Shown here: one piece after another, positions 1 to 39,630 of the stretch
Position numbering within the stretch: position 1 is the stretch's first letter
Layout: every line of letters starts with the position of its first letter
Origin: Campylobacterota bacterium
GTDB taxonomy: Bacteria > Campylobacterota > Campylobacteria > Campylobacterales > Sulfurimonadaceae
DNA length: 39,630 nucleotides
NCBI GenBank assembly: GCA_034717975.1
Contig: JAYEMF010000089.1
Span: forward strand, 1-39,630
Direction: 5' to 3'
Notes under the pieces: generated by a model
Told to the model about the DNA's origin: nothing
Databases searched by the model: none
What the model saw: the letters and a program-made list of their open reading frames with translations, nothing else
Position numbers and translations under genes: made by a program

Positions 1-123
1 CATACATGTCCGTGAGTCTGCGTTAGAACCTTGCCACCGTAGCCCTGCTACGCTGACAAGAACCTGCCTTGATCACGAAAATGTATGTAACGCTGATGAT
101 ATCCAGGGTTTTTAGAGGTGCCC
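1..123 (+). mobile_element. MITE-like structured repeat, copy 1 (3' part, truncated by window start)
   Basis: Identical to 20607-20729. Ends in the terminal inverted repeat CTGATGATATCCAGGGTTTTTAGAGGTGCCC, followed by TTAA. Confidence 0.9.
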
Positions 124-150
124 TTAACCACTTTTGGTTATTATGCGCCT

Positions 151-360
151 ATGGAAAAGAGAAAACAGCAACTAATACACGATATTGAAAACCTGCTAAA
201 CAGCTATGAGGGTGGTTCGGTAACGACCATTGATGCGAATATGCTGGAGTTTATGGACGAAGCATCACTCAAGAGCATCATCGACTCCCTGCTCCGCCAG
301 AAAGAGAAAACGGTCGAGTCCAATTCAGATTGGCTCGAACAGTTTAAGAAGTATGACTAG
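151..360 (+). CDS. Small hypothetical protein (69 aa)
   Basis: ORF MEKRKQQLIHDIENLL... The ATG at 151 is preferred because the GTG at 118 lies inside the repeat end. TATTAT at 139-144 is 6 nt upstream and there is no SD. Confidence 0.7.
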   Translation: MEKRKQQLIHDIENLLNSYEGGSVTTIDANMLEFMDEASLKSIIDSLLRQKEKTVESNSDWLEQFKKYD

Positions 361-866
361 CGTGCATCCTTGATCGCTTCGATTGCCGCTTCATAATTAG
401 GCTCATCAGTTACTTCAGGAACGATCTCTTTGTAAACGACTTCTCCGTTTCTATCAATGACAAAAACTGCTCTTGCACTCAGTCCTTTGAGTTTGTTATC
501 TACCATTAAAACACCGTAGGCTTTACTGACTGCTTTATCGATATAATCAGATACAACAGTCAGATTGGCGATCCCTTCCGTTGAACAAAATCGGTCTGAT
601 GCAAATGGCAGGTCCATAGAGATGACAGTTGTTTCACAAATATCGAGATTATTGACCTCCACATTGAAGCGCCGTGTTTCAGCAGCACAGGTAGCGGTAT
701 CGAGTGATGGTACCATGACAAGGAGCTGAATGCTGTCTTTTGCGCCCCCTACTTCCACATCGCTCAGATCAGTACCAGTGGCAATGACTTCCGGCGCTTT
801 ATCTCCTACATTGAGATCATTTCCTTCGAGATTGACGACTGTGCCTTTAAAATTCGTTGTTCCCAT
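357..866 (-). CDS. tpx: Thiol peroxidase (atypical 2-Cys peroxiredoxin)
   Basis: VPSLDTATC, DLPFA..RFC and ARAVFVID motifs. The ATG at 866 is preceded by SD AAGGGAG. Confidence 0.92.
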   Translation of the reverse strand: MGTTNFKGTVVNLEGNDLNVGDKAPEVIATGTDLSDVEVGGAKDSIQLLVMVPSLDTATCAAETRRFNVEVNNLDICETTVISMDLPFASDRFCSTEGIANLTVVSDYIDKAVSKAYGVLMVDNKLKGLSARAVFVIDRNGEVVYKEIVPEVTDEPNYEAAIEAIKDAR

Positions 867-988
867 ATAACTCTCCCTTTTTTTATCTAAATAATATACC
901 TTAGATGGGCAAAAAAATCTCTTATTGTGCATCCCTAACACTTCTCCAACACACTACCGTTACAATAATTATCAAAAAGGAGTCCAAA

Positions 989-1257
989 ATGAGATTAGTA
1001 ATGATAATAGCGAGTTTATTGATGTTAGGCATGCATGCTAATGCAGCGGCTTTTGAAAAGAGTGTATCAGGACGCTCTGGCAGTGCGGTTATCACAACTG
1101 AAAAGCAGATAATCGTGGGTGTCAATACACTCAGAGTTCATCTAGAGCAGCAAGGAAAAGCTGTTGAGGGTGAAGTGATGGTCAAGGTATTTATGCCGGC
1201 AATGCCCCTACTATTATAGAAGAGAAGGCCGTTGCCAAAGCATTGGGCAAAGGTTGA
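989..1257 (+). pseudogene. Probable frameshifted and truncated YtkA/FixH-like secreted protein
   Basis: SD AAGGAG, signal peptide and VKVFMPAMP, then a stop at 1219. A plausible continuation (EEKAVAKALGKG) is in another frame and stops at 1257. Confidence 0.5.
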
Positions 1258-1482
1258 CCTTCATTCAAGTGAGCAGAAGGGAACAACATTGCACTTTGAT
1301 TTGAAGAAGTAGTCAAATATTGTCAAAAATAATCACATTAATTAACGTTGTTATCTAAGGTTACTGTAAAGCTTGTTTATTTATAATGTCACAGATATTA
1401 ACAAACATATAAAAATGGTTTATTTTACAAAATATTATTGTTTTGAATTATTAATCGTTAACTACATATAAGGAATTTAAAA

Positions 1483-2031
1483 ATGGCGAATATCGATCTT
1501 GTTAACCTGACAGAACAGACAAAAAAACTGACTGCAATGGTAGTTGAAGATGAGGCAGTAGCAAACGAACTGCTCAGCTCTACATTTAAAAACTTCTTTA
1601 GTGATGTATCATCTGCATTCAACGGTAAAGAAGCATTGGACCTTTACGAAGAGAAAAAACCTGACATTATCTTTGTAGATATCATCATGCCAGAGATGGA
1701 TGGGATTGAACTCTCCCGTAAGATCCGTGAGATGAATCCAAATCAGATCATTATCGTTATTTCAGCAAGCAACGATATCCAGAAGATCTCAGAATCTATC
1801 GAAATCGGTGTTAACAGCTTCATCCAGAAGCCAATCGATACAAAAAAGATCATTGAACTCTTGACTAATGTTACAGCTATGATCTCGAAAAAGAAAAAAG
1901 TAGAAACTAAAACTTTCTCTATCTCTCTACCACTTGACCTCTATGAGTCTGTAGATGAGAATGCTAAATCAGAAAGCATCTCTAAGAATGCAGTGATTAT
2001 CCGCGCACTACGCGATTTCTACGTTGACTAA
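1483..2031 (+). CDS. Response regulator: receiver domain plus C-terminal ribbon-helix-helix-like domain
   Basis: VVEDE, IIFVDIIMPEMDG, SA and KP receiver motifs. C-terminus is KTFSISLPLDLYESVDENAKSESISKNAVIIRAL. SD AAGGA. Confidence 0.85.
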   Translation: MANIDLVNLTEQTKKLTAMVVEDEAVANELLSSTFKNFFSDVSSAFNGKEALDLYEEKKPDIIFVDIIMPEMDGIELSRKIREMNPNQIIIVISASNDIQKISESIEIGVNSFIQKPIDTKKIIELLTNVTAMISKKKKVETKTFSISLPLDLYESVDENAKSESISKNAVIIRALRDFYVD

Positions 2032-2034
2032 CTC

Positions 2035-2066
2035 CTTCTCCTTTCGGGAGAAGACTCTCTTTTTTT
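2035..2066 (+). terminator. Probable intrinsic terminator
   Basis: CTTCTCC-tttcg-GGAGAAG hairpin followed by a pyrimidine/T run just after the stop codon. Confidence 0.65.
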
Positions 2067-2144
2067 CAAAAAACAGTACTTTTCAATAATTTTTAAGTGT
2101 TGAAAACATATAATTTCGGCTCAAGAAAGCCATTTCTTACAAAT

Positions 2145-2219
2145 GGCCCCATCATCTAATGGTTAGGATTCAAGGTTTTCATCCTTGCCATAGGGGTTCG
2201 AATCCCCTTGGGGTCACCA
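2145..2219 (+). tRNA. tRNA-Glu (anticodon TTC)
   Basis: Acceptor stem GGCCCCA/TGGGGTC, anticodon arm CAAGG-TTTTCAT-CCTTG, T-loop GGTTCGAATCC and encoded CCA. TATAAT at 2109-2114. Confidence 0.97.
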
Positions 2220-2323
2220 ATTTTTACTCACAACACCCCTCTTCTTTACATGAATTTCAAATGATCTAGCTACTATTAATTACTATAGTCATAGAATGTC
2301 ACTATTCATCCAAAGGAAACATA

Positions 2324-2617
2324 ATGAAAAAACTCTTTTTACTACTACTATTTGCAGCAAGTCTTATGGCTGGCGACTTAGGAAAAGCACTTGAAGCAGC
2401 CAAAAAAGGTGATTATGAAACTGCAGTTTCATTATGGAAACCATTGGCTGAGCAAGGTGAGGCAGGTGCACAGTACAATCTTGCAGTATCATACTGTCTT
2501 GGCAATGGTGTTGAAAAGGACCTGAAGGAATGTGCTTACTGGGCTAAAAAAGCGTACCAAAACGGAAGAGACACTTCAAGGCTTTGGAATGATTTTGACC
2601 TTAAGAGTCATCAATAG
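2324..2617 (+). CDS. Secreted Sel1-repeat protein
   Basis: Signal peptide. LAEQGEAGAQYNLAVSYCLGNGVEKD..AYWAKKA is a Sel1 repeat. SD AAGGA. Confidence 0.85.
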   Translation: MKKLFLLLLFAASLMAGDLGKALEAAKKGDYETAVSLWKPLAEQGEAGAQYNLAVSYCLGNGVEKDLKECAYWAKKAYQNGRDTSRLWNDFDLKSHQ

Positions 2618-2814
2618 ACTTTGTTCGATAGATGATTAAAAATTAATCACTCTCAATCTGATAACGATTAAAAATTATTATACAATTTTGATGTCGATAT
2701 CGAATAAGGCTGCCTGATGGTCCTTTTTCATTCATTTCTACATTCAGGTTCTTCTCCTCAAGATCAAATCTTACCTTATTGATATTGACCAAAGAAGTCT
2801 GCAGATTCTCCTTA

Positions 2815-3324
2815 TCACTTAGCCCACCATATCCGTAGATACAGGCCGATCGCAGAGGTATACCCTACTTCGGTAAATGCGAGGTTGCCTTCACTGTCAT
2901 AGATGAAAGTTGTTGGATAGGCAGCTACAGAAAACCTATCAGATAAACCCATCTCGTCATTCAACACTTTAAATGTCAGGTCGCGCTCTTTCATGTAGGT
3001 TGAAAGCTGAGTATTAGAACCTGATTTAACGGCTATACTGAGGACGGAGAAATGGTTGGCTACCCAGTCAATATTGCCGGCTTCAGTTTTACAGGTTGGA
3101 CACCAGGTGGCCCAAAAATGGATCATCAAAGGCTCTCCTTTTACAGAAGCAGTTGTAAAAGCTCTGTTATCGATAAGCGTTGCTTCGATTTCAGGAAGTG
3201 TTTGTGATGGAAGTTCCGGCCGCTTAAGGTAGCTGATGACATTTGCCATGACAATGATGATGACGAGTAGCTTTAACGTTTCAATCGAATAACGTTTAAG
3301 CTTGCTTATTAGTTTTTCTTTCAT
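2815..3324 (-). CDS. Membrane-anchored TlpA-like thioredoxin/redoxin
   Basis: N-terminal TM helix, HFWATWCPTC and YPTTF cis-Pro motif. Confidence 0.88.
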   Translation of the reverse strand: MKEKLISKLKRYSIETLKLLVIIIVMANVISYLKRPELPSQTLPEIEATLIDNRAFTTASVKGEPLMIHFWATWCPTCKTEAGNIDWVANHFSVLSIAVKSGSNTQLSTYMKERDLTFKVLNDEMGLSDRFSVAAYPTTFIYDSEGNLAFTEVGYTSAIGLYLRIWWAK

Positions 3325-3537
3325 ATTTGACTCGATTTGTCACTCATCGCTCTATTGTCTTCCATGCATCACACTCATCTTGAATCGATATCAAGGAGTA
3401 GAAGTTTGAGAAGAATATTGTAGGTAAAACAACAGATGCAAGTGACATTTTCCTAGATTTTCGTGATTTTTACCGGCCATGATTCCTGGATAGCCTCTAA
3501 AATAAACAGTTTACCCTATGTTCTATAATAACTGATT

Positions 3538-3546
3538 TGATAAAAT
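3538..3546 (+). promoter_or_regulatory. Extended -10 promoter for glnS
   Basis: TG-A-TAAAAT, 41 nt upstream of the ATG. Confidence 0.55.
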
Positions 3547-3587
3547 GCGGTTCTTAATACACTTTCAGCATCAAAAGGTTCATAATA

Positions 3588-5849
3588 ATGAGTGAGCACA
3601 AAGATTTTTTACGTACAACAGTTGATCAGGACTTGAAATCAGGTAAATATAAAGAGGTGGTCACAAGATTTCCTCCGGAGCCTAATGGATTCCCACACAT
3701 TGGACACGCCAAATCTATCATAATCAATTTTGGTATCGCCAGTGACTTCAATGGTCACTGTTACCTTAGAATGGATGATACAAATCCAACTACTGAAGAC
3801 ACGAGATATGTAGAGGCTCTTAAAGATGCTGTACAGTGGCTTGGATTTGACTGGGGAGATAATGTACATTTTACTTCCAACTATTTCCCTGAACTATACG
3901 ATTATGCCATTGAACTTATTAAAATGGGCAAGGCATACGTTGATAGTCTGGACGAAGATGAGATACGTGAATATAGAGGGACTGTTACAGAGCCCGGAAA
4001 ACGCAGTAAATATGCCCAACGCAGTGTTGAAGAGAACCTGGACCTTTTTGAAAGAATGAAAAATGGTGAGTTTAAAGACGGTGAACATGTGCTAAGAGCC
4101 AAGATCGATATGTCTGCTGCCAATATGAAAATGAGGGATCCGCTTCTGTATCGCATCAGACACGCCCACCATTATAGAGCGGGGGACGAGTGGAATGTTT
4201 ACCCGATGTATGACTTTGCTCACTGTTTGTCTGACTATCTTGAAGGGATTTCCCACTCTCTTTGTACCCTGGAGTTTGAAAACAACCGTGAGATTTATGA
4301 CTGGGTACTTGACACGCTTGGGCTTGAAATGCCACGCCCTTACCAGTATGAGTTTGCGAGACTGGGTATTAACTATACGGTTATGAGTAAAAGAAAGCTT
4401 TTAGAATTGGTAGAAGGTGGACAAGTCAGTGGCTGGGATGATCCTCGTTTGCCTACGATTGCCGGATACAGACGAAGAGGTTATACGCCGGAATCTATTT
4501 TAAACTTTTGCGATCAGATAGGGATAGCAAAAGCAAACTCAATGGTTGATGTTTCACAACTTGAATTTTGTATCAGAGATGATCTGAATAAAAAAGTACC
4601 GCGTGTGCTGGCGGTGCTTGACCCGCTAAAAGTAACTATCGAAAATTATGAAGGTCACGAAGAGATTGATGCTCCATACTACCCCCATGATGTACCTAAA
4701 GAGGGTTCAAGAAAGATACCTTTCTCAAAAGAGATATATATTGAGCGTGATGACTTTATGGAGAATCCTCCAAAAGGTTACTACCGTCTTACCCCTGAAC
4801 AGCCGGTAAGACTTAGACATGGTTACATTATCACTTGTAAGGAAGTCATTAAAGATGCTAGCGGCAATATCGTAGAGATAAAAGCGCAATATCACCCTGA
4901 CTCTAAAAGTGGCTCAGACAGTAGCGGTATCAAAGTAAAAAGTGCTATTCAGTGGGTGAGTGCTAAAGAGGCTAAAACGGTAGAAGTAAGACTGTATGAC
5001 AGACTATACTCCTCAGAGACTCCGGAAGGGTTGGAGGACTTAAACCCTCACTCTCTACAAGTTATTAAAAATGCCCTTATTGAACCTGCTGTAATAACCG
5101 AGAAACCTGATGAGAGATTCCAGTTTGAAAGACAGGGGTATTTTTATACTGACCCTATTGACTACACTGATGAAAAACCTGTATTTAATAAAATTGTCGG
5201 TCTTAAAGACTCTTGGGGAAAAAAGAAAAAAGCACCCAAGAGCGAACCTAAGCCTCAAGCTAAAAAAGTACAAGTAGATGGTGAAGTAGCACCTATGAGT
5301 GATCACGAACAAACACTATTTGACAAGTACACTGGTGAGCTTGGACTAAACAGCGAAGTAGCTAATACGCTAGCGCGTGATGAGAAACTGTCTTCTTTTT
5401 ATGAAGAGGCACAATCAGTTCTTAATAGTCCTGTAGGTCTAGCTAACATTGTGGCAAATGAAGTAGCTAGAGAACTAAAAGAAAAACAATCAGATGAACT
5501 GAAATTTAATGCTGCGCAGATAGCTGAGCTAGTTAAAATGGTTGATGATGGGACTATTTCAAGCAAGATTGCCAAACAAGTATTTGAAGAGATGACTAAA
5601 ACAGGAGAAAATCCAATACAAATAGTTGAAGATAAAGGGCTTGTACAGATAAGTGACCCTGCTGAAATTTCACCTATTATCGATGAAATAATTGCAAAAA
5701 ATCCAGACAATGTTGATAAGTTTAAAGCAGGTAACACCAAGCTTTTAGGCTTCTTTGTGGGGCAAGTACTAAAAACCACAGGGGGCAAAGCAAACCCGAA
5801 GGTCGTGAATGAGCTTGTAGCTGAGAAGTTATCTTCACTCGGTTTTTAG
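3588..5849 (+). CDS. glnS: Glutamine--tRNA ligase with C-terminal GatB/YqeY domain
   Basis: TRFPPEPNG, HIGH, VMSKRK, GWDDPR and QFERQGYF motifs. The C-terminal extension has ISSKIAKQVF, GLVQISD and GFFVGQVLKTTGGKANP, typical of GatB/YqeY. Confidence 0.95.
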   Translation: MSEHKDFLRTTVDQDLKSGKYKEVVTRFPPEPNGFPHIGHAKSIIINFGIASDFNGHCYLRMDDTNPTTEDTRYVEALKDAVQWLGFDWGDNVHFTSNYFPELYDYAIELIKMGKAYVDSLDEDEIREYRGTVTEPGKRSKYAQRSVEENLDLFERMKNGEFKDGEHVLRAKIDMSAANMKMRDPLLYRIRHAHHYRAGDEWNVYPMYDFAHCLSDYLEGISHSLCTLEFENNREIYDWVLDTLGLEMPRPYQYEFARLGINYTVMSKRKLLELVEGGQVSGWDDPRLPTIAGYRRRGYTPESILNFCDQIGIAKANSMVDVSQLEFCIRDDLNKKVPRVLAVLDPLKVTIENYEGHEEIDAPYYPHDVPKEGSRKIPFSKEIYIERDDFMENPPKGYYRLTPEQPVRLRHGYIITCKEVIKDASGNIVEIKAQYHPDSKSGSDSSGIKVKSAIQWVSAKEAKTVEVRLYDRLYSSETPEGLEDLNPHSLQVIKNALIEPAVITEKPDERFQFERQGYFYTDPIDYTDEKPVFNKIVGLKDSWGKKKKAPKSEPKPQAKKVQVDGEVAPMSDHEQTLFDKYTGELGLNSEVANTLARDEKLSSFYEEAQSVLNSPVGLANIVANEVARELKEKQSDELKFNAAQIAELVKMVDDGTISSKIAKQVFEEMTKTGENPIQIVEDKGLVQISDPAEISPIIDEIIAKNPDNVDKFKAGNTKLLGFFVGQVLKTTGGKANPKVVNELVAEKLSSLGF

Positions 5850-5857
5850 TTCCAAAC

Positions 5858-5866
5858 TGGTAAAAT
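5858..5866 (+). promoter_or_regulatory. Extended -10 promoter for the gltX2-yggT-slt operon
   Basis: TG-G-TAAAAT followed by SD GGAG before ATG 5890. Confidence 0.6.
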
Positions 5867-5889
5867 CGCGAAAAAACTATGGAGCTGCA

Positions 5890-7188
5890 ATGTTGCGTTT
5901 CGCACCTTCCCCCACCGGTGATATGAATATCGGGAGCCTCCGTGTCGCCATCTTCAACTCACTGATATCGAAACAGCGAAATGAACCGATGATCGTTCGC
6001 ATCGAAGATACTGATACCGAGCGTAATATTGAAGGCAAAGATAAAGAGATCCTTGACCTTCTTGGACTGTTCAACATCGAATACACGGATGTAATCCATC
6101 AGAGCAATCATCTTCGTTATCATCGAACCATGGCCATTCAACTGTTACACGAGAAACAGGCTTTTAACTGCTTTTGTACACCGGCAGAGCTTGATAAAAA
6201 ACGTGAACTGGCCAAAGCCGACAAGGTCGCGTTCCGATATGATGACGCCTGCCGCCATCTTACTCCGGAAGAGACGATCGATAATGAGAACCCGTTTACC
6301 ATTCGTCTTGTCAAGCCTGCAAATGCTGTTGTCGTTAACGATAAAGTAAAAGGCGAGATCAGTTTTGATCCTGACGACATCGACAGTTTTATCATTATGG
6401 GTGCCGAAAAACACCCGACATACAACTTTGCCTGTGCTGTAGATGATATGATCAGTGATATATCACTTGTTATCCGGGATGAAGACCATATGAGCAACAC
6501 GCCTAAGCAGATTACAGTACGTGATGCGCTGGGGTATGACAAAAAGATTGAATATGCCCACTTGCCGACCATCCTTAATGATGAGGGAAAAAAGATGAGC
6601 ATGAGTGACGATGCGTCAAACGTCAAGTGGCTGCTTGAGGAGGGTTACCTGCCTGAAGCGATTGCCAACTACCTGATTCTGATCGGGAATAAACCACCGC
6701 AGGAGATCTTCACAGTGGAAGAAGCGGTGTCGTGGTTTGATCTTGAAAGTATTTCAAAGGCCCCTGCCCGTTTCGACACGGATAAACTGAAGTTCATCAA
6801 CCGTGAGCACCTCAAACGTATGGATGTCAAAGAGCTGTCACGTTATGTCGGTTTTGCTGATGACGACATCGGTCAGATCGCCCGTATCTATCTTGAAGAG
6901 GCGGATACGCTTAAGGAGCTGCGTTCTAAAATCGAGCCGATCTTTGCCGAAAAGCAGGTTCCCGAAGCCTTTAATGAAGCTGCTGAAAAACTGAAAACCG
7001 CAATGCAGTCGGCTCCGTTCTTTGAAGAGTTTGATGACTTTAAAAACTATCTTATCAAAGAGACCGGTCTAAAGGGGGAATTCTTTTCTAAACCGGTTCG
7101 TCTTCTACTGACAGGTACTGAACATGGTCCTGAGCTGGCAGACATTTACAAATATCTTAAAAACTATCTTGGGGAGATCGTCAAATGA
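5890..7188 (+). CDS. gltX2: Glutamate--tRNA ligase 2 (GluRS2 type) with divergent catalytic motifs
   Basis: MLRFAPSPTGDM, RIEDTD, PTYNFACAVDD and SNTPKQ motifs. Same gltX2-yggT-slt order as in Helicobacter/Campylobacter. Confidence 0.9.
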   Translation: MLRFAPSPTGDMNIGSLRVAIFNSLISKQRNEPMIVRIEDTDTERNIEGKDKEILDLLGLFNIEYTDVIHQSNHLRYHRTMAIQLLHEKQAFNCFCTPAELDKKRELAKADKVAFRYDDACRHLTPEETIDNENPFTIRLVKPANAVVVNDKVKGEISFDPDDIDSFIIMGAEKHPTYNFACAVDDMISDISLVIRDEDHMSNTPKQITVRDALGYDKKIEYAHLPTILNDEGKKMSMSDDASNVKWLLEEGYLPEAIANYLILIGNKPPQEIFTVEEAVSWFDLESISKAPARFDTDKLKFINREHLKRMDVKELSRYVGFADDDIGQIARIYLEEADTLKELRSKIEPIFAEKQVPEAFNEAAEKLKTAMQSAPFFEEFDDFKNYLIKETGLKGEFFSKPVRLLLTGTEHGPELADIYKYLKNYLGEIVK

Positions 7189-7481
7189 GTACGCTAGGGA
7201 GCATTGTTTTAGGATTAGGTGGAATTATTCATTCATTGATTACGATCTATATCTGGGTGCTGATCATCGCCGCGGTGATCAGCTGGGTCCGTCCTGATCC
7301 ATATAACCCTATCGTGCAGATACTCGCACGCTTGACAGAGCCTGTCTATGCCCTGCTTCGTCAGCGTGTCTCTACTGTCTTTAACGGCATTGATCTTGCA
7401 CCGATCATCATTATTATCGGCCTTCAGATCATCGATGTTATTTTTGTCAATCTTATTAACGGACTTGCTGCATCATTATGA
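7185..7481 (+). CDS. yggT: YggT family membrane protein
   Basis: ISWVRPDPYNPIVQILARLTEP and GIDLAP motifs. ATGA overlap with gltX2. Confidence 0.9.
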   Translation: MSTLGSIVLGLGGIIHSLITIYIWVLIIAAVISWVRPDPYNPIVQILARLTEPVYALLRQRVSTVFNGIDLAPIIIIIGLQIIDVIFVNLINGLAASL

Positions 7482-9094
7482 TTCGCTTTTTAGCACCTCT
7501 GCTTGCTATTACCGTGCTTCATGGGTCAGTCACCCTTGAAGAGATCAATGAGAAGCCATCTGGTCACTTTAAAAATTTTCTTATATGGCAGTACCTTAAG
7601 CAGGATATTACACCGCAGCAAGCCGATCAGGCCTTTTATCAGGTCCGTCATGTAAACAAAAGATTTTTTAAAGCCTATGCTGAGAAAACGGATGATGAAA
7701 GTGTGAAATACACACTGGATTGCTGGAACCAAACCGCGCAACAGCTGTTCGATAACAGTAATGACGACTGTAGCAAACTTGCCCTCTCCCCCAATACAGC
7801 CGTGCAGTTGAGTATTGAAGAACGGCACACCCTCAGCAGGCGTTTTGCCGATACGACAGATGCCAAATGGCTCGCGATGCTCAGTGATACCAACATGTCA
7901 CAGAACCTTGAGTCTTTTGATGCTAAAACATTTTTAAAAGTCGCTAACGGCGCCGGCTCGCAATTTCGTTTAGAACATTTCAATCAGAGACTCTCTCCTG
8001 AGTTTACGGCAAAGCTGGAAGCGGCACCTGGGTTTTCAACCTTTGTGCGCCTGGTCATTATGGATGACAAGCTAAACCAGCTGCAGCGTGCCCTGCTGGA
8101 TGCACTCAGTATGAAAGCCAATGCGCAGACAAGCTTTTTTCTGGCGCTCAACCAGATCCGCTTCCATCAAAAACATGAAGCACTGCTGCTGCTTGAGAAG
8201 GTCTATGAAACAGCTTATTTTCGTATGGACAGAGACAAGGCGCTTTTCTGGAAATATCTGATCACTGATGATGTTGGCGTGCTCGAGAAGTTGAGTGAAA
8301 GCAGTGACCTGAATATCTACTCCATCTATGCCAAAGAGCTGTTGAAAAAACCCATCGACAACTATTTTACAAAACTTAAAACCAGTGACGAAAAAACAGA
8401 TCAGGACATTACCGACCCGCTAGTGTGGAAAAGTATCCTGGATGAGATCAGATCAACTCCGAAGGATGATCTTTTTAACCTTGCGACAAAGTATCAGAAC
8501 AGCTCGCTGATCGGCGTTCAGGGCTTTATCCTCGAGCGGGCTTCGGGCTATAGGATGCACAACTACATTATGCCGTATGAAAAATCGATGTCAGGCTTGA
8601 GCAGTGACGACAAGGCAGTGATGCTCTCACTGATGCGTCAGGAGAGCCATTTTATCCCCTCGGCACTTTCACGCTCCTATGCGCTTGGGCTTATGCAGCT
8701 GATGCCATTTCTTGTCGAGCACCTCGATAAAGAGTTTACGCAGGAACGAACATCGTTTAATGAGATGTTTGCCCCGGAAAGAAATATCGCGTATGCCACC
8801 AAACATCTGTCGTGGCTGCAAGACCGTCTCTACCATCCGCTTTTTATAGCCTATGCATACAATGGCGGCATAGGGTTTACCAAAAAACATCTGCTTAAAG
8901 GAACGTTTCGTCCAGGCAGGTATGAACCATTTCTGAGTATGGAGATGATGAGTAATTCCGAGAGTCGTGAGTATGGAAAAAAAGTATTGGCAAATTATGT
9001 GATCTATAAAAAGATTTTAGGCCATAGTGTCTCTATTGTTCATCTTTTCGATACGTTAACTCAGCCAAACCATACAGACCGCTTTCGAAAGTAA
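7478..9094 (+). CDS. slt: Soluble lytic murein transglycosylase
   Basis: Signal peptide. RQES, ALGLMQLMP, AYNGG and ESREY motifs of the SLT domain. Confidence 0.9.
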   Translation: MIRFLAPLLAITVLHGSVTLEEINEKPSGHFKNFLIWQYLKQDITPQQADQAFYQVRHVNKRFFKAYAEKTDDESVKYTLDCWNQTAQQLFDNSNDDCSKLALSPNTAVQLSIEERHTLSRRFADTTDAKWLAMLSDTNMSQNLESFDAKTFLKVANGAGSQFRLEHFNQRLSPEFTAKLEAAPGFSTFVRLVIMDDKLNQLQRALLDALSMKANAQTSFFLALNQIRFHQKHEALLLLEKVYETAYFRMDRDKALFWKYLITDDVGVLEKLSESSDLNIYSIYAKELLKKPIDNYFTKLKTSDEKTDQDITDPLVWKSILDEIRSTPKDDLFNLATKYQNSSLIGVQGFILERASGYRMHNYIMPYEKSMSGLSSDDKAVMLSLMRQESHFIPSALSRSYALGLMQLMPFLVEHLDKEFTQERTSFNEMFAPERNIAYATKHLSWLQDRLYHPLFIAYAYNGGIGFTKKHLLKGTFRPGRYEPFLSMEMMSNSESREYGKKVLANYVIYKKILGHSVSIVHLFDTLTQPNHTDRFRK

Positions 9095-9515
9095 GCGAGA
9101 GCGTCTCTTTTTCATCGACAAGGTATGTGGCCAGATAGTAGTGATTCCACTCATTGTTAATCGGCATCAGTGACCGGAGGCTGTCTTCCTTGTCTACCTC
9201 ATGAATGGTGAGTGGCGGGTATGCGTTCATCGTCAGATTTATACTCTCCGTTGTCAGGTTACTGTCATTTTTCTGGTATAAGGCGACTAAAAAGTATTCA
9301 CCATTCTCATCTTTATAGGATTCGGGCATCGTTCTGTTCAGGTAGATCGCCGAGATAATAACTTTTGCTTCGCTATTTTTCACGATAGTTGCTGTACGCA
9401 TATTGTTGACGGCGCGCTCATGTACATCATCCATTTTGAAGGGATCAAATGCCGTGCTTTTTGAGCAGCCTGTCATGATGAAAAGTGATGTTAAAAAAAT
9501 AAAAAAAATATGCAT
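9033..9515 (-). CDS. Hypothetical lipoprotein
   Basis: Hydrophobic signal with lipobox MTGC. Occupies the conserved position between slt and mobB. Confidence 0.75.
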   Translation of the reverse strand: MHIFFIFLTSLFIMTGCSKSTAFDPFKMDDVHERAVNNMRTATIVKNSEAKVIISAIYLNRTMPESYKDENGEYFLVALYQKNDSNLTTESINLTMNAYPPLTIHEVDKEDSLRSLMPINNEWNHYYLATYLVDEKETLSLTFESGLYGLAELTYRKDEQ

Positions 9516-9738
9516 AAAAATCTCTCTTTTGAACGCCAAATGAGCAAAGCCCATTTGACTACGCTGGCCGCTATGGCACTAAAGGCGATCTTGAGTCTCT
9601 TTCATAAAAAGGTTATGAAAGAAGGCTATCGTAAATGTTTTGGGAATTATACCAGAGTAACGTTGCCTCACCGGCTATTAAACATCTTTTTACCCATTCT
9701 TCACTATAATCAATTAAATTTTATACAGATGGAAAGAT

Positions 9739-10245
9739 ATGGCAGAGAAACGATTGGCCGTCGCATTTACCGGCCCCTCAAACAGCGGTAAGACTACGCT
9801 TATTTTGAAAGTCGCACGTAAATTGATCCATGACTATGGCAAAGAGGTCGCCATCATCAAAAATGATCCAAAAGATAAAGCGCGTTTTGACGTACCGGGA
9901 AAAGACAGTTATAAATTTTCCGATACCGGTGCCGAAGTGGCTGTCACCTCACCAACACGTACTACATTTTTCTCCCACCGTCATAAAGAGCTTGACGAGA
10001 TGGTGGAGATGTTTGGATATTTTGACATTTTACTGGTAGAAGGCCTTAAAAACCTTCCGCTTCCGCGTATCAGTATCTTCCGTGACAAAATCGATGAGGA
10101 GTACTTTCCCTATATGAATGCATTGGCTATCGATGACTCCATCGATGTGAATGCCTACGACCTTCCCGACAATGTAGCCCTGCTCGATCTTAACGATGAA
10201 GCAGAGGTCATTGAGTGGATATTAAACAATGCAAAGGAGATCTAG
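9739..10245 (+). CDS. mobB: Molybdopterin-guanine dinucleotide biosynthesis protein B
   Basis: Walker [18 protein letters not shown] and [15 protein letters not shown] at 9705-9710. Confidence 0.9.
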
Positions 10246-11093
10246 TGACTTTAGAACCAATTTTTAATGCAATCGAAACATCAGCCATGCGCATCCGCGA
10301 GGCGATTACCAATGAGGATTTTGACTACTCTGAGAATCTGAATGAATCGGGTGAGATGCAGCTCAAGCTTGACATTCAATGTGATCTGATCATCGCAGAA
10401 GAGCTGTCAAAACTTGAAATTATAAAAGCAATCGCCAGTGAAGAGAAAGAGGAAGAGGAGGTCTTCAACCCGGATGGCAAGTTGCTGATCGCCTACGATC
10501 CGCTCGACGGCTCAAGTCTGATCGACGTTGATCTCAGTGTCGGAACGATTTATGGTATCTATGAAGGTGAGTGGGATGCCAGCCATATGATCGCATCGGT
10601 CTATATTGTCTATGGCCCGCGAACCGAGATGGTAACGGCTTACAAGAATCAGGTTCGCCACTATATCTTCCGTCATGGCCGTTTTAAAGAGCAGGAGGTT
10701 TTAAAACTCGGAGAGAAAGGGAAGCTCATGGGACCAGGCGGTACACAGCAGTACTGGCCTTCATACCATAAAGAGATGATAGACGGTTTCTTCAAAGAGG
10801 GGTATCGTTTACGCTACTCCGGCGGGATGGTTCCTGATCTTCATCAGCTTCTTATCAAAGGTGGTGGACTTTTCAGCTATCCGAGTACAGATGACAAGCC
10901 TGATGGCAAGCTCCGCAAGCTTTTTGAAGTCTTTCCATTTGCCTTTATCTACGAGATGGCCGGTGGTGAAGCAACGGATGGGCACACTCGTCTTATGGAG
11001 TTGCCATGTAATGACCCGCATGAGACAACCCCATGCTTTTTCGGATCGAAATATGAGATGCAGCGGGTGAAAGATGTCTACGGAAGCAACTGA
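10245..11093 (+). CDS. fbp: Fructose-1,6-bisphosphatase class 1
   Basis: [20 protein letters not shown] and GKLRKLFE motifs. GTG start after SD AAGGAG. Confidence 0.95.
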
Positions 11094-11271
11094 GCGTTTT
11101 GAACAGCGTCTCGATACGACGATGCAGAGTATGCAGTCGTGTCAGAAAGAGAAAAATGTCACCAGCTGCAGCGAATGTGACGAGTTTATCGGCTGCAGTG
11201 TACGTAAAGAGTATGTCCAGTCTGTTTATGACAGCATGTCCAAAGGTGAGACCGGCGGATTTGAATTTTAA
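11074..11271 (+). CDS. Small four-Cys conserved hypothetical protein
   Basis: CQ..SCSEC..GC and a GGFEF C-terminus. Lies between fbp and metG as in other Campylobacterota. Confidence 0.75.
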
Positions 11272-11375
11272 TGCCCTGCAGCAACAGTATCCTGAATCCA
11301 GTTCAGGTATAGACCGTACACATTCTATATGACGATTAACTGATCTAAAATTTACAAAAGAAGAGAAACACCTAT

Positions 11376-13307
11376 ATGAGCACCTACATTACTACCCCTA
11401 TTTATTATGTCAATGGTGAAGCCCACATCGGTCATGCCTATACAACGTTTATAGCAGATATGATGGCCCGTTTTGCACGTTTGCGCGGTGAAGATACCTA
11501 TTTTTTGACCGGCACGGATGAGCATGGTCAGAAGATCGAAGAGTCTGCCGAGAAACATGGCAAATCACCGCAAGACTTTGCTGATGAGATCTCTGCCCTG
11601 TTTAAAAACCTCTGGGATGAGTTTGGCATAAGTTATGATCAGTTTATCCGTACGACCGATGCGGAGCATAAACAGGGTGTTCAAAAGGCATTTGAGAAGA
11701 TGTTTGCCAAAGGCGACATCTACAAAGGCCATTACGAAGGTCACTACTGCGTCAGCTGTGAAACATTCTTCCCGGAGATTCAGCTGATTGACGGCGAGTT
11801 CTGTCCGGACTGCGGTCGTGCGACGAGCACGGTCAAAGAGGAGAGCTACTTTTTCAAACTCTCCGATTATGAACAGAAACTGCTTGATTATTATGAGGAG
11901 CATCAAGACTTTATCTTGCCGAAATCACGCCGTAACGAGGTGATCAACTTTGTCAAAGGCGGACTGAACGATCTTTCTGTAACCCGTACCAGCTTTACCT
12001 GGGGTGTCAAAGTTCCGGAATCACTGGATGATGAGAAGCACGTTATGTACGTCTGGCTCGATGCCCTGCTCAACTATGTCACTGCCCTTGGTTATGGCGG
12101 CGATGAAGCAAACATGAATTACTGGCCGGCCACTGTGCATCTTGTCGGAAAAGATATTTTACGTTTTCATGCAATCTACTGGCCGGCATTTTTGATGAGC
12201 CTAGATCTGCCACTGCCTAAACATATCGGTGCGCACGGATGGTGGACACGCGACGGCGAGAAGATGAGCAAGTCCAAAGGCAATGTAGTTTCACCAAGAG
12301 AGGTTGCTGATGCTTACGGACTCGAAAACTTTCGCTACTTTATGATGCGTGAAGTACCGTTTGGGCAGGATGGCGACTTTTCTCAGCGTGCGTTCATTGA
12401 CCGTATCAACTCTGATCTCAGTAATGACCTGGGCAACCTGCTAAACCGTATTATCGGGATGAGTGGCAAATACAGTGATTTTCATATCGACAGTAAAGAT
12501 GTAGCCCGCCTGCACGCCAAAGAGATCGCAGAGATGGACAGCATCCTCGACGGTCTTGAGCGTTTTATGGATGAAGTTCAGACGCACCGCTACCTTGAGG
12601 AGCTGTGGCGCCTCTTTACGATTGGCAACAAGGCGATTGAAGAGCATGCACCATGGGTCAAGATCAAAGAGGGAAAAGCAGATGAAGCCCTGGCCACGGT
12701 GGCACTCGTTGCCAATATCCTTGCAAAAGCTTCGGTTATGCTGCATCCGTTTATGCCAGATACGACGGCAACCATTGCCGATGCGCTTGGATTTGAGATC
12801 AATACGGCCAGTTATCAGAAACTGGTAAAAGAAAAAGCACTGATTGATCCATTTACGATCAAAAAAATACCGCCGCTCTTTCCTCGTGTGGATGAGCCGT
12901 TGATGGCCGAAGCTCCTGCAGCACAGCCCAATATCAAAGAGGATCAGCCTCCCAAAGAGGAGAGCGCAGAAGAACCGGATAACCTGATCACCTTTGACAG
13001 GTTCTTTGAGACAACCTTGAAGATCGGTACCGTGGTGGAAGCCGAAGAGGTGCCAAAAAGTAAAAAACTACTTAAACTTCAGGTTGACCTTGGCGAAGAG
13101 AAACCGCGTCAGATCGTTGCCGGTATCAAAGACTTTTACACAGCCGAATCACTTATGAATACGCAGGTGTGTGTTGTAGCCAACCTTAAACCGGCCAAAC
13201 TGATGGGTATCTTGTCTGAGGGAATGCTTCTTGCCGCCAAAGATGAAAACGGTCTCTCTCTTGTCAGACCGGAACATCAGCGAAAAGCGGGCAGCACCAT
13301 TGGATGA
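11376..13307 (+). CDS. metG: Methionine--tRNA ligase with C-terminal tRNA-binding domain
   Basis: YITTPIYYVN, HIGH, GTDEHG, Zn knuckle, YVWLDAL, KMSKS and a C-terminal OB fold. Confidence 0.98.
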   Translation: MSTYITTPIYYVNGEAHIGHAYTTFIADMMARFARLRGEDTYFLTGTDEHGQKIEESAEKHGKSPQDFADEISALFKNLWDEFGISYDQFIRTTDAEHKQGVQKAFEKMFAKGDIYKGHYEGHYCVSCETFFPEIQLIDGEFCPDCGRATSTVKEESYFFKLSDYEQKLLDYYEEHQDFILPKSRRNEVINFVKGGLNDLSVTRTSFTWGVKVPESLDDEKHVMYVWLDALLNYVTALGYGGDEANMNYWPATVHLVGKDILRFHAIYWPAFLMSLDLPLPKHIGAHGWWTRDGEKMSKSKGNVVSPREVADAYGLENFRYFMMREVPFGQDGDFSQRAFIDRINSDLSNDLGNLLNRIIGMSGKYSDFHIDSKDVARLHAKEIAEMDSILDGLERFMDEVQTHRYLEELWRLFTIGNKAIEEHAPWVKIKEGKADEALATVALVANILAKASVMLHPFMPDTTATIADALGFEINTASYQKLVKEKALIDPFTIKKIPPLFPRVDEPLMAEAPAAQPNIKEDQPPKEESAEEPDNLITFDRFFETTLKIGTVVEAEEVPKSKKLLKLQVDLGEEKPRQIVAGIKDFYTAESLMNTQVCVVANLKPAKLMGILSEGMLLAAKDENGLSLVRPEHQRKAGSTIG

Positions 13308-14308
13308 GACTTGAGAATGTTCTTGCACTTACACAGGGGTCACTGACTAACGATCCCTCTGTCACCTCCTTTGACGGCATCACTTTTAATGCCAAGAAAG
13401 TGAAGAGGGGCAATCTTTTTATAGCCTATGAGCCCTCCTCTATCGAAGAGGCTGTCTTGAACGGTGCTTATGGCATTATCTTCGACCGGCCTACCCAGAT
13501 CAGTGACAGCGAGATCGCCTGGATCAAAGTGACATCGGTTGAAGATGCCATGATGCGCCTGCTCCGATTTCATCTGCTTGAGAAAGAACTTGAAGTTTAT
13601 CAATGTGACCCCATCACCCTGAAGCTTGCCCAGCAGATAATGACTCCTTACAATTTTCTGGTACTCGACGGAAATACGACTGACGTCTTTAAAGAGCTGT
13701 GGTACTGTGACGATGGTATCACTGTTTTGTTTTCACCGGAATTGACAGACACGGACATTTTCACAACTATCAATGCCATCCCTGAGTTAGTCACATCATC
13801 CATTACTATTATTGAACAGACACTTTTTGAAACCTCTTTTATTTTTGATGATATATTTTACGAACGTCAGGTACTTTCACCTTTTTTCATTCCTTTTTTG
13901 GAGCGTCTGCTCGATTTCATGAAAAAGAAACAGATTGATTTCAGGCTGCGTTCTTTTCATGCCATCCCACATTTTGAGCCGGTCTTTACCAATGCCCGAT
14001 TTGAACCGCAGGACTTTGGTGAAAGTGACAAAGTGCTGATATTCGAACCGAGCATTGCTCTCGTAGAGTCCCAGATACACTTTTTGCAGCAGCAGGCACT
14101 CTGGGCAAACCTTATCTATATCCTGCCTGCGAATGCTTCTTTTTCCATGCACGACAATGCCAATGCCTACTACTACAGCAGTGAGGAAGAAGTGTTCGAT
14201 CTATTACGCAGCCACTTCTTTCATTTTGCCTTGATTGCCGGTCTTGACAGATCCTTTTTAGAAAACAGCGTACCAAATGTGCCTCAGCAGCTGACACTTG
14301 GTATTTAA
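13304..14308 (+). CDS. Conserved hypothetical protein with Mur-ligase N-terminal-like domain
   Basis: N-terminus (KKVKRGNLFIA...AVLNGAYGII) resembles the MurE/MurF N-domain. No P-loop seen. ATGA overlap with metG. Confidence 0.7.
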   Translation: MRLENVLALTQGSLTNDPSVTSFDGITFNAKKVKRGNLFIAYEPSSIEEAVLNGAYGIIFDRPTQISDSEIAWIKVTSVEDAMMRLLRFHLLEKELEVYQCDPITLKLAQQIMTPYNFLVLDGNTTDVFKELWYCDDGITVLFSPELTDTDIFTTINAIPELVTSSITIIEQTLFETSFIFDDIFYERQVLSPFFIPFLERLLDFMKKKQIDFRLRSFHAIPHFEPVFTNARFEPQDFGESDKVLIFEPSIALVESQIHFLQQQALWANLIYILPANASFSMHDNANAYYYSSEEEVFDLLRSHFFHFALIAGLDRSFLENSVPNVPQQLTLGI

Positions 14309-14331
14309 AACCTGCCCCGATGGAGTAAAAG

Positions 14332-15126
14332 ATGTATGAAAAAATAGAGACATTGGTCAAAAGCCAAAAATTTCAAAATTTTATTATTATCCTGATAATA
14401 TTGAATGGTATCACGATGGGGCTGGCAACCTCAAAAGAGATTATGTCAAATATCGGATCATTGTTAGAGCTGTTTGATGTCATCGTCATAACCATATTTG
14501 CCATTGAGATCATTCTTCGCATTTATGTTTTTCGACTCTCTTTTTTTAAAGACCCGTGGAGTTTGTTTGACTTTGTCATCGTATCGATCTCTCTGGTGCC
14601 GGTTACTCATGGTTTCGAGGTGTTCCGAACGCTGAGAGTATTAAGGCTGTTCAGAATCATCACCGTCGTACCGCAGATGCGAAAGATCATCTTGGCACTG
14701 GCCAGCGTTATTCCTGGCATGGGGGCTATTGCCGGGCTTTTGGTGATCTTTTTTTATGTCTTTGCCGTTATGGCTACACAGCTCTATGCAGAGAGTTTCC
14801 CTCAATGGTTCGGCAGTCTTGGAGAATCATTTTACACCCTTTTCCAGATCATGACACTTGAATCATGGTCGATGGGAATAGTCAGACCTGTGATGGAGAC
14901 TCATCCATATGCATGGATGTTCTTTGTTCCATTTATCTTTATTGTGACGTTCATCATGATCAACCTTATTGTAGCCGTTGTCGTCGATGCCATGAATGAG
15001 TTAAATACCGAAAACACTAGTGAGATTGAAAGAGAGATACACATTAGTGAGGATGCAAGAAAGCTTGAGTTTCAAAAACTTTCAGATGAGATACAGGAAC
15101 TTAAAGAGTTGATTAAGTCGAAATAA
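14332..15126 (+). CDS. Bacterial voltage-gated sodium channel (BacNav family)
   Basis: S4 [10 protein letters not shown], selectivity filter [19 protein letters not shown] and a C-terminal coiled coil. Confidence 0.93.
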
Positions 15127-15169
15127 GGTCAGTTTAGTCTATTATGTATAAAATCAAAAAGGAGATTGC

Positions 15170-16417
15170 ATGTCATTCGCTGATGATGATAAACTTGTCA
15201 GTTATGATGTTGATTACCTGACAGGTTTGGAGAATCGTTTTGGGCTTATGGACTATCTCAAAGTCGAGACAAGCCGGACAAATATATTTCTTTTAAACCT
15301 GGATAACTTCTCCAGTCTTAACAAGGCCTACGGGTTCAATATGGGTGACAAAATCCTGATAGAAGCGGCTCGCCTTTTAAAGTTGCTCAAGCCGCAAAAT
15401 GCCCGTCTGTTCAGGTTTGATGGTGATGAGTTTGTCTTTGTCATAACAGACTTTATGAATTTCAGGCAACTGCAGGAGTTTGCTGCATCCATTATCTCGT
15501 TTTTCAATCAGAGTGTAGTAGAGATAGAAAAAATAGACCTGGAACTCAAACTCTCTTTTAGCGTAGGCATTGCCATGGGTAACGGCCTCAGTGCACTCAA
15601 ACATGCAAAGATGGCTATAAGCGACGTCAGAGCACACGCCAAAGGATCCTATAAGATCTACAGCGAGCGTTCGGATCATCTTGCCCATGAAGAGGAAGTT
15701 CTCTTCTGGGTCAATAAAATCAAACATGCCCTTGAAAATGAGAGTCTGACACCATTTTTTCAACCGATCGTAGACAACAAAACAGGTGAAACAGTAAAGT
15801 TCGAGTGTTTGGCGAGAATACAGGAGGGCAATGCCATTATCTCTCCGGGCATATTCATGGAGGCATCAAAGATAACCGGAACACTTTCGCTTGTCACGAA
15901 GATCATTATTAAAGAGAGTTTTAAAAAGTTTGCCGACAATGACTTCACATTTTCAATCAATATCACCGAAAGCGACCTTCATCTGGGATATCTGGAAAAC
16001 TACCTGCTTGAAAATTCCGAAAAGTACGGGATCGATCCTTCTCGTGTTGCCCTTGAGATACTCGAAGATATCACTACACTGGACGAGTCGGATATTTTGG
16101 CACAGATAGCTTCTGTCAGAAAACGCGGTTTTAAGGTATCTGTCGATGATTTTGGAGCAGAGAGCTCAAATCTCTCAAGGCTTTTGGAGTTCAACCCTGA
16201 TTTTCTCAAAATTGACGGCTCGTTTATCAAAGATATCCTGACCGATAATCAGAGTCAGATCATTGTCGAAGCAATTATAGACATCTGTCACAAAAGTGAC
16301 ATTAAAGTCATTGCCGAGTATGTTCACTCCCAAGCTGTTCTTGACAAGGTTGTTGAAATGGGTGTTGATTATTCTCAGGGCTACTTTCTTGGTGCTCCGC
16401 AAGGAGAGCTTCCTTAA
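15170..16417 (+). CDS. GGDEF-EAL protein, probable c-di-GMP phosphodiesterase
   Basis: DYLTGLENR with a degenerate DGDEF. FQPIV, ECLAR, DDFG, KIDG, AEYV and QGY motifs. Confidence 0.9.
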   Translation: MSFADDDKLVSYDVDYLTGLENRFGLMDYLKVETSRTNIFLLNLDNFSSLNKAYGFNMGDKILIEAARLLKLLKPQNARLFRFDGDEFVFVITDFMNFRQLQEFAASIISFFNQSVVEIEKIDLELKLSFSVGIAMGNGLSALKHAKMAISDVRAHAKGSYKIYSERSDHLAHEEEVLFWVNKIKHALENESLTPFFQPIVDNKTGETVKFECLARIQEGNAIISPGIFMEASKITGTLSLVTKIIIKESFKKFADNDFTFSINITESDLHLGYLENYLLENSEKYGIDPSRVALEILEDITTLDESDILAQIASVRKRGFKVSVDDFGAESSNLSRLLEFNPDFLKIDGSFIKDILTDNQSQIIVEAIIDICHKSDIKVIAEYVHSQAVLDKVVEMGVDYSQGYFLGAPQGELP

Positions 16418-17551
16418 ATGAATAGACGAACATTTCTTGGTACAGCTGCAGTGACCTCTGCTGCAGCAGTGATGACAGGGTGCAACGAAAGCAACCGTCA
16501 GGCGATCGACTACTCCAAGCATCCTAAAAAAAGCAGTGATGATGTAAAGAGCGTCAATATCAACCGAAATAAAAAAGTCACTTTGAAGCTGGCGACAAGC
16601 TGGCCGGCTCACTTTCCGATTATGGGAATCGGGGTTGAACGTTTTGCCGATCGTGTCAAAGCGGCCAGCGGCGGAACGCTTGAGATCAAACTCTATCCGA
16701 AGAACACCCTTATCCCTGCCCTTGCCGTCTTTGATGCTGCCAGCAGTGGACAGATCGATGCTTTTCACTCCGGTCCCTACTACTGGAAAGGAAAAAACAG
16801 CGCATTCTCTCTTTTTAGCGGGGTACCGTTCGGTTTTACCGCCGAAGAGATCAACTCCTGGATGACTTTTGGCAATGGCCTTACCATGTGGCGCGAGCTC
16901 TACGCGAAGTACAATCTCTACCCATTCCTCGGCGGTAATACCAATATCCAAATGGGGGGCTGGTTTCGGAAGCCAATTAACTCCCTGGAAGATATGAAGG
17001 GACTCAAGATGCGTGTGCCGGGTCTTGGAGGCGAAGTCTTTGCCAAGCTTGGTGTCAATCCGATCTTGCTGCCCGCTGGCGAGATATACACCTCGCTGGA
17101 GCGTGGTGTAATCGATGCAACCGAATGGGTTGGGCCGGCGTTAGATATCAAGATGGGATTTTACAAAGTGGCCCCCTACTACTACTCAGGCTGGCATGAA
17201 CCGGGCTCTGTCCTTGAACTGACCTTCAACAAGCACTCATGGGAGAAACTTTCCAGTGAACATCAGGCCATTATCGAAGCTGCATCGAGTGAGATGAACT
17301 CCAATATGACGCATGAATTCCATGCCGAGAATATTAAAGCACTTGAAGAACTAAGCAGTCACGGCGTCACACTTTCAAAATTCCCTGAGGATGTAATGGA
17401 TGCCGCCAAAACAGCACTTCTCAATGTTGTTGATGAGCAGAGTGCACTTAGTGAAGACTTTGCCCGTGTTTATGGGGATATTGAAGCTTATATGCAAAAG
17501 AGCCGAAAATGGAGTGATGTGAGTCTGGGGTATTTTTTAAATCAACGCTAA
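16418..17551 (+). CDS. TRAP transporter substrate-binding protein (DctP/TakP family), Tat lipoprotein
   Basis: MNRRTFL...MTGC signal. QMGGWF, GLKMR, GEIYTSLERGVIDATEW and GWHEPG motifs. Confidence 0.92.
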   Translation: MNRRTFLGTAAVTSAAAVMTGCNESNRQAIDYSKHPKKSSDDVKSVNINRNKKVTLKLATSWPAHFPIMGIGVERFADRVKAASGGTLEIKLYPKNTLIPALAVFDAASSGQIDAFHSGPYYWKGKNSAFSLFSGVPFGFTAEEINSWMTFGNGLTMWRELYAKYNLYPFLGGNTNIQMGGWFRKPINSLEDMKGLKMRVPGLGGEVFAKLGVNPILLPAGEIYTSLERGVIDATEWVGPALDIKMGFYKVAPYYYSGWHEPGSVLELTFNKHSWEKLSSEHQAIIEAASSEMNSNMTHEFHAENIKALEELSSHGVTLSKFPEDVMDAAKTALLNVVDEQSALSEDFARVYGDIEAYMQKSRKWSDVSLGYFLNQR

Positions 17552-17712
17552 ATCCCAACTTTTGGGTAGAGAGTTACCATTATCATACTTTTTTTGTATC
17601 TATCATATAAAGTTCAAATTTCAAGATAATTGAAGTAAAATACAAGAGTAAAAAGTGTATTGTTTAATATCAATTTTTGTGAGTAAAACAACAGATAGAT
17701 TGGAATACTTTT

Positions 17713-20421
17713 ATGCAAAAACTTTTAACTCTATTTCTTTTTTTCATAACAACGGCTCTATTATTACAGGCATCACCTACTTATCAGAGAAAAATAGTTG
17801 TCAGCTCCTTTGCAACTCAGGCAGATGCTGAACGGGCATTGAACAGACTTGAAAAACATCTTCAACGGGATGCCCATATCATGGAGCTTCATGATCAATG
17901 GAAATTTGAGTCTATTACCAAAGAATCCGACAACTATTTTATTGTATTGGTTGAACCTTTCTTTGATCGAGAGGTACTGCAAGATGTTATAGATCATGTT
18001 CGGATCCTGTACCAGGATGCCTATGTCAAACGCATCCCCCTGAAGCAGAGTGTTCCAAAGACAGTTGAGCTTGATCAGACTGTCGTCCAAATCCCTGAAA
18101 AGCAGCTCGTTGCCGCTCAGCCAATAGAAAAAACCGATACGACCGCCATAGAAGCTGAGCCTGTTACAACACTTGTAGAAGCCGAAGCTGTTGCAACAGC
18201 CATAGAAGCTAAACCCGTACAGCCAAGCAGTGCTGATATCGCACCCAAATCAAGCACAAAACCGCTAACAAAACATGTCGTGAGCAGAGACAAACCTGTT
18301 GCTCCTACAGCTGATTCGCCTGACTTTTTCTGGCCTTTTTCAGGAACGCTTCTCGCATTGATAATAGCCCTGATCATCATCTTCCGAAGCAGGCAGAAAA
18401 ATAGAGAACTTTCTCGGCGTTATATGCTAGAGAGTGAAGCCTGTATGAAATCTGAAAATCTAATGAATCAGAAAGATATGTTTTTTGCCAAGATCAGTCA
18501 TGAACTCCGCACCCCGATGAATGCGATCATTGGTTTAAGCCATATTGTTTTACAGAGCAAGCTTAGCCAAACACAAAGTGAAAATGTCAGTAAAATAAAA
18601 TACTCGGGTGAATTACTGCTGGAGATCATCAATGATATTTTAGATATCTCCAAGATCAGCGCAGGAGAGTTGAAGGTTGAAAAGGTTGAGTTCAATATTA
18701 ACGATGTGCTTGATCATGTCTCAAATGTGGCTTCACTTGGTGCCCATGAAAAAAATCTTGAATTGATTTTTTCTGTTGAACAGGGAGTACCTTCCAAGTT
18801 TGTTGGTGATCCGCTTCGTTTGGGACAAATTTTGATCAACCTCCTTTCCAATGCAGTAAAATTCACCAAGGCCGGTGAAATCAATCTACGTGTCCATAAG
18901 TCTTCTCAAAGTGACAACACCATAAACCTGGGATTTAAAGTCAGTGATACCGGCATTGGAATGACATCGGCCCAGATGGAAAAGCTTTTTAAGTCATTTT
19001 CACAGGTCGATGACTCTACAAGTCGTCTTTATGGTGGTACGGGGCTTGGCCTATCTATCTCAAAACAGCTTGTAGAGATAATGGGCGGAACCATCGATGT
19101 TGAGAGCAAGTTTGGCAAGGGGAGCAGCTTTATCTTTAATCTGGCCTTTGAACTTACGGACCAGACCAATAAACGTCACTATCGCTTGCCAAACAAAACA
19201 TTGATGCAAAAACGTGTACTTATTGTTGATACCAATAGTAAAACAGTTGACTTATTGACTAAGATGCTGACATATTTTCACTACGAAGTACGGCACTTTC
19301 CTATTCTTGAAGAAGCCGAATCTTTGCTTTTAGATACGCCTTTGGATATTGTGTTCATAGATGAAAACTGTATTACAGAATATACTGCCGACAAGATCAA
19401 AGCCATCAAAGAACAAGCAGCGATCAAAGTGGTGGTTATCAAGGAACTTTACCACCAAAACGGTACAGACCTTGTTGAGCTGAACGATGTTGACCACTAT
19501 CTTCTTAAGCCCTTTAATCAGCAAAGTATTTTTAATACTATTTTGGACCTTTATGGTGAAGAAAGAGCAAAATACAGTAAGCAGACAGAATTAACTGCGA
19601 ACGATCTTAAAGTCTTAAGTGGCAGAAAGATCCTGGTAGCGGAAGACAACGATATCAATCAGCGTGTACTTTCAGGGCTCCTTCAAGGAAGCGGCTTGGA
19701 GCTCATTTTCGCAGAGAACGGTAGAGTAGCCATTGACAAGCTGCATAGTGAAGACAGTATAGATCTTGTTTTAATGGATATCAGTATGCCAGTGATGGAT
19801 GGATATGAAGCGACTACGCTCATCAGAGAAGAGCATATATATGATGAGATACCTATTGTTGCACTGACAGCAAATACCATGACAGATGAGTTGGATCATG
19901 CTGTAGCATGCGGCATGCAAGGTTATATTGCAAAGCCTTTGGATGTGCAGCTCCTTTATGGGAAACTTCTTGAGCTCATACCAGTATCAACTGCAGAGCA
20001 AGCACTGCCTATAGAAGGTGCCAAATCAATAGATAATCTCTCTACGAAACCTAAAAGCACTCCAGATATTCAAAACAGTGAAGTATTAATGATGTCAGAA
20101 GGTCTTGAGAGATGTGGCGGGGACAGAACATTATTTGAAGAACTTCTTCAGGATTTCAGCAATATGTATAAAGATTCAGTAAGCAAACTTGAATCGATCT
20201 GCACTGAAAAACGCCATAAAGACGGTAAAAAGTTTGCTCATGAGATCAAGGGAGTATCTGCCAATATTGGCGCCGATGCACTTTCTCGCTCGGCAGTTGA
20301 CCTGGAAGAAGCCTTTAAACGGGAAAATCAGAGCAACTACCCGCTGCTCATAAAAAACTATGATGAAAAACTGAAGCGTTTACTACAGGAAATTGCAACG
20401 CTAGCCTCAAGTGGGCAGTAG
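17713..20421 (+). CDS. Hybrid sensor histidine kinase (SPOR-like sensor, TM, HisKA, HATPase, 2 REC, Hpt)
   Basis: SHELRTPMN, NLLSNAVKFT, DTGIG, GGTGLGL, LMDISMPVMDG and AHEIKGVSANIGA motifs. Confidence 0.93.
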   Translation: MQKLLTLFLFFITTALLLQASPTYQRKIVVSSFATQADAERALNRLEKHLQRDAHIMELHDQWKFESITKESDNYFIVLVEPFFDREVLQDVIDHVRILYQDAYVKRIPLKQSVPKTVELDQTVVQIPEKQLVAAQPIEKTDTTAIEAEPVTTLVEAEAVATAIEAKPVQPSSADIAPKSSTKPLTKHVVSRDKPVAPTADSPDFFWPFSGTLLALIIALIIIFRSRQKNRELSRRYMLESEACMKSENLMNQKDMFFAKISHELRTPMNAIIGLSHIVLQSKLSQTQSENVSKIKYSGELLLEIINDILDISKISAGELKVEKVEFNINDVLDHVSNVASLGAHEKNLELIFSVEQGVPSKFVGDPLRLGQILINLLSNAVKFTKAGEINLRVHKSSQSDNTINLGFKVSDTGIGMTSAQMEKLFKSFSQVDDSTSRLYGGTGLGLSISKQLVEIMGGTIDVESKFGKGSSFIFNLAFELTDQTNKRHYRLPNKTLMQKRVLIVDTNSKTVDLLTKMLTYFHYEVRHFPILEEAESLLLDTPLDIVFIDENCITEYTADKIKAIKEQAAIKVVVIKELYHQNGTDLVELNDVDHYLLKPFNQQSIFNTILDLYGEERAKYSKQTELTANDLKVLSGRKILVAEDNDINQRVLSGLLQGSGLELIFAENGRVAIDKLHSEDSIDLVLMDISMPVMDGYEATTLIREEHIYDEIPIVALTANTMTDELDHAVACGMQGYIAKPLDVQLLYGKLLELIPVSTAEQALPIEGAKSIDNLSTKPKSTPDIQNSEVLMMSEGLERCGGDRTLFEELLQDFSNMYKDSVSKLESICTEKRHKDGKKFAHEIKGVSANIGADALSRSAVDLEEAFKRENQSNYPLLIKNYDEKLKRLLQEIATLASSGQ

Positions 20422-20431
20422 AGTATATAAA

Positions 20432-20444
20432 GGGCACCTCTAAA
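20432..20444 (+). repeat. Solo 13-bp fragment of the element terminus
   Basis: GGGCACCTCTAAA, identical to the first 13 nt of the TIR and starting 31 nt before copy 2. Confidence 0.75.
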
Positions 20445-20462
20445 TAGGAAAAACTCTTTTAT

Positions 20463-20729
20463 GGGCACCTCTAAAAACCCTGGATATCATCAGAGGGCAA
20501 AGAAGGTGCAAGATTTCGTTTTAAAATTTTGAAGGACTACCCATAGGTAATTCAAGAGATTTTAGGACGGAAGATTGTGCCTTATTTGCCCTCCCGAAGG
20601 GCGTTACATACATGTCCGTGAGTCTGCGTTAGAACCTTGCCACCGTAGCCCTGCTACGCTGACAAGAACCTGCCTTGATCACGAAAATGTATGTAACGCT
20701 GATGATATCCAGGGTTTTTAGAGGTGCCC
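20463..20729 (+). mobile_element. MITE-like structured repeat, copy 2 (complete, 267 bp)
   Basis: Perfect 31-bp TIRs (20463-20493 and 20699-20729), TTAT on both flanks and no through ORF. Confidence 0.92.
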
Positions 20730-21530
20730 TTATACTACTTTAATGTGCCAGGGCTCAAAACGGACACCGAACGGATTGTTTTTGGTGTAGCGGATTTTGA
20801 TGTATCCGGTGTCGATCAGCTTTTTATATTCATCGGTCTTGGAAAAGTCTGACGTGAAGTTACGATAGCCGAAACCGACTTTGCCTACATCGAAATCCCC
20901 GATACTGTGGTAGGAGTATCCTGCCGGAGCAAGTGAACGTGAGGCTACGGAGATATTACCGCGACTTCGGACGACTTTTCGCAAAAAAAGATCCATCTGC
21001 TTGACATTGCTGCGTACACCGGAAGTAAGAATGATACTTTTCCCCACCTCTTTATGGATCTTTTCATACATGGCAAGGGGTTTGCCTTTATAGAGATAGT
21101 GTCCGGTATAAGGGACCTTAACCGTCTCTTTTTTGTTGATCTCATCAGTGAGTGATGTCAGGACTTTCTCACCGTAAAATCCATATTGTGATGCTTTTTC
21201 ATAAAAGAGCGACTCCAGCAGATCCATTTCCGATTTGCTGAATTCACCTACTTTTGAGTGGTGTCTGCCCACACGAAGCATCTCATCGATACCAAGCAGG
21301 TTAAAATTGCCAAAACCTACTGTTTTACGCGTCATAGAAAGTTTATGGGAGAGGTGTGCAACGGAGCTTAACTCTTTCGATGTGAGCACAATCTCTTTTT
21401 TCTTTGAGAAGTACTCATTTTTGAAAGTTTTGCAGGCAAGATAGCTCAGTTTTTCCATAGGAAGGACGGCAGGTGACGCCGAAGCCATTGATGCTGTTCC
21501 CAATAAGCCTAAAAATCCTCTTCTATCCAC
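20730..21530 (-). CDS. Tat-exported M15 family (VanY-like) D,D-carboxypeptidase
   Basis: GTG start giving MDRRGFLGLL (twin-arginine). SGVRS, SYHSIGDFD and EPWH Zn-peptidase motifs. Confidence 0.85.
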   Translation of the reverse strand: MDRRGFLGLLGTASMASASPAVLPMEKLSYLACKTFKNEYFSKKKEIVLTSKELSSVAHLSHKLSMTRKTVGFGNFNLLGIDEMLRVGRHHSKVGEFSKSEMDLLESLFYEKASQYGFYGEKVLTSLTDEINKKETVKVPYTGHYLYKGKPLAMYEKIHKEVGKSIILTSGVRSNVKQMDLFLRKVVRSRGNISVASRSLAPAGYSYHSIGDFDVGKVGFGYRNFTSDFSKTDEYKKLIDTGYIKIRYTKNNPFGVRFEPWHIKVV

Positions 21531-21642
21531 GTATGATCCACTAATTGTATTATTTATTGGAATTATATCAAAAGAAGTTTTATAGGTGACCTTAATTTCG
21601 TTATAATTGCGCCTAAAATAACTAGGCACCCCTGAATACTTC

Positions 21643-22893
21643 ATGCAAAACTATCAAGAGAAATTATCTGAACATCTTAAAAAGACGAGTATCGCTTCGC
21701 TTTCACCGGAGGAACAAAGTTTTCTGATCCGTCAGGCAAGCACATTTCGCTTCTCTTATCAGGAGTTGAAACAGCTTGTCGATATGGCACTTGACTTTCG
21801 CATGTGGGGTGAGGCATCGCTTACAGAACTCTGGCAGGATTTCCCTAGTAGGAAAGCGGCCTTCAATGCCATTCGTGACCAGTGGAACCACCTTAAAGAC
21901 ACACCCAACAGTTATAGCCGTTTTGATCCGAAAAGTTACAAAATCGACCATAAGTTCACCTTTGTCGAAAGCTCAAAAGAGAGTCTCGGACTCGGTATGT
22001 GCCCGGTGGCTTCTCCGAAAACACGCTGCTGTAACTTAATGACACTCGATGTTGTCGAGAGCTGTGGATTTGACTGCAGTTACTGTTCGATCCAGTCATT
22101 TTATAACGATAATCAGATCGGCCTGGACACTGATTTGGCTGCAAAACTGGAGAGACTGGAACTTGATCCAGACAGAACTTACCATATTGGTACCGGCCAG
22201 TCATCTGACTCTCTGCTCTGGGGTAACCGCGGAGGCATCCTTGACGCCCTCTTCACCTTTGCCAGAAACAATCCCAATGTCATTCTTGAGTTCAAGACCA
22301 AGTCAGACAATATCAGCTATTTTATTGAAAACAGTGTGCCAAAAAACATCATCTGCACCTGGTCGCTCAATACCCCTACGATTATCGATAATGAAGAGCA
22401 CTTGACAGCTTCACTTGATAAACGTATAGAGAGTGCCCGGAAAGTTGCCGACAGGGGTGTAAAAGTCGGTTTTCACTTTCACCCGATCGTAGAGTATGAA
22501 AACTATCTCAAAGAGTATGGCGAACTCTTTCTACAACTGTTGGATACCTTTGAGGCGGATGAAGTCGTATTGGTCTCATTGGGGACACTGACATTTATCA
22601 AGCCCGTTATCAAACAGCTTCGCGGTCGTGATTTTAAAAGCAAGATCCTTCAGATGCCACTGATCGATGCCGGAGGGAAACAGTCTTACCCTCTGGAGAC
22701 AAAACTCACGATGTTCAAGCATGCGTATGAAAGTCTGAAGCCATGGCATGATAAAGTCTTTTTTTATATGTGCATGGAAGATCACAGCCTCTGGAAGGAT
22801 GTGTTCGGGTATGAGTATGCGACAAATGAAGATTTTGAACGGGCGATGGTCTCGTCATACGCCAATAAAACAGGAGTGAAGTATGCCTATTGA
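21643..22893 (+). CDS. Spore-photoproduct-lyase-like radical SAM protein
   Basis: CGFDCSYC, LEFKTK, WSLN...EH and FYMCME motifs. TATAAT at 21602-21607. Confidence 0.85.
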   Translation: MQNYQEKLSEHLKKTSIASLSPEEQSFLIRQASTFRFSYQELKQLVDMALDFRMWGEASLTELWQDFPSRKAAFNAIRDQWNHLKDTPNSYSRFDPKSYKIDHKFTFVESSKESLGLGMCPVASPKTRCCNLMTLDVVESCGFDCSYCSIQSFYNDNQIGLDTDLAAKLERLELDPDRTYHIGTGQSSDSLLWGNRGGILDALFTFARNNPNVILEFKTKSDNISYFIENSVPKNIICTWSLNTPTIIDNEEHLTASLDKRIESARKVADRGVKVGFHFHPIVEYENYLKEYGELFLQLLDTFEADEVVLVSLGTLTFIKPVIKQLRGRDFKSKILQMPLIDAGGKQSYPLETKLTMFKHAYESLKPWHDKVFFYMCMEDHSLWKDVFGYEYATNEDFERAMVSSYANKTGVKYAY

Positions 22894-23233
22894 ACTGATG
22901 GAGCAGGTAAAAGAGATCTTTGGAGCCGAAGAACGTCTTTTTGACAAGTTGAATAAAGTCGGTCACGACTATACCGCTATTGATTTTGATGAAAGCGGTC
23001 TCTATGAAGAGGAGGAGGAGCGTGCTTTTCGCCACTGGAAAACATTAACGACGAAGCTTGCCAAAGCTCTTCACAGCGGCCTTGAATCACAGCAGGTCAC
23101 TGTTGGAAAATGCAACGATCCCGCTGACTATCACGTTACTTTCACCATCACGCTTCAAGATGAAGATGCCAGCGTTGTTGCGTTTGACGTCAATTATGCC
23201 AATAAAGGTGAGATCGCAATCGTACAGGTATAG
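22883..23233 (+). CDS. Hypothetical acidic protein (116 aa)
   Basis: Strong SD AGGAG and overlap with the end of the upstream gene. Confidence 0.7.
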   Translation: MPIELMEQVKEIFGAEERLFDKLNKVGHDYTAIDFDESGLYEEEEERAFRHWKTLTTKLAKALHSGLESQQVTVGKCNDPADYHVTFTITLQDEDASVVAFDVNYANKGEIAIVQV

Positions 23234-23289
23234 CCAAGCATTTATATTGCCCCGCTATAATTCCGTAATTATTATTTACGGAATTTTTT

Positions 23290-24612
23290 TTGATTAAATT
23301 TTTACTACTTTTTCCCGCTCTTCTGTTCGGTGCCTACTCCGGACAAATTATCAACAAATCAAACTGTGCCAGTGTGGCAGGTGCCGTTGTCAGCGATGCC
23401 CATCAAAGTGTTACAACAGATGAGTCAGGAAACTTTTCGATAGATACCAGCGCCACCCATCTGAATGTCAAAGCGTATGGATTCCGTCCCGAACGTATCG
23501 AGGTGCTTCCCTATTTTTCGAAGCATGCTGTCCGACCGATTGATGTCAAAGCCCTTTATCTCTCATTTTGGGGGGCACGCATAAACAGCAAGACCCTTGA
23601 GCGCATTATGAAGATCATTGATGAGACGGAGATCAATGCTATTGTCGTTGATGTGAAAAACGAGTTTGGACTGACCTCGTATAAAACAGATGTGCATACG
23701 GCCAACCGTCACGGAATCTGGTACCAGCGTACCATCAAAGATATAGAAAAATTCATGGAACTGATGAACTCCAAAGATATCTATATGATAGCACGTGTGG
23801 TTGTATTCAAGGATGAACTGCAGGCTGAAAACCACCCTGAACGTGCTTTAAAACTGGAAGATGGCGAGATCTGGCGCAATCGCGAGAAGATGGCATGGGT
23901 AGATCCTTACGATCAGAAGAGTCACGATTACACCTTGGCGATCGCCGAGGATGCGGCAAAAGTCGGTTTTGACGAGATCAATTTTGACTATATCCGTTTT
24001 CCTGCCAAATCCGATCTCTCTTACTCCAAAGAGAATAACCAGAGCAACCGTATTGAAGCGATCGGCAGTTTTCTTTCCAGTGCCCAGGATCTCCTGCGTC
24101 CTTACGGTACCTTTATCTCGGTTGATACTTACGGTTATGTATGCTGGAACAAAAATGACACCAATATAGGCCATACGGTTGCCAGTCTGGCCAAGCATGC
24201 GGATTATCTGGCTCCGATGCTCTACCCTTCCGGCTTTAATGTCGGTGCACTCGGACACGATGACCCGACACAGCACTCTTATGATATTGTTGCCCGCAGT
24301 ATCTTACGGATGCACAAAAATATTGATCCGATTCGTGTTCGTCCGTGGCTTCAATCTTTTAAAGATTATGCACACAGCCGAAAACACTATACGGAAAAGC
24401 GGATTGCCGAGCAGATACAGGCAGCCCAAGAGAGTGCAACAAGCGGCTGGATGCTCTGGAACCCCTCAAGCCGCTACAAGTATGTCAATGAAAAACTTTT
24501 TGAAAAACATCTGCCGGCAGAAAATATTCGCCTGCTTCCAAAAGAGAATCCGCTCTTTGAGGAGCATACCGAGCCCAGTGAACTTGAAGAGCTGAGCTAT
24601 AAAGCCGGTTAA
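23290..24612 (+). CDS. Secreted putative glycoside hydrolase (DUF4015-like) with N-terminal carboxypeptidase-regulatory-like domain
   Basis: INAIVVDVK, IARVVVFKD, GFDEINFDYIRFP, PMLYPS, RPWLQ and WMLWN motifs. Confidence 0.85.
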   Translation: MIKFLLLFPALLFGAYSGQIINKSNCASVAGAVVSDAHQSVTTDESGNFSIDTSATHLNVKAYGFRPERIEVLPYFSKHAVRPIDVKALYLSFWGARINSKTLERIMKIIDETEINAIVVDVKNEFGLTSYKTDVHTANRHGIWYQRTIKDIEKFMELMNSKDIYMIARVVVFKDELQAENHPERALKLEDGEIWRNREKMAWVDPYDQKSHDYTLAIAEDAAKVGFDEINFDYIRFPAKSDLSYSKENNQSNRIEAIGSFLSSAQDLLRPYGTFISVDTYGYVCWNKNDTNIGHTVASLAKHADYLAPMLYPSGFNVGALGHDDPTQHSYDIVARSILRMHKNIDPIRVRPWLQSFKDYAHSRKHYTEKRIAEQIQAAQESATSGWMLWNPSSRYKYVNEKLFEKHLPAENIRLLPKENPLFEEHTEPSELEELSYKAG

Positions 24613-25268
24613 AAATCCAAAATAAATTTTTTCATCGCTTTTTGCCGATGCTTATAGTCCGGCAATACACTCTCAACCACGGCATAAAACGCTTTGGAGT
24701 GGTTCATCTCTTTGAGGTGGGCAAGCTCATGTACAACGACATAATCAATCAGCGCTTCGGGCAGCTGGATAAGATGGCTGTTGAAGGTAATTACACCACT
24801 GCTTGAGCAGCTACCCCAACGCCTTTTCATCTTTCTGATCTGCATCATGCCGGCACTCAGCTCCATCATCTTTTCATAACTGTCAAGCCGCTCTGCGAGA
24901 TGATCGTATGCGCGTCTTTTATAAAAGCTGTCGTAGCAGCGCTGCAGTGAAGTATCACTCAGTTTACGAATGGCGGCAATGGATGCGATCAGGTCATCAA
25001 ACTCTGCATTCGATTCAAGGCTCTGTTTCTCTCCCAGATAGAACACTTCACTGCCCATACGGCACTGCAGGGGTTGGCGCATTGTCTGCTCGGCAAGTTT
25101 TCTGTGGATCCATTGACGTTTATCTTCCAGAATCTGGCGGGCATAACGTTCACTGATCGGTGGGCTTTTCAGGATAACACGCTCATGTTCAATGGCAATA
25201 TAACTGTGCTTCATCCTTCTGTTAATACGATGCTCGATCTTCAACGTGTCAAAATCAATCAGCTTCAA
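24609..25268 (-). CDS. M48/YgjP-like zinc metalloprotein (start approximate)
   Basis: MKRRWGSCS and DYVVVHELAHLKEMNHS..FY motifs. Confidence 0.85.
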   Translation of the reverse strand: MKLIDFDTLKIEHRINRRMKHSYIAIEHERVILKSPPISERYARQILEDKRQWIHRKLAEQTMRQPLQCRMGSEVFYLGEKQSLESNAEFDDLIASIAAIRKLSDTSLQRCYDSFYKRRAYDHLAERLDSYEKMMELSAGMMQIRKMKRRWGSCSSSGVITFNSHLIQLPEALIDYVVVHELAHLKEMNHSKAFYAVVESVLPDYKHRQKAMKKFILDF

Positions 25269-25752
25269 GCCTCTCCTTGATGACCTCATAAGCTTTAAGT
25301 TTTGCATCAAACTTCAAGATGGCATATGCCGGTGATGTTGAAGGCAGCAGTGTAACAGTAAGAGCCAAATCAGGAAAAAACTTTTTGATTCCCTCATATG
25401 ACTTCTTTCCGGTACAGAAAACGGATTTTATCGACGGATACTTTTTTAAAAGTGCAGGAATGTCATTGGGCTGCAGATTGGCCAGGTTGGCATCGCTGGA
25501 GTTGCCTTGCGTACGTTCAAGTGCACCATAGGTGTCCCACATGGCGATACCTTTATCTAACGCAAAGTTATGCCTGGCTTCATTGTCTGGAAGTGTCACA
25601 TCAAAGAGTTTTTCCACAATCGGCCAGAACTGGTTACGCGGATGTGCATAGTAGAAATTGAGCTCAAATGATTTCAGACTGGGAAAAGAGCCGAGGATCA
25701 ACACCTTTGAGCGGGCATTGACGATAGGATCAAAGGGATGGGTCTGCTGCAT
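25255..25752 (-). CDS. DNA-deoxyinosine glycosylase (UDG superfamily)
   Basis: [18 protein letters not shown] and LPSTSPA motifs. Confidence 0.88.
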
Positions 25753-26410
25753 AGGGAACAGGATCTTTAATGCCGGCGATCTCAAAACCTTTCAGACGCA
25801 GTCTGCAGCTGTCACAGACACCGCATGCCTCATCTTCACTCTGATAACAACTCCAGGTGAGGTGAAGCGGAACATTGTACTTGATCGCTTCTTTGACGAT
25901 CTGCTCCTTTTTCAGACGTACCAGTGGCATGGCTATGGTGAGGTCAGTACTCTCTTTTGTTCCAAGGTTGATGCTGCGCTGCATACTCTCTATGTACTCT
26001 TCACGACAGTCCGGATAACCGCTGCTATCCTCTTCTACAACGCCGATACTGATCGCCTCGGCCTCCTCTTTTTCAGCAATGGCTGCAGCAATACTCAAAA
26101 ATATACCGTTGCGAAACGGCACATAGGTGACAGGTACACCCTCTTCTATACCAGCGGTAGGAACATCGATGGTGTGATCAGTGAGGGCTGATGCTCCGAT
26201 CTGTTTAAAAAAGTCCAGATCGATCTCATAATGACTCACAACACCAAGATCATCAATAATCTTTTTGTAGGCATCAAGCTCTTTGGTTTCTGTACGCTGA
26301 TCGTAATTGAAGTGTACGGCAATGATCTCATAGCCTTGCGATTTCATCATATAAGCAGCCAGCGTAGAGTCCATTCCGCCGCTCATAATACAGAGTGCCT
26401 TCTTAGCCAT
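25730..26410 (-). CDS. queC: 7-cyano-7-deazaguanine synthase
   Basis: [23 protein letters not shown] and CGVCDSC motifs. Confidence 0.97.
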
Positions 26411-26687
26411 TTTGATCCTTTATTTTGAAAGCAGATTTTAGCACATCATAGGCCTCTTTGATGGCTAAAAAGCGTTCATTGTTCCCGGTAACAGGGTTGT
26501 CAGGGTGAAATTTCCTGCTCAATAGTTTATACCGCTGCTTAACGGTCTCAAAATCACTCTCATAATCAAGTTTAAGCGTGTCTAGCGCCCTTCTGGCTTT
26601 TGCATCGAGATCGTATCGCCCTTCATAATAAGCTTTAAGACTCTCTTTTGCGACACTGTTTACGGCGCTCTTAAATTTGTCAAACAT
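26403..26687 (-). CDS. Small J-domain protein
   Basis: [15 protein letters not shown]...F..IKEAYDVL. Confidence 0.85.
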
Positions 26688-28362
26688 CGTTTTTCAGCCT
26701 TTCAAGGATGATATCGGCAACCCGAAAGGCATTGGCGTAGATCGTCCAGGTATATGGTACACTCCCGCCCGTCGGCATAAAACTGGCATCGCTCACATAA
26801 AGGTTATCAACTTCATGGGCCTTGCAGTTACGGTCAAGCACGGAGTGCTTTGGATCATCACCGAAACGGCATCCGCCTGCCACCAGGTTTGGCGGAGGTG
26901 ACTCGCTGATGGCGTAACTGATCTCGTCTGCTCCCATCTGTTTTAGAACCTTTACAGCTTTTTGTGCCAGGTACTCTCCGGTACTCAGGTCCTGTGGGTG
27001 GGAATAGAGTCGTATGGTACCGACCGGCACGCCCCATCTGTCTTTTACCTCTCTGTCTACACTTGCAAAGCAGTTGTCCGTTGGGTGCCAGTCATTAAAG
27101 ACTTCAAAGGTAAAGATACGTGATTGTGTAAACGCATAGTGAAGCTTCTTCTGCAAAGCTTTGCCCCAGACAAGGTCGCCCTTGACATCATAGAGCTCGC
27201 GCATGGCTCTGGATGTCGGATTGGCATGCTCATAAAGAAAGTCGATGGTTCCGCCTTTTATCTGTTTTCCATCCTTTTCATATTCGTACCAGTCCTGCAG
27301 TGATCGGTTTACAAAGGCTCCCCGTGTAAAAAGTCCATCTCGTTCAGCTTCCGACAGCTTTGATCTATGGATACGCCCCTGACCGCTTCCGCCGGCGGAG
27401 AAGATCAGATTCTTTCCAACCTGGCCGCTGTTGTTGGCCAGACCATTTGGAAAAGATGGAGCTATCGAGTTAAGAAGCAGTCTTGCGCTCTCTATCGCCT
27501 GTGTCGCAACGACAAAAAGTTTTGCTTCGATCTTCTTCGGTTTGCCATATCGGTCATAATAACAGGCATGGCTGACACTTTTTTTCTTATCGCTTTGAAG
27601 GTGATAGACAAAAGCGTGGGGAATGATCGTGCAGTTACCGCTCTTGAGTGCCTTATCCAGCAGTGCAGAACGCGCATTCCCCTTTGCCCCGGTTGCGCAG
27701 CCGTAACTTCCACAGAAGTTGGAGTAGGAGCAGCCTCGCCTCCCTAAAGTATCATGAGGAAGGATAGCTCTTGGTGTAGGAAGTGAGTGGTATCCGAGCT
27801 CTTCACAGGCCTGATCAAACCAGTTTGAAACAGGCTGCTCCCAGGTTGGTTCATACGGAAAGTTCGCGGTTGAACGCGGTTCCAGAAACGGATGTTTTAC
27901 GACCCTGCCCGAAATGCCGACAATACGCTCGACAAGTTCATAGTAAGGCTCAAGTTCATCATAATCAATCGGCCAGTCGACTACATTGGCGCCATCAACT
28001 TCACCAAAAGCAGATATCAGTTTAAAATCATTGGGCTTCATACGATGAAAATAGCCGCTCATCAGATTGGACGAACCGCCAACCATGGAGCCATTCCAGA
28101 AACTCCAGTTCGACTCACGCCCCTCCTTCCTGACAAGATCACCGTTATTATTGTAGTATTCAATGATATGCTGCTCGTCATCAAGTGATGGTGTATAGAG
28201 AGAGCGTCGACTCACAGCTATCTCATCTTTGCTGAAATCCTCTTCAGTGAGCCATGGCCCTTTCTCCAGTACAGCGACACTGTACCCCTGAGGTGAAAGT
28301 GTATAGGCTACCGGTGCAGCTCCTGCCCCGCTGCCCACAATGCATACGTCAAATTGCTTCAT
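26680..28362 (-). CDS. GMC family FAD oxidoreductase (gluconate/glucose dehydrogenase flavoprotein-like)
   Basis: VGSGAGA Rossmann motif, VGGSS, DWPI.Y.ELEPYY, Cys cluster CSYSNFCGSYGC and NLYVSDASFMP. Confidence 0.9.
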   Translation of the reverse strand: MKQFDVCIVGSGAGAAPVAYTLSPQGYSVAVLEKGPWLTEEDFSKDEIAVSRRSLYTPSLDDEQHIIEYYNNNGDLVRKEGRESNWSFWNGSMVGGSSNLMSGYFHRMKPNDFKLISAFGEVDGANVVDWPIDYDELEPYYELVERIVGISGRVVKHPFLEPRSTANFPYEPTWEQPVSNWFDQACEELGYHSLPTPRAILPHDTLGRRGCSYSNFCGSYGCATGAKGNARSALLDKALKSGNCTIIPHAFVYHLQSDKKKSVSHACYYDRYGKPKKIEAKLFVVATQAIESARLLLNSIAPSFPNGLANNSGQVGKNLIFSAGGSGQGRIHRSKLSEAERDGLFTRGAFVNRSLQDWYEYEKDGKQIKGGTIDFLYEHANPTSRAMRELYDVKGDLVWGKALQKKLHYAFTQSRIFTFEVFNDWHPTDNCFASVDREVKDRWGVPVGTIRLYSHPQDLSTGEYLAQKAVKVLKQMGADEISYAISESPPPNLVAGGCRFGDDPKHSVLDRNCKAHEVDNLYVSDASFMPTGGSVPYTWTIYANAFRVADIILERLKNDV

Positions 28363-28874
28363 GATAAAGCTCGTGAAGGACGGGGATAGCCAGGCTCGAG
28401 ATTAAGCCATCTCCACCCTTTTTGATCAATATTAGCACCATAAACGGGATCACAAAACATCGATTCAAAAAAATATTCCATCAGAAAATAGAGCCAGCTC
28501 TCTCCCCAATACTCTTTTGAGATCGAGTCAAGAATTGCACTGCGCTGATCAGAGTGAAGATTGAAGTACTTTTTACCGTAGCCAGTGATACTTTCCTCAT
28601 CCAGCCATTTGACGCCATTAAAGAGATAGGTTTTCCGCTCCTGCGGTATGCGCTCGTCTTGTAGTACACCACGCATGTAAGCGATAGTGTTTAGTTCGCG
28701 TGCACCGGGAGTATTATTGGAAGGGGGAAAGAGATCATCGTAAAGAAGTGCCATCGTTTGATAAGGCTCACGTAAAATCTTCACACTTCTGGCATATGAT
28801 TGTGCCTGAAGCGGTAAAGAGAGTGAACTGCACAAAAGCAGTGAGTGATGTATAAAACGACGACGTGAATTCAT
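28359..28874 (-). CDS. Gluconate 2-dehydrogenase subunit 3 family, Tat-exported small subunit
   Basis: MNSRRRFI twin-arginine signal, PGAREL and DPVYGAN..GWRWL motifs. ATGA overlap with the GMC gene. Confidence 0.85.
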   Translation of the reverse strand: MNSRRRFIHHSLLLCSSLSLPLQAQSYARSVKILREPYQTMALLYDDLFPPSNNTPGARELNTIAYMRGVLQDERIPQERKTYLFNGVKWLDEESITGYGKKYFNLHSDQRSAILDSISKEYWGESWLYFLMEYFFESMFCDPVYGANIDQKGWRWLNLEPGYPRPSRALS

Positions 28875-28881
28875 GCTTTGC

Positions 28882-28914
28882 ATTCTAGCATAGTATAAAC
28901 ATATTTGGTACAAT
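28882..28914. promoter_or_regulatory. Back-to-back extended -10 promoters
   Basis: Minus strand TG-C-TAGAAT (28890-28882) and plus strand TG-G-TACAAT (28906-28914). Confidence 0.65.
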
Positions 28915-28920
28915 ACGCGC

Positions 28921-29343
28921 ATGATTGAACTAGACAACCGGACGTCGCACGATGTCGACCTTGATTCCCTGGAAAAGATCGCTGACACGCTCACTGAAGA
29001 GATGATCGAACTGATAATAACGGATGACAAAGAGATTCAACGCTACAACAAAGAGTTTCGCCAGATCGATAAGGCTACGGATGTATTGAGCTTTCCGTAT
29101 GAGCCGATGCCGATGTCGCCGCTTGGCAGCATCATCATCTCATATGAGCATGCCATGACCGTATCCAAACGCCTTGGGCATTCGCCTGATGATGAGATGG
29201 CTCTGCTTTTTATTCATGGTATTCTGCATCTGTTGGGATATGATCACGAAGTGGACAGCGGTGAAATGCGCCAGAGGGAACGTGAACTGATCGAACAGTT
29301 TTCGCTTCCGGTGAGTTTGATTGTCAGAACTGAAGGAAGTTAA
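28921..29343 (+). CDS. ybeY: rRNA maturation endoribonuclease YbeY
   Basis: TDVLSFP and HGILHLLGYDH motifs. Confidence 0.96.
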   Translation: MIELDNRTSHDVDLDSLEKIADTLTEEMIELIITDDKEIQRYNKEFRQIDKATDVLSFPYEPMPMSPLGSIIISYEHAMTVSKRLGHSPDDEMALLFIHGILHLLGYDHEVDSGEMRQRERELIEQFSLPVSLIVRTEGS

Positions 29344-30278
29344 TGGATTTTATTATTTTTATTGCGGCAATGGCCGCTCTGATATATGGAGCAGATTTCA
29401 TCATCAAAGAGTCGGAGCGTATCGCTTTACATTTCAACATCTCTCACTTTGTGATCGGAGCCACTCTTATTGCATTCGGCACATCTCTGCCGGAGATGGC
29501 AGCTTCGATGATGGCAAGTGCTGATGGCAAGAGCGATATGGCGGTTGCCAATGTGATCGGAAGTGTCACTTTCAATATCACGCTTGTACTCGGTTCCGTC
29601 TTTATGATTGCCCGCTTTATGAGTCCGGAACGCAACCTTTTTGCAAAAGACAGTGCATGGATACTGCTGCCGGTAATTGTTTTTATGTTGATGATCCATG
29701 ACGGCCAGATCAGCCGCTTCGATGGGTTTCTATTTCTCTTTTTGATGGTGGCCTATCTTCTGTTTCTCTTTACCGATGCCAAAGAAGAGATTGAAGGTGA
29801 GCTGGATGAAGATCTTGAGAAAGAGAAGTTTTTATGGATGAAAACGATTCTTCTGCTTGGGGCAGGTTTTGTCTTTACCATAGGCGGCGCACACTTCGTC
29901 ATCGAGAGCGGTTCAAGTATAGCCCGTACATTTGGTGTAAGCGAGTGGATCATAGGTCTTTTTATGATCTCTTTGGGAACATCGTTACCGGAACTTGTTG
30001 TCTCTTTGGTCGCCATTAAAAAGGGAAATGCCGATATGAGTATCGGTAATATCATCGGGTCCAATGTAGCGAATTTTTCGATGGTTTTGGGTGCTGCTTC
30101 TCTCATCGCCCCACTTTCAATTAATGCCCAGGCCAACTGGTACGATATAATGATAATGATAGCCGCATCACTTGCCCTGCTTCTGATCCTGGCTAACAAG
30201 CTTTACAATAAAGCGGGAGCTATCTTCCTGTTCGTACTGCTGGCACTCTTCATTCAGAACAGCTTACAGACGCTTTAG
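29343..30278 (+). CDS. Calcium/sodium antiporter (YrbG/CaCA family)
   Basis: Two GTSLPE alpha-repeats with NVIGS/NIIGSN, polytopic membrane protein. Confidence 0.93.
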   Translation: MDFIIFIAAMAALIYGADFIIKESERIALHFNISHFVIGATLIAFGTSLPEMAASMMASADGKSDMAVANVIGSVTFNITLVLGSVFMIARFMSPERNLFAKDSAWILLPVIVFMLMIHDGQISRFDGFLFLFLMVAYLLFLFTDAKEEIEGELDEDLEKEKFLWMKTILLLGAGFVFTIGGAHFVIESGSSIARTFGVSEWIIGLFMISLGTSLPELVVSLVAIKKGNADMSIGNIIGSNVANFSMVLGAASLIAPLSINAQANWYDIMIMIAASLALLLILANKLYNKAGAIFLFVLLALFIQNSLQTL

Positions 30279-30325
30279 GAGAGCTCTAAAAAGGATTTGC
30301 AATCGATACCGCACTTTATGATGCC

Positions 30326-31795
30326 TTGCGATTGTCACTTTCTGAGCAGCTTCCAGCTGACATGTATGTGCTGGACTTTACCAAAGAGCATTATGATGCC
30401 CTGCTTAAAAGCCTGGAAACAGAGTTCTCCCCCGAGCTTCTCCGCCAGAAAAAAGGAACGATAAAACAAGCCATAACAGAACATTTTGCCCAAACTTTTC
30501 AGGAGATCATCCTCTCTGTTTATGAGGAGCATATAGAGGTAAACAAGACACTTATAGACCCCTCAAAAGACGCTGCATTTGACAGGTGTCTTGTTCAATG
30601 CGATCTTAAACTGCTGGAGATCAAAAACAATCCGGAACGCTACCAGCCAGTTGATATCCTCTGGGCGATACCGCATGAGAGACGTGTTGAACTCTTCAGT
30701 TATTTCAACACGGCTTTGAGTAATGAAGAGATCAAAGAACAGATTCGGGATCGCTTATCAGTGCTGTTTGAGCTAGATGAAGATGAGATCATCCTTTTTT
30801 TACGAAACAATATCTACATACGTAAAAATGTTGCTGCGCAGAAGAAGCGTGAAGCCCAGGAGCGCCGTTTTGCCGGAAAATCGCCTGAAGAGATGAAAGA
30901 GCTTTGTACAGACTATTTTCCTGATGGCATATGGCCAGGTATTGAAGCACTTCTGCCCGATACCATTGAAGACCGACTGAACTTTTCGACCATAAGCAAT
31001 CGAAAGTTTATTAAAACCTTTATACCGGTATTCCGCTCCATGGTAGAGATCATGTTGCTTGAAAAGATAAAAGATTTAGGCAGAGACGACCTGATCGCTT
31101 TTTCCGGATTTACATTACGTAATAATTTTGACGCTATTTTAACGGTTACCGCTAAAAACCTATTGGAACATATTGAAAAACGCGATAAAAATGCAGAAAC
31201 TTTCATCAAATACTACGATGGCAGTGTCATTATCGATGATGAGGGTAAAAAAGTCGTACAGCATGCCATTTTAGATGTGCATAATCAAAAATGGAACTAC
31301 AGCTCCATTCTTTCCATACTGATGCAGTGGAAAGAGGCAAAGGTGCGTGCGGCCACTTACGAAGAGAAACTGAAACAACTGCTTGAACGTCAGCATACGG
31401 CTGAGGAGGCTGTAGAGAAGCTTGAACCGGCCAACAAAGGTGCTGTTCACGAAATTGATCTCTTCAAAGAGAAGGTAAACAACAATCGTAAAGCTTTCAA
31501 GGCACTCAAAACGGAGTGTGAACGCTCTTCAAAAATTATGCAGGCAAAACGGCCTGAGCTTATCAAGCTGCGTGACCTTGACCGTGATCTGGTAAATCAG
31601 CTAAAAAAGATCTATGAAAAGCATGATAAAGTACTAAAACAGTATAGCAATCGTGAAAAAGAGTTTCAGAACTGGCACAGACAAGCATCAGACCATGCAA
31701 AACAGTTTAAAGAGGTGTTGGCGCAAAAGAAGGTAATCAAGGGAAACTATGACGGAATTATCCGTGCCCTGATCACTGTTTTTGCAAAACGCTAA
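30326..31795 (+). CDS. Hypothetical protein with long C-terminal coiled coil (start uncertain)
   Basis: 489-codon ORF with a K/E/Q-rich heptad-like C-terminal third. No recognised motif. Confidence 0.75.
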   Translation: MRLSLSEQLPADMYVLDFTKEHYDALLKSLETEFSPELLRQKKGTIKQAITEHFAQTFQEIILSVYEEHIEVNKTLIDPSKDAAFDRCLVQCDLKLLEIKNNPERYQPVDILWAIPHERRVELFSYFNTALSNEEIKEQIRDRLSVLFELDEDEIILFLRNNIYIRKNVAAQKKREAQERRFAGKSPEEMKELCTDYFPDGIWPGIEALLPDTIEDRLNFSTISNRKFIKTFIPVFRSMVEIMLLEKIKDLGRDDLIAFSGFTLRNNFDAILTVTAKNLLEHIEKRDKNAETFIKYYDGSVIIDDEGKKVVQHAILDVHNQKWNYSSILSILMQWKEAKVRAATYEEKLKQLLERQHTAEEAVEKLEPANKGAVHEIDLFKEKVNNNRKAFKALKTECERSSKIMQAKRPELIKLRDLDRDLVNQLKKIYEKHDKVLKQYSNREKEFQNWHRQASDHAKQFKEVLAQKKVIKGNYDGIIRALITVFAKR

Positions 31796-33586
31796 CTATT
31801 TTCTTCTTTTGATGTAGCCAAGCTCATAAAGCTTGTTATAGATTTTTGAAACGATGCCACCGGCGGCCTCGCCTCCGTGTCCGCCATGCTCGACCATGAC
31901 GGTTACAATGTATTTGGGATGATTCATCGGCCCATAGGTGCTGAACCATGCGTGCGAACGTGTATAGTAAGCCATTTCATGCTCTTTGATACGATCTTTG
32001 GTTTCCTGCAGAATACCGACAACCTGAGCGGTACCTGTTTTACCGGCAATACGCACTTTAGATGAGAGATACTGAGTGGCCGTACCCTTTGGATGGTTAC
32101 ACACTTCGCGCATGGCACGCTGAATAATCGGAAGTTTGGCTTTTTGCTCCTTGGTTAAGACATCTTCTTTTTCTGATAGATAAGGTTCGTCATTCAATGC
32201 CATGGCCAAATGAGGTTTGGGAAGTTTTCCTGTCGCCATCAGAGCAGTAAACTGTGCCATCTGAAGCGGCGTGACAAGAAAGTCGCCCTGCCCGATAGAG
32301 GTATTGAGTGTTTCGCCGCGATACCATGGCTGATTGTGTCGCTGACGTTTCCAGATACGACTGGGTACAGTGCCGATGAACTCATTCGAAAGATCAATAC
32401 CGGTTTTTTTGCCCAGTCCCATCCCCCTAAGGCCTTCACTCATAGTGGCGATCCCGACTTTCAGACTCCCTTTATAGAAGTAGTCATCACAACTTTCGCG
32501 GATGGCCTTATTGACATCTGTCTCTTTATGTCCCTTTGTCTTCCAGCAGCGAAAGTTTCGATTACCGAGTTTCATAGAGCCCGAACAGTACACCTTCCAC
32601 CACTGACTGATACCGCTTGTGATATAGACCAGGCCCAGGCCTGTTTTAATCGTTGAGCCGGGGGGATAAAGACCGTTGATGATCTTATTTGTAAATGGCA
32701 CATCAAGATTATTGATAAGGCTGTTCCATTTTTTGGTACTGATCCCGGATACAAAGGCATTAATATCATATTCCGGATAACTTCCTGCAGCCAAGATGGC
32801 ACCGTCTGTATCCATCACGATGGCTGCCCCGGCCTTTCCTTTAAAAAGTTCCGACATAAGAGTTTGCAAACGCATGTCGATGGTGAGAAGGAGCTTGGAG
32901 TTCTCTATGGGTTTAACAATCCCAAGTTCACGGATCTCTTCATTATGGGCGGTTACTTTGATCTTGCGCTCACCGGGTGTGCCTTGCAGGAATTGATTAT
33001 AGTACTTTTCAACACCACTCTTTCCTACCGTACCGACAAGATTGACGATGGGGTCACTGTCACTCTCTTTTTTATTGGCCTTCGATACATAACCAATCAC
33101 ATGCGCGGCTGTTTTGCGATTTGGATAGTAGCGTTTTGGTGCAGGAACGACTTTAAGGCTCTCTCGAAGTGTTAAAATTGAATATACAGGCATGATATCT
33201 TCGTATGAGATAAAGTCGACGATCTCAATAAAATGGTGGTTGTAATAGGAGTCTTGCTTTAGATAGTTTTTCAGCAGTTTGTCACGGTCAAGAAAAGGGA
33301 GTTTTCCTACAATGACATTGATCTCTTCCTCAAGAAGCGGGCGATTTTTTTTACCGCTCAAATGGGGACGAAGCTTGATCCTGAAACCGAGTTTATTGAT
33401 CGCGATAGGCATTTTATTGCGGTCAAGAATCTCACCGCGTACGGGTGCAATCATCTCGTTCTTGATTGTATTTTTATTTGAGAGTGCCTCATAATAGTCG
33501 TTGGATTTAATCGAAAGGTAAAAGATGCGTACCAGTAGTCCCAACCAGACAATGATAAAGACCCCAATAATAATTCTACTTCTCAC
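31796..33586 (-). CDS. mrdA: Penicillin-binding protein 2
   Basis: RGEILDRN, PGSTIK (SxxK), SCD, GKTGTAQV and HAWF motifs. Confidence 0.96.
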   Translation of the reverse strand: MRSRIIIGVFIIVWLGLLVRIFYLSIKSNDYYEALSNKNTIKNEMIAPVRGEILDRNKMPIAINKLGFRIKLRPHLSGKKNRPLLEEEINVIVGKLPFLDRDKLLKNYLKQDSYYNHHFIEIVDFISYEDIMPVYSILTLRESLKVVPAPKRYYPNRKTAAHVIGYVSKANKKESDSDPIVNLVGTVGKSGVEKYYNQFLQGTPGERKIKVTAHNEEIRELGIVKPIENSKLLLTIDMRLQTLMSELFKGKAGAAIVMDTDGAILAAGSYPEYDINAFVSGISTKKWNSLINNLDVPFTNKIINGLYPPGSTIKTGLGLVYITSGISQWWKVYCSGSMKLGNRNFRCWKTKGHKETDVNKAIRESCDDYFYKGSLKVGIATMSEGLRGMGLGKKTGIDLSNEFIGTVPSRIWKRQRHNQPWYRGETLNTSIGQGDFLVTPLQMAQFTALMATGKLPKPHLAMALNDEPYLSEKEDVLTKEQKAKLPIIQRAMREVCNHPKGTATQYLSSKVRIAGKTGTAQVVGILQETKDRIKEHEMAYYTRSHAWFSTYGPMNHPKYIVTVMVEHGGHGGEAAGGIVSKIYNKLYELGYIKRRK

Positions 33587-34035
33587 AGCGTACTCACGAT
33601 CAGAAACTCAATAACTATATAGTAAACAATATACCAGTCAATTGATGGCAGAGGCATCCAGAAAACCTGGTGTATCAACCAGGAGAAAAGAAGGTAACCC
33701 AGATAAAGCAGTGCTACATAGATGAAATTCAGACACCCGCGACAATTAATATACTGCTGAAGTTTTGGGACGACAATATACTGGAAGAGTCCCAGGTAGA
33801 CCACCGAAGAGAAAAGTAAAAACCCCTTCTCCACCTCAAGTATCAGCAGCATGGCTACTATCATTAGAAGATAGCTGAAGTTTTGTTGTCGCAACGCTTT
33901 TCGGTAGTGCCAGAACAGGACACCCAGAAGTGGCGGCAAGAAGAGGTAGATACTGCTCATACTGATATAGATCAGATAGGCAATAACGTAAGACAGCCCT
34001 AAAAGAGCTGTTTGATAAGTGAGATTTCGTTGCAT
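33583..34035 (-). CDS. Membrane protein, MreD-like by position
   Basis: Several TM segments, directly upstream of mrdA. Start approximate. Confidence 0.7.
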   Translation of the reverse strand: MQRNLTYQTALLGLSYVIAYLIYISMSSIYLFLPPLLGVLFWHYRKALRQQNFSYLLMIVAMLLILEVEKGFLLFSSVVYLGLFQYIVVPKLQQYINCRGCLNFIYVALLYLGYLLFSWLIHQVFWMPLPSIDWYIVYYIVIEFLIVSTL

Positions 34036-34463
34036 ACCGGAAAGTGTTTGCATTTAATACAATCTGCCCATATTTTATGTTCTGGGAGTGACTCTTTTGG
34101 AATCTCTTCAAAGCCCATCTTCTCAAAGAACTCACGGTGGTAGGTCAAGGCAAGTATCTCTTTCAATCCCAGGGCTTTTGCTTCAGTAAGCGCATGCTTA
34201 ACAAGTGCAGAACCAATAGCTTTGGAGCGATAATCCAGATCTATGATCAGTGAACGGACTTCGGCTAACTGAGGTGTATGAATATGCAGTGCAACAAACC
34301 CGATCAGCTTTTCATCGTCCACTGCAAGATGATAGGAGCGGATATTGGTAGCTATCTCATTGTCACTGCGCATCAGGATCACTCCGGACTCCACTTCGGG
34401 TGCAACAAGCTGTTGCATAGCCGGGATATCTGCCAGTAAAGCTTTACGGTACTTAATGGCCAT
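33999..34463 (-). CDS. GNAT N-acetyltransferase (short ArgA-like N-acetylglutamate synthase)
   Basis: LAEVRSL, LALTY..FFEKMGF and KIWADCIKC...CNE motifs. Confidence 0.85.
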   Translation of the reverse strand: MAIKYRKALLADIPAMQQLVAPEVESGVILMRSDNEIATNIRSYHLAVDDEKLIGFVALHIHTPQLAEVRSLIIDLDYRSKAIGSALVKHALTEAKALGLKEILALTYHREFFEKMGFEEIPKESLPEHKIWADCIKCKHFPVCNEISLIKQLF

Positions 34464-35070
34464 CATTTTCCTCAAAGACAACGTTATAGATATATGAAGT
34501 AAGTTTGTCGATACCCCGTTTTTTCGTATTGGAGATCATCATGGCACCAGGATAGTCTCTCTTAAGAGCACCCAGCTCTTTTTGATTGAGCTTGTCAATT
34601 TTTGTAAAGATACGCAAGATGACCTGGTCCGGCGTGCAGACCTGCTCCAGATACTCATCGACAGACCGGTCAATCTCCAGGTTGGGATGACGTGCATCGA
34701 TAAGGTGAACAAAGAGCTTGATCTGCTTGCGCTCGGCGATAAATGTCGTTAAGTTCTTCTCCCAATCTGATTTGATGGATTTGGAGACTCTGGCATATCC
34801 AAACCCCGGAAGGTCAACAAGCTGGAGTGAAGACTTCTCATTGGTCTCTCGATTGAGGAACAGAGCGTTAAAATAGTTTATTAACCGTGTCTTTCCGGGC
34901 GTTGCAGAGACCTTGGCCAGTCCTTTACGGTTTGTCAACGCATTGAGCAGCGAGCTTTTTCCAACGTTTGACCTGGCCATAAAGACTACTTCATTTTGAA
35001 GCTCATTGGGCGGAGAAAGCTTGATATTTGGTGCCGATGTTAGAAAAGAGGCATCGATGATATCTATCAT
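34453..35070 (-). CDS. yihA: Ribosome biogenesis GTPase YihA/YsxC
   Basis: RSNVGKSS, TPGKT, DLPGFG and TKIDK motifs. Confidence 0.95.
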   Translation of the reverse strand: MIDIIDASFLTSAPNIKLSPPNELQNEVVFMARSNVGKSSLLNALTNRKGLAKVSATPGKTRLINYFNALFLNRETNEKSSLQLVDLPGFGYARVSKSIKSDWEKNLTTFIAERKQIKLFVHLIDARHPNLEIDRSVDEYLEQVCTPDQVILRIFTKIDKLNQKELGALKRDYPGAMMISNTKKRGIDKLTSYIYNVVFEENDGH

Positions 35071-35543
35071 TTTGACTCGTTCTTATCGGGTATATCGAAA
35101 ATCATAATGACAGGTTTTCGTTCAGCACCTTTGGCAAAAGCTTTCCCTTTGATCGTATCAATAATCACTTCATCCCCGGTGATATCTTTTTTCTGGTTGA
35201 TCTGCTGAAGATGGACATCGGTATAGAACTTATATATCTTCTTAATCGGCAGCAGAACCGCTTTCTGGGATGTGCCGCGATAGGTATCATCTGTCTCTGT
35301 TTTAATATAAAAAGAGACATCGCCTTCAACTACCATCTTCTTAGGCTTTTGGTCTGCATCTGTATAGACAGTCACCTTCGATGCATTCAGTTCGTCACTT
35401 CCCTTTTTAATTTTGACATTTCCGATAAAAATTGAAGTCCTTTTTTTCTCATCGGCCTTGAAACTGTCAGCGACAATTTTCAGCTGTTCAGCATTGAGAG
35501 ATGCGAGAAGCAGTGCAAAGATTATAATAGAGTGTCGTATCAA
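35067..35543 (-). CDS. lptA: LPS transport periplasmic protein
   Basis: Signal peptide, OstA-like beta-rich sequence (FIGNVKIKKG..L.A.KV), downstream of lptC. Confidence 0.85.
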   Translation of the reverse strand: MIRHSIIIFALLLASLNAEQLKIVADSFKADEKKRTSIFIGNVKIKKGSDELNASKVTVYTDADQKPKKMVVEGDVSFYIKTETDDTYRGTSQKAVLLPIKKIYKFYTDVHLQQINQKKDITGDEVIIDTIKGKAFAKGAERKPVIMIFDIPDKNESK

Positions 35544-36067
35544 TGGTTATCCTTTTTGGTTTTTAAAGTATAGTATCCGGTAACCTTCTTGGCTTTGACT
35601 ATGCCCTTCTTGCTATTGTAATACAGAGCAGTACCATCAATTTTATCCTGGTTCTGAACAACGGTAAAAGGACCCTTTGTTTTGGCTACCCCTTTTTTTT
35701 GATTATAAAATGCTTCATCGCTCATAAAGCTCAATCCATCTGCACGCGCATAGTGGACATTTCTTTCAAGGTAGACTTTTTCACCTTGATAGCGGGCAAA
35801 ATCCGAGACCATGTTCTGGAGATAGGCATGTGAGTTGTCCGTAAAGTTGGCATCATATACTTCATAACGGTTGTCATAACGCTCACCGGAAGAGCCCTTC
35901 ATGACACTCTGCAATCCACTCTGTTTCAGTTCATAGACCGTAAATTTTTTTAAATCCAGCAGAGCAATCTCCTTTTTTTCCTGTTTTTCAATGACCATTG
36001 GACGAAACAGCATAAAAACAGCTATCAAGCCAAGTGTAAGGATGGAAAAAAAGTAATTGACATTCAT
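35540..36067 (-). CDS. lptC: LPS export protein LptC
   Basis: N-terminal TM plus beta-rich domain in kdsC-lptC-lptA order. Confidence 0.75.
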   Translation of the reverse strand: MNVNYFFSILTLGLIAVFMLFRPMVIEKQEKKEIALLDLKKFTVYELKQSGLQSVMKGSSGERYDNRYEVYDANFTDNSHAYLQNMVSDFARYQGEKVYLERNVHYARADGLSFMSDEAFYNQKKGVAKTKGPFTVVQNQDKIDGTALYYNSKKGIVKAKKVTGYYTLKTKKDNH

Positions 36068-36558
36068 TGCCAAAATGCCAAAAAGTCGGTCTCACGGTCA
36101 CTCTCGCGCACAATCTGCTCGATCATCTCACGCACAGAAGCTTCTCCGCCATTTTGCTGCAGTACAGTATCAGATACTGCTTTGAGATAATGCGATGCAT
36201 TGTTGGGCACAAAAGCGTGACCGACAAATTTCAGCATCTTGTAGTCATTAAGATCATCACCGATAGCTGCGATCTGTGATGCATCGATATTCAGTTCATC
36301 TGCCAACTGTGCAAGGACTTCAGACTTGTTGCTGACGCCCTGATAGAGATGGACGATACCAAGCTCGTCGGCACGGCGTTTGACAATGGCTGACTTTCTG
36401 CCTGTAATAATAGCCACTTCATTGCCCATACGCATCCATGTCTTGATGGCGAGACCATCTTTGACATTGAACGATTTGATCTCATCACCTTCCGCGGTAT
36501 AGGTGATCTTCCCATCGGTCAGACAGCCGTCTACATCGAGTACGATCAGTTTGATCAC
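36064..36558 (-). CDS. kdsC: KDO 8-phosphate phosphatase
   Basis: LDVDGCLTDG, FNVKDG, IITGR and GDDLND motifs. Confidence 0.93.
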   Translation of the reverse strand: MIKLIVLDVDGCLTDGKITYTAEGDEIKSFNVKDGLAIKTWMRMGNEVAIITGRKSAIVKRRADELGIVHLYQGVSNKSEVLAQLADELNIDASQIAAIGDDLNDYKMLKFVGHAFVPNNASHYLKAVSDTVLQQNGGEASVREMIEQIVRESDRETDFLAFWQ

Positions 36559-37130
36559 AGCACACCCTTGGTACTTGGTACGGCTACACGGTCATTTTTG
36601 GCCAAAGCACGACGCAGTGCAACGGCCAGTGCTTTAAAAGCGCCCTCAACAATATGGTGCTTGTTTCTGCCCCGTTCCATGACAATGTGTGCTGTAATGC
36701 CTGCATTGAAGATAAAGGCGCGGAAAAACTCTTCGGCCAGCTCTGCATCAAACGTGCCGATCTTCCCGGATACCGGTACATCATAGACGAGGAATGGACG
36801 ATTGCTCAGGTCAAGGTCACAACGTAAAAGTGCCTCATCCATAACGATACCGGCAGATCCGAAACGTTCTACTTTCTCAATAGGATACATGGCTTCATTT
36901 AACACTTGACCCAGAACAATACCCACATCTTCTACGCTATGGTGGTCATCTATATGCGTGTCACCCTTGCAGCTGACCTCGAGATCGATCAGTGAGTGCT
37001 TGGAAAAGCTCTCCAGCATATGGTCAAAAAACCCTACTCCGGTCTCAACAGTGCTCTTTCCCGTTCCGTCAAGATCGAGTTTTATCGTGATATCGGTCTC
37101 TTTTGTTTTTCGGCTTTTTTCTATAATCAT
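36555..37130 (-). CDS. hisB: Imidazoleglycerol-phosphate dehydratase
   Basis: RKTKETDI, FFDHML, DDHHSVED, NKHHIVE and PSTKG motifs. Confidence 0.97.
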   Translation of the reverse strand: MIIEKSRKTKETDITIKLDLDGTGKSTVETGVGFFDHMLESFSKHSLIDLEVSCKGDTHIDDHHSVEDVGIVLGQVLNEAMYPIEKVERFGSAGIVMDEALLRCDLDLSNRPFLVYDVPVSGKIGTFDAELAEEFFRAFIFNAGITAHIVMERGRNKHHIVEGAFKALAVALRRALAKNDRVAVPSTKGVL

Positions 37131-37132
37131 AA

Positions 37133-37906
37133 TTATTCCCTTACTATAAATGCGTATTCAAAGAGGCCTGAGTCTTTAAAGTCGCGCGCCTCATCTTCAC
37201 TTTTAAAGCCTGTCATCCATACCCTGAAAAGCCGTTCACTGCCATTGCCGGTATCTTTGATAATGGAACGGTAACCCTCTGTGTTGTCATATTTCTCTTG
37301 AGTGGTTATCGCACCTTCGATGCGTGAGAATGAGCCGATCTGCACAGAATAAGAAGAGATGACTTTTAAAGCCGGACCTTTTTTCAGTGTTTTAATATCA
37401 GATATCTTTGTAGCACCGTCACGTTCAAAGCCCAGTATCTCCAGCTCTACTGAAGCAGTTCCTGTGCCAACCATATCTATTTTTCTGGCAGCTGCATTAG
37501 AGAGGTCAATGATCCGTGTTCCGACAAATGGTCCCCGGTCGTTGATGCGGACGATTGCAACGCGTCCATTGCCTCGGTGTGTCACTTTAACGATGGTATT
37601 CATTGGCAGCGTTTTATGCGCAGCGGTCATCTCGTACATATCATACGTTTCGCCATTGGATGTTTTTTTACCGTTAAAGTTCGGCCCGTACCAGCTGGCT
37701 TTGCCATAAAACTTTTCACCACTTTGCACCACTGTCGGATAGTAACGCTTGCCAAAAACCGTATAGGGACGCATGGTCGCTTTATTGTAACGCTTCTTTG
37801 AGCTCTTTTTATAGGTTGATTTACCTGAAGAGTATGAAGATGTTTTTCTTGTGCTGCACCCTGTCATGAATAAGAGTGCAGTAATTAGTACGAAAATTTT
37901 AATCAT
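37133..37906 (-). CDS. rlpA: Septal ring lytic transglycosylase RlpA lipoprotein (DPBB + SPOR)
   Basis: Lipobox MTGC, ASWYG, TAAHKTLP, RINDRGP and a C-terminal SPOR (YSVQIGSF). Confidence 0.95.
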   Translation of the reverse strand: MIKIFVLITALLFMTGCSTRKTSSYSSGKSTYKKSSKKRYNKATMRPYTVFGKRYYPTVVQSGEKFYGKASWYGPNFNGKKTSNGETYDMYEMTAAHKTLPMNTIVKVTHRGNGRVAIVRINDRGPFVGTRIIDLSNAAARKIDMVGTGTASVELEILGFERDGATKISDIKTLKKGPALKVISSYSVQIGSFSRIEGAITTQEKYDNTEGYRSIIKDTGNGSERLFRVWMTGFKSEDEARDFKDSGLFEYAFIVRE

Positions 37907-39119
37907 GTATTGTTAATGCCTCGCCAATTCTAATAATATCGGATGTCATATGATTCATCTGCTTGATCTGTCGCACACTGACATGAAACTGTTTTGCTAT
38001 CGACAAGAGCGAATCCCCCCTCTTGACAACATAGTTACGATGTGTTTTCGGCGGTATCTTTCGTGTCGGTATGATAAGTTTTTGATTAAGACTCAGCATA
38101 GAGGTTTTTAGATTATTGAAGTCTTTGATCATCTTGTACGGGACGTTGTATTTTTTGCCAAGGTAGGAGAGATTGTCACCGGATTTAACTTTGTGCACAA
38201 CGTAGATTTGACCCAATGGTGCCGGTTTATACTTCTGTTTAAATTCAGTCAGTTTGACAAAAGGGATATAAACATCATAGCCCTTCTCATACGGTGGCAT
38301 AAAATCATATTTCAGATGACTGTTGAGCTTTTTGAGATCCTTGAATGGCATATCGAGGAGCTTTGCAACACGTGAAAGTTTTTCACCCCTGGCAAGTTTG
38401 ACAGTCGCCAGGGAGTAGGCATTGGCACGATTTAGAAGATAATCATATTCGGCATCGATCATGTAGGATTCGTCACTGCCAAGCAGAGCCAGTGCTACGA
38501 TCTTACGGATATAAAAACGGCTCTCTCTCGGAATATACTTTCGTTTTGGATCGAGCAGAACAGCGAGGTCATCGCTGCCGGCTTTTTTGATTGCGCGAGA
38601 GAGCCTCCCCTCTCCACAGTTGTAGGCAAGGGCAGCCAGATACCATTTCCCGAATTTTTTGTGCAGATAGGAGAGATATTTTACGGCTGCATCGGTTGAT
38701 TTGATGAGATCTCGTCGTTCATCGACGTATTCATCGATTTTGAGCCCATACATCTTTCCGGTTCCAGGCATAAACTGCCACAGTCCTGAAGCGCTCTTTT
38801 TTGAATAGGCTTTCAGTGAAAAGTTGGACTCTGCCATCGCAAGAAAAAGAAATTCGGCAGGCATGCCTGAATCAGTCAGGATCTGCTTGACAGTCGGAAT
38901 AAAGAGGTAAGCTTCATCCATCGCTTTGAAAAAGTGCTGTTTCTGATATTTGGTCTCTTTTTGTGCTTTCATACGAATCAAGACAGGATCATTAAGGAAA
39001 TAGGGATTGATATCGAAAGATTTTAGAAGGGCGACCTCTTTGTTGTGATTGCTATCAAATGTGAGTGCACCAAAGAGCATAGCGGGCATCAATAACAGTG
39101 TAAAAATGAGTTGTTTCAT
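37899..39119 (-). CDS. mltD: Lytic murein transglycosylase D with two LysM domains
   Basis: MAES, GLWQFM, DERRD and AYNCGEG motifs. LysM starts HKVKSGD and YVVKRGD. Confidence 0.92.
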   Translation of the reverse strand: MKQLIFTLLLMPAMLFGALTFDSNHNKEVALLKSFDINPYFLNDPVLIRMKAQKETKYQKQHFFKAMDEAYLFIPTVKQILTDSGMPAEFLFLAMAESNFSLKAYSKKSASGLWQFMPGTGKMYGLKIDEYVDERRDLIKSTDAAVKYLSYLHKKFGKWYLAALAYNCGEGRLSRAIKKAGSDDLAVLLDPKRKYIPRESRFYIRKIVALALLGSDESYMIDAEYDYLLNRANAYSLATVKLARGEKLSRVAKLLDMPFKDLKKLNSHLKYDFMPPYEKGYDVYIPFVKLTEFKQKYKPAPLGQIYVVHKVKSGDNLSYLGKKYNVPYKMIKDFNNLKTSMLSLNQKLIIPTRKIPPKTHRNYVVKRGDSLLSIAKQFHVSVRQIKQMNHMTSDIIRIGEALTIHD

Positions 39120-39143
39120 CAGCTCTCCTGAAAAAAGTTATCT

Positions 39144-39152
39144 ATTTTACCA
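39144..39152 (-). promoter_or_regulatory. Extended -10 promoter for the mltD operon
   Basis: TG-G-TAAAAT on the minus strand, upstream of SD AGGAG. Confidence 0.6.
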
Positions 39153-39223
39153 AAAAAGTTGTTATAAGCGATTAAAGCGCCCCTTTCCGTCAGTTCAATA
39201 TGATGGGAAGAAGACTGATATTA

Positions 39224-39512
39224 GGGCACCTCTAAAAACCCTGGATATCATCAGCGTTACATACATTTTCGTGATCAAGGCAGGTTCTTGTCAGCGTAGC
39301 AGGGCTACGGTGGCAAGGTTCTAACGCAGACTCACGGACATGTATGTAACGCCCTTCGGGAGGGCAAATAAGGCACAATCTTCCGTCCTAAAATCTCTTG
39401 CACCCAAGGGCAGGCTTCGCACATTTACCTATGGGTAGTCCTTCAAGATTTTAAAACGAAATCTTGCACCTTCTTTGCCCTCTGATGATATCCAGGGTTT
39501 TTAGAGGTGCCC
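39224..39512 (-). mobile_element. MITE-like structured repeat, copy 3 (complete, inverted, 289 bp)
   Basis: Reverse complement of copy 2 except one substitution (39447) and AA replaced by 24 nt at 39401-39424. Confidence 0.92.
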
Positions 39513-39513
39513 T

Positions 39514-39630
39514 TTATAAAATATCAAACAGTTTTTTAGCATTGCCGGTTGTTAGAGTTGAGATGGATTGCAGGTCGCTATCAAGGAGTTCAGCCATCTT
39601 TTCAGCTATAAGGACGGTATATAGCGGTTC
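39514..39630 (-). CDS. tatD: TatD family hydrolase, 3' end (truncated by window)
   Basis: My translation gives EPLYTVLIAEKMAELL...TTGNAKKLFDIL*, a typical TatD C-terminus. Matches the usual tatD-mltD order. Confidence 0.8.
   Translation of the reverse strand, partial: EPLYTVLIAEKMAELLDSDLQSISTLTTGNAKKLFDIL

Follow-up and report, generated by a model that had tools for sequence, protein, structure and literature searches.

A gene for GluRS2 with altered catalytic motifs lies directly downstream of a gene for GlnRS in the metagenome-assembled genome of a Campylobacterota bacterium of the family Sulfurimonadaceae, which raises the question of whether the protein is still a synthetase and, if it is not, what has kept its gene in place. 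The locus is part of a stretch of 39,630 nt (contig JAYEMF010000089.1 of assembly GCA_034717975.1), and we use the term window to refer to this whole stretch. A preliminary description, made from the letters alone, read the three motifs as NIGS, RDEDH and KMSMS, in an intact open reading frame with a Shine-Dalgarno sequence directly behind GlnRS. All of this holds up: translation places the motifs at the positions listed below, the frame is open over 432 aa and is full length with respect to TIGR00464, a GGAG at 5881-5884 lies 5 nt upstream of the GluRS2 ATG, and a gap of 40 nt separates the gene from that of an intact, YqeY-fused GlnRS.

2145-2219, plus strand: tRNA-Glu(UUC), from the whole-genome ARAGORN search; context only
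3588-5849, plus strand: glnS, encoding GlnRS with a C-terminal GatB/YqeY domain, 753 aa (NF011291, TIGR00440, Pfam)
5850-5889, plus strand: spacer of 40 nt between glnS and the GluRS2 gene (sequence)
5890-7188, plus strand: GluRS2 orthologue with degenerate catalytic motifs, 432 aa, ATG start (TIGR00464, Pfam, tree)
5926-5937, plus strand: HIGH-type motif, residues 13-16, here NIGS (H13N, N16S); HIGN in canonical GluRS2 (translation)
6169-6258, plus strand: putative zinc-binding motif C94-x-C96-x24-C121-x-H123 (translation)
6400-6402, plus strand: R171G (comparison with GluRS2 of genomes without glnS)
6475-6489, plus strand: RGEDH motif, residues 196-200, here RDEDH (G197D) (translation)
6592-6606, plus strand: KMSKS-type loop, residues 235-239, here KMSMS (K238M, R239S); KMSKR in canonical GluRS2 (translation)
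7185-7481, plus strand: YGGT-family membrane protein, 98 aa (Pfam PF02325, 65.7 bits)
7478-9094, plus strand: lytic transglycosylase with an SLT domain, 538 aa, third gene of the gltX2-yggT-slt row (Pfam PF01464; synteny)

Judged by its sequence, the 5890-7188 protein is orthologous to the GluRS2 of Campylobacterales, which is specific for tRNA(Gln). It scores 420.7 bits against TIGR00464, the model for bacterial GluRS (cut-off 289.95), over profile positions 3-455 of 470, and consists of a catalytic domain (PF00749, residues 3-301) and an anticodon-binding domain (PF19269, residues 322-422). A tree of 55 rows separates the GluRS2 clade from three GluRS1 sequences with a support of 100 and places the window protein inside the former; the source genome (G000) groups with G001 and G002 in the GluRS2 and GluRS1 trees alike. 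The gltX2-yggT-slt row that marks GluRS2 loci is found at 5890-9094, where the GluRS2 stop codon overlaps the start of yggT (ATGA at 7185-7188). This row is conserved, with yggT adjoining the GluRS2 gene in 99 of the 109 loci examined, and is also present in Arcobacter and Aliarcobacter loci. Membership in the GluQRS (YadB) family does not fit, as the best model of that family gives 164.9 bits, short of its cut-off of 276.7, and the anticodon-binding domain is present. The protein departs from its clade in its motifs and its company. NIGS matches neither the class I HIGH signature (H-phi-G-x) nor the H-phi-G-N form typical of GluRS2 (orthologues from genomes without glnS usually have HIGN or HLGN, and one has HVGN), KMSMS lacks the second lysine of the KMSKS-type pattern K-[LM]-S-K-R, and the GlnRS directly upstream is at odds with the standard genome context of GluRS2, which is GluRS1 and GatCAB with no GlnRS.

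As for transcription, the preliminary description had also called the promoter intact. A consensus scan of the spacer upstream of the GluRS2 gene gave no sigma-70-like site, and no RNA data set was listed for 3588-7481; the 9 sigma-70-like sites between 3300 and 9300 are no excess over shuffled sequences (mean 11.0). The stretch TGGTAAAAT at 5858-5866 is a candidate extended -10 element, picked by eye only. Co-transcription with glnS and a promoter of its own are equally possible for the GluRS2 gene.

The catalytic site was compared with that of 51 relatives, comprising 22 genomes with glnS (glnS-plus) and 29 without (glnS-minus). Two of these, G002 and G033, were re-scored as glnS-plus when a more lenient search detected glnS fragments at contig ends. 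Of the 29 glnS-minus sequences, 28 keep every core site of GluRS2 (H13, G15, R196, G197, E198, H200, K235, S237 and K238); the sole exception is E198D, which is the GluRS1 state, and the glnS-minus consensus agrees with the HIGN/RGEDH/KMSKR that the preliminary description had given for Helicobacter GluRS2. The source genome has three hits among these sites (H13N, G197D and K238M), which, given their constancy in the 28, is beyond chance. At codons 13, 197 and 238, the covering contigs of four DNA runs, from one study and possibly from the source sample, have no alternative letters, which rules out assembly error as the origin of the substitutions. All 29 glnS-minus GluRS2 and all 41 GluRS1 keep the first His of HIGH and the second Lys of KMSKS (K238); in class I synthetases, these two residues stabilise the transition state of adenylate formation.

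Over the whole protein, 6 of the 103 sites that are near-invariant in glnS-minus GluRS2 are changed in G000, and four or more of these fall within the three signature motifs or next to them. R171 has been lost more often than any other site in glnS-plus lineages (18/22). Arginine is conserved at this site in glnS-minus GluRS2 and in the GluRS1 of the source genome (the one GluRS1 inspected); a literature search on the role of the equivalent residue returned nothing. The cysteines of the zinc motif (C94, C96 and C121) are kept in all 23 degenerate GluRS2 sequences. The G197D change sets an acidic side chain next to R196, which, by motif offset, would be the equivalent of Arg205 of Thermus thermophilus GluRS, described as binding the substrate glutamate in the available text of PMC2978374. 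R3, D186, R196 and Y178 are all present, and would correspond to T. thermophilus R5, D195, R205 and Tyr187 when matched by position, at a constant offset of 9 in the numbering of the same source. With these residues of the aligned glutamate network kept, residual activity is possible; most likely, the window GluRS2 makes Glu-tRNA(Gln) barely or not at all.

The other enzymes of the pathway are in place in the same genome. The upstream GlnRS scores 1233.7 bits against NF011291 (cut-off 681) over its full length and 710.7 bits against TIGR00440, and contains PF00749, PF03950, PF20974 and, at residues 604-748, PF02637. Its HIGH motif (in PEPNGFPHIGH) and its VMSKR are intact, and GlnRS HIGH and MSKR are invariant in 26/26 relatives. 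A canonical gltX1, for which the preliminary description had proposed a check, is present elsewhere in the genome (564 bits, HIGG/RGDDH/KLSKR), and its motifs are those of GluRS1 in general (HIGG and KLSKR in 41/41, RGDDH in 40/41). Both gatA and gatB are present, and from these two genes we infer GatCAB. No asnS scores over the cut-off in the source genome, so GatCAB would still be needed for Asn-tRNA. The tRNA genes (ARAGORN and sequence comparison) comprise two identical copies of tRNA-Gln(UUG), three identical copies of tRNA-Glu(UUC), among them the one at 2145-2219, and a fourth, different tRNA-Glu. An arrangement in which each enzyme serves a separate tRNA(Gln) is ruled out by the identity of the two tRNA-Gln(UUG) genes. 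The GlnRS tree, with its short internal branches, does not separate one ancient gain followed by losses from repeated transfer. As a separate observation, 9 of the 26 cases have glnS next to gltX2, and both genes occur there in two arrangements of orientation.

Across the relatives, motif loss tracks glnS. A mismatch at the core motifs of GluRS2 occurs in 21 of the 22 glnS-plus genomes and in 1 of the 29 glnS-minus genomes, and the GluRS1 tree yields 9 independent pairs, all in the same direction (9:0; sign test p = 0.0039), the outcome expected under the preliminary description, which had proposed to compare motif conservation with and without glnS. The effect extends beyond the motifs: at 123 held-out conserved sites, defined on 15 glnS-minus GluRS2 of other families, 2-9 are changed in the 14 family genomes without glnS and 8-60 in the 18 with it. 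Further genomes behave likewise, with glnS in 4/5 of those picked for degenerate motifs and 0/5 of those picked for canonical motifs. In 151 Sulfurimonadaceae genomes, a degenerate DNA pattern coding for the canonical KMSKS loop (GKKMSKxD), which misses conservative variants such as the GRKMSKRD of G077, is found in 6/67 glnS-plus and 76/84 glnS-minus genomes; for the 122 genomes new to the pattern search, the counts are 5/50 and 64/72.

The preliminary description had held that the same substitutions in lineages lacking glnS would speak against it. The substitutions of the window GluRS2 recur independently in glnS-plus lineages only (H13N in G003 and G058; G197D in G003, G018 and G020; K238M in G012 and G029), which upholds the association. 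On the other side, GluRS2 is degenerate and no glnS was found in G084, G167 and G173 (93-95% complete), G036 (81%) and G061 (completeness unknown), all of which count against the association, and on account of the first four the refuting condition may apply. In nine genomes (G003, G005, G017, G018, G020, G025, G027, G033 and G039) the KMSKS loop is deleted or wholly replaced. At one extreme, a fully canonical GluRS2 core occurs together with glnS in G010, G123, G158 and G185, so redundancy does not quickly force decay; at the other, the GluRS2 gene is absent altogether from two glnS-plus genomes, G046 and G054, in which yggT-slt is still present behind unrelated genes, so some lineages can do without whatever role is retained. 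The genomes thus form a graded series, from both enzymes intact, through point hits (the window) and deletion of the KMSKS loop, to loss of the gene, which supports the suggestion in the preliminary description that the locus is a snapshot of a switch from the indirect to the direct pathway.

The same description left it open whether the protein is decaying or kept for a non-catalytic role, and here the coding sequence is informative. Omega, from codon-model runs in -fast mode without gamma, which are rough since dS is saturated for most pairs, is 0.099 for GluRS2 of glnS-plus genomes (20 genes) versus 0.049 for glnS-minus, and 0.078 versus 0.073 for GluRS1. Selection is therefore relaxed about 2-fold in glnS-plus genomes, in GluRS2 only, in line with the preliminary description, which had proposed a test of dN/dS. 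For the nine loop-deleted genes, the omega of 0.025 was discarded as saturated (tree length 65). Pairwise dN/dS, limited to pairs with finite dS because most are undefined or saturated, ranges from 0.12 to 0.23, with G001-G002 at 0.146 (dS 0.66) and G017-G020, a loop-deleted pair, at 0.229. All 53 GluRS2-type matches are free of internal stops. In neutral simulations, 14% of frames are still open at 0.05 substitutions per site, and at most 0.0005 at 0.2.

These values bear on the alternative that the gene is a functionless remnant in early neutral decay, which has so far acquired no stop or deletion. The terminal branch of G000 is short (0.15), and the time since inactivation in G000 alone could be short as well; the simulated frames that stay open at low divergence, the complete loss in G046 and G054, and the faster evolution in glnS-plus lineages all suit such a remnant. 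Against it, omega is approximately 0.1-0.23, outside the active site the changes in G000 spare conserved positions, and 4 of the 5 variants among the contigs of the four runs, that is, within the population, are synonymous. In addition, three pairs of glnS-plus GluRS2 in which the KMSKS loop is deleted or replaced are only 51-58% identical within pairs and still open, and the dead state in these appears to predate their split. We consider a neutral remnant rather unlikely, and of the two options of the preliminary description the non-catalytic role fits better than decay, with no interrupted copy found and omega far below 1. Loss of the motifs together with purifying selection on the coding sequence, which are the marks of a pseudo-synthetase, are both observed, with indirect evidence where G000 is taken alone.

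The reading that we regard as probable is that an acquired GlnRS made GluRS2 redundant, that catalysis was lost, and that the protein is now a pseudo-synthetase with an aminoacylation-independent role. A Sulfurimonadaceae genome would have acquired a functional YqeY-fused GlnRS, with its gene directly upstream of that of GluRS2. GlnRS would then form Gln-tRNA(Gln) directly and GluRS1 would charge tRNA(Glu), while GatCAB would be retained because Asn-tRNA(Asn) depends on it. GluRS2, redundant as an enzyme, would no longer be constrained at its ATP and glutamate site (H13N, N16S, R171G, G197D, K238M and S244N). Purifying selection still acts on the frame, on the residues that determine the fold, on the Cys-x-Cys...Cys zinc motif and on a block spanning residues 301-345. 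The same retention is found in more than 20 related glnS-plus lineages, with complete loss as the rarer end point. Redundancy through the neighbouring GlnRS had been proposed in the preliminary description, and the glnS-tracking motif loss, the intact GlnRS and the graded series support it.

A different possibility is that GluRS2 is still active, the three substitutions being tolerated, and that the GlnRS route and the route through GluRS2 and GatCAB run in parallel. Its strong overall conservation (only the 6 of 103 near-invariant sites changed), the retained residues of the glutamate network, the presence of GatA and GatB, and the four genomes in which glnS accompanies a fully canonical GluRS2 would all be in keeping with activity. 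We nevertheless find it unlikely, because the catalytic His and Lys lost here are unchanged in every glnS-minus GluRS2 and every GluRS1 compared, because the same positions are struck repeatedly only where glnS is present, with nine relatives going as far as deletion or replacement of the KMSKS loop, and because of the part that both residues play in adenylate formation. That the frame alone is selected, translation through it being needed for expression of the overlapping yggT-slt, would account for the ATGA overlap and the row conserved across the order; it predicts omega near 1, whereas the observed values are far lower and the conserved blocks and zinc-motif cysteines are kept, and yggT-slt persists without GluRS2 in G046 and G054, which makes this very improbable. 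Recruitment to a new catalytic activity independent of HIGH and KMSKS is hardly credible: active GluRS paralogues with other substrates exist (GluQRS), and there is the weak match to the GluQRS model, yet the lineages lose different active-site residues and some the whole KMSKS loop, a signature of relaxation, and the degenerate set has no new invariant residues beyond those conserved in canonical GluRS2.

Within the pseudo-synthetase reading, a more specific proposal can be made, tentatively and at slightly less than even chances. The GluRS2 of Campylobacterales may have a second, aminoacylation-independent function, located in the zinc-motif/acceptor-binding domain and the 301-345 block, such as docking of GatCAB, which would be unmasked where GlnRS arrives. 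At least nine independent lineages would then have erased the ATP site, the KMSKS loop and the tRNA-binding lysines, often by a Lys-to-Glu reversal that would prevent sequestration of tRNA(Gln), with the rest of the protein held at an omega of approximately 0.1. If true, the conversion of an essential synthetase to a pseudoenzyme would have been replicated in nature and caught at every stage. A complex prediction for GatB with GluRS2 gave a score of 0.00 against a mark of 0.32 in a run without controls, which is no evidence either way.

Two known proteins offer partial parallels. HisZ has a synthetase fold without aminoacylation motifs, is conserved under selection, and has a defined role with its partner HisG; the window GluRS2 is similar in fold, loss of motifs and conservation, and differs in that its motifs were lost recently and repeatedly, in connection with the gain of a gene. 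GluQRS, a truncated GluRS paralogue, has a homologous catalytic domain (hence the weak TIGR03838 match) and retains the catalytic His and Lys, both of which are gone from the window protein, which scores below the cut-off of that family and keeps PF19269.

Helicobacter pylori GluRS2 belongs to the same orthologous clade in the tree, has the same 432-aa two-domain architecture with GluRS1 and GatCAB alongside, and presumably the same gltX2-yggT-slt neighbourhood. In the available text of PMC3241645, it is an active enzyme that weakly binds GatCAB and deacylates Glu-tRNA(Gln). The window protein differs from it in NIGS/RDEDH/KMSMS and R171G, in being more acidic, and in its coexistence with GlnRS. 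Deinococcus, which we take to keep GatCAB without AsnRS, as in the source genome, and to have a single discriminating GluRS with no GluRS2 relic, contrasts with the window in that here the displaced GluRS2 is still encoded next to GlnRS. The GlnRS of Deinococcus radiodurans has the same C-terminal YqeY fusion as the product of the upstream gene (PMC1865053, in the part available).

The gene pair itself has been described. As far as the main text of Dasgupta and Basu 2014 (PMC3927822) goes, GlnRS occurs in 6/10 epsilon-proteobacterial genomes, all with GluRS2; the YqeY-appended epsilon-proteobacterial GlnRS is derived from Deinococcus-Thermus by horizontal gene transfer; and the constant presence of GluRS2 is the reason given for suggesting that GlnRS is 'possibly non-functional'. 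The HIGH motif of GluRS2 is given there as H-phi-G-N, in agreement with the HIGN/RGEDH/KMSKR of the canonical relatives, and 'KMSKS' has 0 occurrences in that text. In the same gene pair, we find the GlnRS motifs invariant (26/26) and GluRS2 degenerating, which reverses the published guess as to the non-functional partner. Our literature search found no report of motif decay in GluRS2, its co-occurrence with GlnRS having been published in 2014.

For glnS-carrying Campylobacterales, the comparative evidence picks GlnRS as the working Gln-tRNA pathway. With glnS in approximately half of Sulfurimonadaceae species (67/151), dozens of sister contrasts are available on the displacement of an essential translation enzyme, at the stages of coexistence, point inactivation, loop deletion and loss. 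Purifying selection on an enzyme that is dead would point to a second role of GluRS2, which could be searched for in cultivable Sulfurimonas or Sulfuricurvum. There is also a consequence for annotation. A loop-deleted relative scores 369.9 bits, and so, like the window protein, passes the TIGR00464 cut-off of 289.95, an NCBIfam equivalog cut-off; both would be named 'glutamate--tRNA ligase', and pathway reconstructions would wrongly infer an active indirect Gln route.

Finally, the window GluRS2 is more acidic than its relatives, with a net charge of -22 versus a median of approximately -5. Salt adaptation was considered and rejected as the full cause of the acidic shift, the medians being -16 versus -12 for GluRS1 and -16.5 versus -6 for GluRS2; GluRS1 shifts too, though less than GluRS2, so the shift is gene-specific only in part.

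The ORF at 5890..7188 is, judged by its profile match, a full-length bacterial GluRS, which scores 420.7 bits against TIGR00464 (cut-off 289.95; profile positions 3-455 of 470) and contains the Pfam catalytic and anticodon-binding domains at residues 3-301 and 322-422, respectively. We refer to it as GluRS2, the tRNA(Gln)-specific second glutamyl-tRNA synthetase (gltX2). Its translation agrees exactly with the altered motifs of the preliminary description, which also placed the gene directly 3' of a GlnRS gene; the upstream ORF is indeed a GlnRS/YqeY fusion (glnS). The features of the region are:

2324-2617, + strand: Sel1-repeat protein, upstream of glnS (domain match)
2815-3324, - strand: AhpC/TSA-redoxin family protein, upstream of glnS (domain match)
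3588..5849, + strand: glnS, a GlnRS + GatB/YqeY domain fusion (NF011291, 1233.7 bits, cut-off 681; PF02637 at residues 604-748)
5890..7188, + strand: GluRS2 ORF, 432 aa, ATG start (ORF listing)
5926-5937, + strand: HIGH-type motif, N-I-G-S (translation)
6475-6489, + strand: RGEDH motif, R-D-E-D-H (translation)
6592-6606, + strand: KMSKS-type motif, K-M-S-M-S (translation)
7185-7481, + strand: YGGT-family membrane protein, its start overlapping the GluRS2 stop (ATGA) (domain match, sequence)
7478-9094, + strand: lytic transglycosylase, SLT domain (domain match)

The frame is open throughout and a GGAG lies 5 nt upstream of the ATG, so that ORF and Shine-Dalgarno sequence are intact as described; the intact promoter is not confirmed, as a consensus scan found none in the 40-nt glnS-GluRS2 spacer and the wider region holds 9 promoter-like sites versus 11.0 in shuffled sequence. 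Codons 13, 197 and 238 show no alternative letters in the contigs of four DNA runs that cover the gene (all from one study, possibly the window's source sample), and the substitutions are therefore not assembly errors. Six of 103 near-invariant sites are altered in the window's genome, G000 (H13N, N16S, R171G, G197D, K238M and S244N), and four of the five variants among the four-run contigs are synonymous, which is compatible with constraint persisting outside the active site. Of 109 related loci that were inspected, 99 carry YGGT beside GluRS2; neither the AhpC/TSA-redoxin nor the Sel1-repeat gene was seen beside GluRS2 in these loci, so the region 5' of glnS is not conserved.

Among 61 genomes (G000 and 60 relatives), a GluRS2-type match occurs in 53, none with internal stops, and glnS in 23, always of the fused type of roughly 750 aa. 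Genomes without glnS (glnS-minus) read HIGN, RGEDH and KKMSKRD almost without exception, whereas those with the gene (glnS-plus) show assorted motif damage, extending to deletion of the entire KMSKS loop. Based on 11 core positions (H13, G15, R196, G197, E198, D/E199, H200, K235, M/L/I236, S237 and K238), the alignment shows at least one mismatch in 21/22 glnS-plus versus 1/29 glnS-minus genomes; the latter is G044, whose E198D is the GluRS1 state. This score leaves out G024 (partial sequence) and G036 (uncertain glnS status). Two genomes were scored glnS-plus on fragments at contig ends found by a lenient search: G002, where residues 1-92 match at 82% and residues 718-750 at 91% identity, and G033, where residues 1-26 match at 81%. 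The same search found no fragments in the canonical G034 and G024, or in G036. With the GluRS1 tree (41 rows) as species proxy, motif state differs in the same direction in all nine phylogenetically independent pairs that differ in glnS (sign test p = 0.0039). As a guard against circularity, 123 conserved sites were defined on 15 glnS-minus GluRS2 of other families; within the window's family, 2-9 of these are changed in 14 glnS-minus genomes versus 8-60 in 18 glnS-plus genomes. The number changed is 15 in G000, 15 in G002, 24 in G036 and 43 in G033. The sites most often lost in the 22 glnS-plus genomes are R171 and K234 (18 each), K238 (17), and G197, A293 and K395 (13 each). The window's substitutions recur in other glnS-plus lineages as independent events (H13N in G003 and G058; G197D in G003, G018 and G020; K238M in G012 and G029).

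The association is replicated in further genomes. glnS was predicted for five picked for degenerate motifs and is present in four of them; its absence was predicted for five picked for canonical motifs and holds in all five. A family screen of 151 genomes, each at least 90% complete, combined the glnS model with a degenerate DNA pattern for G-K-K-M-S-K-x-D, which matched 6/67 glnS-plus versus 76/84 glnS-minus genomes (5/50 versus 64/72 among the 122 previously unused); the reversed control pattern gave 0 matches. The uncorrected Fisher p of about 1e-25 overstates significance, since relatives are not independent. The six pattern-positive glnS-plus genomes comprise G009, G178 and G181, damaged at other core sites, and G123, G158 and G185, whose GluRS2 core is fully canonical; the same holds for the core of glnS-plus G010. 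Among the eight genomes scored glnS-minus and lacking the pattern, G077 has the conservative variant GRKMSKRD and G186 contains a glnS fragment. In G163 neither GluRS2 nor yggT was found, which suggests an assembly gap, and G105 and G165 have one GluRS match each among the matches listed. The same substitutions in lineages without glnS had been named as what would speak against the idea; the window's own substitutions recur with glnS, but GluRS2 is clearly degenerate in G084, G167 and G173 (93-95% complete), where glnS is not detectable. These three, plus G036 and G061, count against the glnS-linked reading.

The damage is specific to GluRS2, as the other two synthetases retain their motifs: PEPNGFPHIGH and V/MMSKR are kept in 26/26 GlnRS sequences examined, and GluRS1 has HIGG and KLSKR in 41/41 and RGDDH in 40/41. 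This GluRS2-specific, glnS-linked loss supports the earlier interpretation that GluRS2 is redundant beside GlnRS. The canonical gltX1 sought elsewhere in G000 (149 contigs, 99.9% complete) was found on contig C129, at 564.2 bits and with HIGG, RGDDH and KLSKR. The genome also has gatB and gatA (profile search) and two identical tRNA-Gln(UUG) genes. No AsnRS exceeds the cut-off in G000 (best 96.4 bits versus 342.6), so GatCAB is needed for Asn-tRNA whatever the Gln route, and its presence is uninformative on GluRS2.

As to whether GluRS2 is decaying or kept, open frames and omega values well below 1 favour retention over decay. The GluRS2 tree is broadly congruent with that of GluRS1, indicating vertical inheritance, and in GluRS2 the terminal branches of glnS-plus lineages exceed those of their glnS-minus sisters in length by a factor of about 1.5-3, a difference that GluRS1 does not show. 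In ML codon models, omega for GluRS2 is 0.099 in glnS-plus (20 genes) versus 0.049 in glnS-minus genomes (14 genes), and for GluRS1 0.078 (16 genes) versus 0.073 (14 genes). For G001-G002, the pair with the least saturation (dS 0.66), dN/dS is 0.146 for GluRS2 versus 0.052 for GluRS1, and it is 0.12-0.23 for pairs whose two members both have a deleted or replaced KMSKS loop; all these figures are rough and upper-bound in style, since dS is saturated in most pairs. Under simulated neutral evolution, 0.2 substitutions/site introduce 6-8 stops into the GluRS2 frame, which stays open in ≤0.0005 of runs. At 0.05 substitutions/site 14% of frames are still open, and G000, taken alone, may thus have been inactivated very recently. 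Selection of the open frame merely for expression of the overlapping yggT-slt pair is disfavoured, because the pair persists behind unrelated genes, independent of the GluRS2 frame, in G046 and G054 (other families; 100% and 99% complete), which carry glnS but lack any GluRS2 match at E ≤ 0.001; the GluRS2 gene can thus be cleanly lost.

Nine genes whose KMSKS loop is deleted or replaced still conserve the blocks AFNCFC, IDN..PF..R.K.P, DDML.DIS, NYL and ELSR.VGFAD..IG..AK (residues 301-345). Erosion affects their HIGH and KMSKS regions and the final portion of the anticodon-binding domain. C94, C96 and C121 are kept in 23/23 degenerate proteins. Median net charge of GluRS2 is about -16 in glnS-plus versus -5 to -6 in glnS-minus genomes, with a smaller shift in GluRS1 (-16 versus -12). 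The lost charges map to the KMSKS loop, R171 and K385-K401, and at K234, K238 and K395 replacement by Glu is far commoner than by Arg; we infer that the acidic shift reflects loss of tRNA binding.

The His of the HIGH motif and the second KMSKS lysine serve adenylate formation in class I synthetases; losing these conserved residues would strongly lower it. G197D would set an acidic side chain beside R196, which by a constant offset of 9 probably corresponds to Arg205 of T. thermophilus, described as one of the residues binding the substrate glutamate (PMC2978374). GlnRS would now supply Gln-tRNA(Gln), and the constraint kept on GluRS2 would reflect a non-catalytic role. Candidate roles, such as contact with GatCAB, are speculative; H. 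pylori GluRS2 is described as binding GatCAB directly but labilely and deacylating Glu-tRNA(Gln) (PMC3241645), and Chongdar et al. hypothesize that the GluRS zinc-binding domain exists for contact with GatB (PMC4381286).

Dasgupta & Basu 2014 report both GluRS2 and a YqeY-appended GlnRS in 6/10 epsilon-proteobacteria, an erratic occurrence of GlnRS inside genera, and a Deinococcus-Thermus origin of the epsilon-proteobacterial GlnRS gene, and suggest that this GlnRS is possibly non-functional (PMC3927822). The present data indicate the opposite. Degenerate GluRS2 catalytic motifs were not found reported among the open full-text papers listed on GluRS2 (since 2014), GlnRS and YqeY. The glnS-linked degeneration is a solid, replicated result that reverses the published guess on GlnRS; loss of activity is what we infer from it, and we rate the window protein as an orthologue of a known enzyme that was probably turned into a pseudo-synthetase through a known gene gain.

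Several minor observations concern glnS and its surroundings. It lies directly beside the GluRS2 gene in 9/26 GlnRS loci examined (among them window 3588-7188), in tandem in four (G000, G025, G058 and locus L131) and divergently in five (G003, G005, G027, L074 and L136); the loci concerned, besides the window, are L044, L046, L042, L074, L131, L136, L211, L214, L247 and L249. The two genes are also divergent neighbours in G158 and G178. Adjacent cases are dispersed over the GlnRS tree and far too common for random insertion; they might stem from an ancestral insertion site, recombination-borne transfer via flanking gltX2, or co-regulation. The YqeY/GatB-like tail of the window GlnRS (5296-5846, residues about 570-753) matches GatB models at 133-156 bits, and 5700-5800 attracted many short, high-depth contigs of other organisms, evidently a widely conserved segment. 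In G034, where no glnS was detected, a free-standing 164-aa open frame (C20:2052-2384) is 45% identical to this tail. The glnS match of G064 (reached via L132; C20:3345-4727) starts at model position 61 and has one in-frame TGA, which may be a sequencing error or mark a pseudogene; the KMSKS loop of its GluRS2 is deleted. G181 (contamination 4%) has two equal-scoring glnS matches (C1:305956-307521 and C9:29334-30899), reflecting either duplication or two strains in one bin. Five genomes of other families in the same order (G037, G043, G050, G051 and G056) lack glnS, show just one GluRS1-like match, and presumably depend on one non-discriminating GluRS, a third Gln-tRNA solution in the order. 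Finally, G000 has three identical tRNA-Glu(UUC) genes (one at window 2145-2219; contigs C35, C92 and C111 are involved) and a fourth tRNA-Glu, distinct in sequence and flanked by two tRNA-Asp genes on C111, a two-isoacceptor situation similar to that in H. pylori.
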